From Candidatus Hermodarchaeota archaeon (GTDB lineage Archaea; Asgardarchaeota; Lokiarchaeia; Sigyniarchaeales; SOKP01), in assembly GCA_048885535.1 (NCBI GenBank), contig JBHLLO010000011.1, forward strand, positions 9,483-69,524: a DNA stretch of 60,042 bases. Direction: 5' to 3'. This document shows, one piece after another, positions 1-60,042 of the stretch; within the stretch, counting starts at the first letter, position 1, and each line of letters opens with the position of its first letter. The position numbers and the translations under genes were made by a program. The notes beneath the pieces were generated by a model. That model did not search any database. It saw only the letters and a list, made by a program, of their open reading frames with translations, and was not told the DNA's origin.

Positions 1-147
1 AGAATCACCGTGTTTAATTCTATTATTTTAGTACTCTCATTTTTGTATGATTTGCAGTCTTAATTATACATTTAAAAAAACTTAGAGTGATATAGATATA
101 ATAAAAATGCAATTTATTAAAAATTGAAATAAATTAGGCTGGAAATA

Positions 148-1677
148 ATGACTCAAGAAATTGATGTTAGAATAAAAGAAAAATATGAAAATCCTAAACG
201 TATTATGGCATCTTATGGCTCCAGAGAGATGTTTGGACAATTTATAACTGCGGCATTTGGTTTTAACGTATTATTTTACTATGAATCTGTAATTGGACTT
301 AGTTCTCTCTATATAATGTTAGCATTTACAATTTATAGTCTGTGGAACGCATTTAATGATCCATTAATCGGTTGGATTATGGAACGCGTAAAGTATCGAA
401 TGCCTTGGGAGAAGAAGTGGGGGTATCGAAGAGTTCCATGGATGCTATTAGGTGCGATACCATGGATTTTTTCATACTTAATGATTTACATGGTACCCCT
501 TACTTGGTATAATACTCCTTCAGCTGTAGCTAATAATCAATTAGCAATATTTGGATGGTATGTCATAACCATTATAATATATGATACTTTGCTTACTTTA
601 TACGATGTAAATGTTATCTCAATATATCCTGAAAAATTTCCTGGATTGAATGAACGGAGAACAGTTCAAGGATTTGGGACTATATTAGGAATTCTTGGAT
701 TAGTTTTAGCCGTTGTTTTACCAGGTTTCTTCATTATTAGTGATCCTGCTATCACAGATAACGTTCTTATTGCCTCATCATATCAAACTGCAGCATTTGT
801 AAGCATAGGAATAGGTTTCATTTTCTTTCTCTTTATTATACCAGGAATATGGGAAAATAAGAGAGTAAGAGAGAGATATGCAAAAAGAATTGAATTACCT
901 GAGAGTAAAGAAATTGAATCATTTTTTAGAGAGAGTAAGAAAGCAATCAAAGATAAACGTCTAATGCTTAAAATATTATTTTTCTTTGGGTACCAAGTAG
1001 GAGGAGTAATGCTTCAGAATTCTGGTAGATATATTGTTACTTTTATTATAAATGCTGGTGAATTGGAATTTATTATAGTTTTAGGTTCAATGTTACTTGG
1101 AGCAATTATTTCAATTCCATTGTGGGTTGTATTGTCTAAAAGAATAAATAATAATAAGAAAATGAGTGTAATAGCTGGTTTTGCTATGTTTTTTACAATT
1201 GTTCCGATGATTTTTCTTCCTGATGGACTTACATTGCCTGGTTTTGCCACTATAATTTGGGCCATAAGCTTGTTTTTATTCGGAATTGGTGTTGGAGGCC
1301 AATGGTTTATGGATCCCCCTACCATGGGAGATGTTCTTGATGATCATGCAGTTAGAACAGGAAAAAGGCAACAATCTATCTATTATGGGTTTCAAGCTCT
1401 TTTTATTAGATTAGGCTATGCTTTAATAGTTATTATAATAGCAACTGTACATATTTTAACAGGCTTTAAAGAAGGAGCTGAAACACTTGGAGAATTAATA
1501 GCTCAAAATCCGACTGGTTGGCAATTAGCAGTTTTTGGAGTTAGGTTACACGCAACTATAATCCCTGCGATTGTTGTTTTAATTACGACATTAATATTTT
1601 GGAAATTTTACGATTTGACTCCCGATAAAGTTGCGGTAAACAAAAAGAAATTAAAAGAAATGAAAATTGAGTTCTAA
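148..1677 (+). CDS. MFS transporter, glycoside-pentoside-hexuronide (GPH/MelB-like) family
   Basis: About 12 hydrophobic segments; GPH motifs 'WNAFNDPLIG', 'WGYRRVPW' and 'DVLDDHAVRTGKRQQSIYYG'. Confidence 0.85.
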   Translation: MTQEIDVRIKEKYENPKRIMASYGSREMFGQFITAAFGFNVLFYYESVIGLSSLYIMLAFTIYSLWNAFNDPLIGWIMERVKYRMPWEKKWGYRRVPWMLLGAIPWIFSYLMIYMVPLTWYNTPSAVANNQLAIFGWYVITIIIYDTLLTLYDVNVISIYPEKFPGLNERRTVQGFGTILGILGLVLAVVLPGFFIISDPAITDNVLIASSYQTAAFVSIGIGFIFFLFIIPGIWENKRVRERYAKRIELPESKEIESFFRESKKAIKDKRLMLKILFFFGYQVGGVMLQNSGRYIVTFIINAGELEFIIVLGSMLLGAIISIPLWVVLSKRINNNKKMSVIAGFAMFFTIVPMIFLPDGLTLPGFATIIWAISLFLFGIGVGGQWFMDPPTMGDVLDDHAVRTGKRQQSIYYGFQALFIRLGYALIVIIIATVHILTGFKEGAETLGELIAQNPTGWQLAVFGVRLHATIIPAIVVLITTLIFWKFYDLTPDKVAVNKKKLKEMKIEF

Positions 1678-1717
1678 ATTCTAGACTAAATTACTATTTT
1701 TTTTCTTAATTTTATAA

Positions 1718-2743
1718 TTACCAACGCCAGAATATATCTTCAGCATGACCTAGCATATTTTTAATATGGATTTTATCATCATTATCCAATTTTAAAACAC
1801 CATTATATAATCCATGCATTAAAGAAGAATCTAATTTTATTATTCCAAAATTAATTTTTTCTGTATGAGGAATTAGAGGTATAAGCATCATATCAAATCG
1901 ATTATCATTACTGGTGAATTTCCATGGTTTTGAAGGATCTCGATTTTCATGGTGAAAAGTGATTTCGTCAATTTTATGAGCCTTGCCATTATAAAAAACG
2001 ACGCTTTCTGTATGAGTTGAGAGGTCTCCAAATCCATAACCAATATTAAAAGCAACAGGTACTTCATCAACAATGCCACATGCAGATCCCCATAACCAAT
2101 GAGTTTTATATGGCCAAATTCCACGTCCCCAATCCATTAGACCGAATGATGATTCTGGTTTGAAATCATATACTTGTTCTCCTAGATGTATAGACCCTTC
2201 TGCGGGCATCATATTTATTTTATGATTATAATAAAATAGTTTTGGATTTTCTTTATAACCTGTAACTACCACAGTATTATCCCAATTAGGATTATCATAA
2301 AGATTTATAGTCCCTTTTATACCCTTACCCAAGAACGTCTTATCATCAATACTTAAAATTCTATTATTCCCTTTTCTTTCAATAGTAGCCTTAAATTTAG
2401 TAGTTGGAAATTCTATAATGAAATCTTCCATAGAACTTAAAGGTAGAATTTTAGATTTGGTAAAAAATTTCATTGGAGCCTTACTGTATCTTTTCTTAGT
2501 AGTAAAATCGAGCCATACATAACTCATCTGTGTAAGATATCCGATATCTCCTATGGTTAATTGAAATCCAAACTCTTTATTTAAAACAGAAAAGTGATCC
2601 CATTCTTTAATTCGAATCCAACCTTTTCCAATATTTTCTTTATTATATTTCAATATTGGCTTTTTTGCCCAACCTCTTTGTGTGAGAGTCCCATCATTTT
2701 TAAATAGTTCAGATGATTTAGTGATTTCTTGTTGTTGCCCCAT
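1718..2743 (-). CDS. DUF2804-family protein
   Basis: Motifs 'RIKEWD', 'FYYNHK', 'DWGRGIWPYKTHWLW' and 'FNIGYGFGD' typical of DUF2804. Confidence 0.8.
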   Translation of the reverse strand: MGQQQEITKSSELFKNDGTLTQRGWAKKPILKYNKENIGKGWIRIKEWDHFSVLNKEFGFQLTIGDIGYLTQMSYVWLDFTTKKRYSKAPMKFFTKSKILPLSSMEDFIIEFPTTKFKATIERKGNNRILSIDDKTFLGKGIKGTINLYDNPNWDNTVVVTGYKENPKLFYYNHKINMMPAEGSIHLGEQVYDFKPESSFGLMDWGRGIWPYKTHWLWGSACGIVDEVPVAFNIGYGFGDLSTHTESVVFYNGKAHKIDEITFHHENRDPSKPWKFTSNDNRFDMMLIPLIPHTEKINFGIIKLDSSLMHGLYNGVLKLDNDDKIHIKNMLGHAEDIFWRW

Positions 2744-2856
2744 TAAAATAATCTACTCAATTGCTTAACAAATCGTTGTTATATTAAAGAATTGATTAAT
2801 TAATATAAAAAATACTAATTTTTGTGATTAACTTTCGACAAGTTTAGGAATATATC

Positions 2857-4818
2857 CTAATTGCCTTCTGAATGAGTCTTCTTTTTCTTTGGAATTTTCA
2901 ATGATACAATTGCCAAGATAATACTTAGTACTACGAAAAAAATACCTGTAAACAATTGAGGATTAACAGAGATAAAAGTTGGTTCAATTACATAAAGTAT
3001 TGAACTAAGATAAAAGACGATTACGAAAATTATAATGAGAATTGGCCATTTAGTAATTTTCATCCTTTCAGCTACTTGTTCTTCTAGAAGTTGTTTAAAC
3101 TTGACTTTTGAAAAAACCTTATCAAAAATACCCTTTATCACTCCTATTAAAGCTAAAGAAATAATCCCTAAATTAAAAATCAATATAAAGTAGTCAAAGT
3201 AAAAATAAAGAAAATAGGCAATAGAAACAAGTAAGAAATACATAAGATAAATGATTAAAAAGATAATTATCCATTTAAACATTTTATTTTTAGGTGAAAT
3301 CTCATCAAGAACATGACTAGCCCTTCTCTTACCAAAAAATCGTATCCTTAATAAAAAAATTAACATCAAGAAAATAAATACAAAAGGTAAAGTTGCAAGA
3401 ATTGTCAGGAATAAATCCATAAACCTAGGATCAAGAACATAAACCAATATAGGAGTGATTGTAGCTATTATTTGAAGAATACTCATAATTAATAACTTAG
3501 CCTTAGCTTGGTCACGATTTATGATAGGGAGTCCTGCGGTTATACTTTTCCCAGTATTCTCTATATTCAATATATTGTATACAATTACTCCAGAAAGAAC
3601 AGGACTAAATCCTACAATTACCAACCAATTATAAAATAAATCACCCCCCAACAACGCTCCTTGTCCATAACTGATATTGAAAAAAATTATAAACACAAAT
3701 GACATAATAGTAGGCATTAAGAAAGACATAAATGTCTGTATATTTCTGGAAGCAATAAGTAAATCTTTCCGAATAAAAGCTTTGATGGGAGAAACTTTGT
3801 GAATTCTTACTGTTAGCTCCTTTTCTGGTTGAATATATTTATTGAACTTATATTTTAACGATAGGATATTGTTAATCGAATTCATCGCTTTCTTAAAGAA
3901 GAAATAAAGTAAGATTAAGTATAAACTCATACCAAATAGAGGACTGAGCCAAATATTAATCGTCATCTCTGGAGCATTGATAAAAAAGCAAATTAAATAG
4001 GTTGGGCTAAAAGGAAAAGGAATAAAACTCAGAATAAGGTTATAAAGTGGGGAATGATATAAATTAGCAGAAGTTACAATAATCGAAATTAATGAATTTA
4101 AACCCATTTGAATAGCAAAGATACTGCCAAAGATTATTATTGAATAACTGAAAACATTTAGTATTTGTAGTGACAATGCCTTTCTTACCTTTTTAGTCTG
4201 TAATTTTATCACATTAGCTAGTTTTTCTCCAAGAATAATTAGAATCGAAATTGAAAACATCACATTGATGACTGAACAACCTAATGAAATAAGAAAAGCA
4301 AGATAATTTTGGGTAACAAAGTACAACATTATCGGAAAAGTAAGGATATTTGTTAATATTGGTATATCAAAATTATGTATAATTGTAAGTAATGTTACTC
4401 TTTTTAATTCCTTTCGAGACAATGGGAGTGTTTTAAACCATTCAAAAATTTCACCAGACATTATATTCATCAAATTGAATACTCCCATTAAAAAAAAATC
4501 GAAAAACTGTAGTAGGAAGTAGGTTTGGAGAACAAAACTTTGAATAAATACAATAATTTGAGGATCAGCTCCAGCTTCAGTGAGTGAATTAGTGATACCT
4601 AAAAATGCTATTAAGGGAAATATTGGCAAAATTACAAAGATTATACTATTAATGATTTTATATGAAAGAAATTTTAACTTGAGAGAACGCTTTTTCTTTC
4701 TATATTTTGCAAAAATTTGATCTATTGCTTCACTCTTCAATTGTAGTTGTTCTTCTATGAGAATTTCATAAGAAATATTTTTAGCTATGGAATATATGCT
4801 ATATTTGTTGTTTCTCAT
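2857..4818 (-). CDS. Large polytopic membrane protein, putative ABC-2-type permease
   Basis: 653 aa with many TM segments in two repeated halves; 'KTLPLS' and 'FIRKDLLIASRN' resemble ABC-2 permease halves. Confidence 0.55.
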   Translation of the reverse strand: MRNNKYSIYSIAKNISYEILIEEQLQLKSEAIDQIFAKYRKKKRSLKLKFLSYKIINSIIFVILPIFPLIAFLGITNSLTEAGADPQIIVFIQSFVLQTYFLLQFFDFFLMGVFNLMNIMSGEIFEWFKTLPLSRKELKRVTLLTIIHNFDIPILTNILTFPIMLYFVTQNYLAFLISLGCSVINVMFSISILIILGEKLANVIKLQTKKVRKALSLQILNVFSYSIIIFGSIFAIQMGLNSLISIIVTSANLYHSPLYNLILSFIPFPFSPTYLICFFINAPEMTINIWLSPLFGMSLYLILLYFFFKKAMNSINNILSLKYKFNKYIQPEKELTVRIHKVSPIKAFIRKDLLIASRNIQTFMSFLMPTIMSFVFIIFFNISYGQGALLGGDLFYNWLVIVGFSPVLSGVIVYNILNIENTGKSITAGLPIINRDQAKAKLLIMSILQIIATITPILVYVLDPRFMDLFLTILATLPFVFIFLMLIFLLRIRFFGKRRASHVLDEISPKNKMFKWIIIFLIIYLMYFLLVSIAYFLYFYFDYFILIFNLGIISLALIGVIKGIFDKVFSKVKFKQLLEEQVAERMKITKWPILIIIFVIVFYLSSILYVIEPTFISVNPQLFTGIFFVVLSIILAIVSLKIPKKKKTHSEGN

Positions 4819-4972
4819 TAAGTTACAGTTTTAAAATTTTAAACTTATTAAGATTTTAATTTTTGAAAAAATAAATATCTATACTTATTTCTCAATTAGG
4901 ATATTATTATCAAATATTTATTGTGTTGATGTTTAATTAAAATCTTAAATGGGGAAAAGAAGTTTTAAGATT

Positions 4973-6382
4973 TTATTCAACTTTCTGACAGATATTTTCG
5001 ATCTTTTGAAAAGTATTATTAATTATTTCGTCTGTATGGAGTATACAAGTGTAAAAACGACTTCCAGCCACAGAAATAATTTCTTGATCAACTAGAGCCG
5101 CGCCCATATGATCCATAAATTCTTTTCGTTCTTTAATTTGGGGAGCTTGGTTGGGATCTGTTATATTTATTCCAAAGACACAAGAAGTATGAAAGTGTAC
5201 TGTTCCACCATAATTATAGGAAAACCATGGTAAATCATATTTATTAAATATTTCATTTAATCCTTTTGAAATTTTTGATGCTGCTTTTCCTGCAATTTCT
5301 GTTGCATTAGCTTCTTCAACATATTTAATAGCCCAATAAGCTGCAGCACATGTTAATGGATTGGCTGCTAAAGTACCTCCACAATAAGCTCTTTTAGCAC
5401 CTCCACCGACTCCTGCCGCTACAGTAGCCATAATATCTGCTCTCCCACCTAAAGCTGCAGCAGAAGGATATCCATGACCAACAATCTTACCAAATACAGA
5501 GAGATCTGGAGTATAACCAAAATAACCTTGGCCCCCTCCCATATGTAATCTAAAAGCACACACAACTTCATCACTAATCAAAAGAGTTCCATTTTGGTGA
5601 CAAAGTTCCTCTACTTCTTTATTAAATTCTGGTCTCACAGGAATTGCCCCACTTTCTCCTCCCATTGGTTCTAAAATTACAGCTGCAATTTTCTTTTTTT
5701 CTCTGAACAACTCTCTCAATGCTTCAATATCATTTGGAGGAATAGATTCAATACTCTTAAAGGTCTCTTTAGGAATTCCATGAGACTCCATCCTTTTTGT
5801 ACCTGGGATATGCATGTCATAGACAAGTTGATCTGACCATCCATGATAACTTCCACCTACTTTAATAATATATTTTTTTCCAGTAAATACACGTGCAACT
5901 CTTATTGCTAACATATCAGCTTCTGTCCCACTTTGGAGCCATCTTATGGTTTCACATGAAGGAAAGTGTTTATTTAATTGTTCTGCTGCTAAGTATTCAT
6001 ATTCATGTGTTATTCCATGGCAGGGCCCAATCTCTTCAATAGTTTCCAATATCTTTTCTGTTAATGGTTTATAATTATGTCCTAATATAATAGGACCTCC
6101 GCACATTAAGTAATCTAGAAGTACGACATCATCTACAGTTTGCATATAACAATCATAAACTCGCTTACTTGCAAGCGGGAAAGGAAAATTGAAAGCAAGA
6201 TTATGTTCCACTCCTCCAGGTAAAATTTTTTTTGCTCTTTCAAAAGCATCTTTAGATTTAGGATGCCTTCTTTCATATCTCTCTATAATTCCCTTTAATT
6301 CTTCCGGCTTAAATTTTCTTAAAGGATGGCTTACTATATTCTCGATTTTAGCAATTTGTTCTTCATACTTCATACTACACAT
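4973..6382 (-). CDS. Class III PLP-dependent aminotransferase (glutamate-1-semialdehyde aminomutase-like)
   Basis: 'LPGGV', 'SGTEA', 'GSYHG', 'LISDEVV' and the PLP lysine in 'FGKIVGHGYP'; 'GGTLAANP'. Confidence 0.85.
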   Translation of the reverse strand: MCSMKYEEQIAKIENIVSHPLRKFKPEELKGIIERYERRHPKSKDAFERAKKILPGGVEHNLAFNFPFPLASKRVYDCYMQTVDDVVLLDYLMCGGPIILGHNYKPLTEKILETIEEIGPCHGITHEYEYLAAEQLNKHFPSCETIRWLQSGTEADMLAIRVARVFTGKKYIIKVGGSYHGWSDQLVYDMHIPGTKRMESHGIPKETFKSIESIPPNDIEALRELFREKKKIAAVILEPMGGESGAIPVRPEFNKEVEELCHQNGTLLISDEVVCAFRLHMGGGQGYFGYTPDLSVFGKIVGHGYPSAAALGGRADIMATVAAGVGGGAKRAYCGGTLAANPLTCAAAYWAIKYVEEANATEIAGKAASKISKGLNEIFNKYDLPWFSYNYGGTVHFHTSCVFGINITDPNQAPQIKERKEFMDHMGAALVDQEIISVAGSRFYTCILHTDEIINNTFQKIENICQKVE

Positions 6383-6525
6383 TATTATTCAAAACCAGCT
6401 TTAAAATTATTTTAATTAATTAATAACTAAAGAATAGCATCAAAAAAGAAGTTTGTTTTTTGAGAAAAGAATGAACAATTCTAAGTAAAGAATCTTTATT
6501 TAGTCTTAAGACATTTAATTTAATT

Positions 6526-8154
6526 ATGACGATTTCTGAAAAAAAATATATACTTGCTATAGATAATGGAACAGGAGGACCTAAAAGTGCAATCGTGTCC
6601 ACTCATGGTGAAGTACTTGAATGGGCTTTCCAAGAGGTTTCTTTACATGTAACAAAAGGAGGAGGAGCGGAGCAAGATCCAGAAGAATGGTGGGATGCTA
6701 TATTAAAAACAGCTAAACAAGTAATTGACAGTGGTTGTGTTTCTGTGGAAGACATTATAGGAGTGTGTAATACAGGTCAATGGAGTGGTACAGTACCATT
6801 GGATAAAGATGGCAATCATTTAATGAATGCGATAATTTGGATGGATGTTCGCGGAGCATCCGCAATTCAAAAGTTTTATAAGGGCTTAATTAAATTTGGA
6901 GGAATAAATGTAATTAAAGCATTAAAATTTGTTAAAAGAACTGGTGGAGCTCCAACTTTAAGTGGAAAAGATCCTGTTGCACATATATTATGGCTTAAAA
7001 ATGAACATCCAGAGATTTATGAAAAAGCATTTATGTTTTTAGAGCCTCAAGATTATATTAATCTAAAATTAACTGGAAAATTTGCCTCATCATATACGAC
7101 TATTGGAATTCATTGGCTAACTGATATTAGAGATATTAATAATATTAGTTACTCTAAAAAATTAATTAAAATGTTAAAAATAGATAAGGAAAAATTACCT
7201 TCTGAATTATTACATTCAACCGATATTTTAGGTCCAATTAAGAATGAGATAGCTGAGGAATTAGGATTAGATAAAAACACTAAAGTCGTTGCTGGAGTCC
7301 CTGATGTCCCTTCTGCTGCTATTGGCTCGGGGGCTGTTCAGGATTATGAGACACATTTATATATTGGAACTAGTGATTGGCTAATTTGCCATATTCCTTA
7401 TAAAAAGACGGATATTTTTCATAATATGGGTGCTATTGCTTCAGGAATTCCTGGTAGATATATGATAATTAATGAACAAGAAATAGCAGGTGGTACTTTA
7501 TCGTTTCTGAGGGACAAAATACTTTACCATAAAGATGAACTTTTAAGGGAAGAAGCCGTTCCTGATGTCTATAAGATCTTTGATAAAATTGTTGAAGAAA
7601 CGCCACCTGGTTCAAATAATCTTATTTTTACTCCCTGGCTTATAGGAGAGAGAGCACCTATAGATGATCACACAATTAGAGGAGGACTATATAACATTTC
7701 TTTAGAAATGTCAAGGAAGCATTTAATTAGGGCAATTTTTGAAGGTGTAGCTTATAATGTTAGATGGCTTTTTACGTATGTCGAAAGATTTGTAAGAAAA
7801 TTAAAGAAAAAGGGAGGAATTAGTATACCAAAGAATCAAGTCGTTATTCCAGAAATTAATATCATTGGAGGTGGAGCTAGCAGTAATGTATGGTGTCAGA
7901 TTTTTGCCGATGTATTAAATCGAACAATAAAGCAAGTAGAAAATCCTATACAAGCAAATGCTCGTGGAGCAGCATTTATTGCTTCAGTTGGGCTTGGTTA
8001 TATTGAATGGGATCACATTCCAAAGCATATTCAATATTCAAATATCTTTAAACCAAATCCAGATAATAGAGAAGTTTATGATAACCTCTTTAATGAATAT
8101 TTGAATATTTATAAAATTATGGGAAAAACCTATAAGAGACTTAATTCTGCCTGA
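6526..8154 (+). CDS. FGGY-family carbohydrate kinase (xylulokinase-like)
   Basis: 'AIDNGTGGPK', 'EQDPEEWW', 'IIWMDVR', 'IGTS', 'GERAP', 'RAIFEGVA' and 'GGGASS'. Confidence 0.9.
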   Translation: MTISEKKYILAIDNGTGGPKSAIVSTHGEVLEWAFQEVSLHVTKGGGAEQDPEEWWDAILKTAKQVIDSGCVSVEDIIGVCNTGQWSGTVPLDKDGNHLMNAIIWMDVRGASAIQKFYKGLIKFGGINVIKALKFVKRTGGAPTLSGKDPVAHILWLKNEHPEIYEKAFMFLEPQDYINLKLTGKFASSYTTIGIHWLTDIRDINNISYSKKLIKMLKIDKEKLPSELLHSTDILGPIKNEIAEELGLDKNTKVVAGVPDVPSAAIGSGAVQDYETHLYIGTSDWLICHIPYKKTDIFHNMGAIASGIPGRYMIINEQEIAGGTLSFLRDKILYHKDELLREEAVPDVYKIFDKIVEETPPGSNNLIFTPWLIGERAPIDDHTIRGGLYNISLEMSRKHLIRAIFEGVAYNVRWLFTYVERFVRKLKKKGGISIPKNQVVIPEINIIGGGASSNVWCQIFADVLNRTIKQVENPIQANARGAAFIASVGLGYIEWDHIPKHIQYSNIFKPNPDNREVYDNLFNEYLNIYKIMGKTYKRLNSA

Positions 8155-8170
8155 ATCTGATATAAATTTA

Positions 8171-9025
8171 TTATTTTTTTATTTTTGAAGCTAAAATAGG
8201 TGAAATCCTTCGACTAATAAATTCTCTAATATACCTCAAACGCGTTTTATTAATTGAAGAAAGAGTTAATCTATCATTCATTACTTTAATTAATTCTTTT
8301 TCTGATATTTTGCTGCAATCTTCGAGGATTGAGACCGCAAATTCAACATCTCTTATAAATCGCAAAACTATGTCTGCCAATGATTTGAACTGAATTCCAT
8401 TTTCGTTCTTTTCTCTCAAAGCATTTTTAAGTATTGCTTGTTCATGTTTAATATCTGTTTCAAAAGGATCTTGAATTACATGCTTATAATTATTAATTAG
8501 AAAATCAAATTTCTGTTGATTAGCAACCATATTATAATAAAAACCTGGATTTGGGTAAATTTCTGGATCATACTCAATTTTTTCTAATGCATGAGAATTT
8601 CTATATTCTTCAGGGATCAATTCATCTATTGCATTATTTAAGGGTTCTAAATTTACACTTTCATTTATTTTACTAATGATAAAGGAAGAATAACCAAATA
8701 AACTGGCGTGAATTAACCCTGCAATACAATTAAAACCAAATTCACGTACGAAACTTATTAAGGAAGGACCTTTTACTTCTTCATCCTTAATTTGGTCTTC
8801 TTGTTTTAAATTTGAAATAAACATATCTATAGTTTCATAACCTAAGATTTTACCATTTGGATCCGCTAAAATCATAAATCGATCTTCACAAACAGCTCCT
8901 TGAGGCACTTGAATCTTAACAAAACCATACTTTTTTTGAGAAAAAACTTTGAGCGGAATTCTTAATCTTTTTGTAGTCCCACAGGCAGGACATGCTATTT
9001 CCAACTCTTTTACAGCTTGTTCCAT
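8171..9025 (-). CDS. Hypothetical protein with N-terminal Zn-ribbon-like CPACG motif
   Basis: 284-aa ORF; 'IACPACG' plus a downstream Cys ('AVCED'); GGTGGGG SD-like sequence upstream. Confidence 0.65.
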   Translation of the reverse strand: MEQAVKELEIACPACGTTKRLRIPLKVFSQKKYGFVKIQVPQGAVCEDRFMILADPNGKILGYETIDMFISNLKQEDQIKDEEVKGPSLISFVREFGFNCIAGLIHASLFGYSSFIISKINESVNLEPLNNAIDELIPEEYRNSHALEKIEYDPEIYPNPGFYYNMVANQQKFDFLINNYKHVIQDPFETDIKHEQAILKNALREKNENGIQFKSLADIVLRFIRDVEFAVSILEDCSKISEKELIKVMNDRLTLSSINKTRLRYIREFISRRISPILASKIKK

Positions 9026-9185
9026 TCCAACCCCACCTTTTAATAAAAATGAAAATATATTCTCAATAATTATTAAAAAAAAAATTTTAAGTCCATAAAG
9101 GACTTGAAATCTATAACAAAAGTATAATAAAAGAACTAGTATTAAAAATTATCTCAAAAAATTAAAATAAATAGAAAGAAAAAAA

Positions 9186-11045
9186 TTAACCCTTAATTTC
9201 CTTACCTTCTTTAATTTTCTCTAAATCTTTTTCTTGGAGCTCTCTACGTTGCACTTTTCCTGTCATACTAACTGGCATTTTACGTATGAATTCAATGTAT
9301 TTAGGAGATTTCCATTTAGCCATATTCTCTAAACACCATGCCTTTAACTGATCACTAGTTATATCCCTATCTACTTTATATCCTTTTTTCAGTGTTACCC
9401 ATGCCTTTGTTGCTTCTCCTGTAAGTTCGTCAGGAACTCCTGCAACAGCAACCTCATCAACCATCTCATGGTGTCCTATTAGCTCTTCCACTTCTTTTGG
9501 AAAGACTGAGTGCCCAGAAACCTTTATTAAGGATTTTTTACGGTCTCTTATTTCGACAAAACCATGTTCATCCATAAAACCTATATCACCAGTAAGTAAC
9601 CAACGCTTTCCTCCCCAATACTTTAAATTTTCTTCCTGCTCAGCTTGTACGCCCAGATATCCTAACATTATATGGGGACCAGCAATACAGATTTCACCAG
9701 TATGTTCTACCCCAAAGTTGTTTCTTTCAGGAGTACCATCACATATTGGACCAGCCTCAAAATTTTCTGAATCAAAAATAGCCCAGTCAGCACCAGGAAT
9801 TGGTAACCCTAATTTTCCAATCTTATAATCACCCCAGTAGGGGGCAATACTTGTCACAGGGGATGTCTCTGTTAATCCATAACCCACTCTTATTGGGCAA
9901 AAAATCTCTTCAAATGGAACTCTTACATAATCGTGAAGTGGACCAGCACCAGAGGTAGCATATTTGAGTTTCTTCCAAAAATCATATTTTTTCTTGAATT
10001 CTTCGACTCCAACAGATTCCACAAAATCGGTTAACCGCTTAAAAAGCATTTCAACTGCCACATAGATAATTCCTTTTGGTGTATCCAACTTATTAATTGT
10101 TTCACATAACACTTCATCTGAGGGAGGTTTAGGAAAAAGAATCATAACCATTCCTAGTGACAATGCTCCATTCATTACACATGTCATTCCAAAGCTGTGA
10201 AAAAAGGGAATGCTACCTATTGTTAACAATCCAGGTTCTAAATTAACCCAAGGTTTAATCATATAAAGATTTAAATTTAGATTTGCATGACTTAACATTG
10301 CAACTTTAGGTAGTCCGGTTGTACCTCCTGTCATCAAATATACAGCAGGGTCTGTCCATGGATCGATTCTTGTTTCAATTTCTACTGGTTTTGTATCTTT
10401 AATGATTTTATCCATCCAATATACTTTATAATGCTCTGTTTCATCCGGAATTTTATCTCTCGCATTAGGAATTCCTAATTTTTCTATTGTTTCAGCATCG
10501 GCAGTAAGGAAATCTACAAAATTAGAAGGAATCAAATATTTTACACTAGTTTTTGGAAGTATATCCTTAGGACCTGCTATATACAACATATCCATCATCA
10601 CAAAAGCTTTCGCTTTTGTCATCTGTAATGAGTGTAGGAGCTCCATTGGTCTATAAGTAGGGTTTATACCTTGTGCAATTGCTCCTATATACATACAACC
10701 CATATATGCGACTACAAAATTTATGGAATTAGGGAGGTCTATCGCTACAACGTCTCCTTTCCGAATCCCTAGAGTGTCATAGAGAAATGTACCAAACTTT
10801 TTTGCATAATCAAATAAAGTCCTCAATTTCACTCTTTCTATATAAGGACCATATACAAAATAGCAAACATCACTATCCCATGTCCCGTAATCATTTGCTG
10901 ATTTAATGAAACCTTCCCATAAAGGATTTGCCTCAATTCCTTCGACATCCTTTATTTGTTTTGGTACCCCTTCTGGCCAATAACCCCCTGTAAACCATAC
11001 TTTATTCTCATCCACTAAAAATTCTGGATCATTTAAACTCGTCAT
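9186..11045 (-). CDS. Long-chain fatty-acid-CoA ligase (AMP-binding family)
   Basis: 'MTGGTTGLPK' P-loop, 'GYGLTETSP', 'TGDIG', 'DRKKSLIK' and 'TGKVQRR'. Confidence 0.92.
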   Translation of the reverse strand: MTSLNDPEFLVDENKVWFTGGYWPEGVPKQIKDVEGIEANPLWEGFIKSANDYGTWDSDVCYFVYGPYIERVKLRTLFDYAKKFGTFLYDTLGIRKGDVVAIDLPNSINFVVAYMGCMYIGAIAQGINPTYRPMELLHSLQMTKAKAFVMMDMLYIAGPKDILPKTSVKYLIPSNFVDFLTADAETIEKLGIPNARDKIPDETEHYKVYWMDKIIKDTKPVEIETRIDPWTDPAVYLMTGGTTGLPKVAMLSHANLNLNLYMIKPWVNLEPGLLTIGSIPFFHSFGMTCVMNGALSLGMVMILFPKPPSDEVLCETINKLDTPKGIIYVAVEMLFKRLTDFVESVGVEEFKKKYDFWKKLKYATSGAGPLHDYVRVPFEEIFCPIRVGYGLTETSPVTSIAPYWGDYKIGKLGLPIPGADWAIFDSENFEAGPICDGTPERNNFGVEHTGEICIAGPHIMLGYLGVQAEQEENLKYWGGKRWLLTGDIGFMDEHGFVEIRDRKKSLIKVSGHSVFPKEVEELIGHHEMVDEVAVAGVPDELTGEATKAWVTLKKGYKVDRDITSDQLKAWCLENMAKWKSPKYIEFIRKMPVSMTGKVQRRELQEKDLEKIKEGKEIKG

Positions 11046-11132
11046 AATTACTCATTTTTATTTTCATTTTGTAAGATTTTGAAATTTGTTATAATATGAT
11101 TGATTTGTTATTATATAATAATATAATCCAAT

Positions 11133-11309
11133 TTAAGAGATTTGAGTCCTTTTTTTAATTGTCTTTCTTCTTTTATAGAAGTAATACACATTGATAGCAA
11201 TTAAAATTCCCACTACTGCCCATTGAATTGGGGGGAAATCTGTTAATAATGAAACTCCTAGGAACGTAAGCAGGAGATTGATTGTGATTTCTTTAAAAAA
11301 TTCCCATAT
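11133..11309 (-). CDS. Putative small two-TM membrane protein (58 aa; only ATA/ATT start codons available)
   Basis: Manual translation IWEFFKEITINLLLTFLGVSLLTDFPPIQWAVVGILIAINVYYFYKRRKTIKKRTQIS*; two hydrophobic stretches and a basic tail; absent from the ORF track. Confidence 0.4.
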   Translation of the reverse strand: MWEFFKEITINLLLTFLGVSLLTDFPPIQWAVVGILIAINVYYFYKRRKTIKKRTQIS

Positions 11310-11361
11310 TTTAATATTTCAAATTTTAAATTATTATATACTTTTTTTAGACATAATTATC

Positions 11362-12219
11362 ATGAACTTTAAAAGTAAATTAAAAGAAAGTTTAAAATTT
11401 TCTTTAAGTGAAGAAGAACTCTCTTTACTTCCACGCGGCTTTCAAGCTTTGGGAAATGTAATAATCCTAAAGTTAAATCCAAAATTGTTTAATAAGGAAC
11501 AACTCATTGCTAATGCATGCCTAGAATTGCTGCCAAAAGTAAGATCGATTTATGTAAATAGGGGTAGAATAGTGGGAACTTTTAGAGAGCCAGAAAAAAT
11601 TGAGCTAATTGGGGGAGTAGATAATCCAATTGTCGAACATAAAGAGCATGATGTTATATTTAAATTTGATTTAACAAAAATTATGTTCAGTAAAGGAAAT
11701 GTTAATGAAAGAAGATATCTCGCAAAACTCGTAAAAACTGAAGAAGTCATTGTAGATATGTTCGCAGGAATCGGTTACTTTTCACTCCCAATAGCAAAAC
11801 ATTCTCCTGTAAGAAAAATTTTTAGTATTGAAATTAATCCAGTAGCGTTTAGATATTTAGTCGAGAATGTAAAACTTAACCATCTTGAAACCGTAATTGT
11901 TCCTATTCATGGAGATTGTAAACAAGAAGTAATAAAGTTGAGTAAGGCTGAGATTTTAGTTGATAGAGTCATTATGGGTGTTTTTCCTGCTCCAATTGAT
12001 TATGTCAAAGAGGCCTTGGCACTTGTGAGCGAGAAAGGTACAATTTACCATTATGAAGGAGTTGTTAAAAAAGATGAGTATTTATTACTATTTAATGAAT
12101 TTAACGCAATAGCTAAAGCAGAAAATATAAATTGTAAACTTCTCGGGCAAAGAATTGTTAAGAGTTATGGACCTAATTTATATCATACAGTAATAGACAT
12201 ATTGGCATTAATGGCTTGA
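11362..12219 (+). CDS. taw2: tRNA(Phe) wyosine-pathway aminocarboxypropyltransferase Taw2/Tyw2 (Trm5/Met-10+ family)
   Basis: 'KIMFSKGNVNERR', 'VDMFAGIGYFSLP', 'EINP', 'DRVIMG', 'IYHYE' and 'VKSYGP'; start moved to ATG 11362. Confidence 0.75.
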   Translation: MNFKSKLKESLKFSLSEEELSLLPRGFQALGNVIILKLNPKLFNKEQLIANACLELLPKVRSIYVNRGRIVGTFREPEKIELIGGVDNPIVEHKEHDVIFKFDLTKIMFSKGNVNERRYLAKLVKTEEVIVDMFAGIGYFSLPIAKHSPVRKIFSIEINPVAFRYLVENVKLNHLETVIVPIHGDCKQEVIKLSKAEILVDRVIMGVFPAPIDYVKEALALVSEKGTIYHYEGVVKKDEYLLLFNEFNAIAKAENINCKLLGQRIVKSYGPNLYHTVIDILALMA

Positions 12220-12350
12220 AGCTTTCTTCTTGTTTAATCTCATATGTTAATTTATATGAAGAAAACAAAATTTTAAAGTAAGCTAAAAAGAAATTTAAAA
12301 ATAAGAATTATTATTATTAAAAAGAATAACAAAAGAAATGATCACTACCT

Positions 12351-13613
12351 ATGAAAATTGATATCGCAATTGGGCTAGATTATTCACATAATAATATGCT
12401 AAGTCTAGAAGCACCTAGTTATGCGGATTTCACCCAATTTCTTTTTAATTCAGGATATAAATTAGGAAAAATTGAAGCTGGTTTCTCTACAGAGAAATTA
12501 GGGAATTATGATGTGGTCATCATGTCAACTCCGAAGAATATTAATCTGAGTCCAAAAGAGCTCGAAAGCTTAAAAGAATATGTAAAGAAGGGTGGATCTT
12601 TGTTAGTAATAGGCGCACGGGGTGGGGATTATTTAAATCGTACCAATTTAAATGAATTAACACGTAATTTTGGCTTTGAGTTTACTCCTGATGAAATTTC
12701 TGACTCTGTAACTTATGTTAATCTACAAAAAAGACCACTATTACAAAATTTTAAACCCCATTTTATAACTGAACAGATAAAAAAAATTGTCCTATCAAAT
12801 CCATGCTCTATTGAAGTTTTAGACTTTTTAGAAGAAAAAGATATTAAAATAGAGGTCCTTGTTAAAGGGGGTTTAAATTGCTGGAGAAAAGTATTTGACG
12901 GAAAAGATTGGGTCGAAGAGGATTGCCCTAAGGTTCCTTTAATGGTAGCTGTAGAATATTTTAAGGGAAAAGTTGTCGCATTTGGCACTCTATCAATTTT
13001 TTCTTCACTAGGGAGAGAATATGGATTTTTTGCTTTTGAAAATGATCTAATTATAGCAAATATATTAAGATGGTTAACAACAAGTGTGGACATGGAAGGA
13101 AAAGCTATAACAATCGATCTTCAATTAGATTTATTTCATTGGGCTAGTTCTGCTATAAGCGATGGCGATTGGGAAAACTTTTCCGATCTAATAAATGGTA
13201 GTCTCCAATATTTTAAAGATAATTATAATAATATTTTGAAAGAGATTGCTAAAGAGAGAAAAGAGAAATTAGAAAAGAAAAAGGAGCATTTAGAAGCTAT
13301 CAAAAAAGCTTTAGAAGATCAAGAAAAACCAGAAGAAGAGTTATTAGAGGCTATCCCTGAGAGAAAGAAAGAAGACTTAGAAGATATCCTGGGAGCAATT
13401 GAAGAATTAACAGGAGAGAAATTAGAACGAACAATTGATTTAGAAAAAGAGGAAAAAATGAAAGAAGGATTGGCTAAATTACCAGACGATTTGAATGATT
13501 GGACAGTGAGGGAATTAAAAAAATTTTGTAAAGAATATGAAATAGAACTACCTTCTAATGCAAGAAAAGCAGATATTATTTCAGTTATTAAATATGTTTT
13601 TGGAATCGATTAA
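12351..13613 (+). CDS. GIFT (GldG/IFT52/DUF4350-like) domain protein with RHH-like segment, coiled coil and C-terminal HeH/SAP-like domain
   Basis: 'GLDYSH', 'LKEYVKKGGSLLVIG', 'TNLNEL', 'GKVVAFG' and 'NILRWL'; C-terminus 'WTVRELKKFCKEYEIELPSNARKADII'. Confidence 0.65.
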   Translation: MKIDIAIGLDYSHNNMLSLEAPSYADFTQFLFNSGYKLGKIEAGFSTEKLGNYDVVIMSTPKNINLSPKELESLKEYVKKGGSLLVIGARGGDYLNRTNLNELTRNFGFEFTPDEISDSVTYVNLQKRPLLQNFKPHFITEQIKKIVLSNPCSIEVLDFLEEKDIKIEVLVKGGLNCWRKVFDGKDWVEEDCPKVPLMVAVEYFKGKVVAFGTLSIFSSLGREYGFFAFENDLIIANILRWLTTSVDMEGKAITIDLQLDLFHWASSAISDGDWENFSDLINGSLQYFKDNYNNILKEIAKERKEKLEKKKEHLEAIKKALEDQEKPEEELLEAIPERKKEDLEDILGAIEELTGEKLERTIDLEKEEKMKEGLAKLPDDLNDWTVRELKKFCKEYEIELPSNARKADIISVIKYVFGID

Positions 13614-13678
13614 CTAAAACAGTTAAGTAGAAATCTAATCCTTATTTTATAAGCTTAAGTAATTTTTATTTATTATTT

Positions 13679-15085
13679 ATGGAAAAATTTTTAATGGTTT
13701 TAGGATCGAATTGGCAGCTGTCTTTAGCAGAATTAGATAATGTTTTAAAGTATTCCAGGTTTAAAGGAAAGATTTTAGATTATTCAGCTAATATAGCAAT
13801 TGTAGAGTTTGACAAGTTACATAGTCATAAACATTATATTAACGAATTAATGGAATTCCAATATATATTAGGTGGAATTCAAAAAGTTGCAAAAGTTTTT
13901 GAATTTATTCATATTCACGATGTATTAAATGCATTTCCAATAGAGATTAAAAGCTTTAAAAGGGTTCAAACAGTCCGTGAGAAAATTTCAAGAATTTTAA
14001 GTTCAGTTTTGGATAAAATATTTTTCAAAATAAAGAATGAAAGTATATTTTATGCGATATCGATATATCCAAATCTTTTTGAAGAAGAATATTATTCCAA
14101 AGTTCTTATAAAACACTTTTTACCTTATCTGAATACAGAAATAATGAAATTGTTAAGGGAAAAAGGAGTTAAAAAAGCTTTATATTATCAATATCCTGAA
14201 GAATATATAGACAAGGGAACATTAAATCCTATTTTTCCGCACCATATCATAAAATATGGTTTATTCAATAAAGATCGCGCTGAGATTGTATTTGGTTTCA
14301 CTGAAGAAGGTGTTTATGTTGCAAGAACTTTTACATGTGATGACCCTAATTTTAAGAAAAAAGTAGATGAAGAAAGACCATTTAAGGAATTTAGAAGTAG
14401 TATCTCACCAAAATTATCATTGATTATGCTTAATTTCTTAAATCTCTTTCATAATAGACATAACAAAACTATCCTTGATCCTTTTGTTGGAAATGGTACA
14501 ATTTTAATGTTTGCTTTAATACAAGATTTTCTAATCTATGGTTCAGATATAGATAAAGAAAAAGTAAATAATACAATTAGAAATATTAATTGGTTATTGA
14601 ACGAACTAGAGGAACCAATACCACTATTATTGAAAGAAAAAATAGTAACAGTAGAAGTACAAAATCTCTCAAATGTTTTCAAAGAAGATTTTTTTGATGG
14701 AATTATTAGTGAACCAGAGTTAGGTCCTTTTTATAGAGAAAGACCATATTATACAGAGATTAAAGAATTAATTAAAGCAAAACTCAAGCCAATATATGAA
14801 AGTATGTTCAAAGAAGGCTATAAAATTCTTAAAGAAGAAGGAAGGATTTGTGTTATTGCTCCTATTTTTGAAACAATTGATGGGGGAGATGTTCAATTAA
14901 ATGTTGAAAAAATCGCCAATTTTTATAATTTCAAGCTTATTCCATTATTAGATCCTGATAGAATAATAAATAAATCTAATGTGAAGTTGCAATTTCAAAA
15001 AAATCAAGTAAAAACGATGATTGATGCTAAAAAAGAACAAATAGTCAAACGAAAAATATATTTATTTGAAAAAGTTAAAAATTAA
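13679..15085 (+). CDS. RNA methyltransferase, Trm11/TrmG10-like (UPF0020 family)
   Basis: 'ERPF..SISPKLS', SAM motif 'LDPFVGNGT', 'GSDID' and 'DGIISEPELGP'. Confidence 0.7.
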   Translation: MEKFLMVLGSNWQLSLAELDNVLKYSRFKGKILDYSANIAIVEFDKLHSHKHYINELMEFQYILGGIQKVAKVFEFIHIHDVLNAFPIEIKSFKRVQTVREKISRILSSVLDKIFFKIKNESIFYAISIYPNLFEEEYYSKVLIKHFLPYLNTEIMKLLREKGVKKALYYQYPEEYIDKGTLNPIFPHHIIKYGLFNKDRAEIVFGFTEEGVYVARTFTCDDPNFKKKVDEERPFKEFRSSISPKLSLIMLNFLNLFHNRHNKTILDPFVGNGTILMFALIQDFLIYGSDIDKEKVNNTIRNINWLLNELEEPIPLLLKEKIVTVEVQNLSNVFKEDFFDGIISEPELGPFYRERPYYTEIKELIKAKLKPIYESMFKEGYKILKEEGRICVIAPIFETIDGGDVQLNVEKIANFYNFKLIPLLDPDRIINKSNVKLQFQKNQVKTMIDAKKEQIVKRKIYLFEKVKN

Positions 15086-15092
15086 GATTAAT

Positions 15093-15761
15093 ATGGAGAT
15101 AGATCTAATATTAGATAAAATTGAAGATTCACTTGAAGGAGAAGCGCATCTAGATGAGTTAGCAAAAAAGAAGCAAGATCCTTTTAAGATTTTAATATCT
15201 ACTATTTTATCAGCTAGAACTAGAGATTCAAACACCAAAGAGGCAACAGAAACACTGTTCTCAAAGTACAACACACCACAGCAAATTGCAGATGCAGATA
15301 TTGAAGAATTAGAACAACTTGTCTACAAGTCAGGATTCTATAGAGTCAAAGCAGTTCGAATAAAAGAAGTCTCTAAATTAATAGTAGAAGAATTTAATAG
15401 TGAAGTTCCAAACAATCTTGAGGAGTTGCTTAGATTGCCAGGAATTGGCTCTAAAACTGCAAATTGTGTTTTAGTTTATGCTTTCAAAATTCCTGCTATT
15501 CCAGTGGATACACATGTACATAGGATAAGTAATAGGTTAGGATGGGTTAAAACAAGAAATACTATGGATACAGAGAAAGAACTAAAAGAATTAATTCCTA
15601 AAAGTGAGTGGATTCGTGTTAATCGTTTGCTTGTAAGATTTGGACAAGAAATATGTTTACCGAATAATCCAAAATGCAAAATATGCCCATTAAGTAATAG
15701 TTGCCCAAAAGATTTTTCTATGGAACAAGCGAAAAAGGCAAAAAATATTAGAAAGAAGTAA
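15093..15761 (+). CDS. nth: Endonuclease III (HhH-GPD glycosylase with 4Fe-4S cluster)
   Basis: 'LISTILSARTRD', HhH 'LPGIGSKTA', 'PVDTHVHR' and the C-x6-C-x2-C-x5-C loop; start at ATG 15093. Confidence 0.93.
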   Translation: MEIDLILDKIEDSLEGEAHLDELAKKKQDPFKILISTILSARTRDSNTKEATETLFSKYNTPQQIADADIEELEQLVYKSGFYRVKAVRIKEVSKLIVEEFNSEVPNNLEELLRLPGIGSKTANCVLVYAFKIPAIPVDTHVHRISNRLGWVKTRNTMDTEKELKELIPKSEWIRVNRLLVRFGQEICLPNNPKCKICPLSNSCPKDFSMEQAKKAKNIRKK

Positions 15762-15790
15762 ACGCCTAATCTTCAATAGTTTGCTTATAG

Positions 15791-16372
15791 TTAATAATAT
15801 TCCTCTATTCTTTCTTTCCTTTTTAGTAAAAAACTAAAGATAAATCCCCCCAATAAACCGAAAATATGGGCGTAAAAATTTATTCCTGGAGAAAATGATG
15901 ATATAACAAAATAGAGCACATAAATCCCACTTAATATTAATAAAAATTTATTTCTTTGTTTTATAATAATGACAATGGCAGCACCTATTAATCCAAAAAT
16001 GCAACCAGATGCTCCTAGACTAATTGAATTTAATGGTAGTAAAATCAATGAAAAAAGATTTCCAATCAATCCTGAGGTAATATATAGCCCTATAAAAGCT
16101 ATTCTTGAAAAATGTGATTCACTAAAAGTCCCAAAAATTAATAAAGCAAACATGTTAGAAAAGAGATGTAAAACATCACCATGTAGGAACATAGCAGAAA
16201 GCAGACGCCAATATTCGTAGTAATTAATAATTCTATCATTATCTTGCACTAATAAGAGGAAGAAATTTTGCTCTATAGCAAGATTAAAAGTTATAAAGAA
16301 TATAATATTAATAGTTATCAGAAGGAGAGTAATTCTTGCTCTTCTAATACTTTCAGTTGATAATACAAACAT
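15791..16372 (-). CDS. Rhomboid-family intramembrane serine protease
   Basis: 'WRLL..MFLH', 'HLFSNM', catalytic 'GASG' and 'AHIFGLLGG'. Confidence 0.92.
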   Translation of the reverse strand: MFVLSTESIRRARITLLLITINIIFFITFNLAIEQNFFLLLVQDNDRIINYYEYWRLLSAMFLHGDVLHLFSNMFALLIFGTFSESHFSRIAFIGLYITSGLIGNLFSLILLPLNSISLGASGCIFGLIGAAIVIIIKQRNKFLLILSGIYVLYFVISSFSPGINFYAHIFGLLGGFIFSFLLKRKERIEEYY

Positions 16373-16478
16373 ATTTTTAATGTGTAGGAATTTTATGAAA
16401 TATTGATAATATAACTTTATAAATATTTAATTATAAAAAGATATAATAATATTAATTTTCATTATTTTGTTGAATATC

Positions 16479-17678
16479 ATGGAAAACAGTAATAACTTTT
16501 ATTCAAAAATACAACTATTACTATCGTTATTGTACAATGGTTATCTAAAAGATCTTAGACTTTTTAAAGCTTTTTTAGATGTAAGATTAGATAGTTTCAT
16601 ACCAAAGGAAATCTTACCGTCCGTTAGAATTTATGATGACGCACCAGTTCTCTTTTATTATGAGAAAGAACGTCCAGAGAATTTAAGAACCGTTTCAGCA
16701 CCTCATATGATTACAATAATGCTGCAAAATTTAATCTTAAATGAAGATGACGATTTATTAATATTAGGAGCAAAAAGCGGATATATAGCCGCTTTAGCAC
16801 ATAAGTTAGCTCCAAAAGGAAAAATTGTCATTTTAGAAGCAAATTCTAGAATAGCTAAAATAACTCAAGAAAATATAGAACGTCTTGGATTGCTCGATAA
16901 GATTGATGTTTTAGTGAAGAATCCATTAAATGGATTACCTGAGATGAGTCCATGGAAAAAAATATTGGTTACAGGAGCTATCAAGCAGGAAAAAATCTAT
17001 CCTTTATTAAATCAACTTGATCACAATAATGGTGTTTTATTTGCTCCTATTGGTGAGGATTATATACAAGTATATACTCAAATTTTAAGGGTAAATAATC
17101 ACTATTATGGGAAAAAACACCTTTCAGTTAGATTTACTCCATTAATTACACAGATTGAACTTGATGAGTTAAGATTGATCACTGATATTGATGAAATGGA
17201 TGATTTTGATGATAATAAATATGAAGTGAAAAAAGATAAAACTCAAATTTCAATTACATATGCAAAAGATATAATTGAAGAAATAAATTTAGAACCTAAA
17301 TTAAAACAACCAACAATAGAGATTAGTCCTAAAAACATTTTCTTAGCCTTTCTAGAAAATATGGATGACACAATAGAACTATTGAAAAGTATTCAAGATT
17401 TGGAGCAATGGATAAATTTTATAGAAAATTTTAGAACACTTATAGAAATTTTTAAGAAATATAAACGAGGAATTAAAATTAGTGTCATGAACATGGAATT
17501 GTCGTTAAATCAAATAAAATCATTCCTAATAATTGGAAAGCGAATCGAAGCGGATAAAAATTTGTCAAGAAAAGAATCTTTAGATAAAAAGATTGAAATT
17601 TTTCGGAAACAAATGGAAGAAATTGAAAAACTTCAACAATATATTAAAGTCGAATTGGATAAGATAAAGAAGAGCTAA
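16479..17678 (+). CDS. Protein-L-isoaspartate O-methyltransferase-like protein with C-terminal helical extension
   Basis: 'TVSAPHM', degenerate motif I 'LILGAKSGY', 'APIG' and 'VRFTPL'; about 170 extra C-terminal residues. Confidence 0.7.
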   Translation: MENSNNFYSKIQLLLSLLYNGYLKDLRLFKAFLDVRLDSFIPKEILPSVRIYDDAPVLFYYEKERPENLRTVSAPHMITIMLQNLILNEDDDLLILGAKSGYIAALAHKLAPKGKIVILEANSRIAKITQENIERLGLLDKIDVLVKNPLNGLPEMSPWKKILVTGAIKQEKIYPLLNQLDHNNGVLFAPIGEDYIQVYTQILRVNNHYYGKKHLSVRFTPLITQIELDELRLITDIDEMDDFDDNKYEVKKDKTQISITYAKDIIEEINLEPKLKQPTIEISPKNIFLAFLENMDDTIELLKSIQDLEQWINFIENFRTLIEIFKKYKRGIKISVMNMELSLNQIKSFLIIGKRIEADKNLSRKESLDKKIEIFRKQMEEIEKLQQYIKVELDKIKKS

Positions 17679-17703
17679 GATTTGATTTCTTCCTTGGAGA
17701 GTT

Positions 17704-18213
17704 TTATGCCAAAAATTTTAAAACTTCTTTCATAAAATCAGGTAGATCATCTGGTTGTCTAGATGTTATTAAATTACCATCAACGACGACAGACTTATCT
17801 TCAAATTTGGCTCCAGCATTTACCATATCATCTTTTATAGCAAAATAACTCGTAGCTCTACGACCGTTTACTATTTTAGCAGAAATTAAAACCCATCCTG
17901 CATGGCAAATACTGCCTACCAATTTGTTCTGTTCATTTATTCTTGAAACAAATTTTATAACTTCTTTTTCTCTTCTCAGATAATCAGGGTTTTTTGTACC
18001 CCCTGGAATAATTACACCATCATAATCATCTGCATTTGCCTCTCTAATTAATTTATCTGGCTTTATTGGATATCCATGTTTTCCTATAATTTGTCTTCTA
18101 TGTAAACTGATGAGTTCTGTATTGATTCCTGCTTCCTTTAATCTTATTTTTGGATATAATAGTTCAGCATCTTCAAACCCATCAGTAGCTAGAATAGCTA
18201 TTTTTTTGGTCAT
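17704..18213 (-). CDS. pfpI: PfpI/DJ-1 family protease/deglycase
   Basis: 'GFEDAEL', 'IIPGG', nucleophile 'SICHAG' and 'DGNLITSRQPDDL'. Confidence 0.9.
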   Translation of the reverse strand: MTKKIAILATDGFEDAELLYPKIRLKEAGINTELISLHRRQIIGKHGYPIKPDKLIREANADDYDGVIIPGGTKNPDYLRREKEVIKFVSRINEQNKLVGSICHAGWVLISAKIVNGRRATSYFAIKDDMVNAGAKFEDKSVVVDGNLITSRQPDDLPDFMKEVLKFLA

Positions 18214-18302
18214 TTTTTCATAACCTCATTTCATTTATTATTATGTTCTAATTTACTTCTAAATATATTATAATTCGCTTTATAATTTATCATGATAAAA
18301 AA

Positions 18303-18962
18303 TTAGCCTTTTAAAAGGAAATTAAAGAAACCTATATAAACCACAATTACAGCAAGTATCATGAAAATATAATTATACGGTTGTGGAAGTAAGCGGAAAG
18401 GAGTTTTATTTTTATATTCGTGATATTTTTTCCCAAAAGCAGGAATAAGAATATATCGCTCCTCTAGAATACTATGAATTTCTAATAGAATACTAAATAC
18501 AGGCAAAAAAATTAAAGTGATATATGAATCAAAAACAAAGCAAAAACCCATAAATATTAAAAGCCAAGATAAATAAATTGGATGTCTTATTACCGAGTAA
18601 ATCCCCTTTTTTATTAACTTCAATCCATTAACTCTTACTGCTTTAACTTTAAATAATTTTTTTGCCATAGAAGCAATTTTAAGACCAGCAATAATGAATA
18701 CAGTTCCTAATATTATGAACCATGACCAAAGATCTTGGAAATAGCTGAAATTTTCTTTAAAAACAAATTGAATAATATTAGATGAAAGTAGTATAATGAA
18801 TACAAGACAACAAGTCCAGACTATTGGAAAAATTTTTTTACAGTAGTAGTGTATTTTAGCAGTTGAGCTTTTAACTTTTAAAATGATAAACCAATATAGT
18901 ATTAAGTTGACTAAAAATAATATTTCAAAGAAAATAGTCAAAATTATGATTAATATAGCCAT
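18303..18962 (-). CDS. Isoprenylcysteine carboxyl methyltransferase / PEMT-family membrane protein
   Basis: 'LIKKGIYSVIRHPIY', 'EERY', 'FGKKYHEY'; multiple TM segments. Confidence 0.8.
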   Translation of the reverse strand: MAILIIILTIFFEILFLVNLILYWFIILKVKSSTAKIHYYCKKIFPIVWTCCLVFIILLSSNIIQFVFKENFSYFQDLWSWFIILGTVFIIAGLKIASMAKKLFKVKAVRVNGLKLIKKGIYSVIRHPIYLSWLLIFMGFCFVFDSYITLIFLPVFSILLEIHSILEERYILIPAFGKKYHEYKNKTPFRLLPQPYNYIFMILAVIVVYIGFFNFLLKG

Positions 18963-19158
18963 TTTATATTTTTGAATTTTAATTAGGATTAAAACTTGAT
19001 TCTTTTTCTATTTCTCCAATTACACGGGTTATAGTAGCAAATAAAGGAAAAAACTCTATGATATATTTTAATTCTGGAGTCTTTTCGGAACTTATGATTC
19101 AAAAGAATTTTGAAATATGAAAAAAAATAAAACAATTAGTTTTGATTAATATATTAAT

Positions 19159-20019
19159 TTGGTGCATCAAAATAATAATTATTTTTGGTCTATTATCAAG
19201 AATTTCAACTCCTTGATGAAATCTGCTATTAAGGGTCCAGACTGCACTGATCCTAATAAGTGTAGAGGTAATTGTTGCTCTATAAAGATAGACGTCCCCA
19301 AAGTCTTGGCAGAAGAATATATTAATAGAAATTATGCCAGTAAAGAAGATTTTATTAGGAGTGATGTCTTTTCATTTGAATTACGATTTAATGAAGAAAC
19401 TGGTAAATGCTTTTTATTTGATTTAGAATTAAATGGTTGTAAAGTTCACAATTCAGGAATAAAACCACCTCAATGTTGGATTTATCCATTTTCTAATTTT
19501 CCAAATCCATATAGGGTTCTAATTAGTTGTAAAAAATTATCAGGTTGGCAGATTATTAATCTTGAAAAAACTCTTGAAGCTGAAAAATTATTAGAGAAAT
19601 ATAATTTCTTATGCAAATTAGAAGCGAAAGCTGAGATTAAAAATATAAAAAATCGATTAGATTGTAATTCTAAACGAGAAGAGTATAAAAAAGAAGAACT
19701 CTTAGTGCAACTCCTTATGGAAGTTACACCAAGTAAGTTAGGAGGTTTTATTGATAAATGGGATAATTTTGATATTTTATTAGCGGAAGGATTTTCCTTA
19801 CAAATGAAGAAATTTTGTTTAAAATATAATAGTTCCTGCCATTTGCTCCCAAACGATTTTTTTGAATGTAAAGGTATATGTAAAGAAATTGCTAATCGAC
19901 TTGTTTTATTTTTACGTCAAAATCTACTTGATTTTATAGAACTGCATGGACCAGATACTAGTGGTGAATATCCACTATATAAGTTATTTAAACAGAGCGG
20001 AATTTTCACAAAATGCTAA
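19159..20019 (+). CDS. YkgJ-like (CxxCxxCC) cysteine-cluster protein
   Basis: 'CTDPNKCRGNCC', 'CFLFD...CKVH' and 'KPPQCWIYP'. Confidence 0.7.
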   Translation: MVHQNNNYFWSIIKNFNSLMKSAIKGPDCTDPNKCRGNCCSIKIDVPKVLAEEYINRNYASKEDFIRSDVFSFELRFNEETGKCFLFDLELNGCKVHNSGIKPPQCWIYPFSNFPNPYRVLISCKKLSGWQIINLEKTLEAEKLLEKYNFLCKLEAKAEIKNIKNRLDCNSKREEYKKEELLVQLLMEVTPSKLGGFIDKWDNFDILLAEGFSLQMKKFCLKYNSSCHLLPNDFFECKGICKEIANRLVLFLRQNLLDFIELHGPDTSGEYPLYKLFKQSGIFTKC

Positions 20020-20196
20020 ATATTCCCCCTCAAAATTTTTGTCGGAGAAAGTTGACTCTTAAAAATTTTTTTTTTATCAAGAATACACGCATATTATGTG
20101 CATATTACATATTTTTATGATGATTAGTAGGAATTATACAACTAACATTTAAATAATACCTAAACGATATATTTAAGTAAAAAAAAACGTGATCCC

Positions 20197-20565
20197 ATGT
20201 CATTTAGAGAAACCCCGTTAGCAGAATTGGCAAAAAAAGTCTTTTCTGAGAAATTTCATTATATTAATAATCCCCAGAAATTTAAAGGTAAATCTGGAAA
20301 ATTATGGGATTTCAATGCAATTGTGGATGATGAAAAGTATGGAAAATACGGTATTTTTATTCGGGATTGGAAAAGGGAAATCTCTATAACTCAATTACGA
20401 CAACTTCATAAGGCATGTCTGGATGTTCCAGAAATTGAAGGTGGTATTATGGTGTGTAATATAGCAACTGATTTTGCTCGAGATTATTCTAATCAATTTG
20501 GGATACAGCTTCTAAGCAGAGGACACTTAGTCTCAAAATTAAGAAATCGAGAATTTCAATTTTAA
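20197..20565 (+). CDS. Stand-alone Mrr-like restriction-endonuclease-fold protein (probably inactive)
   Basis: 'KGKSGKLWDFN', 'RDWKREISITQLRQL', 'GIMV' and 'FGIQLL' follow the Mrr_cat pattern. Confidence 0.6.
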   Translation: MSFRETPLAELAKKVFSEKFHYINNPQKFKGKSGKLWDFNAIVDDEKYGKYGIFIRDWKREISITQLRQLHKACLDVPEIEGGIMVCNIATDFARDYSNQFGIQLLSRGHLVSKLRNREFQF

Positions 20566-20599
20566 GCAATTTTTCTTCTTCCAAGGAAATAATGTTATT

Positions 20600-21622
20600 T
20601 TAATCTGAAAAGATTAATCTTTGTTTAAACAGTGTTTGATTAGAACTAGCATCAATAATATACAAGAAATATTCATGACTAGTAGAATAAATCGGTGAAA
20701 CAATAATTAATTCCTCTTCAGGAACCCACTTTTCAATCTTCTCTCGTAACACTTCACTCTCAAAAAATTCTTGAATAGAAATAACTTTTGCACAGATATT
20801 GTTAAATAAATTTTTTGATTGGTTCTTGATTAAAATTTCTACTTCTTGAGTATCTTTGTCCATATCTGTTCTTAAAATTCTAAAATTTTTTTCAAATCCA
20901 TATAACTCATTTGTTAAAACTTTTGATTCAAATAATTTAACATTCGAAAAACCTAAATCATCTTCTTCACTAAAAATGTAATTTATTGGAACTCCTTTTA
21001 ATGATAAATATGATATGGCCTTCTGAAGTTTGAAAGTTGTAGAATCCGTTCTTTTAATAACAGATTGGAAATATTGTGAACAGGTGTTTTTGATTAGAAC
21101 TTTTATTCGTTTTTTAATAGCTTCTCCTATATTGATTAATGACTTTATTGTTGGAGTTTTTATTGCTTGTGTTTTAGCTACTTCGGCATCTATTAAATGA
21201 GATATCTTTGATGAAAAATGTTTTATTATTCGTTCAGCCATTTTTTTTAGAAGAGTTCCTCCAAAGATATCCATATCGATTGGTAGAGCTAAGATCAACA
21301 CAAGAGTTTCGAAAAGATCTTCTTCAGAACCAGATCGCCGTTTTTCTCTTTTAGATGATATTAAAAACTTCTTTGCGAAATATATTTTTTCTTTATATTC
21401 CAAATCCATTCGATCTGGAGATGTTTGATCACTTATATCAAGGAACCAAATTGAGTGAATTCTAATCAAGCGCATAATATCAAGATTATCTTTTAGAGAT
21501 TCATCAGGAGTGATAAGAAGAGGCACTGGACCAAACTCTTCGTCGAAGTAGAGTAAAAAGATTTCACATAATTGCTCAGGTTCTATAACTTCTTTCTGCT
21601 TTTTTTTTGAAAAGTTATCCAT
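20600..21622 (-). CDS. Hypothetical protein with N-terminal uDENN/longin-like domain
   Basis: 'IFLLYFDEEFGPVPL' start motif; beta-rich C-terminal domain; 30 bp downstream of the hydrogenase large subunit on the same strand. Confidence 0.55.
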   Translation of the reverse strand: MDNFSKKKQKEVIEPEQLCEIFLLYFDEEFGPVPLLITPDESLKDNLDIMRLIRIHSIWFLDISDQTSPDRMDLEYKEKIYFAKKFLISSKREKRRSGSEEDLFETLVLILALPIDMDIFGGTLLKKMAERIIKHFSSKISHLIDAEVAKTQAIKTPTIKSLINIGEAIKKRIKVLIKNTCSQYFQSVIKRTDSTTFKLQKAISYLSLKGVPINYIFSEEDDLGFSNVKLFESKVLTNELYGFEKNFRILRTDMDKDTQEVEILIKNQSKNLFNNICAKVISIQEFFESEVLREKIEKWVPEEELIIVSPIYSTSHEYFLYIIDASSNQTLFKQRLIFSD

Positions 21623-21652
21623 TTGAGTTACACCATTTTTAGTAGATAATTT

Positions 21653-22963
21653 TTAATGTGTAGCACAAGAGATGCATGGATCAAAAGCTCTTATCAGAAT
21701 TTGAACCTTTCTATTAACTGATTCTAGATCTTCTTTTTTATATAACTCTTGAGCATAATTTTTAATTTTTTCATTTAATAGAGGGAAATTTATTTCAGTT
21801 GCGATAAAAAGTTTAACATAATCAATATTATTAGACTTATTCATATGATAATGGTGTATAAGGGTACCACGTGGTGCCTCAACCATCCCAACACCGTTTT
21901 GATGTACAATAGAGTTAAGAGAGGGAAGTGGTTCTTTATTTTCCAAACTATGTTGATTTAATATTTCTAAGCTCGCCTCTATTTCCTTAAAAATTTCAAT
22001 TAATTGTAATACATTCATAAATAATATGCTTTCTCTCCAGTTTTTTTCAAAATTATCTATAATAGAATTTTTTCTATTTCCAAAGTCATTTTCGACTAAA
22101 TGGAATCTAGCAATTGGTCCAGTTAATATATTTTTAAAATCTTTTGATCTAAATTTAATTCCAAAAAGATTACAATCTTTATCAAAATAATTCAAATAAC
22201 CGTTTACTTCAAACTCTAATTTCTTCATATTAAATGGCATTATATTTAGAGTTCCGTTATATCGATCATATTTTCCCTTGTTGGACATTCCAAAATATGA
22301 TGGATTCTGTAAATTAAATTCATTTGGGGGAATTTTAGTAGCAAAGAGTTCTACAAATTTATCAATAATATATTGTATATTAAAAATAGATTTCTGTAAG
22401 TATTTCTGGGCAAGTAAAATATTCTTTTTCGAAGGGTTATAAATGATTCCACCTGGAATAGGTGTAATTAAATGAAGCATTCTTCCTCCAAAAATATTAT
22501 TTAATTCTGAACCTGCTTTAATTAAATCATAAACACTAGTGGTTAATTGAGAATCAAATCTAATTAGTTGGTAAGGATCTATCCCTTTTTTATAAATCTG
22601 AAAAATTTCTAAAAAATCAGGTAATGATTGAAAGAAAAAATGCATTATATGAGATTTAATTAATTCAGCTACCATCAATATTCTTCGAAGTAGGGTTGTT
22701 TGGAAACTAGGCTGGATTTCATAAATCTTTTCAATGGCTTTACAACTAGCAAATGTTTGAGAAGCATGACATAAACCACAAATTCTTGAAACGATTCTAG
22801 GAATATCATTTAACTTTTTGCCTACTAAAATGTTTTCAAATCCTCTAAATGCAGAAATTTCAAATTCTACATGATCTATTTTTTCATTTTGAATGAAATA
22901 ATTTACTTTTCCATGTCCTTCGACTCTCGAACATACATTTATTACCTTTTGCATTACTTTCAC
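21653..22963 (-). CDS. mvhA: [NiFe]-hydrogenase large subunit, group 3 (MvhA-like), with sensor-type features
   Basis: 'SRVEGHG', L1 'RICGLCHASQ', 'VEAPRGTLIHHY' and L2 'DPCISCATH*'. Confidence 0.88.
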   Translation of the reverse strand: MKVMQKVINVCSRVEGHGKVNYFIQNEKIDHVEFEISAFRGFENILVGKKLNDIPRIVSRICGLCHASQTFASCKAIEKIYEIQPSFQTTLLRRILMVAELIKSHIMHFFFQSLPDFLEIFQIYKKGIDPYQLIRFDSQLTTSVYDLIKAGSELNNIFGGRMLHLITPIPGGIIYNPSKKNILLAQKYLQKSIFNIQYIIDKFVELFATKIPPNEFNLQNPSYFGMSNKGKYDRYNGTLNIMPFNMKKLEFEVNGYLNYFDKDCNLFGIKFRSKDFKNILTGPIARFHLVENDFGNRKNSIIDNFEKNWRESILFMNVLQLIEIFKEIEASLEILNQHSLENKEPLPSLNSIVHQNGVGMVEAPRGTLIHHYHMNKSNNIDYVKLFIATEINFPLLNEKIKNYAQELYKKEDLESVNRKVQILIRAFDPCISCATH

Positions 22964-23712
22964 CTTTTTAATATTGGTTTTGAAAACCTATAAAAGATAC
23001 CAGAATATCTCTTAAGGTTATTAGAAAGATGAACTAAACTTAAGAAATTAACAAGGTTTGAAGTAAATTGCTTTGAGGGAGAACCTAAACAACCCTCACA
23101 TGGCATTCCTAATTCTATACATTTATTATCGCACCCTTCTCTAGTAATTGGCCCTAAACATAAAATTTCATTATTTAAAAAACATTCCCGCTTATTTGAA
23201 GTAATTTCAGAATTAGTAGGACTAAGTTTTGATATTTGAGAATTAAAATTAAAATGCTTCTCGTCTCTCAGTGGACAAGAACTACACATATTTTTTTCTG
23301 AGAGCGTTATATTCTTATTTTCAATAAGCCTCATTAAAGAATTTCCTAATAAGTTTGTTGGAGGAGGACATCCAGGGATAATATTATTAATCTCGATGTA
23401 TTTTGAAATTGGATTCGAATTTTTCCTTTTTGATAAACCCAGAATACCCCCAAATGCAGCACAAGTACCTAAAGCATATACTTTTCTTGAATGCTTTCGA
23501 ATTTCCTTCAATACTTCTATTTGATTTACTTCTGAAATGCATCCCTCTATTAATGCAATATCTGAATCTGAAATTTCATTTTCACTTGAGATAAACGGAA
23601 AAAATGTAATTTCAGTCCTTTCTAAAAATTGAGGAAACATATCTAAAGACATAATAGAAGAAATACAACCACTACATGAAGTTAATGATGCTACAATAAA
23701 TCTAAGTTTGAT
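22960..23712 (-). CDS. mvhG: [NiFe]-hydrogenase small subunit (MvhG-like); probable ATC start
   Basis: The frame extends upstream of the ORF-track Met (23652) to include 'SLTSCSGC'; then 'IEG', 'GTCAAFGG', 'PGCPP', 'CSSC', 'CLGPIT' and 'PCEGC'. Confidence 0.85.
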   Translation of the reverse strand: MKLRFIVASLTSCSGCISSIMSLDMFPQFLERTEITFFPFISSENEISDSDIALIEGCISEVNQIEVLKEIRKHSRKVYALGTCAAFGGILGLSKRKNSNPISKYIEINNIIPGCPPPTNLLGNSLMRLIENKNITLSEKNMCSSCPLRDEKHFNFNSQISKLSPTNSEITSNKRECFLNNEILCLGPITREGCDNKCIELGMPCEGCLGSPSKQFTSNLVNFLSLVHLSNNLKRYSGIFYRFSKPILKR

Positions 23713-26248
23713 TAGTGACCCCCTCCCTTAAAATATTATAAAATTTGTTAGCAATTTCTGCAAACTTAGGACCTTCTACCGCGTTTAAATTTTTAAATAT
23801 AATTCGGTTGCGATATTTTGGGCTTAAGATTTTTTTAAGAATTTGTATTTTTTTTTGTGCTTTTTCAATTCCGTCAATATATCTACAAGCATCTTTTCTA
23901 CATCCTATAACCATTACACCATCAAATCCTACCTCAAAAGATTTAAATATAAATTCAGTATCTAATCTTCCTGTGCATGGGATGCGAATAACAAAAATAT
24001 TAGGCTGATATAGCTCCTTCTTTAGCCCAGCGTCATCAACAGCTGCATATCCACAAGAATAACAACAGAAAGCAACAATTTTAGGATTTTTATTAAATTT
24101 TGAATAAATTTCAATTGTTTTCAATATTTTTTCTGATGTATCTATATTCATTTCAATTGCGTTTGTAGAACATACACTTGCACATGTTCCACATCCTTTA
24201 CATTTAAACTTATCTACGCTAATCTTATTAGATTCTATAGTTATCGCATTATAAGGACACACTCTTTCACATAAGCCACATAATCCGCATTTTTCTTCAT
24301 TAATTCCAATACTTGTGAATTCAGTTAATAAATAATCATTTGATAATAGAGAGATGATTTTTAATGCTACTACGTTTGTCGTAGACATAGTAGATTGATA
24401 ATTTAGCGGTCCAAATATTGTTCCAATGCCATAAATCCCAGATGCTAAAGTCTCTTCACTCATAAATCCATTATCATTTAAAGTAAAATCCATGAATTTT
24501 CTTAATATTTTAAGATCTTTATTTGGAATATACTTAAGATTTAAAACTATCAAATCACTTGGAAATTCAATGTTATCTGCGATCACATAATTAACGTTAT
24601 CATTAGATTGAATTGTAATCTTATTAGCATATAGAAATCTTGGATTGGTAGATCTTAGAAGAATTTCATCCTTATTTTTTAATTTACTCAAATCATAAAA
24701 AACATTGACTTCACACTCAGGGCTTCTTATTTTAATATCCTCAATATATTTTTGTGCTAAGATTTCAGAGTATTCAGTAAGATATTTGGAAGGACCAACT
24801 TCTTGAATTATTGAAATAGAGTTTATAGGTATTTTATCGGATAATCTTAATAATTTTCCTTCAGTGATACCATCAGAAGATAATATTCTTTCGAATTCAG
24901 CCGAAGTAATAATACTTTTTTGAGGATTATAAAGATATTTTTCTAAATTCGTATATAAATCCGCACCAATCGCAATGACTTTAACTCCAACCTTAATACG
25001 AATCTTTTCAAGTTTTTGATGTAAGTCAATTGCTTTATTAATACAAACACGCTCACATATCATACAGTTTAAGCAATTATTAATATCCTCTTCATCAATT
25101 ATAGGAGCATATGGATAAGAATTTTGGAAGGGAATGTATATTATTTTTCGGTTTGATAAACCAAATTCATATTGATTTTTCTTTTCCTTACCGCATACAC
25201 TAATGCATTGTTTACAACCTGTGCACTTTTTTTCATCTACATAACGAGGTTTCTTGATTAAATCTAATGTAAAATTACCTACTTCTCCAGAAACCATTTC
25301 TATTTCAGTATTGGTCAAAATATCAATATTTTTCTCTTTAGCAATCTCACCAATTAATTCAGAAATAAAACATATAGAGCAGTCCCCCATATTAGAAATT
25401 CGATGCCATCTAGCTACTTTTCCTCCTAATGTTGGTGATTTCTCTATAAGATATACTTTTATTCCTGCACGTGAGAGATTTAGAGCTAACGTCATCCCTG
25501 CAATGCCACCTCCTAATATCGCACAGCTTTTTTCAACATCAACAGTTTTTATTTTGACTTCTTTTTGAAGTTTTACACGTTCAACTGCAGCTTCAATTAA
25601 TAAGCTCGCCTTCTTTAATGCTAATAATGGATCAAATTGCTGAGTGTTTGAATGATGAACCCAACAACATTGCTCTCTAATATTGGCTATTTCTATATTA
25701 GCACTATCAATCACAGGTTTAAAGATTCGTTCAAAAATGTGTTGATGTGTTTTGGGGGAACAAGCCGCTATAACCACTTTGTTTAAGAAATTTTCTTTTG
25801 TCCAATTTGTAATTTTATTCAAGTTCTTTTCTTGACATAAATTATCAAAAACTTTTACAGAAACTACATTATCTAATTTTTCAATCTGATTTTCTAATAC
25901 ATTAATATTTATTATGTTGGATATTTCAGTATTACAATTACATAGAATCACTCCAATTCGACTAATTTCACTCCCCTTTTTGTCTAAGTATTCTATTTCT
26001 TCCCCTGCTAAAATACGTCTGCTTACATTCATAATTCTTAAAATTCTTTTGCCATCTTCCGTCAAAAAGTAAGATTTTTTATCTTTATTTATTAAGGATC
26101 CTAATTTCTTTAAATGAAAATTTAATTGCCCGGTTTGGGCGATCCCCATTTTTTCCATTAAATCTGTGTATGAGATGAATCCTTCTTTTTCTAGGAGTAA
26201 TAAGATTTTTCTTCGAAAAGGATGAGATAATATGTTATAGATATCTAT
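23702..26248 (-). CDS. hdrA: Fusion of ArsR-like winged-helix domain, heterodisulfide reductase subunit A-like flavoprotein and MvhD; probable ATA start
   Basis: wHTH 'ILSHPFRRKILLLL...GQLNFHLKKL...YFLTEDG'; HdrA 'CNC', 'AACSP', 'NIREQC', 'GGGIAG', 'DCSIC', four CxxCxxCxxxC motifs, 'EFERIL'; MvhD 'AFCCYSCGY', 'PCTGR', 'GCRKDACRY'. Confidence 0.88.
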   Translation of the reverse strand: MDIYNILSHPFRRKILLLLEKEGFISYTDLMEKMGIAQTGQLNFHLKKLGSLINKDKKSYFLTEDGKRILRIMNVSRRILAGEEIEYLDKKGSEISRIGVILCNCNTEISNIININVLENQIEKLDNVVSVKVFDNLCQEKNLNKITNWTKENFLNKVVIAACSPKTHQHIFERIFKPVIDSANIEIANIREQCCWVHHSNTQQFDPLLALKKASLLIEAAVERVKLQKEVKIKTVDVEKSCAILGGGIAGMTLALNLSRAGIKVYLIEKSPTLGGKVARWHRISNMGDCSICFISELIGEIAKEKNIDILTNTEIEMVSGEVGNFTLDLIKKPRYVDEKKCTGCKQCISVCGKEKKNQYEFGLSNRKIIYIPFQNSYPYAPIIDEEDINNCLNCMICERVCINKAIDLHQKLEKIRIKVGVKVIAIGADLYTNLEKYLYNPQKSIITSAEFERILSSDGITEGKLLRLSDKIPINSISIIQEVGPSKYLTEYSEILAQKYIEDIKIRSPECEVNVFYDLSKLKNKDEILLRSTNPRFLYANKITIQSNDNVNYVIADNIEFPSDLIVLNLKYIPNKDLKILRKFMDFTLNDNGFMSEETLASGIYGIGTIFGPLNYQSTMSTTNVVALKIISLLSNDYLLTEFTSIGINEEKCGLCGLCERVCPYNAITIESNKISVDKFKCKGCGTCASVCSTNAIEMNIDTSEKILKTIEIYSKFNKNPKIVAFCCYSCGYAAVDDAGLKKELYQPNIFVIRIPCTGRLDTEFIFKSFEVGFDGVMVIGCRKDACRYIDGIEKAQKKIQILKKILSPKYRNRIIFKNLNAVEGPKFAEIANKFYNILREGVTNQT

Positions 26249-26454
26249 TTTTAAATCCCCTCTATTGATTATTGTTATTGTTATTTTTGAAATTTGACAA
26301 ATTTATTTCTCTTCATGATAATGAAGTTATTAGATTATTTAAACTTTGCCGGATCCTGATCATTAGGATTTTCTTTTTTATAAATAAGAGTGTCGCTATC
26401 AGTCGGAGAAATGTCGATTTTGCATATAACAAAAAAAGTTTTATTAGATAAATT

Positions 26455-26500
26455 TCTGACTAAAAAAATTATCAAACTATAACAAAATTTTCTTGTCAAA
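26455..26500. promoter_or_regulatory. Putative tandem operator (two ~22-bp TTTGAY-N10-RTCAAA-type sites, 24-bp period) in the divergent promoter
   Basis: TCTGACTAAAAAAATTATCAAA-CT-ATAACAAAATTTTCTTGTCAAA; 35/46 ungapped identities with 31295-31340. Confidence 0.55.
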
Positions 26501-26583
26501 CTCTTTTTATTCTAACAATTTGATTATTATCTTAGATTAATAATAATCTTTTAATAAAGGTTTATGAAGAGGTGTTTTGTAAA

Positions 26584-27201
26584 ATGGAAGTTTTGGAATT
26601 AAAGCCTATAAAAAATAAAAGAATTGTTGCCTATATTACCTCAAAAGAAAATGCTAAGTACTTCCAAAACAAAGACACTGAAAAATTAAGGAAATTTTTG
26701 AAAAAGAACACCGTCGATTTTGTGACGGTAGATTTCCAAGTTAACATGAAGGAATTCAATAAAACATCATTTGCACTAACATTAAATGAACTTAAGATCC
26801 CTTATTGTCAAGTTGATATTCCAGACTACGCAATGGGATATCTTTATCAAGAAATTATCGAAAAACAGCAGTTACAAACAGAATTGTTTGAAGAATATGA
26901 AAATATGAGCGAGAAAGAATCATATAAAGGACTTAGTTTAAAAAATTGGATTGATATGCTAGGTGAGGAAATACAAGAAAAAGAAATATTTCTAAGTTTA
27001 AAACTAAGACCTCAGTGGATTGTTAAAAAAATGTTAGATCTAATATCAGACTACGAAAAAGATGTCATAGTATTTGTTCATTTTGTTCAAGAGGACATAT
27101 GTGAAGATATTTGTCCAGAGATTACAAACAATTTGAGGGAATTAGGCGTAAAAGTTGTCTCTTATAATAAAAAACATACTATCCAAAATATAATATTTTA
27201 A
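26584..27201 (+). CDS. Hypothetical protein, paralogue of 27221-27952 (divergent TraB/ChaN-like fold with helical hairpin)
   Basis: GAGGTG SD before ATG 26584; shares 'EVLELKP', 'IP(Y/F)xxxDIxxxAxxYL' and 'KxRxxW' with the next gene. Confidence 0.65.
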   Translation: MEVLELKPIKNKRIVAYITSKENAKYFQNKDTEKLRKFLKKNTVDFVTVDFQVNMKEFNKTSFALTLNELKIPYCQVDIPDYAMGYLYQEIIEKQQLQTELFEEYENMSEKESYKGLSLKNWIDMLGEEIQEKEIFLSLKLRPQWIVKKMLDLISDYEKDVIVFVHFVQEDICEDICPEITNNLRELGVKVVSYNKKHTIQNIIF

Positions 27202-27220
27202 AAAAAGGAGGAGATAATAA

Positions 27221-27952
27221 TTGCCAGAAGTGTTAGAATTAAAGCCTTTAAAAGAAAAATATTTAAAGTTAATAATGGTTGAAAGTGAATTTCCAATTGA
27301 TTGGTGGTTCGAAGTCCCCGATGAAATTAAAGAGGATCTTGTATGGAACCTCCATTTAATTTCAAAAGAATACCTTCAATTGATTGATTCATTAATTGAA
27401 AAATATAAACCTGATTTTGCGGTAGAAGAAAAGCCAAATTTTTGGAATAATGCAAATCACACAAAGGATCCATTAAAAAACTTATTTGAAAAAAAAAAAA
27501 TTCCATTCAAACGCGCAGATATTTCCGAAAATGCCGAATTGTATCTTTCATCAGCCCTAGATGGACATAGATCAGCAATTAAAAATCTTGAGTCGAGAAT
27601 TAGAGAATTAATCCAAAAACAAGGGAAAATTCCTGAAAATGATGACTTATTTCAAAAGTTAATATTATGGAAAGAGTATTTACAGAAAGATTATGATACT
27701 CAAGAAGATGAAGTAAGGTATAAAGTAAGAGAAGCGTGGATGATGATGAATATTCTTAACCTTGCTAAGGATGTACAAGGGAAGAAATTGAAAGGGATGT
27801 TCATTTGCGATCTTCGCCACTTTAATGGGATTGAAAAACTGTCAGAAGATTTGGGTATAGAAATAGAACAAGTGAAGATAAAAAGAACTATTAAAACTGA
27901 GGACCTCGAAAAGGATCTTGAAAAAGATGTAGAAATTGACATTTCTAAATAA
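27221..27952 (+). CDS. Hypothetical protein, divergent TraB/ChaN-like fold
   Basis: AGGAGGAG SD with TTG start; 'KYKPDFAVEE', 'REAWM' and 'FICDLRHFNGI' resemble TraB-type 'PDxVxVE', 'RdxxM' and 'VGxxHxxGI'. Confidence 0.6.
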   Translation: MPEVLELKPLKEKYLKLIMVESEFPIDWWFEVPDEIKEDLVWNLHLISKEYLQLIDSLIEKYKPDFAVEEKPNFWNNANHTKDPLKNLFEKKKIPFKRADISENAELYLSSALDGHRSAIKNLESRIRELIQKQGKIPENDDLFQKLILWKEYLQKDYDTQEDEVRYKVREAWMMMNILNLAKDVQGKKLKGMFICDLRHFNGIEKLSEDLGIEIEQVKIKRTIKTEDLEKDLEKDVEIDISK

Positions 27953-27971
27953 ATAAAAAGAGTTGATAAAA

Positions 27972-28958
27972 ATGGTTGAAAAAAGTGTAGAAAGTATTTT
28001 AGGAAAAAAATCTATTATCGAATTAACTCCAATTATTATAAAGAAACAAGATACTTCCGATAAAATTTGTTATTTTTTTGATACAGATGATAATGCATCT
28101 CCATTTGATATTAATATGGCTTATGATGCTGGTTTCGATATAGTTATACCTCTAAATAAAATGAAAGCAGAGTATGTTCCCAAATTAGTTCAAGATGCTA
28201 TTTTTTCTAGGAAACCCGGTGCTCCTACAGCCTTTTTTATTGGTGGTTCAGATGTCAAAGAGGGTGAAAAAATTGCTAAAGCTGTGAAAAGTTCATTAGT
28301 ACCACCTTTTGAATGTCCCATCATTATTGACCCTAGAGGATCTCATACTACAGCATCAGCGGTTATAGCCATGACGATGGATATTGCAAATAAAAAGCAT
28401 GGTATTAAAGATTTAAAAAGTAAGAAAGTTGTAATCTTTGGTGCGGGTCCTGTTGGCAGAATTGCTGCAATTATAGCCGCAAAAATAGGCTGCAAGGTCT
28501 ACATCGTTGAGACTTGGGAGAAATCTAATGAGAATTTTGTGAATGCTTTAGTAAAGGAACTTAATGCTGAAGCTGGAACCGAAGGAGAAAAGATTATTGG
28601 ATTATTTGCACCCGAACTTGAACAGAGGTTTGAAATAGCTAAAGATGCGCTTATTATATGGTCCCTTGCTGCAGCAGGAGTTGAAATATTAAGTGTTGAA
28701 TGGATGCAAAAATTGAAGGGTAAAAAAATTGTTGTTGATATTAATCTTGTGCCACCATATGGTATTGAGGGCATTAAACCAAAACATAAAAATGACGAAA
28801 TCTATCCTGGAATATTCTGTATTGGGGCACTCGCATTAGGAGCTTTAAAGGCTAATACTGAAAGTCAGATCTTAAAAGAAGCCTCAAAAACAAAAGGATT
28901 ACAGATATTTGATTATAATTATGCATTTGAAGTTGCGTCTGGATTGCTTAAAAAGTAA
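27972..28958 (+). CDS. mtdB: NAD(P)-dependent methylene-tetrahydromethanopterin dehydrogenase-like protein (MtdA/MtdB family)
   Basis: 'SPFDINMAYDAGFD', 'LVQDAIFSR', 'FIGGSD', 'PPF', 'DPRGSHTTASA', Rossmann 'GAGPVG' and 'DINLVPPYGIEG'. Confidence 0.8.
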   Translation: MVEKSVESILGKKSIIELTPIIIKKQDTSDKICYFFDTDDNASPFDINMAYDAGFDIVIPLNKMKAEYVPKLVQDAIFSRKPGAPTAFFIGGSDVKEGEKIAKAVKSSLVPPFECPIIIDPRGSHTTASAVIAMTMDIANKKHGIKDLKSKKVVIFGAGPVGRIAAIIAAKIGCKVYIVETWEKSNENFVNALVKELNAEAGTEGEKIIGLFAPELEQRFEIAKDALIIWSLAAAGVEILSVEWMQKLKGKKIVVDINLVPPYGIEGIKPKHKNDEIYPGIFCIGALALGALKANTESQILKEASKTKGLQIFDYNYAFEVASGLLKK

Positions 28959-29008
28959 AGGTATAAACATTAATTTTAAAAACATATTTTCTTTATTTTC
29001 AGAAAGGG

Positions 29009-31273
29009 GTGATTAGATTGGAATTATCGTTAAAATTGAGAATTAAAGATGCGTTTAAAGAAGATGCTGGTAGAGGAATTGTTCGAATTGATCCCGATGT
29101 AATAAATGAGCTAGATCTTAAAGTAGGTGATATAATACGGATCAATAATCCAATATTAAACAAAAAAACTGCTGCTTTATTATCAACAGGGAAGGGTGAG
29201 GACAAAGGAAAGGGAATAATTAGAATGGATCCTTCTTTAAGACGAAATCTAAATGCTTCTATAGACGATTTAGTAGATATAAAGAAAATAAAGGCAGATT
29301 TAGCAGAAGTTATAACTTTTGCTGGTTTAGATTCTTCTTTAGTCCCACGAGATCCCCAAGCCTTAGTAAGAAAGTTAGAGAATCGAGTTATTATGAAAGG
29401 TGATAGTTTGAGTTTCTATGCTATGGCTCATAGGATTGATTTGGTTGTTATGGATTATATGCCAAAAACAGAGGCTGTTAGAATTAACCTAAATACGAAG
29501 ATAATTTTTGCAGAAAATACTCAGAGTTCAATTGAAGTTAAAAGAAAAGTGGTAAAGTATGAAGGAATTAGCGATATAGAAGAAAAACTACAGAAAATTC
29601 GTGAAAGAATAACTTATGAGGATATTGGGGGATTAGAAGACACAATCCAGAAAATAAGGGAGATCGTCGAACTTCCAATAAGGCATCCAGAGCTTTTTGA
29701 GAAAATAGGTATTGATCCTCCTAAAGGGGTTTTACTTCATGGTCCTCCTGGTACAGGAAAAACCTTAATTGCAAAAGCTGTTGCTTATGAAACAGATGCT
29801 CATTTTATAAGTATCAGTGGTCCTGAAATAATGAGTAAATTTTTTGGTCAAAGTGAAGAAAATCTAAGAAAAATTTTCGATGAGGGAAAAGAAAATGCTC
29901 CATCTATAATTTTCTTAGATGAATTGGATTCAATTGCTCCAAAAATAGAAGAAGGAAAAAATCAAGTGGAATCAAGAGTCGTTGCTCAATTACTTTCACT
30001 TATGGATGGCTTAAAGGGGAGAGGAGAAATGATAATAATAGGGGCAACGAATAAAGTTAATAATGTTGATAGTGCTTTAAGGAGGCCAGGTAGATTTGAT
30101 CGGGAGATTGAAATTAAAGTTCCAAATACTGATGGACGATATGAAATTTTACTAATTCATACTAGAGGGATACCTTTAGATGAAAGTGTAAATTTAAGAG
30201 AAATCGCTGAAAAAACGCATGGTTTCGTCGGTGCGGATATTAAAGCCCTTTGTAGAGAAGGAGCAATGCTAGCCATTAAAGAAATTATACCTGAAATAGA
30301 TCTAGATAAACCTATCCCTGAGGAGATTTTAAGTAAGTTAAAAATTAAAATGCATCATTTCAATGAAGCTTTGAATAGCATTGAACCTTCTGCATTAAGA
30401 GAAGTCTTGATTACTCAGCCAACGGAAACATGGGATGATATTGGTGGCTTAGAAGATGTAAAACAACAATTAAGAGAAGTGATAGAATGGCCATTAAAGT
30501 ATCCTGGGTTTTATAAATACATGAAGTCAAAACCACCAAATGGAATTTTAATGTTTGGACTCCCTGGGACTGGTAAAACCTTATTGGCTAAGGCTCTTGC
30601 TCATGAGAGCGAAATTAATTTTATCTCAGTAAAAGGTCCTGAATTTTTATCTAAATGGGTGGGCGAAAGTGCTAAAGCTGTTCGTGAAACTTTTCGAAAG
30701 GCAAAATCTGCTGCTCCCTGTATCATTTTTTTTGATGAGATTGATGCTATTGCTTCAAGACGTGCCGAGTCTTCTGGTTCAAGAGTGAATGAACAAGTTG
30801 TTGCTCAAATTCTAACAGAAATGGATGGCCTAGAAGAATTGAAAGATGTGGTCTTGATTGCTGCCACAAATCGTCCTGATTTATTAGATCCCGCTTTATT
30901 AAGATCAGGTAGATTTGGAAGGCATATTGAGATTCCATTACCGAATAAAACGTCACGAATGAAAATATTTGGGATTCATCTCTCTAATCGTCCTATTGAT
31001 AGTAATATTGATATTGAATTATTAGCAGAAATGTTAGAAGGATATACTGGTGCTGATATTAAAGCTGTATGTGAAGAAGCATCAATTTTAGCAATTAGAA
31101 GAGGTGTATTTGATACAGATACGAACGTTACTGATCCTAACTCATATATAAAAGTCAAAATTTCTCAAGAGGATTTTGAAAAAGCGATTGAAAAGATAAA
31201 AAGAGGTGCAGATCAAGCAAAACAGTCTTATAAAGAGACCATTAAAGAATTACCTAATAATATTTACCGCTAA
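29009..31273 (+). CDS. cdc48: CDC48/p97/VAT-family AAA+ ATPase
   Basis: N-domain '[10 protein letters not shown]'; two AAA modules ([16 protein letters not shown]; IFLDE, FFDE; RPGRFD, RSGRF); C-terminal IYR; alternative TTG start at 29018. Confidence 0.93.
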
Positions 31274-31282
31274 TTTTTTTTT
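31274..31282 (+). terminator. Oligo-T archaeal terminator after cdc48
   Basis: Run of 9 T immediately after the stop codon. Confidence 0.45.
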
Positions 31283-31294
31283 ATTAAAAAAAAT

Positions 31295-31340
31295 TTTGAT
31301 AAAAAAATTTATCAAACCTATAAAAAATCTTCTTATCAAA
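31295..31340. promoter_or_regulatory. Putative tandem operator including a palindrome with perfect 9-bp arms
   Basis: TTTGATAAA-AAAA-TTTATCAAA (31295-31316), followed 24 bp later by a second TTATCAAA half-site; matches 26455-26500. Confidence 0.6.
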
Positions 31341-31413
31341 TTTTTTAAATTGAGAGATAATGGTTATTTACTTAGATAGAATAAAATTACTTTCTAAAAA
31401 GGATGTGGTTTTA

Positions 31414-31641
31414 ATGGAAATTGTTGTAAAAAGTTTGGAAAAAGTTGAACAAAAAATCGATAACTCATACAAACAATTTTTAATTGAATTTGCAGCTGGA
31501 TATCTTGAATTAGAATTTATCGAGAAACAAAAACAATTGAATGAATATATGAGAGCTTATGATGAATTAGAAGATAAGGAAGCATTTAATGCTGAATACC
31601 TAGCATCGCTAATTGAAGCTCTCAAATTAGAGCTTCAGTAA
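31414..31641 (+). CDS. Small helical protein homologous to the central hairpin of 26584-27201
   Basis: 'FAAGYLELEFIEKQKQLNEYMRAYDELEDKEA' aligns with 'YAMGYLYQEIIEKQQLQTELFEEYENMSEKES'; ATG 31414 preferred to 31360. Confidence 0.65.
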   Translation: MEIVVKSLEKVEQKIDNSYKQFLIEFAAGYLELEFIEKQKQLNEYMRAYDELEDKEAFNAEYLASLIEALKLELQ

Positions 31642-31738
31642 TTAATATTAATTTCTCTCCTTTTTCTAATAATAAACTTATTTAATTTTGGAAAATAATT
31701 ACTGCAAAATGGTTTCTACAATATTAAAGTGATATTTA

Positions 31739-32923
31739 TTGGTTTCGCGTAGAGTCAAAGATATAGAATATGCAATAAGAGATATTGCGGTTATCGCAAA
31801 TGAAGTAAAAAAATCTGGAAAAGAGGTTATTTCTCTAAATATTGGAGATCCAGCTATTTATGATTTTGAGACTCCTAAGTTTATTTCTAAAGCATTAGCA
31901 AGTGCCAGTCTTAATGGAAAGAATTATTATGCTGATTCATTGGGGGTTATTGAGTTAAGAGAAGAGCTCAGTAATTTTATGAGAAATAAGTATAATCTAA
32001 ATGTAAATTCTAATGATATTATAATTACAACAGGTGTAACCGAAGCAATTTATTTCCTTTTGGCGGCACTTGTTGAAAAAAGTGAGGAGTTTCTTATACC
32101 TGGTCCTACTTATCCACTCTATATTAATAATACTCGTTTTTATGATGGAATTCCGGTAGAATATGAATTAGACGAAATTGATGATTGGGATCCTAATATT
32201 GATGATTTAAGAAAAAAGATTACTGAAAAAACTAAAGGAATTTTAATTTGTTCCCCAAATAATCCTACAGGTGTTTTATATACTGAAAAAAGAGTTAAGG
32301 AAATCATCGACTTGGCCGGAGAGTTCAATTTACCGATATTATCAGATGAGATTTACGATCAAATTACTTATGAAAGAGATTTTGTATGCCCAGCAAGTCT
32401 TAGTAAGGATGTGCCAATTATTGGAATGAATGGGTTTTCGAAAGCACATCTAATGACTGGCTGGAGGTTAGGTTATTTATATTATCATGATCCAGAACAA
32501 AAATTAATCGAATTAAAAGAAAGTATAGGAAAAATGGCAAGGGCACGCTTATCAGCTAGTACTATAGCACAGTATGCTGCTATAGAAATTTTTAAAACAA
32601 AAAGCAATCATACAAGAGAAATGGTAAAAAAATTAAAAGAAAGACGTGATTATTCATATAAAAGATTAAAACAAATTGAAGGTGTTAGCTGTGTTAATGC
32701 AAGTGGAGCATTTTATTTGTTTCCAAAAATAGATTTTCAGGAATTCTCTAAATGGAAAGACGATAAGGATTTTGCAATTAATTTTCTTAAAGAAAAAGGA
32801 GTATGCACTGTTTATGGTTCTGGATTTGGGGAATATGGAAAAGGTCATATTAGAATCACTTTCTTGCCTAAAAAAGAAATGCTTGAAAAAGTGTTTAACT
32901 ATCTTGAGGATTTCTTAAAATAA
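31739..32923 (+). CDS. Class I/II PLP aminotransferase (alanine aminotransferase AlaA-like)
   Basis: 'IEYAIRD', 'LNIGDP', 'SPNNPTG', 'SDEIYD' and 'GFSKAHLMTGWRLG'. Confidence 0.88.
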   Translation: MVSRRVKDIEYAIRDIAVIANEVKKSGKEVISLNIGDPAIYDFETPKFISKALASASLNGKNYYADSLGVIELREELSNFMRNKYNLNVNSNDIIITTGVTEAIYFLLAALVEKSEEFLIPGPTYPLYINNTRFYDGIPVEYELDEIDDWDPNIDDLRKKITEKTKGILICSPNNPTGVLYTEKRVKEIIDLAGEFNLPILSDEIYDQITYERDFVCPASLSKDVPIIGMNGFSKAHLMTGWRLGYLYYHDPEQKLIELKESIGKMARARLSASTIAQYAAIEIFKTKSNHTREMVKKLKERRDYSYKRLKQIEGVSCVNASGAFYLFPKIDFQEFSKWKDDKDFAINFLKEKGVCTVYGSGFGEYGKGHIRITFLPKKEMLEKVFNYLEDFLK

Positions 32924-32935
32924 ATCCAATAAGAT

Positions 32936-33457
32936 TTAGAATCTCTCATCTAATACAGCTCCACAATTAAAGCAATGCTTCTTTATTCCAATTAATGGTT
33001 CTATTTTCTTAATATTAGTGAAAGGCTTTAATTTTTTGTTTAAATTAAAATAGATATCTGAAAACATATAATTTTCAATTGAAATTAATTTTAACTTCAA
33101 CTTTTTATAGAGTTTGATTTTCTCTTTTTTTCTCTTTAAATAATTTTTTCCATGGAATCCCCAATATTCCAAGTAAACATCAAATTCAGGTAAATACCAG
33201 TCACATTTAACCTTATAGTTTAACAATTTTATTTTCTTTTCGTATTCATGTTTAATATCTAGAATATATAGGTAATTATCAATGATTAGCTCACCTTTAG
33301 ATCTAACTATATGTCCATCCAAACATTTGAAATTTTTTGTGTTGTTTTTTCGTTCTCTTTTCTTCCTTTTGATACTTTTTTTAATACCAAAATAAATTAT
33401 TAATATTAATACGATTAATACTCCACTAAAAAATAAATAGTCCCAAATCCCACTCAA
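32936..33457 (-). CDS. Membrane-anchored PD-(D/E)XK-like nuclease-domain protein
   Basis: N-terminal TM; 'GHIVRSKGELIIDNYL', 'YE', 'CDWYL...YLEYWG'; C-terminal CFNCG. Confidence 0.6.
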   Translation of the reverse strand: MSGIWDYLFFSGVLIVLILIIYFGIKKSIKRKKRERKNNTKNFKCLDGHIVRSKGELIIDNYLYILDIKHEYEKKIKLLNYKVKCDWYLPEFDVYLEYWGFHGKNYLKRKKEKIKLYKKLKLKLISIENYMFSDIYFNLNKKLKPFTNIKKIEPLIGIKKHCFNCGAVLDERF

Positions 33458-33622
33458 GGTTTCAATATCCCCGAATATTGAATTCCAAATGATTTCTATG
33501 TAGATTATAGTCTTCCAATATTTAAATATAGCGAGTACAAGTTTAGTGACAAAATTTTTAGCATAGTTTGGAATTATAAGTCATTAGACATCTAATTATT
33601 ATAAATAAACTAACTTAAGCAA

Positions 33623-34699
33623 ATGGTTATTGTTATGGAATTATTTGTAGATACAAAATTAATAGGGAGAAGAAAAAATCGTCCAGTTGGTGAAATTAAG
33701 TCAAAAAATCATTATCAAGACTTGATAAAAGGTGCTGAATGGATGGTGTCTCAGTTAAAAGATTTAACTGGAGTAATTGGAATAACATTAAGTGGAGGTT
33801 TAAGTAGAGGTTATGGAGATGAATTATCTGAAATTGACTTAATGATTTATTTAGACAAAAAAGCTTATGAAAAATGGAGCCAAGGAGAAGCTCCTGTCCC
33901 CCAAGGAGATACTTTATGGAATGGATATTATTTCGATCTCGAATTTTTATCATATTATGAAGAGTGGGATAAAAAATGGGACCCCTTTATGAAATGGGAT
34001 GCTTCATATAACAAAATATTATACGATCCTTATAGTAAAATAGTAAAATTATTGGAGCATAAAGATATTTTTACTGCAAGAGAAAAATTTCAATGTGCAG
34101 CAACATCATTTGGGAAATGTGTATATATCGGGAATTTAGTAGTTCAACAATGGATCAAACGAGGAGATCCATTAATTGCGAATCATTTAATTAATAAAGC
34201 AATCAAGGGTTTAATAAAAATAGTTTTTCTAATTAATGACGAATATCTCCCTCCTGATAAATGGAGTCTAAATTACTCTTATTCTCTTGATTGGTTACCT
34301 GAGGGTTGGAGAGAAAGGATCTCAGATGTCATCTTAGTAAAAGAAATTTCGATGGAAGAAGCTGAAAGAAGATGTAAAATTCTTCATAGAATATATAATG
34401 AATGCTGGGAAAGATTAGTGGGCACCAAATTTAAAGATTTAGAATTTATTGAAATTAATCTCTATAATGAGCTTCAATATATAATCAGTAAAACTCCAGT
34501 AAATTTGAATGAATTTTCTGAGAAATTTGATATCAAGCACTTAACTTTTGAACCTATATTTCAATTAACTGAAATTAAAACAAAAGATAACGTGAAATGG
34601 ATCATCTTCAAAAAAGAAAAATTCCTTGAGCAAAGAGAAGAAAATTTCAAGGAGTTTTTGGATTGGAATAAAAATCTCTTAAAAAAATTGGTCTTATAA
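33623..34699 (+). CDS. Nucleotidyltransferase-superfamily protein with DUF4037-like helical domain
   Basis: 'LSGGLSRGYGDELSEIDL' NTase motif and 'IVFLINDEYLPPDKW'. Confidence 0.7.
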   Translation: MVIVMELFVDTKLIGRRKNRPVGEIKSKNHYQDLIKGAEWMVSQLKDLTGVIGITLSGGLSRGYGDELSEIDLMIYLDKKAYEKWSQGEAPVPQGDTLWNGYYFDLEFLSYYEEWDKKWDPFMKWDASYNKILYDPYSKIVKLLEHKDIFTAREKFQCAATSFGKCVYIGNLVVQQWIKRGDPLIANHLINKAIKGLIKIVFLINDEYLPPDKWSLNYSYSLDWLPEGWRERISDVILVKEISMEEAERRCKILHRIYNECWERLVGTKFKDLEFIEINLYNELQYIISKTPVNLNEFSEKFDIKHLTFEPIFQLTEIKTKDNVKWIIFKKEKFLEQREENFKEFLDWNKNLLKKLVL

Positions 34700-34701
34700 A
34701 A

Positions 34702-36804
34702 CTAAACTTGCTCTTTAGTGACCTTTGTTTGATGTCTTTCTTTCTTAAAGTTAAAAATGTCAGTTACAAATGAATCGAGATTTCGATCGTGAGATATAAT
34801 AAACATTTGAGATGTATTGAGTTTCTCAAATACCTCTTGCATTTTATTAATTTGCTCTTGGCTAAAACCGTCAGTAGGTTCATCTAAAATTAATAAATCT
34901 TTTGTTTTTACTTCTTGGTATCTCTCATTGATAATTTTATTCAATGCTAGTCTATAGGCTAAAGATAAAGCACTTTTTTCTCCTCCTGATAAGTCATTAA
35001 ATGGTGAATCATATCCATTCACAGTAATAATCGGTTCAAAATCATCAAATCGAATTTCAACATCAATATTTTCCTCCTCTACCAAGGTTCTAAACCATTC
35101 TTTAAAGTATTCATTAAATTGTCGAGCGCTGGATGAAATAATTTCTCTTTCTATGTCCCTTATTAGAATTTGGAATTTCTCTACAATCCAATTTCTTAAA
35201 TCTGTTAAATATTCTAATCTATCTCTAAATACTTTTTTCTTTTTAAGATCTTCTTTTAGCTTATTTAATTCAGATTCTAATAGTACAAAACTAGTTTGTT
35301 CAGCACTTAATTCCTTTTCAAGTTCAATTTTTTCTGATTTTATTTTTTTTATAAGATTCTTTTGGTTTTCTAACTTAAAATTCAACTTGGTCCCTAGCTC
35401 TTTCAATTTTTCTAAATCTTTTATATCATACTTATTTAGAATAATTTCTATTAGTTTCTTATTACTTTCAATTTTCTGATTTAGTTGGTTAATTATTTCT
35501 TTCAGTTTTATTTCTCGTTTTCTTTTTTCTTCAAGTAATCTCATTAAAGCTTCTTTATTTGTTTTATAGTTCTTAAATTCTCTCAATTTCTTTAAACTTA
35601 ATTCATATTTCAGAATTTGAGATGCAATATCTGAGATTTCTTTTGAATATCCTGAAATCTTATTATTTACTTCTTTAAGCTCCAAATCAAATCTTTCTTT
35701 TTCATGAATTTCTTGTCCACATAAAGAGCATTTTCCCATTCTTAGAAGATTATCTAAGTCTTCAATTTTTTTCTCTAGGATTGCTTTATCTTTCTCTTTT
35801 TCTGATTGGATTTTTTGGTAATTTTTAATGGCAACCTCCAACTCGTCTTCTTTTAAGTCATGCTTAATTTTTATTTGAGGTATGGCTTTTATTTCTTTTT
35901 CAAGCTTAATTATTTCTTTTGATAAGATATCTAATGAATCCTCATTTTCCTTTTTAGAAACAACTGATTCAACAGTAACTTTTTGATAACCATTTATTTC
36001 AACTATTTTGGTGGAATATTCATTTAATTCTAACTGTATTTTTTCGCCATTCAACTCCGCTCTTTCAATTTCTTGTTCTTTTTCTTTTAAGAACTGTTGA
36101 ATCTTTTTAATTATCTCTTTCTGTTGATTAATTTCTTGCTCTTTTTTAGGAATTGTAATTTCAGGTTCTCCAATAGTGTCAAGGAAGATTTGTGTTTTTT
36201 TTAACTGATTATATAAATATTCATTTATAACACCTAGGTTCTTAAGACCTATTTCATATTTTTCGATACCAAAGACTTCTTTTAAGATTTCAAATCTCTC
36301 CTCAGGCTTAGATAGAAGTATCTCTTTTACTTGTTCTTGTGGAGTATATACAGTATAACGAAATATTGGAATCTTTTGAGCCTTTTCATAACGAGTTATT
36401 GAATAATTTAGAAGACTCAATATTTTTCTTCTTAGATCTGTAGGTGCATAAGAAGTCTCCGAAGCTTCATTTCCAACATATTCAATAATTGAACCTTCTT
36501 CTTGAGTTACAGTCGATTTTTTATCTTTAATAATTCTCTTCAAATTCCGTTTAATTTTATACCTTTTACTATCAATTAAAAATGTTAATTCGACCGAACC
36601 TCTATTTTCACCTCTTCTTAAAAGCGAATCACCCCCTAAATCTGCGGCGGTTAAAGTTCCAAATAGTCCAAATTCTATTGCTTTTAAGACTGAAGATTTT
36701 CCACTTCCAATATCACCATAAAATAGCAAAGTTGAAGGAGGGAACTTAATATCTAGATTAACTATGCTTCTAATATTCTTTACTTTTACAGATTCTATAA
36801 TCAT
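34702..36804 (-). CDS. rad50: DNA double-strand break repair ATPase Rad50
   Basis: Walker A 'GDIGSGKSS', Q-loop, coiled coils, Zn hook 'CSLC', 'LSGGE', 'LDEPT' and 'ISHD'. Confidence 0.92.
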   Translation of the reverse strand: MIIESVKVKNIRSIVNLDIKFPPSTLLFYGDIGSGKSSVLKAIEFGLFGTLTAADLGGDSLLRRGENRGSVELTFLIDSKRYKIKRNLKRIIKDKKSTVTQEEGSIIEYVGNEASETSYAPTDLRRKILSLLNYSITRYEKAQKIPIFRYTVYTPQEQVKEILLSKPEERFEILKEVFGIEKYEIGLKNLGVINEYLYNQLKKTQIFLDTIGEPEITIPKKEQEINQQKEIIKKIQQFLKEKEQEIERAELNGEKIQLELNEYSTKIVEINGYQKVTVESVVSKKENEDSLDILSKEIIKLEKEIKAIPQIKIKHDLKEDELEVAIKNYQKIQSEKEKDKAILEKKIEDLDNLLRMGKCSLCGQEIHEKERFDLELKEVNNKISGYSKEISDIASQILKYELSLKKLREFKNYKTNKEALMRLLEEKRKREIKLKEIINQLNQKIESNKKLIEIILNKYDIKDLEKLKELGTKLNFKLENQKNLIKKIKSEKIELEKELSAEQTSFVLLESELNKLKEDLKKKKVFRDRLEYLTDLRNWIVEKFQILIRDIEREIISSSARQFNEYFKEWFRTLVEEENIDVEIRFDDFEPIITVNGYDSPFNDLSGGEKSALSLAYRLALNKIINERYQEVKTKDLLILDEPTDGFSQEQINKMQEVFEKLNTSQMFIISHDRNLDSFVTDIFNFKKERHQTKVTKEQV

Positions 36805-36808
36805 ATTT

Positions 36809-38104
36809 CTATTCCTTATCTTCAACTAACTGAAAAATTTTTGTGAAATTAGCAATCAATAGCTCATTATAATCTTTTACTTTCATGCCTTCTTCTCTTT
36901 CTTTCCCAATAATACCTAACAACTCATGTACTTTATTTTCTAAACTCTTTTTGCTAATATTTTTAATGTTGAGTTTTTGTACATGTTCATAAATAAGTAC
37001 ACTTTCTATTTCTTCATTTGATTTCCCACTTGGAACTTTTACAGCCGAATATTCTTTTGATGAAAGTGAAAATTTATTGACTAATACTTCATAAGCACCT
37101 TTTTCTTTAAGAGATTGAATGAATTCATTTGTCTTAATTTCATAAGTTTTACCTGATGATAGATTTCCATGGAGACGTAGTGTAATAATTTTATCTTTGA
37201 CATTAAGATTAGTAGTTTTTTCTTTTAGTATATTCTGAACTTGCAGAGCTGATTTATTATCACAATTCAAATCTATTGTAATTACATCAATTATTTTTAA
37301 GGGAACAAATTTCACTTCAAAATGAGCTACTTTTTTTGAATGATCTATATCACCTGATATAATACACATTCCACCATATTTATAAGTCTCAACTTCTCGA
37401 AAATCTGTAAGACTTAAAGCTCCAGGGTAAATGATATTATTTTTAGAAGATAGTCCAATAAAATTATCATTTTCTCTTAACTCTTTAGGAAGAGTTTTAT
37501 GAAGATGCCCCCCAGCATAATAATGGAAATTTTTTGGTAAAAGAGATTTTGGAGCAGATTCCATATCCTTAAATTCAATTGGCTTCAATTCATTTAACAT
37601 AGTATGTAAAACAAAAATCTTTATTCCAGTCTCTTTTTCTAAACTTTCTAAATCTAACTTTTTATAATCTTCAATTTCTAAACTTCTCTTTCTAGCTCTT
37701 AATCCAGTTAATTTAATTTGAGTTTTTGGATCTTGAGTAAACAGCAATTTCAATTTATTATCCTCGGTACTTTCTCCCTTTGATATGTTTATAAAAAGAC
37801 CAGCTGTAATTAATGGACGAATCATAGATTTATCAGACGGAGAAAAGTCGTGAGATCCCATAATACCATAAACAGGAATATTATTATCCTTGAGTTTCCT
37901 CAATTCTCTTACTGTTAAATCTATAATATCTACTTTTGGATTACTAACATCAAATAAATCTCCACTAATTATAACAAAGTCAACTTTTTCTCTGATTATA
38001 ATATTAATTGCCATTTCAAAAGCTTGATTACCAAGAGTATTTAGGCTTTCATTTCTCCAAGCACCTAAATGGCAATCAGAAATGTGAGCAAATTTGACTT
38101 TCAT
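36809..38104 (-). CDS. mre11: DNA double-strand break repair nuclease Mre11
   Basis: 'HISDCHLG', 'SGDLFD', 'GSHD', 'LH', 'AGGHLH' and 'YPG'; adjacent to rad50. Confidence 0.9.
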   Translation of the reverse strand: MKVKFAHISDCHLGAWRNESLNTLGNQAFEMAINIIIREKVDFVIISGDLFDVSNPKVDIIDLTVRELRKLKDNNIPVYGIMGSHDFSPSDKSMIRPLITAGLFINISKGESTEDNKLKLLFTQDPKTQIKLTGLRARKRSLEIEDYKKLDLESLEKETGIKIFVLHTMLNELKPIEFKDMESAPKSLLPKNFHYYAGGHLHKTLPKELRENDNFIGLSSKNNIIYPGALSLTDFREVETYKYGGMCIISGDIDHSKKVAHFEVKFVPLKIIDVITIDLNCDNKSALQVQNILKEKTTNLNVKDKIITLRLHGNLSSGKTYEIKTNEFIQSLKEKGAYEVLVNKFSLSSKEYSAVKVPSGKSNEEIESVLIYEHVQKLNIKNISKKSLENKVHELLGIIGKEREEGMKVKDYNELLIANFTKIFQLVEDKE

Positions 38105-38159
38105 AATTCCAAGACTTAACAAAGTTTAATTTTATATAAAGAAAAATATAAATTATTTC

Positions 38160-39728
38160 TTATGAAAACCCAGGTGATAATTGCTTTACTTTCTTTTTGG
38201 ACTGGACATTATTTTTCATCAAATCATCAAATAAGGGAATTTTAATTGGGATTGCAAACTTAGTAAAATTTGAGGTAATAATTGCTTCACCAATGTCTAA
38301 ACTTGCAATTGTCTGGCTATCATCTGATAAATCTTGAGCAGAACTTTCGATTAAAGTATGCCGTTCTGGTCCCATTTCATTTCCAAGAATTATCTTTGTA
38401 TTCATGTTAGCAAGAATCTCACGAGGAATTAGACTTGGTAATTGCGTAATTCCAATTAATCCAATCTTAAATTTCCTTCCCTCTCTTGCTATTTTTCCAA
38501 AAACATTTTCTTTAGCTTCTAATGCTTTAATTCCTATAACCCGCGGTGCTTCTTCAAGGATAATACTGATAACAGGTTTATTTTCTAATTTATCATTAAA
38601 TTTGAAGTTCTTATATCGATTAAAAATACTCTCAACAATAATAGTTGCAATAAAAATTTCTTCATTCCCTGAAAACAGAGAAGTATCTATAATCACTGTT
38701 TTTCCATCAACTAAAAAATTAATAATGTCTTCAATTGTAGATTCATAACCATTAAGAGAAAAGATACCGTTTTCAATGATATTATCTTCATCATCAAATC
38801 CAAATTCGAGTAATAAACCTAATTTTCTCCTTAATACTGATAAAGTTATTTGAGTTATTCCTTCTGGTACTGACTCATTCTTATCGAATATTTTTTGTAT
38901 CCACTGCTTTTTATGTAATCTATGATATAAAATAAGCGCATCACTCTGAGGTTGTGAAAGATCTATGCTCCCCAAAACATGACTTGGATATAAATATTTT
39001 ACATTAAATCTTAAATCAAGTTTTCCAGGGACATCTCTTAAAGTATAATATTTTATGAATTCATTACTTTTTGGATGATCTTTAAGACCTTTTACTCTAG
39101 GCGTTCCGTAATATTCATTGTGAGGATCAAAGACTAGTTTTCCACAAGATAAGTTTTCAATAATATTATATAGAATAACCTTAACTAGATTTGATTTACC
39201 TCTTCCAGTGGTGGCGGGAATTAAAACATGATGACGTAATACTTCTGAAGCACTAACACTGACATCTATATCCAATATTTTTGACCCTGATCGAACTTTT
39301 CCTAATGTAATAGGATCTTCATAACTTTTTTCTTTAAAAAATTGTAAATGTTGTTCGTTTACTTCATAAATAGCTCCAAAAAATTGAGGGAGTTTTTTTG
39401 GTAAGTATAAGTTATTACTTTTAACCTTTATTAGCGGTTTAGCTTGAGCTAAAACATAATTTCTTAATTCTGGTTCATAAATTTTAAGATCCATATCTTC
39501 TCTCTCTAAACCATATCCTGCTATTAGTTCTAAAGAATTCTCAGGGATTTGACTTCCATAAAACAAATCTTTAATTTGATAGATTGAATAGTCATCCTTA
39601 GCCTTTCCTGCGACAATTAATTGTCCTAGTTCAAATTCTTCATCGGATTTTTGTCTTAATATAAGTCTAACAAAAGATCCTGAAACAAAACTTCCGATTT
39701 TTTTTCCTAATTCATTCATATTAATCAA
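38160..39728 (-). CDS. herA: HerA helicase/translocase
   Basis: HAS barrel, 'HVLIPATTGRGKSN', 'FDPHNEY', 'LEEA' and 'IAREGRKFKIGLIGITQ'. Confidence 0.9.
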   Translation of the reverse strand: MINMNELGKKIGSFVSGSFVRLILRQKSDEEFELGQLIVAGKAKDDYSIYQIKDLFYGSQIPENSLELIAGYGLEREDMDLKIYEPELRNYVLAQAKPLIKVKSNNLYLPKKLPQFFGAIYEVNEQHLQFFKEKSYEDPITLGKVRSGSKILDIDVSVSASEVLRHHVLIPATTGRGKSNLVKVILYNIIENLSCGKLVFDPHNEYYGTPRVKGLKDHPKSNEFIKYYTLRDVPGKLDLRFNVKYLYPSHVLGSIDLSQPQSDALILYHRLHKKQWIQKIFDKNESVPEGITQITLSVLRRKLGLLLEFGFDDEDNIIENGIFSLNGYESTIEDIINFLVDGKTVIIDTSLFSGNEEIFIATIIVESIFNRYKNFKFNDKLENKPVISIILEEAPRVIGIKALEAKENVFGKIAREGRKFKIGLIGITQLPSLIPREILANMNTKIILGNEMGPERHTLIESSAQDLSDDSQTIASLDIGEAIITSNFTKFAIPIKIPLFDDLMKNNVQSKKKVKQLSPGFS

Positions 39729-39733
39729 TCTTA

Positions 39734-40867
39734 TTATTTTCTTATTTTGTTTAAAATATCATGTGCATCTATTGAGCGTAAACGCGATAAAATGTATTTA
39801 TTAAAAACATTTTTATCAAATTCAGTTAAAAGTTGAATCTTTTCTGACTCTACTTCTTTTTTAGATATTCTTGCCAATTGATCAACCTTGATTAGACCGT
39901 ACGGATATCCTAAAAAAGCAGGATCATCTGCATTATTAGCTATATTTGATATGATTATTTCTCTTTCTTTTTTATCAATTAAATTTGATTGTTCTAAATA
40001 AATATCAAATCGAAATGAATAGGGTGAATTTTTATTTAACTTAACAAAAAAAAGATCTGCTTGATTATCAGCCTTGGCTAATTTCATTGTAGGATAATAA
40101 TACCATGAATTTGTAGGATATTTTGAATTACCAATAATATTTATTTGAGCATTCAATGAAGTTCCACTTTTATTTAATATACGACATGATTTTGATAAAC
40201 CAGTAATATAAACTTTCTTATTAATTCCAGCAGAATATACTTCATTAGCTAATCTAGCCTCACCAGAATAGCCAGTTTGCAATGAACCATCTCGAATGAA
40301 AATATCTCCATTATTCAATTCATTCTGTATGAAGAGTTTTGCGTAAGCCCATTCACTAAAACGCATTGCAATAGTACCATGATTTTCAATTGGCATTATA
40401 AATTTACCGTGCATTCTGATTGATGAATCCTTATAGGGGATAATTAGATCTGTTTGAGGTAGATATTCTTTATATGCATCCTCTTTTGAGAAATAACGAG
40501 TTCTAAAAACCACTTCATCCTTATCATTTTTTTCAGAAATTGTAGCAGAATAAAACTCAATGATTAAAGGAACCTTCTGAGGAAAAATAATATCTCTTGA
40601 ATTTAATAAAATTCCTGCAACTCGACAGAGATTGATACTAAAATCGGAACCTTTTATTATTGGCTCAGTACCACCATCAACAAATCCAATGGTTCTAAAA
40701 TCTTTAATTTCAGGTATTAGAAATATATGCTTATCTGAGATTGTAAACGCTTCTTCACCATCTTCTATGGTTAAGGCAGAATCATCATCCTCAAAATCTT
40801 TCTTTTTCCGCTCTTCAATATACTTTATACATTCTTGAAGGGCTGGTACTTTTTCATTAGATCTCAT
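39734..40867 (-). CDS. nurA: NurA 5'-3' nuclease
   Basis: 'FVDGG', 'RDGSL', 'GLSKS' and 'GYPYGLIKVDQLAR'; first gene of the herA-mre11-rad50 run. Confidence 0.85.
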   Translation of the reverse strand: MRSNEKVPALQECIKYIEERKKKDFEDDDSALTIEDGEEAFTISDKHIFLIPEIKDFRTIGFVDGGTEPIIKGSDFSINLCRVAGILLNSRDIIFPQKVPLIIEFYSATISEKNDKDEVVFRTRYFSKEDAYKEYLPQTDLIIPYKDSSIRMHGKFIMPIENHGTIAMRFSEWAYAKLFIQNELNNGDIFIRDGSLQTGYSGEARLANEVYSAGINKKVYITGLSKSCRILNKSGTSLNAQINIIGNSKYPTNSWYYYPTMKLAKADNQADLFFVKLNKNSPYSFRFDIYLEQSNLIDKKEREIIISNIANNADDPAFLGYPYGLIKVDQLARISKKEVESEKIQLLTEFDKNVFNKYILSRLRSIDAHDILNKIRK

Positions 40868-41152
40868 TTTTGAATTCTGATTTTTCTTAACTTCTAATTT
40901 TTAGAGAATGTATATTGCATTAAGATTTATTTAAAATCTTTAAAGTTTCATATTATTTTTTTAATAATATATCAATTAACTCATTTTTAAAGCAATAGGA
41001 GTATTTAAGTTTTAAAGTTTTCATTCTCCATTATAAAACTGAGAAAAAAATTCAAGATAACAAATATAGGACTTTTTTATAAAAAGTATTAAAAAAAAAG
41101 AGAAATTGATGTTTCTTTGTTTTACTGAAGAGAATATCTTTTCTCTATGGGT

Positions 41153-41434
41153 TTACTTTGGAGGTGCTAAAACGATCTCAATGCTAGAGACATTATTATT
41201 TTGACCATTTTCACCTTCTAACTGTTCAGTGGAGAGCTTAATATCTTTGTATATTGTGCCTTTTAGAAATCTGTTTCTTAAAATCTCACACACATCCACT
41301 GCATGAGAGATTGCTCTTCCACGGGCCTTAACGGTGCATTCCTCACCTTTGTTAAGGATCATCATAGTCGCCATCACATAATTCATGGTAGGACGACGGC
41401 CCACGAACACGGCGTTTTCTTCTTTTTTTGACAA
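41153..41434 (-). CDS. albA: DNA/RNA-binding protein Alba
   Basis: 'VFVGRRPTMNYV', 'KARGRAISHAVDV' and 'VSSIEIVL'. Confidence 0.95.
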   Translation of the reverse strand: MSKKEENAVFVGRRPTMNYVMATMMILNKGEECTVKARGRAISHAVDVCEILRNRFLKGTIYKDIKLSTEQLEGENGQNNNVSSIEIVLAPPK

Positions 41435-41636
41435 GTTTAAAACCTCTATGTTTTTTTGTTATATAATTTGTTTTTTTGTTTGTGTGTATTCATGTACTAT
41501 CGTAATCATAAAATTACGAGTAATAACATGTTTTTTGAATATTTGATTTCATAAAAATCTTATTATCCATTTAACAAGAACTGATGTTATATGTATCATT
41601 AGAAATTTAATTTAACGTAAAAAAGGAACTTAACAA

Positions 41637-42260
41637 TCACTCTAATGTCTCTGATTTAATTTCTTTTTTTTCTTTTTCTTTACCTTCTTTAATAATGTCA
41701 CGAATAATGCTTATAATTAATATTGCTGAAATTATAATAAGTAGTGGAATTAATAGACCCGTATCTGCAAGTACTATTTTTATCCAACCAATATAGGGGA
41801 TACCACCACATACAATACCATAAATATTATATTCAGGAACCCAACCTTCATCGATAAGTGCATTATTATCTCCTTTTGTACGAAATTCCCAATAACTACC
41901 AGTATACCTTTTATTTACTACTCGGTGTACGACTGGATCGGCTGGGGGAACAGTCCAAACACCATGAGCATCGAACACAATAATATCGCCATTCTTATCT
42001 TCGACTGTACCGTTTCTAATATATGCAGCGTCAATTCCTCTTACAAATAGTAAATCACCCTTATTTAATGTTGGTCTCATCGAACCAGATACTACTACAA
42101 CAACAGGAGTTTCAGTGTTTAAGGAAATTTGCAATATAAAATAGATTAAAAATGAACCGAAAAAAGCTATGAAAATCATACCTATAGCTATTATAATCTT
42201 TCTTTTTGAAATAGGTTTTTTTTCCTTATCAGAATTTTCTTTTAAGCTATTTTCTTTCAT
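41637..42260 (-). CDS. Signal peptidase I (archaeal/Sec11 type)
   Basis: TM anchor, 'VVVSGSMRP', 'GDIIVF', 'VVHRV' and 'TKGDNN'. Confidence 0.92.
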   Translation of the reverse strand: MKENSLKENSDKEKKPISKRKIIIAIGMIFIAFFGSFLIYFILQISLNTETPVVVVVSGSMRPTLNKGDLLFVRGIDAAYIRNGTVEDKNGDIIVFDAHGVWTVPPADPVVHRVVNKRYTGSYWEFRTKGDNNALIDEGWVPEYNIYGIVCGGIPYIGWIKIVLADTGLLIPLLIIISAILIISIIRDIIKEGKEKEKKEIKSETLE

Positions 42261-42475
42261 ATTGTAAACATATTCTTTTCTCTTGTCTAAATAAATAAAT
42301 ATAGAAATTTAAATTTTGTTTAAACAAAAAGCTTAGCAATGAAATTTTTCAATTTGAAGAAAAAATAGATCAAAAAACTATTTGATCAAAGGAAGAAAAT
42401 ATTTTAAATAATCACATCTTAATCTTAAGATATCAGAAGATCGATCAGATCAAGAACGTTGAATTCCCTCTTAGG

Positions 42476-43003
42476 TTGAGGTTAAATAATTTGTTATTAG
42501 AGAATCCTGTCTTAAAAGATTATATTATTAACGATATTATTAAAGAAATAGAAGATAAAGGTTTTAATATAGATAAAGTATATGTAGAACATTTCATTGA
42601 AAATTTCCAGGAAGAATATCATCGCTTACCTAAAAAAAATGAAATTCATTCGATTGTTAAAAGTTACATTAGAGTAATTGAAGGTGATGACCAAGAGCTT
42701 ATCAAAGTACCTCTTGAAAAAGAAGAAAGTGTTTCTGAACAAATGGAACCTGTAATAAAAAACTTCATACAAAAGAAAAATATCATAAAATCTATTTCTA
42801 AAGAGCCATTATTTAAATATTCTGGAGAGATATTAACTCTACCTAAACCAAATGGACGTCGTACTTGTCCAATATGTGGGGATGAAAGTTGGTTCAAAAT
42901 TCATGAGACAATAGATAAGCATTATATAATCTGCCAATATCCACGTATTTATGGGAAAAAGTACACGTGTAGTGGCTGTGGTTGTCAATGGAGAGAGGAA
43001 TAG
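42476..43003 (+). CDS. Hypothetical protein with C-terminal Zn ribbon
   Basis: 'RRTCPICG' and 'KKYTCSGCGCQW'. Confidence 0.65.
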   Translation: MRLNNLLLENPVLKDYIINDIIKEIEDKGFNIDKVYVEHFIENFQEEYHRLPKKNEIHSIVKSYIRVIEGDDQELIKVPLEKEESVSEQMEPVIKNFIQKKNIIKSISKEPLFKYSGEILTLPKPNGRRTCPICGDESWFKIHETIDKHYIICQYPRIYGKKYTCSGCGCQWREE

Positions 43004-43148
43004 ATATACTTTAATATGTTCACTTGAAAATTTGGATTATTAGTTATTGTTTTAACTAGTTTTAATTAAAGATTTAAATAGCTTGATATTTAAAAATATA
43101 TTACTATTTAAATTTATAACTTTTAAAAAAGAATTGACAGATTTTATT

Positions 43149-44135
43149 ATGGAAGCTAATCATGCGATAATTTACAATCCCATCGCAAATAAGGGAAAAG
43201 TAGCTGAAGATATGAAAATCGTAACTCGATATTTTGATGACCTAAATGTTTCGTATAAGCTTTATGCAACTGAATATGCGGGTCATGCTATTGAACTAGC
43301 TAATAATCTCGCTAAAGATGGCTATAGAGTGATTGCTGCTGGTGGAGACGGAACTGCAAATGAAGTACTCCATGGAACAATAAGCTCAAACTCAGGAGCA
43401 CTTTGTGGTTTCATTCCAATGGGTTCTGGAAATGATATTCCCGCAGCAGTTGGATATAAAGCAGATATTAAACGCGCTTGTGAAATCATAGCTGAGGGAT
43501 ATTCCAGTAAATGTGATATTGGTTTCGCTAGAACTGATGCTGGAGTTGAAAGATACTTTCTCGGAATAGGGTCTCAAGGTTTCGATTCAGAGGTAGCTAG
43601 ATTATCAAATGAAAATAAAGAAAAAGATTACAATATGATTATTCTAAGTTCATTGAAATCTTGGGAAAATAAAGAAATTATCGTTAAAATGGACAATGAT
43701 CTCTTTGAGGGAGAAGCGAACCTTGCAGCTGTGGGGCTTTCTGGTGCTTATGGGGGTGGAATGTTTATTTGTCAACGAGCAAGTGTTGAAGATGGTCTAT
43801 TTGACATAAGTATTGTAAATATTGATAAAATTCAATTAGCAAGGCAATTTAGAAAGATGTATAGTGCATCCCTCTTACCCCATCCGAATGTCAAAGAATA
43901 TCGGAGTAAAAAAGTAAGAGTAGAAATGATGCACACTGAAGATAATCCATATTACACTCAGGTAGATGGTGAAGTATTAGGAACACTCCCAGTCACATAC
44001 GAATGCATCCAAGATGGGTATGAATTTATTCGTCCAAGGACAAATGAATTTGCTGAAGAATTTAAACAAAAGTATGGACATTATATGTGGGAATGTTGGG
44101 ATGAATTGAAAAGTCATAAAAAAACAAAGAGTTAA
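43149..44135 (+). CDS. Diacylglycerol/sphingosine kinase family lipid kinase (YegS/DgkB-like)
   Basis: 'IYNP', 'AAGGDGTANEV', 'PMGSGND', 'GFDS', 'YGGG' and 'QVDGE'; start at ATG 43149. Confidence 0.9.
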   Translation: MEANHAIIYNPIANKGKVAEDMKIVTRYFDDLNVSYKLYATEYAGHAIELANNLAKDGYRVIAAGGDGTANEVLHGTISSNSGALCGFIPMGSGNDIPAAVGYKADIKRACEIIAEGYSSKCDIGFARTDAGVERYFLGIGSQGFDSEVARLSNENKEKDYNMIILSSLKSWENKEIIVKMDNDLFEGEANLAAVGLSGAYGGGMFICQRASVEDGLFDISIVNIDKIQLARQFRKMYSASLLPHPNVKEYRSKKVRVEMMHTEDNPYYTQVDGEVLGTLPVTYECIQDGYEFIRPRTNEFAEEFKQKYGHYMWECWDELKSHKKTKS

Positions 44136-44188
44136 AATTAATTCAACTTTAATGGTTAAAATTATAATCACATAAGATACAATGGACA

Positions 44189-44812
44189 ATGGAAAGATGG
44201 AACTCTATTTTCACTAAAGAGGGTAAAGTATTCATAGAACCCCATCCTGATATGGAAGAACTTGTAGTATCTTTCCAAGAAAAAAATATTAGAAAAATCC
44301 TTGATCTTGGGTGTGGTACAGGAAGACATACAATTTATCTCTCTAAACATGGTTTTGAAGTCTACGGTTTGGATTCTGCTCCTAAAGGTTTAGAAATTGC
44401 CCAACAGTGGTTAAATGAGGAAGATTTAGAAGCAAAATTAATTCAACACAGAATTGAAAAACGATTTCCTTTTGTTGATGAATTTTTTGACGCTGTAATA
44501 TCAATCCAAGTTATCCATCATAATGTTATGAAAGATATCTTATTTACAGTAAAAGAAATTGAAAGAGTCTTAAAAAGAGAGGGATATATTTTTCTGACTT
44601 TTCCTATCTTGAAAGGAGGAACAAAAGTAGATGAGTGGGAACTAAAAGAAATAGAAAAAGGGACCTATATCCCTTTGACAGGACCAGAGAAGGATTTAGC
44701 TCATCACTTTTTTACAATAGAAGAAATCCATGAAGTTTTCAGCTCTTTTAATTTACTGAAAATATATATCGATAAGACGAAACATCGAGCGATTTTAGGA
44801 ATAAAAAAATAG
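44189..44812 (+). CDS. Class I SAM-dependent methyltransferase
   Basis: 'ILDLGCGTGRH', 'FDAVIS' and 'ERVLKREG'. Confidence 0.88.
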   Translation: MERWNSIFTKEGKVFIEPHPDMEELVVSFQEKNIRKILDLGCGTGRHTIYLSKHGFEVYGLDSAPKGLEIAQQWLNEEDLEAKLIQHRIEKRFPFVDEFFDAVISIQVIHHNVMKDILFTVKEIERVLKREGYIFLTFPILKGGTKVDEWELKEIEKGTYIPLTGPEKDLAHHFFTIEEIHEVFSSFNLLKIYIDKTKHRAILGIKK

Positions 44813-44829
44813 ATCCAAAGATTATTTTT

Positions 44830-45297
44830 TTAACCTAAATTATATTCAGTGAATATTTTCCTAATGAAAGTTTGCCTTCCAGCTAACTTTCCTAATTCTG
44901 TTGCTGCTTTAGAATATCTCATCATAATACCGATATTTCCTTCGATCTTTAATCTACCCGACATTATAAATTGATTTGGATTAATCCTTTTTGTACGCAT
45001 TTCTTTCCAATTTCTAAGTGGTGCTCTCATTGTTAATATCGGATTTCGTGGAGGATTTTCATTTGGAGCTAGTAAATTTATTCCCAAGCATTTACCATCC
45101 TTAAGATCCAAATAAATTCTGATGTCATCTTCAATCTCACCACTTGCTTCCATCCACAACAGTATAGACCCCTCAAAATCCACTCCCCACCCTTTTGCTG
45201 CCTGATTGTATTCCTGACTTGTATTAATAGCCTGACAAAAATCATCTACAAAATTATCACTGATTCTTAATAGATCTTCATATTTCAACACATTCAA
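44830..45297 (-). CDS. SCP2 sterol/lipid-binding domain protein
   Basis: 'YNQAAKGW', 'LDLKDGKC' and 'MSGRLKIEGN...MRY'. Confidence 0.8.
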   Translation of the reverse strand: MNVLKYEDLLRISDNFVDDFCQAINTSQEYNQAAKGWGVDFEGSILLWMEASGEIEDDIRIYLDLKDGKCLGINLLAPNENPPRNPILTMRAPLRNWKEMRTKRINPNQFIMSGRLKIEGNIGIMMRYSKAATELGKLAGRQTFIRKIFTEYNLG

Positions 45298-45348
45298 TCA
45301 CAGATTTTTCGGAATATTCAAATTGCTATTACAATTTAGAATTCAATA

Positions 45349-46161
45349 ATGAATCTTACATGGGATATTATAATTATCTTATTAATTTTTGGTTTTCTAT
45401 TCGGATTACTTAGCATTATAAGTGGACAAGGAGGAGGATTATTCTATGTAAGTTTTATGACTATATTTCTTTTAATTCCTATAAATATTTCAATTGATAC
45501 ATCTAATTTTATTATTTTATTAACCTCTGCTTCAGGATTCTTAACTTATTTAAAGGATAAACGCACAAATTTGAGACTCTCTTTAATCTATAGCGGATTC
45601 TCAATATTAGGATGTTTAATAAGCACTTTAATGTTATTATTAATCCAATTTGATAGCTTTCTTTTAAGATTTGTATTTGCTACTGTTCTTGTTATTATTG
45701 GAATATATATGGTTTATAAAAGTGTTTCAATCCGCAATTCCGTGAATTATGTAAAAGATAATGAACTTTTAGTTATGGATTTTACATTTTTAAAAGAGTA
45801 TAAATATAAAACGAATTTAAAGAGAGCGATACCACTTTTTTTATTAGCAGGTTTTACTTCAAACTTATTGGGGCTAGGTGGTGGAGTTATTGCTGCTCCA
45901 GCTTTAAATTTAGTATTAAATTTCCCAATTCATTATGCTACAGGAATTTCAACTTCTATAGTATTTTTCACTGCAATTTATAATTCTATAACTAAATTTG
46001 TTTTTAGGGTGATAGAATTCCAAATAGGTCTATTAATAGGTATTGGTTCTATATTTGGGGGTTTTATTGGAGCTAAGTTTTCAAAAAAGATTCCCACATT
46101 CTATCTTCAATTAATTGTTGCAATAATATTAATTTTATTTGCATTTGCTATTTACTTTTAA
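45349..46161 (+). CDS. TauE/SafE sulfite exporter family membrane protein
   Basis: Duplicated 'GQGGG'/'GLGGG' motifs, 'ATGIS' and 'GGFIGA'; about 8 TM segments. Confidence 0.85.
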   Translation: MNLTWDIIIILLIFGFLFGLLSIISGQGGGLFYVSFMTIFLLIPINISIDTSNFIILLTSASGFLTYLKDKRTNLRLSLIYSGFSILGCLISTLMLLLIQFDSFLLRFVFATVLVIIGIYMVYKSVSIRNSVNYVKDNELLVMDFTFLKEYKYKTNLKRAIPLFLLAGFTSNLLGLGGGVIAAPALNLVLNFPIHYATGISTSIVFFTAIYNSITKFVFRVIEFQIGLLIGIGSIFGGFIGAKFSKKIPTFYLQLIVAIILILFAFAIYF

Positions 46162-46170
46162 AGATGTAGA

Positions 46171-47343
46171 TTAATTCCTTTTCCTTTTTTTCTGATACAA
46201 CCATCTTATTGAAAATATTAATACTAAGGGTAATCCAATTAAAGCAGATATGATTATTATAAAAATTATGAAATCAGTATCTAATTGATTTATATCTTCT
46301 TTCCATGGGAAATTTCCTTTATAGTTATTAGATGGAATATCTAAATAATTGTTATAAATGAATTGCTCGATTGTTTTACCCGAAACATCAAGGCTCATAT
46401 TTGAAATATGAGACAAATCATCTTGAATTGTATGATGATACGGCCAATTAGGATTGTCCCAGAATTTTATAATTAAATCTGCTGAGGGAATTCCATAATT
46501 AACAAAAGCAACGTGGTCGTCAGTAATCCTTGCTGAATAAGCGTCAGTGGGAAATTGAATAGTATATCCTAATTGCCTTCCAATTTCAAATATCTCGTTT
46601 AGTAATGATGAAGTCGAGTATTGCTCATTAATAAATTGGAGATTTTCCCCTCCGACCATATCAAGTAAGATCATGCAATCAAAATATTCATTCGAAGAAT
46701 TATAAAAGCTATTAATAGAATTCACGAAAGCGGTTGAACCTTCGCACCAATCCCACCCTTCTATCCCAGCAGCGTAGTCATAGCCTTGATCTTCGGCATC
46801 AAAAAATAAGAACCAAATTTGACAACTTAAATTTATTTTCTTTTCAAATAGTACTCTTGCTAATTCAATTAATACACCACAACCGCTTGCACCATCATTA
46901 GCTCCTGGGACAGGTTTTATTCTGTTTCCAATTACAGGGTCTTTTGTTGCTTTTGCTCGAGAGTCATAATGTGATGCTAATATTACTATATTATCATAAT
47001 TTTCATTAAGTTTGAATAGGACATTTTGACATTCAACTGAATGAATTGTAAAATTATGTAAAACATAACTAAAATTTAATTCTATTTCTTGAAATTTTGA
47101 AACAAAATATTGAGCACATTTCTCCCTGCCCTGAGTACCAGGTGTGCGAAAATAAGTTTGATTAATCTCCACTTGATCTCTAACATAAAGAAATGCATTA
47201 TCATCCTCGAATTTCAAATCTATAACAATATTACTAATAATGTTGCTTCTAGTTAAAAATAATGGTAATAGAAACCCACTTGTTATTATTAAAGTTATTA
47301 AAATTATAGAAATAATTTTACTCGATTTTTTTATTAAATTCAC
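46171..47343 (-). CDS. M28-family metallopeptidase / glutaminyl cyclase-like, membrane anchored
   Basis: 'SHYDSR', 'GANDGASG', 'FFDAED', 'LLDMVG', 'DDHVAF' and 'HHT..DD'; N- and C-terminal TM helices. Confidence 0.85.
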   Translation of the reverse strand: MNLIKKSSKIISIILITLIITSGFLLPLFLTRSNIISNIVIDLKFEDDNAFLYVRDQVEINQTYFRTPGTQGREKCAQYFVSKFQEIELNFSYVLHNFTIHSVECQNVLFKLNENYDNIVILASHYDSRAKATKDPVIGNRIKPVPGANDGASGCGVLIELARVLFEKKINLSCQIWFLFFDAEDQGYDYAAGIEGWDWCEGSTAFVNSINSFYNSSNEYFDCMILLDMVGGENLQFINEQYSTSSLLNEIFEIGRQLGYTIQFPTDAYSARITDDHVAFVNYGIPSADLIIKFWDNPNWPYHHTIQDDLSHISNMSLDVSGKTIEQFIYNNYLDIPSNNYKGNFPWKEDINQLDTDFIIFIIIISALIGLPLVLIFSIRWLYQKKRKRN

Positions 47344-47399
47344 CTAGTGTTCAATATAATATGTTTAAATAAAAAATTAGATAAGAATTATAATTATTT

Positions 47400-47831
47400 T
47401 TAAATAGGTTCAAACCCTAAATCAATTCTGGTTTCTCCACCTTGAAGCTCAGTTTTTATAAAACTAACTTTTACAGGAGTTTCAATCTTTATAGTTTCTG
47501 GTTTACTTTCATCTACTCCGATTAACTGGCCAGAGACCATAGGACCTTCATCAAGCTGAATAACTGAAAAGCAATAAGGTTTCTTCATGGAATATCCTTT
47601 AGAAACCATAAATGTTGTTCCAACCCCTATGCAGGAAAATGCGGCAATTTTTCCCTTACCAGACATTTCTACCCATTCTAATTCTGGGGAGTTACATTTT
47701 GTGCATAAACTTCTAGGAGGTACATAAATTGCGCTACACTTCTTACATTTAGAACCCATAAGCTTATTATTTGCCATATAATCCAAATAGTTTTGAATAG
47801 TTATTTCTTTTTCTTCTACCATTTTTTTCAC
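47400..47831 (-). CDS. DUF35 Zn-ribbon/OB-fold protein (thiolase partner)
   Basis: 'KCKKC..YVPPRSLCTKC' plus OB fold; 1 bp from the thiolase gene. Confidence 0.9.
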   Translation of the reverse strand: MKKMVEEKEITIQNYLDYMANNKLMGSKCKKCSAIYVPPRSLCTKCNSPELEWVEMSGKGKIAAFSCIGVGTTFMVSKGYSMKKPYCFSVIQLDEGPMVSGQLIGVDESKPETIKIETPVKVSFIKTELQGGETRIDLGFEPI

Positions 47832-47832
47832 C

Positions 47833-49092
47833 TCATTTTTCGTAAATTGTTACAACACATGTACCACCACTGCCACCTAGGTTATGAGTTAAAGCTTTTT
47901 CAACATCAAATTTAACTTGCCTATTTCTTTCAGCGATGCCTCTCATCTGTTTAAACGTTTCAACTACCATAGCCGCCCCTGTAGCCCCAACTGGATGGCC
48001 TTTACTCTTCAAACCTCCAGAAGTATTTATTGGTAAACTTCCATCCCTCTTTGTTTCCCCATTTTGAATCGCCTCCACAGCTTTCCCTGTTTCATAAAAA
48101 CCTAAATCTTCAAGAGCTACTATTTCGGCTATACTAAAGCAATCATGGACTTCAGCTATCTGAACGTCTTTAGGACTTAAACCAGCCATCTCATAAGCTT
48201 GTCTTGCTGCTTCTTTTGCTGCTATAAAACTTGTAATGCTATCTCTATCATGTAAAGATAATGATGCACTTCCTTGACCGGTACCTGTTATCCATATAGG
48301 TGTGTCCGTATATTTATTTGCAACATCTTTAGCTGCTAGAAAAACACATGCAGCTCCATCAGTAACTAAGGAACAATCAAAAAGTCGAAGGGGCGACGCG
48401 ATATAAGGATTTGAAGTGCTTTTAAGAAAGTCAAATTCATTATTCCAGCTGGGAACTTCTTTCCCTTGACTTTCTATTTTTTTTATTTTGCTTGCCATTA
48501 TATCTTTTATTGATTGTTGCATTTGAGCATAAGGATTTTCTTTACCATTTATGTGATTTTTAATAGCTACTCTCATTAAATCTTCTGGGGTAGTCCCATA
48601 TTTATGAAAATGAGCTGAAGCCACAGCAGCATATAATCCAGGAAATGTGGCACCAGCGGGATATTCAAATATATTATCTGATGCTGTAGCTAATGTGTCA
48701 GTGACTAGAGTTGTTGAAACTTCGGTCATGCATTCAACACCGCAAACAGCAATTACATCATGAATCCCTGATGCTATTGCTATTATAGCTTGGCGTAATG
48801 CTACACCACTACTTGCACAGGCACCCTCCATTCTTGGAGCGGGTTTTGGTGTCAATCCAACTAAATTTGCCATCTGAGGTCCCAGATGTCCTTGGTGATT
48901 AAACAAATCTGATGAATAATTACCGACATAGCATGCATCCACATCTTTAGGTTCTATACCGTTATCAGTTTTGCTAACAGCATCTAACCATGCATCAATC
49001 CATAAATCTGGAATTCTCTTTGTTGGAAACCATTGACCAAATTTACTCATACCTGCTCCAACTACGGCAACTTTTCTTGCTAATTTAGCCAT
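47833..49092 (-). CDS. Thiolase (archaeal/SCP-x type acetyl-CoA acyltransferase)
   Basis: 'EGACASSG', 'DCSLVTDGAA', 'EVHDCF', 'GHPVGATG' and 'HNLGG'. Confidence 0.92.
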   Translation of the reverse strand: MAKLARKVAVVGAGMSKFGQWFPTKRIPDLWIDAWLDAVSKTDNGIEPKDVDACYVGNYSSDLFNHQGHLGPQMANLVGLTPKPAPRMEGACASSGVALRQAIIAIASGIHDVIAVCGVECMTEVSTTLVTDTLATASDNIFEYPAGATFPGLYAAVASAHFHKYGTTPEDLMRVAIKNHINGKENPYAQMQQSIKDIMASKIKKIESQGKEVPSWNNEFDFLKSTSNPYIASPLRLFDCSLVTDGAACVFLAAKDVANKYTDTPIWITGTGQGSASLSLHDRDSITSFIAAKEAARQAYEMAGLSPKDVQIAEVHDCFSIAEIVALEDLGFYETGKAVEAIQNGETKRDGSLPINTSGGLKSKGHPVGATGAAMVVETFKQMRGIAERNRQVKFDVEKALTHNLGGSGGTCVVTIYEK

Positions 49093-49241
49093 ATTATCAT
49101 CTTAAACTTTTTTAATTCATTAAAATTGTAATTTAACTAATTGAATTTTCTAATTTTTTTATTTTTTATTTTTTAATTTTATCACTTATTCTCAAATCTG
49201 AATTATAACTCAAAAAAAATAGGGAAGAGGGAGTTAAAGTT

Positions 49242-50885
49242 TCAATCTTTCCATACATCAATGGTTTTTTGCTCAGATTTTTTAATAATTAACTCATAAA
49301 TCTTCTTAACATTTTTCTCAAACTCAAAAGGGATAAATTGAACACCTAATCTTGATTTCAATAGTGGAGGAATATGACCTGGGTTAAAAAATATAGGGAT
49401 AATAGGTATTTCCATACTATCGGCAGCAGTCCATTCTTTTATTACTGGTTTAGATTTTAAAGCATTAGGCGAACAAAATAAAAGCATAACATCACATTTA
49501 CCCAGCTTCTCATCCATATATTCATACATGTTGTCTTTCATATCCTCTTCCCAATAAAGAACTTTTTCAATCTCATTATAATTAGTTAATGCTGTTGAAA
49601 TTTCTTTAATTTTATACCAATCAGCGTCCATGGTAGCATAACTAATAAAAATTAATATCTTTTTACTAGTAGGTATTGTAGATATAGGACGAACAGCGGA
49701 AGGACTGAAAATTATTTTATTTTTGATAATTTCAGCATTCAAGTCTCGTCTAAGTATCATTTTTTCAATCAATTCTTCAACTTTTTGAGATTTTAAACCA
49801 GTTTTAGAAGCTAAATTATCAAATTTTATTTCTCTATGCGTCTGTGAAATTTTTTTCTTGATATATTTAGTAAATTCATTTTCAATAACAATGTCTTTAA
49901 ATTGAAAATTCGGAACTTTCCAATCTGCAGCTTCTAAAGTCCTAATATAATCGAAAATCTGATTGGTATAGGTTTTGTCATAAAATACACTTTTTAAAGA
50001 TAAGTATTGATAAGTGTATAAAATAAGATCTTTTTTTTTTCTTAAAACAAAAGGATAGTTTTTATAAGTCTCCTTTTCCATTAACTTGATGACAGGTCGA
50101 GATTCAAAATGTGCTATGCCTAATTCATAGAATACATTTGGATCTGGGAAGGTCAAGATTGCGATGCATATATCCATAGTCAAAATTGCTTTGTAAACTT
50201 GATCCGATAATACTTTAAGAACTTTTTCAGATAATAATCTAAGTTTTCGTTCAGATAATAAACCAGGTCCTAATGAAGCCACATTCGACTTTAAATCCAT
50301 AATCGTATAAGTATCGAGATCGAATTTCTTCAATCCTGGCTTAATTATATAATTAAATACACTATCAATATGTTCCTTCATATCTGATCCTTCATGAGTA
50401 ATAGGTCCAATTATATAGCATTGCTTTTTCTTTCCTTTTTGAATTGACTCTTTCACTTTCTGGACCTTTTCGAAGCTAAATGGTTGGAGGGACTCCCAGT
50501 CATTTATTTCAATATCATTGACTCTAGAGATTATATCCTTAATGACTACCTCAACATTTTCTTGCTCTAAATTGTCTAAATCATAAATAACGTTATATTC
50601 ATTATTGAGGTAAAATGGAAGGGACTCTCCTTTTGCCTTCAGAAAAATCAGAGGCTTACCTGCACATTTTGCGATTGCAGTTTGATAATATAATAATGGG
50701 TGTTCCTTTGAATGAATTATTATACATAGATCATATGTGGGTATTAAATCAAACACTTTATTGCTTAATTTTGTTTCACGGAATGTCTCTATTCCGTATT
50801 CTTCCATTGCTGGTTTAATAATTAGATTATAAATTTGATCATATCGATCTTCTCGGATGGGCGATATTACAAAGCATCTGGGCAT
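49242..50885 (-). CDS. Multidomain protein: two nucleoside-2-deoxyribosyltransferase-like domains, PCI winged helix and TIR domain
   Basis: 'CFVISPI..IIKPA' and 'CYIIGPI..IIKPG..PNVFYELGIAH'; PCI 'FDNLASKTGL..VEELIEKMI..LNAEI'; TIR 'IFISYA...CSPNALKSKPVIKEW'. Confidence 0.75.
   Translation of the reverse strand: MPRCFVISPIREDRYDQIYNLIIKPAMEEYGIETFRETKLSNKVFDLIPTYDLCIIIHSKEHPLLYYQTAIAKCAGKPLIFLKAKGESLPFYLNNEYNVIYDLDNLEQENVEVVIKDIISRVNDIEINDWESLQPFSFEKVQKVKESIQKGKKKQCYIIGPITHEGSDMKEHIDSVFNYIIKPGLKKFDLDTYTIMDLKSNVASLGPGLLSERKLRLLSEKVLKVLSDQVYKAILTMDICIAILTFPDPNVFYELGIAHFESRPVIKLMEKETYKNYPFVLRKKKDLILYTYQYLSLKSVFYDKTYTNQIFDYIRTLEAADWKVPNFQFKDIVIENEFTKYIKKKISQTHREIKFDNLASKTGLKSQKVEELIEKMILRRDLNAEIIKNKIIFSPSAVRPISTIPTSKKILIFISYATMDADWYKIKEISTALTNYNEIEKVLYWEEDMKDNMYEYMDEKLGKCDVMLLFCSPNALKSKPVIKEWTAADSMEIPIIPIFFNPGHIPPLLKSRLGVQFIPFEFEKNVKKIYELIIKKSEQKTIDVWKD
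50195..50262. repeat. Imperfect 24-bp tandem repeat (about 3 copies) within the TIR-protein gene
   Basis: tccgataata/tcagataata/tcagataata at 50203, 50227 and 50251; encodes LLSERKLR-LLSEKVLK-VLSDQVYK. Confidence 0.6.
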
Positions 50886-51081
50886 ATATCAACATCAAAA
50901 ATTAGATAAAATACATCCATAAATGGATTTGAAAGAAACATATTTTATATGATAATTGAATTTTCTATTATTTAAAACTTACAGAAATTAATAACTTAAT
51001 TTTTGAAAGAAAAGGAAATTTAAAATTACTATAAGTCATTATTATGTTTTAACTAGTTCTATTTTAATAAGGGTTAAAATA

Positions 51082-51771
51082 TTGACAGATGGTTTTTATA
51101 TTTTAGAAATTATAATGGTATTAATTACAGCTATAATTACGCTTGCAGGGGGGATTATTGAGTTACGCCTAAACCCAACAAATTGGTTAAATAGATGGTT
51201 TGCGCTGTTTTTTTTCTCTGCTTCTTTGGGGTTTCTAACTTATATGATTTATCATTTAATACCATGTTGCGGACTTGAATCCCTTATTATTTCTATCATG
51301 ATTTTAGCTCAAATCTTTTTCAATTTCATCCCTATATCTTTAGTAATGACAGTTCAGATATTAGAGAAATCCCAGAAAGTTGCTACGAGTGTAAAGTATC
51401 TTGGAACCTTAATGATTTTATTCATAATCATGAGTTTTGGATACTTTATTTGGAGACCGTATTTAAACCCTTCTTACTACACACAAGGTATCACTGATAC
51501 CTCGACTCATCCTGTCTTGTTATCTTTTGTAAATATTCTGAGAATAAGTTTGGTTGTTTATATTATATACAAATATGCAATGATTACAAGAAAAACTGAA
51601 GGAGAAACTAAAAAAAGAGTACAATGGTTTTTTATAGGAACAATTATCGTAGTTATTGGGCTTGGTATCAATTTAATTGGTGGTATTTTTAACCAGATAT
51701 TTATTGAAAGTTTTGCTTTAATTCTAATTAATATTGGGGCGATGGTAATAATTAAAGGCTTTTTTATGTGA
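51082..51771 (+). CDS. Seven-TM membrane protein (HisKA_7TM-like, no kinase domain)
   Basis: About 7 hydrophobic helices; 'NWLNRWFALF' after TM1 resembles N-terminal 7TM sensor modules. Confidence 0.55.
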   Translation: MTDGFYILEIIMVLITAIITLAGGIIELRLNPTNWLNRWFALFFFSASLGFLTYMIYHLIPCCGLESLIISIMILAQIFFNFIPISLVMTVQILEKSQKVATSVKYLGTLMILFIIMSFGYFIWRPYLNPSYYTQGITDTSTHPVLLSFVNILRISLVVYIIYKYAMITRKTEGETKKRVQWFFIGTIIVVIGLGINLIGGIFNQIFIESFALILINIGAMVIIKGFFM

Positions 51772-51773
51772 TA

Positions 51774-52154
51774 TTATTTTTTTTGAGATGATTCCTTCAT
51801 TTTTTGAAGTCTCATTAAGGCTTTTTTGTATCCTTTACCTTTTAAAGACCACTTTTCTAGATTCGCACAAGGGAATTCAACACATTCGAAACAATAATTC
51901 AAATTTTTGGTCTTAGAACAACAATCCCGAATCCAACACTCTGTACTCCAACATTCATCAATAGGGCCTCTACAAGTACTGCAATTAAAATCTTCAGGTT
52001 TCACATTTTCCCAAGCTCCCTCAAAGCTTTTTGCTAATTCTCTGGCAATTTTAGGATTAGTAGGAGCAAGATAAATCTGACATTTTCCACAATCAATACC
52101 ACAATAAGCTATAAACTTATCTTCTGTTCTTTCTATAGATTTTTGATCATTCAT
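51774..52154 (-). CDS. DUF3795-family Cys-rich protein
   Basis: 'AYCGIDCGKC', 'CSTCR', 'CWIRDC' and 'CFECVEFPC'. Confidence 0.8.
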   Translation of the reverse strand: MNDQKSIERTEDKFIAYCGIDCGKCQIYLAPTNPKIARELAKSFEGAWENVKPEDFNCSTCRGPIDECWSTECWIRDCCSKTKNLNYCFECVEFPCANLEKWSLKGKGYKKALMRLQKMKESSQKK

Positions 52155-52174
52155 ATGATACTATAATTAATATT

Positions 52175-52948
52175 TCATATAATTTTATTTTCTATTTTTT
52201 TTGGCTTTATTTTTAGGATTTCTTCTCGTTCTTTTCCTTTCAATTTTCGAATTGCATAAAGTGTTATTGTCGATGAAACTCCCATTTCTCTTAATTTCTT
52301 TACATATTTTAGAACTTTTTCTTTATTTTTACCAATCATATTATCTTTAAGTGCCCATCCAACTGCCTTTCTTACTAAATCCTCCTTATCCCATATTAAA
52401 TTATCACATAATTTTAAGAGATAATCTATATATTCACCACTAGCTCCTACTTTTCTCGTAAAGACAACGACACTTGCTCGTTTTTTCCATAGATGTTGAG
52501 ACCTATTCCATTTTTCTAATAATCTCTTTACTTCAATAGGATATTTATTTAACAGGGGCTGCATTATATAGAGAGAAAACGAATCTGTTGGGCCCCACCC
52601 AGTAAAATTACTAACAATATTGTCTATATAATCGAAATTTTTAGGTGTTAATTCTGTTAGGCTAAGTTCTAGAAGTTTTAATCCAAAACTAGTTTGCCCA
52701 ATATATCCTGATTTGTAAAATTTTTTCGCTAAATCTAACCTTTCATCAAAAGAAAGTACATTGAATTGATTTATATATTTCTTAACTATGGTGTCTATTT
52801 CGGGTACGCTTAGTTTATAAAATCTATATCCTTGGTCATCGTATACTTTTTGACTCCAATTTAAATATTCTTCCTTTGATTTGAACTTACATATGGCTTT
52901 CTCTTCGAGTTCACTCGTGATTTTTTTATAAAGATTATTAATATCCAT
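52175..52948 (-). CDS. DNA alkylation repair protein (AlkD-like HEAT-repeat glycosylase)
   Basis: 'WGPTD', 'WKKRAS' and 'EDLVRKAVGWALK'. Confidence 0.8.
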   Translation of the reverse strand: MDINNLYKKITSELEEKAICKFKSKEEYLNWSQKVYDDQGYRFYKLSVPEIDTIVKKYINQFNVLSFDERLDLAKKFYKSGYIGQTSFGLKLLELSLTELTPKNFDYIDNIVSNFTGWGPTDSFSLYIMQPLLNKYPIEVKRLLEKWNRSQHLWKKRASVVVFTRKVGASGEYIDYLLKLCDNLIWDKEDLVRKAVGWALKDNMIGKNKEKVLKYVKKLREMGVSSTITLYAIRKLKGKEREEILKIKPKKIENKII

Positions 52949-52969
52949 CTTTTTAGTATATTTCTAGCT

Positions 52970-53512
52970 TTAATATTCAATTCCTAACCTTGCAGTGATA
53001 CCTTTTGAAGAATAATAATGTTTTATCATTCTCATTTCAGTCAACAAATCAGCTTTTTCTTTGATTTTAGGATGCATGTTAGGACCACCAGTCAATATTA
53101 ATTCAACTTTTTTAGGTTTTTGATCTATTAAACTTAGGACGTCTTCAACATCGATTAACTTGTATTCGAGAGCAACACCAATCTCATCTAAAATTACGAT
53201 ATCATATTCATCACTTGTTATTATAGACTTAGCAAAATCTAATGCTTTCCTAGCTTCTTCATAATCAATTTCCTTAGGTTCTGAAATAAGATCAGCCGTA
53301 CCAAACTGTTTAAGCTCAAAATTTTCAGTATTTTTGATTGCATTCACTTCTCCGTACTTATCCCAACCTTTCATAAATTGAATCATAAAAACTTTGAAAC
53401 CATGTCCGGTGGCGCGAAAACCTTGACCTAAGGCAGCTGTAGTCTTTCCTTTTCCTCGTCCGAAATACACTTGTACGAGTCCTAGTTCTAATCTTTTTCT
53501 AATACTAATCAC
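52970..53512 (-). CDS. cobO: Cob(I)alamin adenosyltransferase, CobA/CobO/BtuR family
   Basis: 'GRGKGKTTAALG', 'IQFMKG', 'ILDEI', 'ELILTG' and 'GIEY'. Confidence 0.9.
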   Translation of the reverse strand: MISIRKRLELGLVQVYFGRGKGKTTAALGQGFRATGHGFKVFMIQFMKGWDKYGEVNAIKNTENFELKQFGTADLISEPKEIDYEEARKALDFAKSIITSDEYDIVILDEIGVALEYKLIDVEDVLSLIDQKPKKVELILTGGPNMHPKIKEKADLLTEMRMIKHYYSSKGITARLGIEY

Positions 53513-53608
53513 TCTCTTATTTTGAAAAGGAATGAAAAATGAATTTAAGTTTGGAAATATTTCATTATTTAATTATTTTTTACATAAAAAAGAGATTAGA
53601 ACCTAAAT

Positions 53609-54742
53609 ATGAGTTCAAATACAGAGGAAAAAGATATTTACAGAAGACTTCAATTACATCTTGATAAAATGCCGATTGGGTTTCCAGCAACAAGATCCGG
53701 ATCTGATATTCGACTATTAAAACATCTGTTTAGTCCTGAAGAGGCTGAGGTTGCTATGTTCTTAAAATTTGGGTGGGATCGTGATCTCGAAACATTAGAC
53801 ACCATCTATGAGCGAGTAAAAAATAAAGTGTCTTCAAAAGAGGATTTAGAACAGAAACTTGACAGTATAGCTAAAAAAGGGTTAATCATGTTTAAAAGAG
53901 AAGATGCTGTTAAATTCTATGGAAATGCACTTTTAATGGTTGGGATATTTGAATTTCAAGTTAATAATCTTGACAAGTTACCCAAAGAGTTTATTAAAGA
54001 TTTCCATGAATACATTGACGAAGGGTGGCTAAAGGAAACATTTAGGGTGAAGGGAGCTCAATTACGTACTATACCTGTTGAAGAAAGCATTGATGTGGAG
54101 CAAATTATTACTGATTATGATAACATTAAAAAACTCATCGAAACTACTGAAGGACCCTATATGGTGACGAATTGTATTTGTAGACAAGTTAAGGATATTA
54201 TGGAAAGTCCTTGTGAAATTACATCAAGAAGGGAACTTTGTCTAGGATTTGGTTATGGGGCTAAAATTTATATAGAACAAGGTTGGGGTCGTGAAATTAC
54301 CAAAGAAGAATCACTAGATATATTAAAACAAAATCAGGAGGATGGTTTAGTTTTACAACCAGATAATTCTCAGGAATTGTGTTTTATATGTAGTTGCTGT
54401 AGTTGCTGCTGTGAATCTTTATCTCGTTACATCAAGCTTCCAAATCCAGGACATATAACAGTTTCAAACTATTACGCTAAAGTGGATTCTGAAAGCTGTA
54501 CAGGTTGTGAAACTTGCATAGAGATCTGCCCCATGAAGGCAATAATTATGGAAGATAATATATCACAAGTAATTCAAAAGCGTTGCATTGGATGTGGAAA
54601 TTGTATAGTAAAATGCCCATCTGAAGCGATAGAATTAGTAAAGAAAGAAAGACAGTTTACCCCATTTCCTACAATGGATGATTTATTTGACAAATTGAAG
54701 CAAAGGAAGAAAATTTTACAAGAAGAGAATTCAAAGACTTAA
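53609..54742 (+). CDS. Iron-sulfur protein: N-terminal wHTH-like region, Cys-rich core and 2x[4Fe-4S] ferredoxin domain
   Basis: 'LFSPEEA', 'CICR', 'CSCCSCCC', 'CTGCETCIEICP' and 'CIGCGNCIVKCP'. Confidence 0.8.
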   Translation: MSSNTEEKDIYRRLQLHLDKMPIGFPATRSGSDIRLLKHLFSPEEAEVAMFLKFGWDRDLETLDTIYERVKNKVSSKEDLEQKLDSIAKKGLIMFKREDAVKFYGNALLMVGIFEFQVNNLDKLPKEFIKDFHEYIDEGWLKETFRVKGAQLRTIPVEESIDVEQIITDYDNIKKLIETTEGPYMVTNCICRQVKDIMESPCEITSRRELCLGFGYGAKIYIEQGWGREITKEESLDILKQNQEDGLVLQPDNSQELCFICSCCSCCCESLSRYIKLPNPGHITVSNYYAKVDSESCTGCETCIEICPMKAIIMEDNISQVIQKRCIGCGNCIVKCPSEAIELVKKERQFTPFPTMDDLFDKLKQRKKILQEENSKT

Positions 54743-54744
54743 AG

Positions 54745-55521
54745 GTGTTCATTATGGAAAACTTGAAGGATTTAGATAAAAAATTAAATAAGTTCTTGAG
54801 ATTAAGTACTTTTCCTATTGGTGTGAAATTGCTAGAAGATCCTAAAGAGCTTGAAACAATTAATTTTTTGAAAAAACCTGAAGAAAAATTAGTTATTTGT
54901 CAACTTTTTAGTTATGCAAGATATTATGGATGGACTGTGGGCTGCACAAAAGAAGAAAATTTATGCCCCCTCGCTGGAATTTCCATTGGATTAGAAGAAT
55001 CGTATAAACTCTTCGAGGAGGGGGCTTTTTTTGAAGGAAGATATAATGAAACTAAAGAGGCAGCTAAAAAAACTACAGCTTCTATTCCTAGAATACCTTT
55101 TGGTAAATATAATGCCATTGTTTCTGGTGCTTTACACCGTATTGATTTCAAACCAGATTTAATATTGATTTGGGGAAATTCCGCGCAAATGATGCGTATT
55201 ATCCAAGGATATCTGTGGAAAAAAGGTGGGAGAATCTCAATTTCAACATTTTGCGATGGAGTGTGTGCAGATACTATCTCAAAAGCTATATTAACTAAAG
55301 ACTTACAAATAGCTTTCCCATGTTTAGGTGATCGCAGTTATGGAATGGCTAAGGATTCAGATTTAATTGCTTCTATCCCACTTAATCTAATCAATGAAAT
55401 AATTTCTGGAATGGAAGAGACCCATAAAAAAGGTACACGCTATCCTATTCCCTTCCAATTGGCACCTCCTGAATACTTCCTAAAGTTGAGAAAAAGGTTG
55501 GAAAAAATTAAAAAAAATTAA
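54745..55521 (+). CDS. DUF169-family protein
   Basis: 'PIGVKL', 'CQ...AR.YG', 'CPLA..SIG', 'PDLILI' and 'PCLGDR'. Confidence 0.85.
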   Translation: MFIMENLKDLDKKLNKFLRLSTFPIGVKLLEDPKELETINFLKKPEEKLVICQLFSYARYYGWTVGCTKEENLCPLAGISIGLEESYKLFEEGAFFEGRYNETKEAAKKTTASIPRIPFGKYNAIVSGALHRIDFKPDLILIWGNSAQMMRIIQGYLWKKGGRISISTFCDGVCADTISKAILTKDLQIAFPCLGDRSYGMAKDSDLIASIPLNLINEIISGMEETHKKGTRYPIPFQLAPPEYFLKLRKRLEKIKKN

Positions 55522-56684
55522 TTCATTTTATTTTTAAATCGTTCTCTTCCATATTTCCGATAAGCTTCTGGCATGGATGTAACAGGTATTTTATTTTCGA
55601 CCTTTTCAAGAATCAATCGTTTTGATGAACAATTTGTAGAACAAATGCCACAACCAATACATAACTCTTTTTTTAATTCCAAATTAAATTTGCCACCTTC
55701 CTCAATTGAAGGAAAAAGTGCATGCGTAGGGCATAAATCCACACATCGATAACACTCTTTACACTCTATGGATTCATCTATAGCAGCACGAAAGTTTGAG
55801 AATGCATTAGAGATTGGTAAACCAAATCGATGGAATTTTGTTATTGATTTTAAAATTCCACAGTGCTCTTTATCGCAATTACAAATAAAGTCAGGTTGTT
55901 GGGCATTCAAGGTGCAATGCACTAATCCATGTCTTTCACATTTTATTAATAATTCTAAAGCTTCTTCTTTAGACAATCTTCTTCCCATTCCATTTTCAAT
56001 AAAGAATTCTGCTGCCATATCAAATGTCATACATACTTCTATAGGTGTTTGAGGCGTGTAACCCATATGTGAAGCTTTTACTCGGCAAGAACATGGCATT
56101 ACGGAAAATGAAATATGCTGGCTTATCAACTCTTCAACTTCCTCGAAAGCTAAAATTTTTTGTGATACAATTCCTAAGTCCTCATTGATTTCAATCACTT
56201 TTTCAGAGGTTTTTGAGGGTAAAACTCTAGCAAAAGGGTAATTAGAAGCGTTCGCTGTTGGAATTATATACCTATTTAAGTAATTGTCAAAAAGCTTAGC
56301 AAGTCGATTCAATTTCTCATCTGAATATATTTTTGGATTACTAAATACAAACTCAAATATCCCAATTACTGTTGGCCAAATCATGTACTTTGCTCTCTTA
56401 GCTGATCTTCCTACTTTGAACACCAATCCTCTCTTCGCAAGAGAAGCAAGTATTTCTATTACTTTTTCTTCAGGTTTGCTACTTCTTTCAGCAATCTCTA
56501 AGGGAGTTGCTTGATCCATGAGAGGGGCTTTAAAATGACTTAGAATTTCTGCTTCTTCTTCTGTAAAAAGCTCTTTTAAAATTTTAATAATATCTTTGGA
56601 TTTAGGTGTTCTTGTGGGCCATTTATCCATCTTTTGCCTTAATAACTCATAATAATCTTTTGTTAATGTTCCTTCTTGTGTCAT
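55518..56684 (-). CDS. Iron-sulfur protein, paralogue of 53609-54742
   Basis: 'LFTEEEA', 'IGIFEF', 'CSCR', 'ICNCDKEHC', 'CKECYRCVDLCP' and 'CIGCGICSTNC'. Confidence 0.8.
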   Translation of the reverse strand: MTQEGTLTKDYYELLRQKMDKWPTRTPKSKDIIKILKELFTEEEAEILSHFKAPLMDQATPLEIAERSSKPEEKVIEILASLAKRGLVFKVGRSAKRAKYMIWPTVIGIFEFVFSNPKIYSDEKLNRLAKLFDNYLNRYIIPTANASNYPFARVLPSKTSEKVIEINEDLGIVSQKILAFEEVEELISQHISFSVMPCSCRVKASHMGYTPQTPIEVCMTFDMAAEFFIENGMGRRLSKEEALELLIKCERHGLVHCTLNAQQPDFICNCDKEHCGILKSITKFHRFGLPISNAFSNFRAAIDESIECKECYRCVDLCPTHALFPSIEEGGKFNLELKKELCIGCGICSTNCSSKRLILEKVENKIPVTSMPEAYRKYGRERFKNKMN

Positions 56685-57031
56685 TTACAATCAATTTATT
56701 ATTTTAATAATTTAGATAATGCTAAGAAAGGTTATTTAATAAATCTAATTTTTATATGATAAAGCCTATTCTTATAACTAGTAACGGTTCATACTGACTA
56801 TAATTGGGAAAAAAATTATGGATATGTTATAATTATGCTCCTTTTTCATTCAACCTTCTGATAAGTTCCTCCTTTTTACTCAGAAATGATGGAGATTTCC
56901 AAGTGAATAGAATAATCAGGTAGTTACACAGTTCATATTTAGGATATTTAACATATTGATTTTAATTAAATAAAAAATTATAATTGTAAAGCATTTAATT
57001 ATAGCTATTTTGATGAATTGAGAGATTTTTA

Positions 57032-57892
57032 ATGAGAAAAAGTAAATTGATGTCATTAAGTGATGCCATTTCAACTTTCATTCAGGATTCTGATCTTGTT
57101 GGCTTCGGAGGATTGTCATTTTGGCGAAAACCTATTAGTGCCTGCAGGGAAATAATTAATCAAGATAAAAAGAACTTAATAATATGTACCTTTGTGGGCG
57201 GATTTGAAGTGGATATGTTAATTGGAGCTAGTTGTGTGTCCCAAGTAAAATCATGTTTTGTAGGGATGGAAATATTTGGCATGGCGCCTAACTATAAGAA
57301 AGCAGTAGAGTCTGGTTCTGTTAAAATATCTGAAGAAAGTGAAGCAACAATTGCTTTAGGATTAAGAGCCTCATATCTAAAAGTACCTTTTATGCCATTA
57401 AAAGGGATTATTGGCACTGATTTTCCAAAGGTTAGAAAAGATATAAAACAGATTGATGACCCACTTGGCTCTGGAATTCAGGTTATCGCGGTCCCCAAAA
57501 TTGATTTAGATGTTGCAATTTTGCATGTACCTTACGCTGATGAGTATGGAAATGGAAATGTAGCAGGAGCAGTATGGATGGATGATGATATGGCAAAAAC
57601 TGCCAAGAAAACTATAATTATATGCGAAAAACTTGTTGAGACTGAAGATATTCGTTATCTACCGGGAAAGGCTCAGCTCCCAATGCAAACCACCTCCGCT
57701 GTAGTCAAATCACCTTTCGGAGCCCATCCGACTAGTTGTTATCCAATATATACTTTTGATCCTCTTCATATTCAAGAATATCTTAGATTAGATTTTAAAG
57801 AATATAAAAATAAATTTATAATTGATAAGACTCAAGAGCAGTATCTTGAAGAAACGGGAGGGATTCAAACAATTTTTAATATCTTATTATAA
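57032..57892 (+). CDS. Class I CoA-transferase alpha subunit (GctA/IpdA-like)
   Basis: 'GFGG', 'RKP', 'VPFMP', 'DVAILH...ADEYGN' and 'PFGAHPTS'. Confidence 0.85.
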   Translation: MRKSKLMSLSDAISTFIQDSDLVGFGGLSFWRKPISACREIINQDKKNLIICTFVGGFEVDMLIGASCVSQVKSCFVGMEIFGMAPNYKKAVESGSVKISEESEATIALGLRASYLKVPFMPLKGIIGTDFPKVRKDIKQIDDPLGSGIQVIAVPKIDLDVAILHVPYADEYGNGNVAGAVWMDDDMAKTAKKTIIICEKLVETEDIRYLPGKAQLPMQTTSAVVKSPFGAHPTSCYPIYTFDPLHIQEYLRLDFKEYKNKFIIDKTQEQYLEETGGIQTIFNILL

Positions 57893-57936
57893 TAGTAATA
57901 AAAGTTCAAAATTTTTAGATTAAAATAGGTTATGGT

Positions 57937-58752
57937 ATGAAAATAGCTAATAAAGAAAATAAAACTTTAGAATTGATCGAAAAAAGAAGAACTATTCGAG
58001 CATATAATCCAAAGCAATTAACTCAAGAAGAAATCGATATTATCATCCACGGAGCTATGAGAGCTCCTACGGCAGGAAATATGATGTTCTATTCTATTAT
58101 TCAAGTAACTGATCAAGGAATGAAGGACAAATTAGTAAAAACTTGTGATAATCAACCTCACATTGCAAAAGCACCATTAGTTTTAGTGTTTTTGGCTGAT
58201 ATGCAGCGATGGTGGGATTACTTTTATATTTGTAAGACAAGGGATGTATGCAACGAGATTGGGGATGAATTTGAGACACCTCAAGAATCTGATTTACTTC
58301 TTGCTTGTTGTGATGCTTTAATTGCTGCTCAAAATGCGGTAATAACAGCTGAAGCTTTAGGAATTGGTTCTTGCTATATTGGTGATATTATGGAAAACTT
58401 TGAAATCCATCGTGAATTGTTTAACCTTCCCAGATGGGTGTTTCCTATTACAATGGTCTGTTTTGGTTACCCTAAAGGTGATAAAGAGCATATTCCTCTA
58501 CAACCTCGATTTCCTCAAAAGTTTATTCATTTTATTAATAAATATAAAAGATTAGATGAAAAAGATTTTAGTGAAATGTTTGAAGGAGTAGAGCGAGGTT
58601 ATGATATAAAGTATGCCAAAAATTTAGGACAAAAATTTTATTTTGCAAAATTAGCTGCAGATTATTCTAAAGAAATGCGCCGGTCTGTTAAAGTTGCAAT
58701 CAAGGATTGGATTTTGAAAGTTAATGAATTTAAGGTGGAAAAAAATGACTGA
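57937..58752 (+). CDS. NfsA/NfrA-like nitroreductase (FMN oxidoreductase)
   Basis: 'RRTIRAY', 'APTAGN', 'QN..ITAEALGIGSCYIG' and 'FGYP'. Confidence 0.85.
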   Translation: MKIANKENKTLELIEKRRTIRAYNPKQLTQEEIDIIIHGAMRAPTAGNMMFYSIIQVTDQGMKDKLVKTCDNQPHIAKAPLVLVFLADMQRWWDYFYICKTRDVCNEIGDEFETPQESDLLLACCDALIAAQNAVITAEALGIGSCYIGDIMENFEIHRELFNLPRWVFPITMVCFGYPKGDKEHIPLQPRFPQKFIHFINKYKRLDEKDFSEMFEGVERGYDIKYAKNLGQKFYFAKLAADYSKEMRRSVKVAIKDWILKVNEFKVEKND

Positions 58753-59623
58753 ATATTCAAAAGATTATAGTGTAGATGAATTAATGACTGTTTTAATGGC
58801 AAGAGAGGTCAGAAATGATGATATTATGATCGTTGGTGTTGCTACTCCAATGGTTTGGGCCGCTTTTACTTTAGCGAAATTAACTCATGCAGCTGATGCT
58901 ATTTATCATTATATTATGGGTAATACATTCGTTTTGGAGCCTCGCCAAGTATCTCTCCTTTATCTAGAAATGAATACATCAAGAGCTTATCGATTCCAAA
59001 ATTCAGTGGAATGTACCCTTGAATCATTACCTTCCGAGAAATTGACCACAATAGAGTTTTTTAGACCTGCTCAAGTAGACCAATATGGAAACACCAATAA
59101 CATATGTATTGGGGAATGGGAAAAACCTAAAGTTCGACTTCCTGGTTGCGCTGGAATAGCTGATTTTAGCATGTTTTATTCTCGTGGTTCCTTTTTATAT
59201 ACACCACGGCATGATACAAGAACTTTTGTCCCAACTAAAAACTTATTTTTCATTTCAGGTGTAGGATTTCCAGAAGGTAAACCCTCTATATGTGGTGGTT
59301 CTGGACCTCAATGTGTAATAACAAATTTAGCATACTTAGATTTCGATGAAATGAGTAAAAGGATGAGAGTAGCTTCTGTTCATCCAAATATAGACATTGA
59401 ATTTGTAAAAGAATCTACCGGTTTTGAATTAGTTATTACTGAAGATTTAAAAATCACAACACCTCCAACAGTAAATGAAATCAAATTATTAAGAGAAAGT
59501 GTTGATCCATTAAACATTAGAAAGCTAGAGGTGCTTGCCGGAAAGGAACGGGAGGATTTATTAAATGAGATCATCCAAAAAGAGTTAAAAATGGAAATTA
59601 AGTTTCCTAAATTATTAAATTAA
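58745..59623 (+). CDS. Class I CoA-transferase beta subunit (GctB-like)
   Basis: 'AQVDQYGNTN', 'RLPGCAG', 'ITNLA' and 'SVHP...TGF'; start ATG 58745. Confidence 0.85.
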   Translation: MTEYSKDYSVDELMTVLMAREVRNDDIMIVGVATPMVWAAFTLAKLTHAADAIYHYIMGNTFVLEPRQVSLLYLEMNTSRAYRFQNSVECTLESLPSEKLTTIEFFRPAQVDQYGNTNNICIGEWEKPKVRLPGCAGIADFSMFYSRGSFLYTPRHDTRTFVPTKNLFFISGVGFPEGKPSICGGSGPQCVITNLAYLDFDEMSKRMRVASVHPNIDIEFVKESTGFELVITEDLKITTPPTVNEIKLLRESVDPLNIRKLEVLAGKEREDLLNEIIQKELKMEIKFPKLLN

Positions 59624-59654
59624 TAATACTTTAATAAAAAAAATTAAATTTAAG

Positions 59655-60042
59655 TTATTTGGGGGGTTGAATTTCATCTATTATATCACCTATCAATCGT
59701 TCGGCTTTCTTCCTCTTTTTTCGTTTCATCAAATAAATTGTAACTCCAATAATAATTACTCCACCGATACTAGATGAAACGATAATAATTATTAGCAACG
59801 TTCCATCTTGATCAATAGGTGTATGAACAACTTGTAATGACCAAAGCCATGTATTATTTGCAAATAATCTATTATCAACCTCATTTATATAAGCATTCCG
59901 AATAATATCATCATCACATATCCAAGTAATCTTTCCTCCACCATGGGATAAAGTTGCCACAATTAATTCACCATTTTTATCTCTAACTAATTTAGTTAAC
60001 CTTGATGTTGATAAATCTTCATCAATTGCAGTATAGGGATAA
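59655..60042 (-). CDS. Partial gene (5' end outside window): C-terminally anchored surface protein with GIFT/DUF4350-like tail
   Basis: Frame is open to the window edge; 'GGGKITWICDD...DNRLFANN..W' followed by a TM helix and a basic cytoplasmic tail. Confidence 0.65.
   Translation of the reverse strand, partial: YPYTAIDEDLSTSRLTKLVRDKNGELIVATLSHGGGKITWICDDDIIRNAYINEVDNRLFANNTWLWSLQVVHTPIDQDGTLLIIIIVSSSIGGVIIIGVTIYLMKRKKRKKAERLIGDIIDEIQPPK

Follow-up and report, generated by a model that had tools for sequence, protein, structure and literature searches.

What function should be expected of a hydrogenase-linked HdrA protein that carries a winged helix (wHTH) at its N-terminus and has no HdrB or HdrC at its side? 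This question is raised by a stretch of 60,042 nucleotides from a Candidatus Hermodarchaeota archaeon (hereafter the window), in which Pfam recognises, all on the minus strand, HdrA-type FAD/4Fe-4S and FlpD domains (23702-26158), Oxidored_q6 (22960-23652) and NiFeSe_Hases (21653-22963). As a sequence-only reading had stated, these form an MvhADG-HdrA-type set, homologous in its subunits to MvhADG-HdrABC (group 3c) and the Methanosarcina HdrA2-MvhD fusion, without HdrB/HdrC nearby: the contig of the window contains zero CCG domains, and 27 CCG matches are found elsewhere in the genome. We give about an even chance to the locus being a self-contained redox- or H2-responsive transcription factor that receives its electrons from a hydrogenase of its own.

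The fusion gene (23702-26248, minus strand) would encode a single protein of 848 aa in which an ArsR-like winged helix (Pfam DUF7347) is followed by a flexible linker, HdrA and MvhD. It has a TAG stop (23702-23704) and a proposed ATA start (26246-26248) within a stop-to-stop frame of 866 aa (23702-26302). The first canonical ATG (26158) splits DUF7347, leaving 23.4 bits vs a cut-off of 27.6, whereas the frame extended past this ATG gives 47.1 bits (E 2.8e-12, profile positions 3-76 of 77). A full winged helix is thus obtained only if translation starts at the ATA. Likewise, the gene of the MvhG-like small subunit (22960-23712, minus strand; 250 aa; Pfam Oxidored_q6), which shares its first 11 nt with the 3' end of the fusion gene, requires an ATC start (proposed at 23710-23712), the CxGC ligands (SCSGC) being encoded 5' of the first ATG of the frame. 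Relatives support both predicted starts. Among 20 loci including that of the window, the aligned start codon of the fusion is ATG (14), TTG (3) or ATA (3, namely the own genome, G018 and G010), and in G010 a TAA stop lies immediately 5' of the ATA. For mvhG, the 15 aligned starts are ATG (4), GTG (3), TTG (2), ATY (5) and GTH (1), with a stop directly 5' of the ATC in G010. Furthermore, an SD-like AGAGGGG lies 8 nt 5' of the ATA and GGAGGGGG 6 nt 5' of the ATC, codon changes 5' of the first ATG of the fusion are mostly synonymous (9:4, 12:3 and 14:5), and the family has lengths of about 848-849 aa. Both non-canonical starts had been overlooked by the sequence-only reading, as had another hydrogenase, encoded with HdrCB in a different part of the genome.

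The N-terminal ArsR-like domain of HdrA is real. An assembly artefact at the wHTH-HdrA join was considered and ruled out, since contigs of three runs span the join with 0 differences (the source sample possibly corresponds to two of these runs) and the fusion occurs in 120 of the 400 genomes, and 24 of the 85 genera, of a phylum sample of Asgard archaea; it is therefore no oddity of one genome either. At E<=0.001, 161 proteins of 476-1516 aa match residues 19-140 (wHTH and start of HdrA); the 120 listed among them all carry DUF7347 and HdrA-type domains, and nearly all carry MvhD. MvhG-MvhA genes follow the fusion gene in 29 of the 30 loci with room for them; in G045, the wHTH-HdrA is shorter and no adjacent hydrogenase was found. 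These data support a real and ancient wHTH-HdrA-MvhD fusion with its own MvhG/MvhA. Its presence varies within the genus, the module being absent from 12 genomes, 9 of which retain the canonical hydrogenase.

The HdrA core (24080-25960, minus strand) comprises an N-terminal FeS domain, an FAD-binding thioredoxin-reductase fold, and inserted and C-terminal ferredoxin domains, and aligns with solved HdrA chains at 338 bits. The C-terminal MvhD ([2Fe-2S]) domain (23705-24079, minus strand; Pfam FlpD, E 2.9e-33) matches solved MvhD chains at E about 1e-21 to 1e-22, and its Cys 729, 732, 758, 783 and 788 are invariant. As in MvhADG-HdrABC, the fusion keeps the FAD, the N-terminal cluster, the Cys197-equivalent, both ferredoxin domains and the MvhD Cys. 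Unlike that complex, it has an N-terminal wHTH and lacks the HA4 motif, in addition to the lack of HdrB/HdrC at the locus. Where solved HdrA has HA4, the window protein has IQEVGPS..KYLTEYSEILAQKY, and the motif is found in 0/121 proteins of the fusion family and 0/16 further loci, yet in 6/9 HdrA paralogue segments of the same genome. The HdrA-core Cys ligands and GGGxxG are invariant in the family, as are all other FeS/FAD sites, including those of the inserted ferredoxin domain. HA4 is described as the electron exit to HdrB (PMC13580544, PMC9012536) and the inserted ferredoxin domain of solved complexes as the ferredoxin exit (PMC13580544, PMC12350162). As HA4, which wires the flavin to HdrBC, is absent from all members checked, the fusion is not a canonical heterodisulfide reductase; as all other cofactor sites are kept, catalysis is possible.

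An ordinary MvhADG-HdrABC heterodisulfide reductase whose HdrB/HdrC are encoded elsewhere, for example on contig C57, would account for the CCG-domain matches in the rest of the genome and for the database names of the fusion ("heterodisulfide reductase subunit A" or "hydrogenase iron-sulfur subunit"). Indeed, on C57, HdrC and HdrB adjoin the second hydrogenase without HdrA or MvhD beside them; this canonical hydrogenase, outside the window, is accompanied by Hyp genes as well. However, several other HdrA and MvhD copies of the genome can serve C57, and most of the genus genomes that lack the module keep the canonical hydrogenase. Moreover, NCBIfam HdrA2, although the best model for the fusion, scores only 558.7 bits vs a cut-off of 1100. 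Together with the missing HA4 ligands, this makes such a reductase very improbable.

The MvhA-like [NiFe] large subunit (21653-22963, minus strand; 436 aa; Pfam NiFeSe_Hases) ends at DPCISCATH without extension, and among solved chains MvhA 5odc_F comes nearest, with just 164.6 bits. Its L1 motif, RICGLCHASQ, has Gln at the position (L1+4) of an expected, near-universal His. Both a Gln in place of this His (PMC5665086) and a missing C-terminal extension (PMC8159394) are given as characteristic of regulatory hydrogenases. The two sensor traits attributed to this subunit are thus present, but they are derived and restricted to the clade of the window. Among 138 full-length representatives, L1+4 is His in 127, Gln in 6 and Tyr in 5, and the 6 Gln sequences form one clade; Gln is found in 14/14 orthologue loci with readable L1. 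The extension is also lacking in 23/107 His-type group-3 representatives. The partner large subunits of distant families (L046-L054, L061) are of the His type and, in the 6 of these 10 loci whose C-terminus is readable, have an extension of 7-13 aa; the sensor traits therefore lie outside the ancestral module. The subunit shares 50-56% identity with most genus members, vs 82-91% for the canonical paralogue of the same genomes, which amounts to a divergence about 4 times as large. This strong divergence, the Gln and the variable presence within the genus all distinguish the module from MvhADG-HdrABC.

The comparison with the group 2b sensors (HoxBC/HupUV) is likewise two-sided. Besides the two traits of the large subunit, the locus shares with them a small subunit with twelve Cys, sufficient for three clusters, and the co-existence of an energy-converting hydrogenase. 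Unlike them, the large subunit clusters with group-3c-like sequences and outside the group 2b lineage, and no histidine kinase, the partner of the group 2b sensors (HoxJ/HupT), is found among the neighbours of the locus. Rather than by phosphotransfer, the complex would act through a wHTH carried by its own flavoprotein. Downstream of mvhA and probably in the same operon, a 340-aa protein (20600-21622, minus strand) has no Pfam or NCBIfam family match; homologues occur 3' of mvhA in 8/10 genus loci and 2 loci of other genera.

The ArsR-like wHTH (residues 1-74; 26027-26248, minus strand) also gives weak matches to HTH_20, HTH_24 and HTH_5. The AF2 model presents it as a confident separate domain (pLDDT 78-87, topology H-H-E-H-H-E-E-H) tethered by a low-confidence linker (residues about 75-96; 25961-26026, minus strand; pLDDT <50 for residues 75-94), and the match to the HdrA2 profile sets in at frame residue 115 (of 866), equivalent to residue 97 of the fusion protein. 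Within the predicted recognition helix (TGQLNFHLKKL), seven consecutive residues, T39-G40-Q41-L42-N43-F44-H45, are invariant in 52 sequences and form the most conserved stretch of the wHTH.

A candidate target is the palindrome GAYAA-N6-TTRTC. A one-mismatch copy, putatively autoregulatory, lies at 26296-26311 (no strand assigned), 48-63 nt 5' of the ATA, and exact copies occupy the equivalent region of relatives, e.g. GATAACTATCATTATC in G018, G010 and G029. Two further copies precede plus-strand genes. Promoter element A (26440-26512, plus strand) has a one-mismatch palindrome at 26458-26473 followed by TTGTCAAA at 26493-26500, with adjoining TATA-like T/A-rich runs; its TTRTCAAAYTC is kept in 11/11 genus loci, the window included. 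Promoter element B (31280-31352, plus strand) has an exact palindrome, GATAAAAAAATTTATC, at 31298-31313, followed by TTATCAAA at 31333-31340 and adjoined by a TATA-like run; it is kept after cdc48 in 9/11 loci. The claim that the two promoters share a palindrome thus holds for the elements as a whole, which agree at 31/38 positions (26440-26477 vs 31280-31317), but the exact form exists only at the second. Over the genome (3.09 Mb, both strands), A and B are mutual best matches, the next best match to A reaching 27/38.

Across 31 upstream regions, 28 exact sites are found 5' of the fusion, in 22 of the 31 loci, with a density of 1.88 per kb vs 0.032 per kb in the remainder of these loci; in the other 9 loci, no exact palindrome occurs within 450 nt upstream. 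Part of these data served to define the pattern, and related genomes are non-independent; in a test set of 16 loci fetched once the pattern was fixed, 13 sites were found in 9 loci, vs a mean of 0.07 in shuffles, of which 0/2000 reached 13, and 5/277 control tiles had a site. The own genome contains 27 exact sites, of which just 2 are intergenic (441 kb), promoter B being one; with one mismatch allowed, the whole window holds 15 vs 14.2 expected. The palindrome accompanies the fusion gene into families of 26-61% G+C, whose neighbourhoods have no other constant gene, and directly precedes a P243-like gene (see below) in 4 loci of two distant families.

Winged helices mediate protein contacts in many proteins. 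The wHTH could therefore be a structural or protein-protein module on a metabolic HdrA, the palindromes being bound by a separate regulator, for which the many free-standing wHTH paralogues of these genomes offer candidates. DUF7347 is a domain of unknown function, and the best solved relative, the putative ArsR repressor 1y0u_A, has only weak similarity (E 0.0067). Against this stand the invariant recognition helix, the tracking of the fusion by the palindrome over such a range of base composition, and the two-fold symmetry of the site, which would suit a dimeric HdrA; this explanation consequently appears improbable. The fusion, the loss of the HdrBC route, the invariant helix and a palindrome that goes with the gene and with P243/Mtd lead us to infer instead a DNA-binding regulator of itself and of the divergent operon.

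This operon, on the plus strand, begins with P209 (26584-27201; ATG at 26584, N-terminus MEVLELKPIK), which has no Pfam or NCBIfam family match. P209 is a paralogue of P243, with whose clusters Atlas groups it, and is transcribed divergently from the fusion gene in 10/10 genus loci and 6 loci outside the genus. P243 (27221-27952) is found only in Asgard archaea; zero of its 147 homologues have a Pfam family, and its AF2 model (pLDDT 79.5) has no PDB match by Foldseek at E <0.01. The next gene (27963-28958) encodes a homologue of MtdA/MtdB-type NAD(P)-dependent methylene-tetrahydromethanopterin dehydrogenase (Pfam Mpt_N, E 1.5e-25), the sole Mpt_N match of the genome, which MtdA chains 1lu9, 6tge and 6tlk match over residues 32-319 of 331 (E about 5e-29). 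The last gene (29009-31273) encodes a Cdc48/p97-type double-AAA ATPase (Pfam AAA, CDC48_N, CDC48_2); it follows Mtd in 9/10 genus loci (at a distance of about 3.8 kb in L032) and in L059. Behind promoter B, P93 (31360-31641, alternative ATG 31414) is a small helical protein with homologues after cdc48 in 7/10 genus loci; an aminotransferase gene (31739-32923) may be co-transcribed with it.

The operon also bears on a reading of the fusion as a PutA-like moonlighting enzyme, a catalytic soluble hydrogenase (H2:ferredoxin, or feeding a P209/P243/MtdA-like system) whose wHTH would serve autogenous regulation. In 41 of the 42 genomes of the genus, gain and loss of P243 and Mtd coincide with those of the module (30 with both, 11 with neither, one with the fused form only), P243-Mtd fusions of 557-568 aa exist in 6 loci, and in 5 distant loci a co-oriented P243-like gene lies 3' of mvhA, inside the operon; P243 and Mtd may therefore be subunits rather than targets. 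The invariance of the cofactor sites other than HA4, ferredoxin exit included, and the His-type, extended large subunits of distant families also favour catalysis, and PutA is described as a flavoenzyme acting as its own repressor (PMC5293562). However, the large subunit of the window clade has the H2-sensor Gln and its fourfold divergence, translation would begin at weak or non-canonical codons (ATA, ATC or ATT, TTG, GTG), a canonical hydrogenase is also present in the genome, and no acceptor site was found in place of HdrBC. Such an enzyme, which would form one metabolic unit with P209/P243/Mtd, is a possible but clearly less probable solution.

If the locus is instead a hydrogenase-fed transcription factor, as the earlier interpretation proposed with partial support from the evidence above, an HdrA2-type flavo-iron-sulfur protein would have lost the HA4 [4Fe-4S] cluster that leads to HdrBC, with a wHTH at its N-terminus and MvhD at its C-terminus, and would be co-produced with the MvhG/MvhA [NiFe] hydrogenase of the module. 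It presumably dimerises like canonical HdrA, as the Cys completing the N-terminal cluster of the partner is kept. The dimer would place two winged helices on GAYAA-N6-TTRTC at its own promoter, at that of P209-P243-MtdA-like-Cdc48 and at the promoter after cdc48. Electrons would pass from H2 through MvhA, MvhG, MvhD and FeS clusters to FAD, in balance with ferredoxin through the inserted ferredoxin domain, and the resulting redox state of flavin and clusters would change DNA binding. Binding probably means repression, because the sites abut TATA-like runs. In the clade of the window, the hydrogenase has gained sensor-like features besides. Both the DNA binding and the H2 response of this hydrogenase-linked complex are predictions from sequence.

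SurR of Thermococcales is an archaeal redox-switched regulator of hydrogenase genes. SurR and the ArsR/SmtB repressors are small free-standing proteins that respond to metals or to a disulfide switch, whereas the wHTH of the window, which shares with ArsR/SmtB-type repressors the fold, an HLKxL recognition-helix signature and a palindromic target, is tethered to a 770-aa hydrogenase-wired redox protein. Another analogy may be trifunctional PutA, which likewise joins a redox flavoprotein to an N-terminal DNA-binding domain and has a divergent operon with operators in the shared intergenic region (PMC5293562). There is no homology between the two, PutA combining a ribbon-helix-helix with proline dehydrogenase and the window a wHTH with HdrA; the signal is proline for PutA and would be H2 or ferredoxin-derived electrons for the fusion. 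Neighbouring genes may be switched directly by hydrogen or by the cellular redox state. If this is true, expression of the module and of the single methylene-H4MPT dehydrogenase homologue of this archaeon would be tied to its H2/redox poise.

The module on the minus strand of the window consists of a long gene for an HdrA-type protein fused to MvhD (23702–26248), followed consecutively by the genes encoding a [NiFe] hydrogenase small subunit (mvhG), its large subunit (mvhA) and a 340-aa protein. Divergently, on the plus strand, lie the genes encoding P209 (26584–27201), P243 (27221–27952), a homologue of MtdA/MtdB-type methylene-tetrahydromethanopterin dehydrogenases and a Cdc48 ATPase, and then those encoding a small protein, P93, and an aminotransferase. 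The G+C content stays at about 0.27–0.33 throughout the window. Judging by the source names given for close homologues, the organism belongs to the Promethearchaeota, i.e. to the Asgard archaea. The 340-aa protein (20600–21622) is kept downstream of mvhA in the window's family (31–78% identity); it has no family match, apart from a sub-threshold RHH_9 match at residues 254–300 (E 0.0078).

The sequence-only reading had assigned to this HdrA an N-terminal ArsR-like DNA-binding domain, and the domain is indeed found, given a non-canonical start codon. From the first canonical ATG (26158), DUF7347 scores 23.4 bits for a cut-off of 27.6 and covers only the second half of the winged helix-turn-helix (wHTH). 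The frame upstream of this ATG is open to 26302 and contains no ATG, GTG or TTG; with this stretch included, the match reaches 47.1 bits (E 2.8e-12; profile positions 3–76 of 77), and ArsR-type families also match, more weakly. Translation appears to start at an ATA (26246–26248), because 20 loci (the window's own included) show ATG (14), TTG (3) or ATA (3) at the corresponding position, because codon changes in the stretch from the ATA to the first ATG are mostly synonymous (9:4, 12:3 and 14:5 in comparisons of the three ATA genomes), because each of these genomes (the window's own, G018 and G010) carries an AGAGGGG-like ribosome-binding site 6–9 nt 5' of the ATA, and because the 848 aa counted from this codon are the usual length in the family. 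In G010, a TAA stop lies directly 5' of the ATA.

The small subunit gene presents a similar case. Two ligands of its N-terminal cluster (SCSGC) are encoded 5' of the first ATG, GGAGGGGG lies 6 nt before an ATC at 23710–23712, and relatives display ATG, GTG, TTG or ATY at the aligned position, with a stop directly before it in G010; the ATC thus appears to be the start of mvhG. Standard gene calling truncates both genes and thereby hides the DNA-binding domain and two cluster ligands. The database record of the G018 fusion protein, for example, is 831 aa long and begins at an internal TTG. Such non-canonical starts, each behind a good ribosome-binding site, are proposed for both window genes (26246–26248 and 23710–23712) and for loci L010, L011, L029, L030, L042 and L043. 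The wHTH-HdrA join is no assembly artefact, since contigs of three sequencing runs, two of which may be the source sample, bridge both the join and the ATA with 0 differences. The runs listed for the locus are five DNA runs from two studies, with no RNA run among them.

The fusion is also far from unique to this genome. When 5.8 billion proteins were searched with the wHTH and the start of HdrA as query, 161 matched at E<=0.001; among the 120 matches listed, nearly all are ~848 aa long and carry DUF7347, the HdrA domains and MvhD, and their only database labels are 'FAD-dependent oxidoreductase', 'hydrogenase iron-sulfur subunit' and 'heterodisulfide reductase subunit A'. The fusion is present in 120 of 400 sampled genomes of the phylum (24 of 85 genera), reaching several families besides the window's own, with one family at 0 of 14. 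MvhG and MvhA are encoded 3' of it in 29 of the 30 loci with room for them (32 were fetched, two of which run off their contigs). The exception (L041, G045:C1:3687600-3705313) encodes a truncated-looking wHTH-HdrA, whose open frame of 646 aa matches residues 20–643 only, and no MvhG or MvhA is found in the 8.5 kb downstream. Within the genus, the fusion and the Gln-type large subunit described below occur together in 30 of 42 genomes and are both missing from the same 12, four of which are 98–100% complete and nine of which retain the canonical hydrogenase. A second HdrA paralogue, devoid of the wHTH, lies a few kb upstream of wHTH-HdrA in five loci (L058:1415-3334, L060:2492-4468, L048:9445-9999, L049:1-729 and L061:5660-6958), where it takes the place of P209-P243-Mtd; the L058, L060 and L049 copies are divergent from the fusion gene, being encoded on the other strand.

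The HdrA part aligns with the solved chain 8rvu_a (338 bits; residues 109–731 of the 866-aa frame) and the C-terminus with solved MvhD, the FlpD profile also matching there (E 2.9e-33). Across 52 family members, invariant features include the FAD motif GGGxxG (G246–G251), the cysteines of the N-terminal cluster (C103, C105, C138 and C163), the pair of CxxCxxCxxxC motifs in each of the two ferredoxin domains (C342–C352, C392–C402, C654–C664 and C683–C693, C686 being conserved in 90% or more), the MvhD cysteines and a DCSxC motif (D289-C290-S291-C293) that holds the equivalent of Cys197. In canonical HdrA, the cysteine of the latter motif completes a cluster of the partner protein. By alignment to solved HdrA, all four cysteines of the CxGSR...CxxCC motif are replaced in the window protein, and none of the 121 family proteins or 16 further loci carries the motif. 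By contrast, six of nine segments of HdrA paralogues in this genome do carry it, among them a second HdrA-MvhD fusion, devoid of the wHTH. As the cysteine motif of the thioredoxin-reductase domain, we infer that it ligates HA4, the [4Fe-4S] cluster of that domain, which provides the route from the flavin to HdrB via HdrC according to passages of PMC13580544 and PMC9012536.

The claim that no HdrB or HdrC is encoded nearby holds as well: a profile scan found no CCG (HdrB) domain on the window's contig or among the neighbouring proteins. The NCBIfam HdrA2 model gives 558.7 bits, under its cut-off of 1100. Since the HA4 motif is absent and no CCG domain is present on the contig, the wHTH-HdrA family has, judging from these alignments, given up the heterodisulfide branch. 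This bears on the reading of the module as a canonical Mvh-Hdr complex whose HdrBC would be encoded elsewhere. The genome does hold a second hydrogenase cluster, on contig C57 (L045:1125-10352), that encodes HypF, HypD and HypE, divergent small (406 aa) and large (434 aa) subunits, HdrC and HdrB, and neither HdrA nor MvhD is encoded next to these; this HdrCB was rejected as a partner of the window's HdrA, since the HA4 ligands are missing from the latter, and the canonical reading is very improbable.

Two features of other genes of this genome deserve mention in their own right. The C57 large subunit ends in ...LPDPWIK, without DPCxxCxxH, and ~200 nt 3' of it, another frame reads ...C-TGA-LSCAAH, which may correspond to a VhuU-like selenopeptide, a type reported from Asgard archaea (PMC11291895). 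Several HdrA paralogues on contigs C18, C28 and C50 (L003–L005) contain in-frame TGA codons inside the match, consistent with selenocysteine-containing HdrA.

Both subunits of the hydrogenase itself retain their metal ligands. Given the ATC start, the small subunit has 12 Cys, corresponding to the proximal, medial and distal clusters, and the large subunit carries both Ni-Fe ligand motifs, L1 (RICGLC) and L2 (DPCISCATH), of which L2 is conserved in all 15 orthologue loci and L1 in the 14 with a readable L1 region. The best solved match of the large subunit is MvhA (5odc_F), at 164.6 bits, compared with 357 bits for the canonical paralogue. Its divergence within the genus also differs: the canonical large subunit is 82–91% identical to its orthologues, and for the window's large subunit, identities are 50–56% across most of these genomes, rising to 79% in the closest two. 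A phylogeny had been proposed, and a quick tree of the first 62 of 138 representatives places the window's protein in a separate, well-supported clade.

Two traits of this subunit had been put forward as those of a sensor hydrogenase, a view that can be kept in part. Four residues past the second Cys of L1, the window's protein and the 14 orthologue loci with readable L1 have Gln where His is expected, and nothing follows the L2 His in the window's protein or in 11 of 15 orthologues. According to passages of PMC5665086, Gln in place of an otherwise conserved His is a hallmark of H2-sensing regulatory hydrogenases, and PMC8159394 gives the missing C-terminal extension as another of their traits. 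Both traits are thus present, but the second is non-specific, as 23 of 107 His-type representatives likewise stop at the His. The nearest 150 clusters provided 138 full-length representatives, in which the column holds 127 His, 6 Gln and 5 Tyr, and in the quick IQ-TREE maximum-likelihood tree, the six Gln sequences form one group within a well-supported clade that has His in its basal members. Moreover, in the 10 loci of distant wHTH-fusion families (L046–L054 and L061), the partner large subunit keeps the His, and in the six of them with a readable C-terminus, it carries an extension of 7–13 aa. The sensor-like traits thus arose later, in the window's clade, and do not belong to the original module.

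Indirect evidence for DNA binding by the wHTH comes both from the protein and from the promoters. AF2 predicts a winged-helix fold for the N-terminal domain (helices 3–8, 10–22, 27–34, 39–52 and 64–80; strands 24–26, 53–56 and 59–62), modelled as a confident, separate domain (pLDDT 78–87) that is followed by a low-confidence linker of ~20 residues. The recognition helix, TGQLNFH, does not vary among the 52 aligned family members, as would suit a conserved target.

A tandem palindrome had been proposed to be shared by the promoter of the divergent operon (element A, 26440–26512) and a second promoter 4.8 kb away (element B, 31280–31352, after cdc48). In an ungapped whole-genome scan, 26440–26477 and 31280–31317 are identical at 31 of 38 positions, the best match in the genome on both strands (runner-up, 27 of 38); blastn-short, which gave only short A/T-rich matches, was dropped. 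Both promoters contain a TTGAYAA-N-TTRTCAA palindrome and, ~24 nt further on, a TTRTCAAA half-site adjoining a T/A-rich, TATA-like run. The sequence CTTRTCAAAYTYTT occurs five times in the genome, two occurrences being promoters A and B. All 11 loci of the genus preserve element A, and 9 of 11 preserve element B after cdc48. The similarity of the promoters therefore stands, but the exact site GAYAA-N6-TTRTC is present only in promoter B (31298–31313), those near the fusion gene (26296) and in promoter A (26458) having one mismatch each. Window-wide, the palindrome with one mismatch is not enriched (15 sites for 14.2 expected). An exact site at 12776, inside an ORF, was attributed to chance.

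The association of the exact pattern with the module is stronger across genomes. Among 31 loci that span 26–61% G+C, 28 GAYAA-N6-TTRTC sites lie within 450 nt of the fusion start in 22 loci, i.e. 1.88 per kb versus 0.032 per kb elsewhere in the same loci, and most of the other in-locus sites belong to the module. Sites lie directly 5' of the P243-like gene in four loci of two distant families, where this gene is located 3' of mvhA. As the pattern was derived from some of the 31 loci, it was tested on 16 loci fetched afterwards: 13 sites were found in nine of them, for a mean of 0.07 in shuffled sequences (0 of 2000 shuffles reached 13), and 5 of 277 control tiles held a site. The window's own genome has 27 sites in 3.09 Mb, of which two are in its 441 kb of intergenic DNA; one is promoter B and the other (G000:C78:11730) adjoins a masked run of N. 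Altogether, the invariant helix and the co-occurring palindrome give indirect support to the predicted sequence-specific DNA binding, and the alternative of a wHTH that does not bind DNA is improbable.

Among the products of the proposed target genes, the Mtd-like protein aligns with solved MtdA chains over residues 32–319 of 331 (E ~5e-29) and is the sole member of its family found in the genome by profile search. P209 and P243 are paralogues limited to Asgard archaea, with a common N-terminal motif EVLELKP(I/L)K that is kept across the phylum; the stretches encoding EVLELKPIKNK in P209 (26587–26619) and EVLELKPLKEK in P243 (27227–27259) are 85% identical in DNA. Neither protein has a family or fold match, and ESM Atlas places them in clusters of their own family. 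A weak TraB/GumN lead (ESM Atlas, 0.82–0.83) was abandoned, as the AF2 model of P243 retrieved no PDB fold below E 0.01. In six loci (L036:11397-13100, L042:7215-8885, L043:7259-8932, L046:1837-3516, L047:2352-4031 and L057:6387-8066), P243 is fused to the MtdA-like dehydrogenase in proteins of 557–568 aa, an arrangement that ties the P209/P243 family to a C1 enzyme by a predicted functional link. Locus L057 carries an additional P209-P243 pair. A complex prediction for HdrA (residues 96–735) and P243 scored 0.00, which gives no verdict and speaks neither for nor against binding.

P243 and Mtd are encoded in 31 of the 42 genomes of the genus and are missing from 11 of the 12 genomes devoid of the module. 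This co-inheritance fits a dedicated regulator and its target, and suits a single metabolic unit equally well. The latter is what the main rival explanation supposes, namely an enzyme of the PutA kind, in which catalysis comes first and self-regulation is secondary. Trifunctional PutA shares no homology with the module, which may nevertheless work alike; we consider such an enzyme unlikely, while regarding it as the rival to be taken most seriously.

The domain architecture, the loss of the HdrBC branch, the palindrome conserved before the module and before the P243/Mtd genes, and the retention of an electron route that links the Ni-Fe site with the flavin and the ferredoxin domains are all documented by the sequence comparisons. 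On this basis, there is about an even chance that the module is a redox- or H2-responsive transcription factor that is fed by its own hydrogenase and binds the palindrome. The fusion protein would dimerise as HdrA does, placing two winged helices on the palindrome; its own hydrogenase, through H2, and ferredoxin would set the redox state of the flavin and clusters, and DNA binding would change with it; binding beside the TATA-like runs would repress. More tentatively, and with somewhat less confidence, the locus could encode a complete hydrogenase-transcription factor, in which the [NiFe] site would read H2 partial pressure and electrons would reach the winged helix of the same protein via MvhA, MvhG, MvhD and the HdrA FeS/FAD centres, without kinase or second messenger. 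It would then be the first archaeal H2 sensor, derived from flavin-based bifurcation machinery minus the HdrBC branch and controlling the methylene-H4MPT dehydrogenase step of the Asgard Wood-Ljungdahl pathway.

Among known systems, MvhADG-HdrA(BC) and HdrA2-MvhD fusions are homologues of the module, whose HdrA nevertheless departs from the defining features of HdrA: it has neither the HA4 motif nor HdrBC partners in its locus, and it scores below the curated cut-off. The group 2b H2 sensors signal through a histidine kinase, have a gas channel narrowed by bulky residues and a low turnover, and show only the Ni-SI and Ni-C states. The likeness to them lies in the active-site Gln, a trait taken from published description, and in the missing extension. 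The window's enzyme is, however, of another lineage, with group-3-type nearest relatives, and unlike in group 2b signalling, a scan of 16 neighbouring proteins detected no kinase domain. In the literature searched, supplements and subscription journals excepted, we found no account of the wHTH-HdrA-MvhD architecture, and no paper on DUF7347 was found in the literature searched. Passages of PMC11216029 and PMC11291895 treat Asgard group 3c hydrogenases and Hdr as canonical; the hydrogenase lists in Table S2 of the former and in the supplementary figures of the latter may include these genes.

Since HA4 is lost and no HdrBC is encoded in the locus, some of the genes called 'HdrA' or 'group 3c hydrogenase' in metabolic reconstructions of Asgard archaea do not stand for a canonical bifurcating Mvh-Hdr. 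H2 exchange is central to current ideas on Asgard life and on the origin of the eukaryotic cell and, to our knowledge, nothing is known of H2 or redox sensing in Asgard archaea. The locus provides a concrete, widespread and testable candidate for such sensing, present in ~30% of the phylum's genomes that were sampled, which comes with a defined protein, a putative operator (GAYAA-N6-TTRTC) and proposed target genes.

Follow-up and report, generated by a model that had tools for sequence, protein, structure and literature searches.

Sequence features of a Lokiarchaeial group 3 [NiFe]-hydrogenase lineage with glutamine in L1 and a predicted winged helix-turn-helix on its HdrA partner

The closest described relatives of the locus reported here are the group 3c hydrogenase complexes of methanogens, MvhAGD-HdrABC and VhuAGDU-HdrABC (PDB 5ODC, 9SW2), with which it has in common an MvhG-like small subunit, an MvhD domain and an HdrA. 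A second point of reference is group 2b, the sensors HoxBC of Cupriavidus necator and HupUV, which it resembles in the Gln that closes the L1 motif, in a large subunit that ends at the L2 His and in a residue other than Leu at position 110. Passages of two published reconstructions place the Asgard enzyme among the standard MvhADG-HdrABC hydrogenases, bifurcating or confurcating (PMC7015854, PMC11291895). According to a passage of a third source, sensors are the only [NiFe] hydrogenases in which the L1 histidine is not conserved (PMC5665086). Our searches of the main texts of open-access papers returned nothing on the Asgard L1 motif, on a helix-turn-helix in connection with Lokiarchaeal MvhADG, or on an Asgard winged helix-turn-helix (wHTH) on HdrA.

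Hydrogen transfer is central to Asgard life and to hydrogen-based models of eukaryote origin. The window (the whole stretch of 60,042 nucleotides analysed here, from a Candidatus Hermodarchaeota archaeon) carries an apparent operon for such an enzyme. Judged by its sequences, this is a separate lineage, with an altered active-site second sphere, tail-less maturation, a fast-evolving large subunit and a predicted DNA-binding domain on the flavoprotein. Should the enzyme prove slow, tuned or regulatory, the fluxes assigned in the published models will have to be reconsidered. The Gln lineage contradicts the universal-His statement in that passage of PMC5665086, and is thus a natural test case for the role of the histidine.

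The large subunit and its lineage

The large-subunit gene (Table 1) is the single open reading frame in the minus-strand translation of positions 21500-22900. It starts with GTG in the reading-frame list and translation, and an ATG three codons downstream (22954) would give 433 residues; a database copy (P0001) is 433 residues long. The protein matches the Pfam family PF00374 (9.5e-30; score 104.4 bits, cut-off 25.8), and its closest solved relative in a PDB search is MvhA (5odc_F, E 4e-47; 9sw2_F, 8.2e-41), which bears out the original prediction that the protein is otherwise group 3-like. The NCBIfam models ShyA (8.1e-48) and VhuA (2.1e-47) both match far under their equivalog cut-offs (161.6 bits against 800 for VhuA).

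Table 1. Positions of the operon genes, motifs, domains and promoter elements in the window
Feature	Positions	Strand	Size or basis
[NiFe]-hydrogenase large subunit, Lokiarchaeial Gln-type lineage of group 3	21653..22963	-	436 aa
L1 motif RICGLCHASQ, residues 60-69	22757..22786	-	translation
Gln112 codon, within helix SHIMHFFFQSLPD	22628..22630	-	gap-free alignment block
L2 motif DPCISCATH, then stop codon (21653-21655)	21653..21682	-	translation
MvhG-like small subunit	22960..23712	-	Oxidored_q6 2.7e-16 (Pfam), VhuG 8e-33 (NCBIfam)
wHTH-HdrA-MvhD fusion protein, about 848 aa from ATA 26248-26246	23702..26248	-	profiles, alignment
MvhD ([2Fe-2S] adaptor) domain, C-terminus of HdrA fusion	23726..24079	-	Pfam FlpD/MvhD 2.9e-33, residues 694-811 of 818-aa frame
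ArsR/SmtB-type wHTH, N-terminus of HdrA fusion	25994..26248	-	profile and fold matches
Protein without known family, last gene of apparent operon	20600..21622	-	340 aa, ORF
Perfect 15-bp palindrome AAATTTG-N-CAAATTT, core TTTGNCAAA, candidate operator	26290..26304		42-56 nt upstream of ATA start
Bipartite element TTATCATG-N12-TTGTCAA (26294-26321) with overlapping inverted repeat	26294..26326	-	motif comparison

The L1 motif reads exactly as originally predicted (codons 22786-22757). Cys62 and Cys65 are its metal ligands, and its last residue, Gln69 (codon 22757-22759), occupies a position that is His in almost all [NiFe] hydrogenases; in alignments its counterpart is His in MvhA and Gln67 in HoxC. 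Translation confirms that the protein stops directly after DPCISCATH, its C-terminal end being RAFDPCISCATH with zero residues after His436, and the L0 motif RVEGHG, the EAPRGTLIHHY segment and the MvhG and MvhD partners named in the original prediction are all present. Gln112 is aligned with Phe110 of the HoxC sensor, at a position where HoxG, HoxH and the VhuA of the same genome have Leu. We take this position to be a gas-channel gate, with Ile62 and Phe110 presumably the gate residues in HoxC. Among 120 homologues the position is Gln in 110, His in 8 and unmatched in 2, and the alignments show a second lineage-specific change here, Leu having given way to Gln where the sensor has Phe110. 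Across 27 diverse members of the clade R13, E15 and G16 of L0, C62, G63 and C65 of L1, E362-A-P-R-G366, R425, D428, P429, C430, C433 and H436 are invariant. Alignment thus shows that every residue that should be required for holding and working a NiFe site is retained.

Gln closes L1 in 119 of the 120 closest database homologues and in 30 of 80 related genomic loci, a recurrence that speaks against chance. The same fraction of the closest homologues (119/120) ends at the L2 His, the remaining one having no match to the L2 pattern, and the L0 His is variable in about 20 of the 120. In the tree, the Gln clade lies within a 29-row clade (SH-aLRT 99), itself the sister (90) of ShyA-like rows; a second tree of 160 rows gave the same placement, with support for the ShyA-like sister of 80 and 90 across the two trees. 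The Gln clade stands apart from VhuA- or HoxH-like rows in either tree, and HoxC, the single group 2b reference, falls outside all group 3 rows with a branch support of 100 in both. These placements show that both the Gln in L1 and the lack of a tail were inherited within the lineage, are derived inside group 3 and are convergent with the group 2b sensors, as had been proposed at the outset; the Gln arose independently of group 2b. By the same trees, the large subunit belongs to a group 3 (Mvh-like) [NiFe]-hydrogenase lineage of its own, centred on the Lokiarchaeia. It has the MvhG, MvhD and HdrA partners of group 3c without the VhuA tree position and score, the L1 His or the tail, and it has the Gln and the lack of an extension of group 2b without its tree membership, its RVEGD, Ile62 and Phe110, or its histidine-kinase partner (HoxJ/HupT).

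The original prediction took the Gln and the absent extension as marks of a sensor, and both do match HoxC, in which L1 reads RVCGICSVSQ, slightly different from the RICGICSVSQ quoted for comparison, and the protein ends in DPCMVCTVH. A dedicated H2 sensor would be a slow module that reports H2 to the HdrA flavin, the redox state of which would switch DNA binding by the wHTH, while a Vhu-type [NiFeSe] enzyme does the bulk H2 metabolism. The second Gln, at the Phe110 position, and the variable L0 His speak for this reading as well. The two original marks are separable: Gln occurs with tails of 5-11 residues (P0123, P0127, P0131, P0132, L031, L036), and His occurs without a tail (P0122, P0010). 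Tail loss is not diagnostic of sensors by this comparison, being common in ordinary group 3 enzymes: it is seen in 23 of 150 His-bearing representatives and in 28 of 80 genomic loci, 27 of which are without any HdrA. VhuA-like representatives have tails of 9-34 residues, with the exception of P0149, which is tail-less yet groups with them. One outcome that was to refute the original prediction, both marks being common in ordinary group 3 enzymes with no regulator, thus holds for the tail loss but not for the Gln, which is specific to the lineage. Since both marks are common to the whole enzyme lineage, the marks alone do not make a sensor. Furthermore, the L0 His is kept where HoxC has Asp (RVEGH, not RVEGD), the wHTH-HdrA-MvhD partner predates the Gln, and a passage on a studied sensor says that its Gln 'seems not to be involved in H2 sensing' (PMC5665086). 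With the evidence on other hydrogenases in the carrier genomes given below, we regard a dedicated sensor as unlikely.

Operon partners and promoter

The small-subunit gene and the start of the large-subunit gene overlap by 4 nt. The small subunit probably starts at ATC (23712-23710) rather than at the first ATG (23652), judging by its motifs: the SCSGC ligands of the proximal cluster are in the longer frame only, and with it the protein retains SCSGC and the other cluster cysteines. Homologues have ATG, TTG or GTG at the aligned start, ATC in L007 and ATT in L008 and L019. The first ATG of the HdrA fusion is at 26158, and the ATG of its homologues aligns with an ATA in the window that is shared by L007. 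The operon's two leading genes thus seem to begin with ATA and ATC in the sub-lineage to which the window belongs. Among NCBIfam models, HdrA2 matches the fusion best (559 bits against a cut-off of 1100, E 1.5e-167, residues 67-812). The 340-residue protein matches no Pfam or NCBIfam family; of the 80 related loci, 13 have a homologue of it 3' of the large-subunit gene, and its atlas neighbours are only hypothetical proteins of Promethearchaeota in unnamed clusters. No RNA sequencing run was listed for positions 20600-26320.

The wHTH-HdrA-MvhD, small-subunit and large-subunit genes occur together in 24 of the 30 Gln loci, so the co-occurrence with wHTH-HdrA neighbours proposed for checking was found; five of the other six loci are cut by contig ends, and L036 has an MvhD remnant only. 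The same fusion accompanies a His-bearing large subunit in Jordarchaeia (L033) and Bathyarchaeota (L041), which makes this partner, as read from gene neighbourhoods, older than the L1 Gln. No kinase is encoded by the operon or by any of the nine adjacent ORFs covered by the scan. The operon is also without hdrBC; hdrCB adjoin the Vhu genes elsewhere in the same genome, whose vhuU region has an apparent 31-nt insertion.

The wHTH becomes visible only when the HdrA frame is extended in the 5' direction beyond its first ATG. A stretch of 114 residues from 25960-26302 matches DUF7347 in Pfam (1.9e-12, 47.7 bits, cut-off 27.6) and, more weakly, the ArsR-like HTH_20, HTH_24 and HTH_5, and its profile matches the putative ArsR repressor 1y0u (4.3e-4). 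Its AlphaFold model has pLDDT above 90 over about residues 11-70 and a helix-helix-strand-helix-helix-wing-helix topology; the nearest folds are ArsR, BigR, CadC, YodB and HxlR, all weakly (Foldseek TM 0.5-0.65, E 2e-3 or worse). An alignment of 19 sequences has 22 invariant columns, and the presumed recognition helix, TGQLNFHLKK, is nearly invariant from Lokiarchaeia to Bathyarchaeota.

The 15-bp palindrome upstream of the operon occurs once in the 3.09-Mb genome. Of 27 homologous upstream regions, 11 contain its core, TTGNCAA, and 16 do not; in 1000 shuffles, a control that ignores the shared ancestry of these regions, the mean was 2.2 and the maximum 8. The bipartite element lies directly downstream of a TATA-like TTTAAATA (about 26336-26343), and the inverted repeat that overlaps it is CTTCAT-N4-ATGAAG (26311-26326). 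Nine of the 27 upstream regions contain TTATCATG and nine contain TTGTCAAA, where 0.2-0.3 would be expected. The sole other genomic copy of TT[AG]TCATG-N8-16-TT[AG]TCAA (C2:35981-36004) is inside a coding region and was set aside as chance. A bacterial promoter and terminator scan of 20400-26600, which says little about archaeal DNA, returned fewer sigma-70-like sites than shuffled sequence.

A rival reading is that the locus encodes an ordinary catalytic complex of an Mvh-like hydrogenase with HdrA, in which the Gln substitutions have little or no effect, being neutral or mildly adaptive, and the wHTH is a structural or docking element with no role at DNA. For such a role there is a precedent in another HdrA-type complex, in which, according to a passage of a preprint, the wHTH of the MvhD-like adaptor BamF is a protein interface (bioRxiv 10.64898/2026.04.10.717634), and the palindrome core is missing from most of the promoters. 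The invariant catalytic residues favour an ordinary enzyme too, as do passages of PMC11291895 that treat Asgard group 3c hydrogenase with Hdr as a working enzyme, its genes being among the most transcribed in Freyarchaeia and Atabeyarchaeia; however, the transcript data in those passages come from His-bearing relatives and not from the Gln clade. Also against it are the almost unchanged ArsR-type recognition-helix signature, a palindrome that is unique in the genome with an enriched core, two changes near the active site that are fixed in the lineage and a large subunit that evolves much faster than VhuA. We consider an ordinary enzyme unlikely. The conserved recognition helix and the promoter palindrome are also points in favour of a dedicated sensor.

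Conservation, maturation genes and function

The reading that we prefer, and to which we give an even chance of being right, is a hydrogenase module that works but is tuned, shares one operon with its small subunit and wHTH-HdrA-MvhD, and probably regulates that operon. The module would still activate or evolve H2, with electrons reaching the HdrA FAD by way of the small subunit's three Fe-S clusters and the MvhD domain. The tail-less large subunit would mature without a C-terminal endopeptidase, and the two Gln changes would retune a hydrogen bond at the active site and the access of gas, probably lowering turnover. The ArsR-type wHTH of HdrA would bind the palindrome in the operon's own promoter, such that the complex would be an enzyme that also regulates itself, by analogy with PutA in proline catabolism. 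On this reading, 'enzyme' and 'sensor' are not mutually exclusive. It draws on the retained catalytic residues and small-subunit cluster cysteines, on the inheritance and tree position of the lineage, on the conserved operon and on the genomes in which no other hydrogenase was found; for the self-regulation it draws on the ArsR-like sequence and fold of the wHTH, its nearly invariant recognition helix and the promoter palindrome.

The large subunit evolves fast. Measured against the copies of the window genome, it is 50-56% identical in genomes whose Vhu-type large subunit is 77-93% identical (54 vs 90 in G050, 55 vs 84 in G136, 51 vs 82 in G038), and in each of the 25 loci in which both genes are complete its conservation falls short of that of the HdrA partner (54 vs 79% in L010). 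HdrA is retained at 65-90% identity, at full size and with all Fe-S and FAD domains. The fast divergence, the variable L0 His and the weak starts look like signs of relaxed constraint or low flux and count against the tuned, self-regulating module. The rapid evolution of the large subunit relative to both VhuA and HdrA, and the ATA and ATC starts common to the window and L007, are arguments for a dedicated sensor, against which the full-size, well-conserved HdrA is more machinery than sensing requires.

In the family sample, 63 of the 79 carrier genomes have another large-subunit match, usually a well-conserved Vhu-type, which would also fit a dedicated sensor. In the other 16, no other (Vhu-type) large subunit was found, and the operon is intact in genomes where the Gln-type is the only large subunit found, which fits badly with a sensor dedicated to other hydrogenases. 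A genome profile search of G045, G060 and G091 found no other match to PF00374, PF00346 or PF02906, and in G172, G231, G158 and G152 the Gln-type is the sole PF00374 match, with no PF00346 match and with HypD kept. The Gln-type as the only hydrogenase found is consistent with a passage of Imachi et al., and it is also a point for an ordinary enzyme.

The maturation genes bring up the possibility that the protein does without the canonical NiFe(CN)2CO cofactor, its four cysteines holding some other metal site in a redox or regulatory subunit for HdrA. Three genomes with an intact operon (G045, G060, G209) yielded no HypC, HypD or HypF zinc finger and no HypE above the cut-off, in assemblies that are 99% (G045) and 92% (G060) complete or a single contig of 2.27 Mb (G209), whereas all four proteins were detected in a control genome, G207. 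G209 also has no clear HypA, and its HypB match contains a TAG. The fast evolution of the large subunit would agree with such a role. However, HypD is kept in 10 of the 16 genomes with only a Gln-type large subunit and missing from 6; HypA and HypB are kept in G045, G060, G192 and G194; and the ligands and second-sphere residues are invariant. In the window genome, hypF, hypD, hypE and hypC adjoin the Vhu genes on one 19.9-kb contig, so a single missed contig would drop all four. HypD was also found in 5 of 8 genomes without any large subunit, noise in metagenome-assembled genomes of a size similar to the effect, and we rejected the Hyp-less genomes as proof of a non-hydrogenase as the main reading. 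A protein independent of the NiFe cofactor is, in our view, highly improbable. The HycI endopeptidase family follows no clear pattern, being present in G045 and G091, in which only the Gln-type large subunit was found, and absent from G060.

The tuned, self-regulating module has evidence against it as well, in the homologous promoters that do not have the palindrome core, in a possible non-DNA role of the wHTH, in the second hydrogenase of most carriers and in the HypCDEF not found in the three genomes above. A bolder reading, which we hold only as a tentative and somewhat doubtful one, makes the wHTH-HdrA-MvhD/MvhG/MvhA(Gln) complex a self-contained H2-responsive transcription factor, in which H2 oxidation at a NiFe site purposely detuned by the two changes (His to Gln in L1, Leu to Gln at the presumed gate) would set the redox state of the HdrA flavin and thereby switch binding of the wHTH to TTTGNCAAA palindromes. 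If this is true, Asgard archaea read H2 partial pressure, the key variable of their syntrophic life, at the DNA itself, without a kinase or second messenger.

Comparison with known systems

The flavoprotein partner has the HdrA-MvhD fusion architecture of HdrA2 of Methanosarcina. It differs in scoring well below the HdrA2 cut-off, in a match that begins only at residue 67 and leaves the wHTH outside, and in being paired with a hydrogenase, where HdrA2 presumably pairs with HdrB2C2. Its wHTH resembles the ArsR/SmtB repressors (PDB 1Y0U; BigR, 3PQJ; CadC, 1U2W) in profile and winged-helix topology, but the fold matches are weak, the best family is the uncharacterised DUF7347, and the domain is fused to a 760-residue enzyme rather than free-standing. 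PutA, the flavoenzyme of proline utilisation, represses its own operon through an N-terminal DNA-binding domain according to the redox state of its flavin. The analogy with PutA is functional only, as PutA is of an unrelated family and has a ribbon-helix-helix instead of a wHTH, and DNA binding by the Asgard protein is our proposal.

The large subunit has L0, the L1 cysteines, the EAPRG loop and L2 in common with MvhA and VhuA. Identity is only about 30%, however, with Gln instead of the His of MvhA in L1 and Gln in place of the Leu at the presumed gate. It has no tail; in MvhA the His is followed by 25 residues. Unlike Mvh and Vhu, the Asgard HdrA is fused to MvhD and to an N-terminal wHTH, in an operon without hdrBC. 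HoxC is unrelated beyond the superfamily, having RVEGD, Ile62 and Phe110 where the window protein has RVEGH, Leu64 and Gln112. As its output partner HoxBC has a histidine kinase together with a sigma-54 regulator, annotated beside hoxBC, whereas the Asgard partner is a predicted wHTH carried on the HdrA flavoprotein.

The operon and its fused partner

Translation bears out what the original prediction had read from the DNA: the large subunit carries Gln69 at the end of L1, its stop codon directly follows ...DPCISCATH, it contains both RVEGHG and EAPRGTLIHHY, and its neighbours are MvhG-like and HdrA-MvhD genes. In the source MAG, an Asgard genome (Promethearchaeota) of 3.09 Mb and ~30% G+C, the HdrA-MvhD fusion gene comes first, followed by the MvhG-like small-subunit gene, whose end overlaps the large-subunit gene by 4 nt.

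Features of the hydrogenase operon, with positions in the window
Feature	Position	Strand	Basis or remark
[NiFe]-hydrogenase large subunit, 436 aa	21653-22963	minus	ORF and translation; PF00374 match, 104 bits
L1 motif RICGLCHASQ	22786-22757	minus	translation
Small-subunit start ATC (apparent)	23712-23710	minus	alignment with homologues' start codons
HdrA-fusion start ATA (apparent)	26248-26246	minus	alignment with homologues' start codons
Perfect 15-bp palindrome AAATTTGNCAAATTT	26290-26304		candidate operator
Inverted repeat CTTCAT-N4-ATGAAG	26311-26326
TATA-like element TTTAAATA			upstream of the inverted repeat and palindrome, which lie between it and the ATA start

A 340-aa protein (20600-21622, minus strand) follows the large subunit after a 30-nt gap; it belongs to no Pfam or NCBIfam family, and its protein-atlas neighbours are hypothetical proteins from Promethearchaeota only. 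In 13 of 80 related loci a homologue is encoded at the corresponding position, and the protein may be an accessory factor or a fourth subunit. On the opposite strand, 1.8 kb upstream of the operon, a 331-aa protein (27963-28958, plus) combines a methylene-tetrahydromethanopterin dehydrogenase N-terminal domain (Mpt_N, 1.5e-25) with a Rossmann domain, and the two intervening ORFs (26572-27201 and 27221-27952) have no known family.

The wHTH-hdrA-mvhD and small-subunit genes appear to begin at ATA and ATC, respectively. Starting at the first ATG would halve the wHTH of the HdrA gene and would drop the SCSGC ligands of the proximal cluster from the small subunit, and both frames are open further upstream. 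About 20 homologues have ATG, GTG or TTG at each of the two positions. The closest relative, locus L007 (large subunit 79% identical), has the identical ATA and ATC, and the small-subunit site reads ATT in loci L008 and L019, so these codons are not sequencing slips. Gene callers that demand ATG, GTG or TTG will shorten both the HdrA fusion and the small subunit.

The 85 N-terminal residues read from the ATA make up a complete winged helix, which matches Pfam DUF7347 (1.9e-12), the ArsR-like HTH_20 and HTH_5 weakly, and, by profile, the putative ArsR repressor 1y0u (4.3e-4). Its structure model has pLDDT >90 across about residues 11-70, and the folds nearest to the model, weakly, are those of ArsR, BigR, CadC, YodB and HxlR regulators. 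Among 19 sequences 22 columns are invariant, and TGQLNFHLKK is almost constant. The order wHTH-HdrA-MvhD, small subunit, large subunit is found in 24 of 30 Gln loci; five of the other six end at contig edges, and in L036 an MvhD remnant, placed behind a transporter gene, is all that is left of the fusion. Jordarchaeia (L033) and Bathyarchaeota (L041) have the same fused partner ahead of large subunits with His, which makes the wHTH older than the Gln. At L010, L012, L020, L023, L040, L092 and L093 a second HdrA paralogue, 35-40% identical, is divergently encoded upstream of the operon. Single stop codons divide it between adjacent frames, the pattern expected if this HdrA contains selenocysteine. 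The window has no such neighbour, although other contigs of its genome hold at least seven HdrA-like loci.

The palindrome upstream of the ATA is a candidate operator, a lead rather than proof. It occurs once in the genome, and TTATCATG and TTGTCAAA are each present in 9 of 27 homologous upstream regions, where 0.2-0.3 would be expected. The core TTGNCAA is found in 11 of these regions, against a shuffle mean of 2.2 and maximum of 8 (1000 shuffles, uncorrected for common descent), with two inverted copies 6 nt apart in L033; the strict core is absent from the other 16 promoters. We favour, at about even confidence, a working, retuned hydrogenase that would also regulate its own operon. An ordinary enzyme in which the wHTH is structural seems unlikely to us. 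In its favour, bioRxiv 10.64898/2026.04.10.717634 shows a wHTH in an MvhD-like adaptor that serves as a protein interface. HdrA-MvhD fusions in Asgard archaea are listed, with the wHTH unmentioned, in PMC11237513. A search of open full texts found nothing on Gln, missing tail or wHTH in Asgard enzymes; information on gene identities may be contained in the supplements of PMC7015854 and PMC11291895.

Gln and the missing tail among relatives

Among the best 120 matches in 5.8 billion proteins, the L1-terminal Gln is present in 119, and 119 likewise stop at the L2 His (the remaining one has no L2-pattern match); the sole His-bearing protein, P0010, is nested within the Gln clade. An exhaustive HMMER search, reduced at 50% identity to 150 representatives, was screened with the strict L1 pattern: nine have Gln, all near the query (four with 5-11-residue tails, five fragments), 103 have His (tail of 0 in 23, of 1-14 residues in 39 and of at least 15 in 35; no recognisable L2 in 6), five have Tyr and 33 are unmatched. 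One of these representatives, P0121, has a Lys variant, KICGLCHASQ, and is tail-less. Across the 80 related genomic loci, Gln is found in 30 (27 tail-less, two with 5-residue tails, one cut off) and His without a tail in 28, mostly from Anaerolineae, of which 27 have no HdrA nearby. Tail-less His enzymes thus occur in both of the latter samples, and the missing tail is therefore common among ordinary group 3 enzymes, whereas the L1 Gln is specific to this lineage.

Two other departures from the usual motifs were seen. A ShyA-like (3b-like) subclade (P0161, P0176, P0194, P0222 and P0263) has Tyr for the L1 His (e.g. RICGICPVAY), with 5-12 residues in the tail; a second lineage outside the sensors thus departs from the L1 His too. 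Related large subunits ending ...DPCISCLDA, ...CLAQ, ...CLGA or ...CLAL (L041, Bathyarchaeota; L080, Promethearchaeota CR_4; P0151, P0190, P0230 and P0266) retain the L2 cysteines, lack the terminal His and have no residues after; they adjoin HdrA-MvhD fusions at L041 and L080, the two loci with genomic context. This is another kind of altered C-terminus than the tail loss of the Gln type.

Trees were built with FastTree (160 rows) and IQ-TREE (LG+C20 PMSF, quick search; 60 rows). The C. necator megaplasmid supplied one reference each for groups 2b (the sensor HoxC), 1d (HoxG) and 3d (HoxH), and the 3b and 3c labels were taken from NCBIfam best hits. The large subunit itself scores far under the equivalog cut-offs of ShyA, VhuA and FrhA. 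Both trees separate HoxC from every group 3 row (support 100). They place the window's protein in a clade (support 99) with Bathyarchaeota-type, CR_4-type and Jord/Freyarchaeia-type enzymes; this clade is sister to the ShyA-like (3b-like) rows (support 80 and 90) and not to the VhuA/HoxH-like rows. This placement makes the Gln convergent with bacterial sensors, as had been proposed. Within the clade, short-tailed His enzymes (Jord/Freya) come first, followed by P0122 (His, tail-less), Gln with short tails and finally the tail-less Gln core, so Gln and tail loss were acquired separately. According to PMC11291895, group 3c and Hdr genes are among the most transcribed in Freyarchaeia and Atabeyarchaeia, lineages that carry the His form in our analysis.

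The earlier reading of the two marks as signs of a low-activity H2 sensor therefore holds in part. The marks are real and convergent, but as evidence for a sensor they fall short: judged from these homologues they are traits of a lineage, not of this single gene, and tail loss is common in ordinary group 3 enzymes.

A second hydrogenase, constraint and maturation

Besides the Gln type, the window's genome encodes a single large subunit, a VhuA-like protein with the canonical RICGICPIPHH on contig C57, where its gene adjoins hdrC, hdrB, hypF, hypD, hypE and hypC; its partner is the separate selenocysteine peptide VhuU, which makes this second hydrogenase a split [NiFeSe] type. A HycI-like endopeptidase gene lies elsewhere in the genome, and a search of that genome for group 4 and [FeFe] hydrogenases found none. 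On C57 (~8737-8767; L006), vhuU is shifted out of frame by 31 inserted nt immediately ahead of the Cys-Sec(TGA)-LSCAAH codons, whereas four relatives read ...VRC[FY]DC-U-LSCAAH without a break. There is a hairpin within the insertion, and the predicted folding energy of the 81-nt region is -22.3 kcal/mol (z = -3.0). An assembly error, an intervening sequence and a genuine disruption are all conceivable; if the insertion is real, the Gln-type enzyme would be the sole intact hydrogenase of this genome.

In a sample of 121 genomes of the family, the Gln type (counted at E <1e-100) is present in 79, the Vhu type in 97 and the Gln type alone in 16; outside the family, the phylum sample has only more distant relatives (at most 37% identity). 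Relative to the window genome's copies, Vhu-type large subunits are 77-93% identical and Gln-type ones 50-56% in the same genomes, and in 25 of 25 loci with both genes complete the HdrA partner is better conserved than the Gln-type large subunit. These contrasts are a clear sign of weaker or different constraint, which would suit a dedicated H2 sensor. We nevertheless consider a dedicated sensor improbable, since Gln-type genes that stand alone are intact in genomes where no other hydrogenase family was found, in a search of G045, G060 and G091 and, for families other than [FeFe], of G172, G231, G158 and G152. A single in-frame TAA interrupts otherwise full-length large-subunit matches in G152, G154, G202, G133 and G229; these may be pseudogenes, errors or stop-codon recoding, which PMC9723677, by its title, reports for some Asgard lineages.

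HypD is present in 103 of the 121 genomes and in 10 of the 16 with the Gln type alone. The operon is intact in G045 (99% complete; L093), G060 (92%; L094) and G209 (a single 2.27-Mb contig, 81%; L092), in which HypC, HypD and HypF were not found and HypE was not found above cut-off, while the control G207 has all four; nor was another hydrogenase family found in these three genomes. HypA and HypB are retained in G045, G060, G192 and G194; G209 has a doubtful HypA and a TAG inside one of its HypB matches. Such genomes could be explained by a hydrogenase-like protein that lacks the canonical cofactor, yet we regard this as very unlikely: in the window's genome the hyp genes lie beside Vhu on a short contig, and HypD is present in 5 of 8 family genomes without any large subunit, so assembly loss of the Vhu-hyp contig is at least as likely as biology.

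The active-site surround and its known counterparts

The ligands of the metals do not vary, and neither do the Glu of L0, the EAPRG loop or the Arg that precedes DPC. Gln112 is aligned, in a block free of gaps, with Phe110 of HoxC, where HoxG, HoxH and the genome's own VhuA have Leu; of 120 homologues, 110 have Gln at this position and 8 have His. Together with the residue between the L1 cysteines (Leu64 in the window), this position makes up what we take to be the gas-channel gate, which is formed by Val74 and Leu122 in Desulfovibrio fructosovorans and by Ile62 and Phe110 in the sensor. At residue 66 (codon 22766-22768), just past the second cysteine of L1, most clade members have His or Tyr (the two commonest RICGLC[H/Y]ASQ strings in 51 and 38 of 120), and other group 3 enzymes mostly have Pro or Ser; we speculate that this residue, a helix turn away from the lost His, could donate a hydrogen bond in its stead.

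On this evidence the enzyme belongs to a Lokiarchaeial lineage of group 3 hydrogenases in which the surround of the active site has come to resemble that of sensors by convergence, and which is coupled to an HdrA predicted to bind DNA. The likeness to HoxC is incomplete, since the L0 His kept in the window, which varies in ~20 of 120 homologues, is Asp in HoxC. Among proteins of solved structure its best match is MvhA from the Mvh-Hdr complex of methanogens (5odc_F, E 4e-47), which has the L1 His aligned with the window's Gln and 25 residues beyond the L2 His, where the window's protein has none.

Follow-up and report, generated by a model that had tools for sequence, protein, structure and literature searches.

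A winged-helix head on HdrA-MvhD in Asgard archaea: a candidate DNA-binding hydrogenase complex

Can a subunit of a hydrogenase complex carry a DNA-binding domain of its own, and might such a complex switch its own genes? The question is raised by a gene of a Candidatus Hermodarchaeota archaeon (contig JBHLLO010000011.1), which lies in an analysed stretch of 60,042 nucleotides, here called the window, and which the original prediction read as a winged helix-turn-helix (wHTH) domain fused in frame to HdrA-MvhD. The gene and its neighbours are as follows.

23702..26248, minus strand: wHTH-linker-HdrA-MvhD gene, 848 codons plus stop, one open frame
22960..23652, minus strand: MvhG-like [NiFe] hydrogenase small subunit (PF01058, 59.9 bits; 5odc_E (MvhG), E 5.7e-29)
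21653..22963, minus strand: MvhA-like [NiFe] hydrogenase large subunit (PF00374, 104.4 bits)
26584..28958, plus strand: divergent operon of two paralogues of unknown family, followed by an Mtd-like dehydrogenase
27963..28958, plus strand: the Mtd-like dehydrogenase, last gene of the divergent operon

The best solved match of the MvhA-like protein is 5odc_F (MvhA), over its full length (E 4e-47). The order fusion gene, MvhG, MvhA recurs in families f21 and f28. The fusion operon and the divergent operon share one intergenic region, and the start of the first divergent gene is conserved in the upstream regions of relatives.

Integrity and spread of the fusion

Minus-strand translation of positions 25800-26398 yields the peptide IDIYNILSHPFRRKILLLLEKEGFISYTDLMEKMGIAQTGQLNFHLKKLGSLINKDKKSYFLTEDGKRIL, identical to the one first quoted for this locus, which runs stop-free into RIGVILCNC and then into the remainder of an 818-aa ORF (23702..26158). 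The closest in-frame stop 5' of the fusion frame is a TAA at about 26299-26301, and relatives align full length to residues 1-848 of the fusion protein. Positions 25827-26513 are identical and gap-free in contigs of three samples (X1 record 4, X3 record 11, and X4 records 20 and 21; X1 is possibly the source sample, with X3 and X4 from the same study), and the indels of related strains in these sample contigs are all confined to intergenic positions 26324-26552. There is thus no stop or frameshift between the wHTH and HdrA domains, and the in-frame joining originally claimed is borne out by the translation and by structure-chain matches of the HdrA and MvhD parts. It is extremely improbable that separate regulator and hdrA genes were joined by an assembly or sequencing artefact: no point in favour of this was found, and against it stand the identical contigs from three samples and the same uninterrupted frame in about 119 genomes and 160 protein clusters.

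Among 400 sampled genomes of the Asgard phylum, about 119 have matches that span the junction (families f1, f4, f5, f6, f19, f21, f28, and f31). Matches start at query residue 1 or 2 in 21 of 41 related genomes, the window's own genome among them. Residues 1-115 are matched by 160 protein clusters of 466-1484 aa; all 120 of the clusters listed contain Pfam family PF24038 (DUF7347), and 117 of these 120 contain MvhD too. No free-standing close homologue of the head was found, all 12 short matches being contig-end fragments. The head is always fused in this orthogroup, and the fusion is not a local accident. We found no description of a wHTH head on HdrA in the HdrA, MvhD, Asgard, DUF7347, and ArsR literature searched, and a literature search for DUF7347 returned no papers; PMC11237513, in the part available, treats HdrA-HdrA-MvhD fusions only. 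Junction-spanning matches, synonymous changes, distances to starts, and residue charges are hand counts from the outputs.

The start of the fusion protein

Where translation starts decides whether the head is made whole, and three features bear on it.

26246..26248, minus strand: proposed start codon ATA, where relatives carry ATG
26257..26262, minus strand: purine-rich, ribosome-binding-like GAGGGG, 8 nt 5' of the ATA
26156..26158, minus strand: ATG of the public 818-aa call, which is Met31, within helix 2 of the wHTH domain

No ATG, GTG, or TTG lies in frame between the upstream in-frame stop and the Met at 26158. The position of the ATA is taken by ATG in relatives L008-L020 and L024 and in loose ends of related strains from the same samples. 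ATA is also found in L006 and L007 (about 90% identical), in L006 directly 3' of a TAA stop, and is retained across three genomes whose protein sequences differ by about 10%. The place of GAGGGG is held by AGAGGGG in L006, by AGAGGAG in L007, and by purine-rich blocks in other relatives. In the 30 codons from the ATA to the annotated ATG, comparison with L006 shows 15 differing codons, 12 of them synonymous, and comparison with L007 shows 12, of which 8 are synonymous; 99% of 121 homologues share Met31. The wHTH head is under purifying selection. Because relatives have ATG at the place of the ATA, a GAGGGG site precedes it, and change over the 30 codons is mostly synonymous, the true product is most likely a protein of 848 aa initiated at the near-cognate ATA.

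Alternatively, the change from ATG to ATA could be a start-codon loss here, with translation from Met31 (26158) leaving a crippled remnant of the head on a plain HdrA-MvhD. The missing canonical start codon upstream would fit this, as would the public calls of 818, 831, and 815 aa in the 90% cluster of the fusion protein and a distal palindrome (below) that is likewise degenerate in this lineage. We nevertheless consider start-codon loss improbable, given the prevalence of synonymous changes between the ATA and Met31, the retention of both the ATA and the purine-rich site 8 nt upstream of it in three genomes, the failure to see any ribosome-site-like sequence 5' of Met31, and related-strain indels that reach no further than the ATA side of the intergenic stretch. 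The public 818-aa call splits the wHTH domain in half. If, as we favour, the ATA is the start, gene callers truncate the protein in this lineage because they do not consider ATA, and the head is therefore overlooked by domain-based surveys.

The head, the linker, and the HdrA-MvhD body

The protein divides into four parts, numbered here from the proposed ATA.

26033..26245, minus strand: predicted wHTH domain, residues 2-72, with recognition helix TGQLNFHLKKL
25961..26032, minus strand: linker of 24 residues (73-96), conserved in sequence and modelled at low confidence
24110..25960, minus strand: HdrA part, residues 97-713, with N-terminal Cys, FAD, inserted ferredoxin, and C-terminal ferredoxin domains
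23729..24088, minus strand: MvhD (FlpD) domain, residues 721-840 (PF02662, 114.8 bits against 22.3)

The N-terminal residues make up a genuine domain and no chance resemblance, with a PF24038 match of 47.6 bits where 27.6 is the cut-off; the match spans profile positions 3-76 of 77 (E 2e-12; 48.1 bits in a genome scan). Weaker profile matches are all to HTH families (HTH_20, HTH_24, HTH_5/ArsR, and NCBIfam ArsR/SmtB), and the best solved sequence match is 1y0u, a putative ArsR repressor of Archaeoglobus fulgidus (E 3.5e-4, profile positions 7-72). In the full-length AlphaFold model, the DSSP topology of the head is three helices and a hairpin (H10-22, H27-34, H39-52, E53-56, E59-62; pLDDT about 80, and 79-84 over residues 11-60). 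Profile, solved match, and predicted topology together support, at the level of sequence, the claim that the head is a complete ArsR-like wHTH domain. It shares with 1y0u the HLK-L motif of the recognition helix, but differs from ArsR/SmtB repressors in falling below the curated cut-offs (HTH_5 PF01022, 15.8 against 22; NF033788, 26.8 against 55), in having no metal-site motif identified, and in never being free-standing in the orthogroup; its relation to ArsR/SmtB is at superfamily level only. An isolated-domain model (pLDDT 66) had 1y0u as its best Foldseek match in the PDB at E 0.13, with none at E<=0.001, and a best VIA Z of 4.0, with wHTH regulators at Z 2.6-3.3 and none at Z>=5. A homodimer prediction of residues 1-100 scored 0.41, against a mark of 0.42. 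Residues T39-H45 of the recognition helix are invariant in 121 sequences, and the head is basic, with 13 K/R and 8 D/E in residues 1-75. DUF7347/ArsR-like relatives number 981 representatives at E<=1e-3; among the 150 listed, most are 90-450 aa long, and one carries the source name of an ArsR family regulator.

The linker is conserved in homologues (G82 1.00, R78 0.97, and S93 0.98), and the AlphaFold pLDDT of residues 74-94 is below 50. As conserved as the domain itself, the linker could pack on the enzyme rather than serve as a free tether. The mean pLDDT of the full-length model is 64.5, and this mediocre quality leads us to draw no conclusion on how the head is seated upon the enzyme.

The HdrA part aligns to 8rvu (E 6.3e-100, query 91-713 against chain 7-650 of 659) and to 5odc (E 2.8e-96), and the MvhD domain aligns to 5odc_D (E 6.9e-22). 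Solved HdrA chains align to query 91-713 from their own residue 2-7 onward, in agreement with the earlier statement that a DNA-binding head is not part of canonical HdrA. The best NCBIfam model is HdrA2; curated equivalog cut-offs are not reached (NF040770 (HdrA2), 558.7 against 1100; NF041778 (HdrA), 350.1 against 1400). The protein keeps the FAD motif and five sets of cluster Cys, with GGGIAG and the Cys sets 103/105/138/163, 342-352, 392-402, 654-664, and 683-693 invariant, so a predicted redox-active module is present in the same polypeptide as the head. The Cys pair of DCSIC (C290 and C293) is also invariant and aligns with the pair containing Cys197 of methanogen HdrA, which bridges the dimer according to the portion of PMC9012536 available.

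There is no Cys between C402 and C512, where 8rvu has C...C-x3-CC. All four Cys of the [4Fe-4S] cluster of the FAD (thioredoxin-reductase-like) domain, which feeds HdrBC, are thus lost; an unfused paralogue on contig C4 retains the cluster motif (LCVGSR...CSQVCC). Sections of PMC9012536 and PMC13580544 describe this cluster as the electron route to HdrBC. HdrB-type CCG domains are absent from the contig and have 27 matches elsewhere in the genome. Since the cluster that feeds HdrBC is missing, the module is probably not a heterodisulfide reductase. The original prediction had overlooked this loss of one HdrA iron-sulfur cluster, along with the ATA start and the wide Asgard spread of the fusion.

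Compared with the MvhAGD-HdrABC complex of methanogens (PDB 5ODC, 8RVU, and 9SW2), residues 97-713 align with HdrA and 721-840 with MvhD near full length, the two downstream genes have MvhG and MvhA as their best solved matches, and the dimer-bridging Cys pair is common to both. HdrA2 of Methanosarcina is an HdrA-MvhD fusion like the body of the Asgard protein. The Asgard protein differs from both in a 96-residue wHTH-plus-linker head and in lacking the four Cys of the FAD-domain cluster, and its operon is without hdrBC.

The promoter region and the possible roles of the complex

The original prediction further held that HdrA homodimerisation would present two wHTHs, matching a palindromic operator. 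The following upstream features were noted.

26336..26343, minus strand: TTTAAATA, TATA-box-like, conserved in position in relatives (alignment A1, columns 343-350)
26293..26321, minus strand: conserved block TTATCATGAAGAGAAATAAATTTGTCAAA, between the TATA box and the ribosome site, with two TTRTCA half-sites
26456..26475, no strand assigned: distal operator-like palindrome TTGATAA-TTTTTT-TAGTCAG, with two mismatches to TTGAYAA-N6-TTRTCAA
26490..26500, minus strand: conserved block TTTGACAAGAA with a further half-site, identical in 14 of 15 aligned upstream regions

TTTAAATA is called TATA-box-like by comparison with the archaeal TATA consensus. The place equivalent to TTATCATGAAGAGAAATAAATTTGTCAAA holds the palindrome TGAYAA-N6-TTRTCA in genera g12, g17, and g21 and in genome G213 of g22, and the TATA-proximal place in the window has no palindrome match. 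At the aligned distal place, 11 loci of the same genus hold the exact palindrome. In several genera and families, this rare 7-6-7 palindrome, TTGAYAA-N6-TTRTCAA, precedes the fusion gene: of 31 relatives' loci, 14 have a single exact copy each, which in every case lies 78-309 nt 5' of the fusion start. Genome-wide, it occurs twice in G000, once in G217, and not at all in G216 and G177; the single copy of G158 and one of the two of G166 are 5' of the fusion. Of 41 relatives' loci, 22 have the 6-6-6 core at most 365 nt upstream, with 5-9 sites genome-wide per 3.1-4.7 Mb, and 2 of 7 such sites in G177 and 2 of 9 in G190 fall in the fusion promoter.

The other 19 of these 41 loci, including four g22 loci with an abutting gene, have no core palindrome upstream. 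The heptamer half-site TTGAYAA is not enriched in the window (58 against 53.3 expected), and palindromes with up to two mismatches number 8 against 4.8 expected, which is not significant alone. The remaining four core palindromes of the genome (contigs C13, C15, C45, and C76) lie within ORFs or are ambiguous, and a regulon is therefore not apparent here. A bacterial promoter and terminator scan and a repeat finder added nothing for the intergenic region. The 11-mer TTTGACAAGAA, tried as a regulon marker, was rejected (2 genomic copies against 8 for a reversed control). The predicted operator is thus partly sustained, by a rare palindrome 5' of the fusion gene in relatives and an invariant bridging Cys pair, and it is degenerate in the window itself.

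An intact domain of the repressor type, predicted to bind DNA, sits on the flavin and iron-sulfur partner of the hydrogenase, so that the complex probably regulates itself, and we lean, if only modestly, towards a self-regulating trigger enzyme or a hydrogen/redox sensor. An ATA-initiated protein of 848 residues, with an ArsR-like wHTH tethered to HdrA-MvhD via the conserved linker of about 24 residues, would form a cytoplasmic [NiFe] hydrogenase complex with MvhG and MvhA. By analogy with methanogen HdrA, the fusion protein would dimerise, so that the complex would carry two heads. Their targets may be the 7-6-7 palindrome TTGAYAA-N6-TTRTCA(A/T), together with related half-sites, in the promoter region that the fusion operon shares with the divergent operon containing Mtd. 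As a repressor-type trigger enzyme, the complex would in this way signal to the promoter either the H2/redox state (reduced FAD and clusters) or its state of assembly.

A more specific version, possible but doubtful, makes the MvhAG/HdrA-MvhD complex a self-contained hydrogen sensor and transcription factor that is no longer a heterodisulfide-reducing bifurcase. Reduction by H2 would extend to the hydrogenase, MvhD, and the flavin of HdrA. As no exit cluster to HdrBC remains, a conformational change would carry the redox state via the linker to the two heads, which would release or bind the 7-6-7 palindrome and so switch the hydrogenase and the divergent C1 (Mtd) operons. If true, a single complex would relay H2 to a promoter, in the archaeal lineage that is nearest to eukaryotes.

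Winged-helix folds often mediate protein contacts, and any other regulator could bind the palindrome. The head may instead be a protein-protein or assembly module without DNA binding, perhaps for docking a partner or for holding the mobile arm of MvhD, and the palindrome would then serve another regulator. A linker conserved like a domain, which is unusual in a passive tether, is consistent with such a module, as are the 19 loci without an upstream palindrome and the lack of a visible regulon in this genome. We regard this as unlikely, although it has to be reckoned with, since the head's nearest relatives are small DUF7347/ArsR-like proteins typical of regulators, its recognition-helix motif is invariant, the domain has a net positive charge, and the rare palindrome co-occurs with the gene across families; the AlphaFold linker is of low confidence and not a docked pose.

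A DNA-binding trigger enzyme, which we favour, would have parallels. PutA of E. coli and Salmonella joins a ribbon-helix-helix domain to a proline dehydrogenase and switches to the membrane; it would be the closest functional analogy, without homology. HoxBC of Cupriavidus necator, which works with HoxJ/HoxA, is an H2-sensing [NiFe] hydrogenase controlling hydrogen-metabolism genes. It resembles the proposed complex in that a hydrogenase serves as the sensor, but it signals via a separate histidine kinase and response regulator, whereas the Asgard DNA-binding domain would sit on the complex. Bacterial BirA and archaeal RbkR each carry an N-terminal wHTH on an active enzyme and control pathway genes, as proposed here, and the available part of PMC5397151 on RbkR indicates that the wHTH-enzyme design exists in archaea. 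Both are small, single-subunit, metabolite-sensing enzymes, whereas the Asgard carrier is a subunit of a multi-subunit hydrogenase/iron-sulfur complex.

Hydrogen metabolism is central to models of Asgard syntrophy and of the origin of the eukaryotic cell, and Asgard metabolic reconstructions routinely read Mvh/Hdr genes as a bifurcating MvhADG-HdrABC complex. Given the predicted DNA-binding head and the missing HdrBC-feeding cluster, such reconstructions probably mis-assign this orthogroup. If the head binds the palindrome, a hydrogenase complex would act directly as a transcription factor, which would offer a testable route to H2/redox sensing in Asgard archaea.

Reading frame and start of the fusion gene

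The gene list starts the HdrA-MvhD gene at an internal methionine:

23702..26158, minus strand: 818-aa gene with an ATG start, as given in the ORF list

Translation of the minus strand unmasked 30 extra sense codons 5' of Met 26158, and these encode exactly the peptide of the original prediction, in frame with the 818-aa ORF. In this AT-rich window (G+C 27-34%), sense codons continue in the fusion frame to a TAA at ~26299, and there is no ATG, GTG or TTG in the frame between this stop and the annotated Met. Positions 26248-26246 read ATA, with GAGGGG located 8 nt 5' of it. Fourteen related loci have ATG in the column of this ATA, and their peptides begin M-D/E/K/N-I/V/L-Y-S. The two closest relatives (loci L006 and L007, ~90% identity) also have ATA there and retain a purine-rich ribosome site (AGAGGGG and AGAGGAG, respectively). 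In L006, a TAA stop immediately precedes the ATA, and coding further upstream is therefore impossible there. Over the stretch from the ATA to the annotated ATG, a hand count gave 15 codon differences from L006, 12 of them synonymous, and 12 from L007, of which 8 are synonymous. This mostly synonymous change before Met31 is, at the sequence level, the signature of a translated and constrained stretch.

In the genetic code of bacteria and archaea, ATA is among the permitted starts, though a rare one, and initiation at this codon is the most likely reading; the 848-residue translation (P0002) used throughout was taken from it. In our judgement, this genome very probably translates the head. Public gene calls in the 90% cluster of the fusion comprise 818, 831, and 815 aa and thus cut the head; in the window, the call is cut short because the likely start codon is ATA. 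Start codons vary unusually in this orthogroup, which has mostly ATG, few TTG or GTG, and ATA in three genomes. In addition, locus L023 (G033:C1, a single-contig genome; start near locus position 3336, minus strand) has an ACG right after a TAA stop, and GGAGG lies 8 nt before it.

The uninterrupted passage from head to HdrA was borne out by contigs from three samples, which are identical to the window over 25827-26513 with zero differences. Related strains in the same samples have substitutions and no indels in the coding part, with indels only from 26324 on, and loose contig ends of relatives in these samples carry ATG at the ATA position.

A winged-helix head before a complete HdrA-MvhD

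Residues 2-72 match PF24038 (DUF7347) with 47.6 bits (Pfam cut-off 27.6), and weaker matches are HTH_20, HTH_24, and ArsR HTH_5. A profile of 20 orthologous heads had as its best solved sequence 1y0u, a putative ArsR repressor of Archaeoglobus fulgidus (E 3.5e-4), followed by MntR. The predicted ArsR-like wHTH stands as a DUF7347 domain that remains below the cut-off of the NCBIfam ArsR/SmtB model (26.8 vs 55). The full-length AlphaFold model is mediocre (mean pLDDT 64.5); in it, the head forms a helix-helix-helix-hairpin (pLDDT 79-84 for residues 11-60), and linker residues 74-94 fall below 50. Modeled in isolation, the head reached a pLDDT of only 66, and searches with this model were weak in both Foldseek (best hit 1y0u, E 0.13) and VIA (best Z 4.0). 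Sequence profiles and the predicted topology, rather than structural searches, are therefore the basis for assigning the fold. The recognition helix contains T39-G-Q-L-N-F-H45, which is invariant across 121 sequences, and the wing and linker are also strongly conserved in this set. Automated annotation names head fragments "DUF7347 domain-containing" or "winged helix-turn-helix transcriptional regulator, partial".

From chain residue 2-7 onwards, solved methanogen HdrA chains match residues 91-713 (8rvu, E 6.3e-100; 5odc, E 2.8e-96), and MvhD matches residues 721-840. Head and linker are therefore an addition before a complete HdrA-MvhD, in agreement with the prediction that a DNA-binding head is not part of canonical HdrA. 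Downstream lie an MvhG-like and then an MvhA-like gene, and this order recurs in one locus each of families f21 and f28. Directly 3' of mvhA, on the same strand, is a 340-aa ORF (20600-21622, minus strand) with no Pfam match above threshold (weak RHH_9, E 0.008), which is not found at the same place in the f21 and f28 loci.

Thirty-six orthologues invariantly keep the N-terminal cluster cysteines (C103, C105, C138, and C163), the DCSIC pair (C290 and C293), and the cysteines for both clusters of the inserted and of the C-terminal ferredoxin domain. Between C402 and C512, however, neither the fusion nor the 36-sequence consensus has any cysteine, whereas 8rvu has C...C-x3-CC there and an unfused HdrA-MvhD paralogue in the same genome retains LCVGSR...CSQVCC. 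Published accounts describe this thioredoxin-reductase-domain cluster, HA4, as taking the high-potential electron to HdrBC, and HdrA as an obligate dimer because Cys197 of one protomer completes the N-terminal cluster of the other (PMC9012536, PMC13580544). We found no HdrB-type CCG domain on this contig; the genome has 27 matches, all on other contigs. Given the loss of the cluster feeding HdrBC and no CCG domain on the contig, the complex is unlikely to be a heterodisulfide reductase. Its sequence suggests that reduction by H2 via MvhAG and MvhD is still possible. Unfused HdrA paralogues on contigs C18, C28, and C50 of this genome and in many relatives contain two to five TGA codons in frame within matches that are otherwise unbroken; they probably represent selenocysteine-containing HdrA, a type reported for Asgard archaea (PMC11227280).

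Homologues were searched with residues 1-115 against proteins of 466-1484 aa, which returned 160 clusters. Among the matches listed, all 120 have PF24038 and, by our reading, 117 also have MvhD; the three lacking MvhD comprise 474-679 aa, and two of them are labelled partial by their source. Most listed fusion homologues are 839-855 aa long, are usually named "hydrogenase iron-sulfur subunit", and come from MAGs of Promethearchaeota, Lokiarchaeota, Hod-, Hermod-, Thor-, and Helarchaeota. The match begins at query residue 1-2 in 21 of 41 related genomes (the window's own included), and the first 127 residues are matched at E<=1e-12 in 131 of 400 genomes of the phylum. By hand count, the head-HdrA junction is spanned in ~119 of these 400, mostly by open frames of ~840-900 aa, in families f1, f4, f5, f6, f19, f21, f28, and f31; none was found in the 14 f2 genomes. 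No free-standing head was found, as all 12 short head-only proteins are contig-end fragments of the fusion. The count of homologues thus supports a retained fusion, and we have little doubt that it is real and conserved. Searching 1.84 billion representatives exhaustively returned 981 head relatives at E<=1e-3. Ten of them were scanned with Pfam: three again join the head to HdrA (P0144 and P0178 also have MvhD, P0137 is partial), and in the other seven DUF7347 occurs as tandem heads or is joined to other tails.

The same genome encodes a second DUF7347-headed enzyme of 643 aa (G000:C12:34021-35952; locus L047 122..2053, plus strand). It combines a wHTH (34.8 bits) with an NRDD anaerobic ribonucleotide-reductase region (59.2 bits) and an ATP-cone just below the cut-off (24.7 vs 25.8 bits). 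This organism may use the wHTH-enzyme design repeatedly.

A conserved palindrome in the shared spacer

The fusion operon shares its upstream spacer of 335 bp (26249-26583) with a divergent operon:

26584-28958: divergent operon of two paralogues without known family and an Mtd-like dehydrogenase
26584-27201, plus strand: first of the tandem paralogous genes heading this operon, begins MEVLELKP
27221-27952, plus strand: second tandem paralogous gene, begins MPEVLELKP

We found no Pfam family for either paralogue, and the last gene is an Mtd-like (Mpt_N) dehydrogenase. The first gene probably starts at ATG 26584, behind GAGGTG, and not at GTG 26572.

Alignment of 360 nt 5' of 15 same-genus fusion genes revealed conserved blocks within a drifting AT-rich spacer: TTTGACAAGAA, TTGATAA-N6-T(T/A)RTCAA, ATGATC, TTTAWATA (resembling a TATA box), and, from there to the ribosome site, TTRTCATGAAGA...TTGTCAAA. 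The same heptamers occur upstream of the fusion in other families, with perfect 7-6-7 inverted repeats in f21 (TTGACAA-N6-TTGTCAA) and f6 (TTGATAA-N6-TTATCAA). Exact TTGAYAA-N6-TTRTCAA is present as a single copy in 14 of 31 relatives' loci (4.7-9 kb each), always 78-309 nt 5' of the start codon; these loci are related and the counts not independent. Genome-wide, the exact palindrome is very rare: this 3.09-Mb genome has two sites, G158 one (before the fusion), G166 two (one before the fusion), G217 one (elsewhere), and G216 and G177 none. Of 41 relatives' loci, again related, 22 have the 6-6-6 core no further than 365 nt 5' of the fusion, vs five to nine sites per genome; the fusion promoter holds two of seven core sites in G177 and two of nine in G190, and reversed-pattern controls gave zero to three sites. 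As locus counts are not independent, the stronger argument is that the palindrome recurs across families in spacers that can no longer be aligned. In genera g12, g17, and g21 and one g22 genome, the site lies ~86-129 nt before the start, just past the TATA-like box. An archaeal repressor placed just after the TATA box would block polymerase recruitment.

In the window, the distal site (26456-26475) has two mismatches to the palindrome and the TATA-proximal place holds only half-sites; the putative operator is degenerate in this particular sub-lineage. The half-site alone showed no enrichment in the window, and other core sites in this genome are inside ORFs or ambiguous. Upstream of the fusion, the core is absent in 19 of 41 relatives' loci, including g22 loci in which another gene abuts the fusion. 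Five loci of g22 and G013 (L037, L038, L044, L046, and L024) have a same-strand coding gene close before the fusion (C-terminus ...CNDFTNIYADISFGGLGS...) and no palindrome, which suggests a different operon layout there.

The only exact palindrome in the window, one of the two in the genome, is at 31296-31315, 45-64 nt 5' of a 93-aa ORF (31360..31641, plus strand) without a Pfam match, which is followed by an aminotransferase-sized gene. A third half-site lies beside it (31333-31339). The putative regulator may have a second target here.

Proposed mechanism and relation to known systems

Building on what the sequences show, namely the architecture, the selection on the head, its conservation, the cis-element, and the cluster loss, we propose a core of dimeric HdrA-MvhD and MvhAG that would carry two basic wHTH heads, read from the putative ATA start, on conserved linkers. 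The heads would bind the 7-6-7 palindrome and nearby half-sites between their own and the divergent Mtd operon, which would let the complex repress or tune both. The input would be the redox state of flavin and clusters, i.e., H2 availability, or alternatively the amount of unassembled subunit. The whole chain, from architecture to regulation, we rate as just on the probable side.

In composition, the window protein belongs with the HdrA2-type HdrA-MvhD fusions and is encoded beside an Mvh hydrogenase, yet it scores below the curated cut-offs of both HdrA and HdrA2 and lacks one defining cluster. PutA is a flavoenzyme with a DNA-binding head that regulates itself through its flavin redox state, and the window protein may work in a similar way; a looser likeness would be to the H2-sensing regulatory hydrogenase of Cupriavidus. 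Likewise, BirA and archaeal RbkR are described as wHTH-enzyme fusions (PMC5397151) whose working the proposed one would resemble. We found no homology of the window protein to PutA, BirA, RbkR, or the Cupriavidus regulators. None of the full texts searched, nor the HdrA passages of a study of fusions in archaea (PMC11237513), describes HdrA with a DNA-binding head. The fusion is real, is conserved in the sampled Asgard genomes (~119 of 400), and seems to be unpublished. It would represent a trigger enzyme or a one-component regulator built on a hydrogenase flavoprotein.
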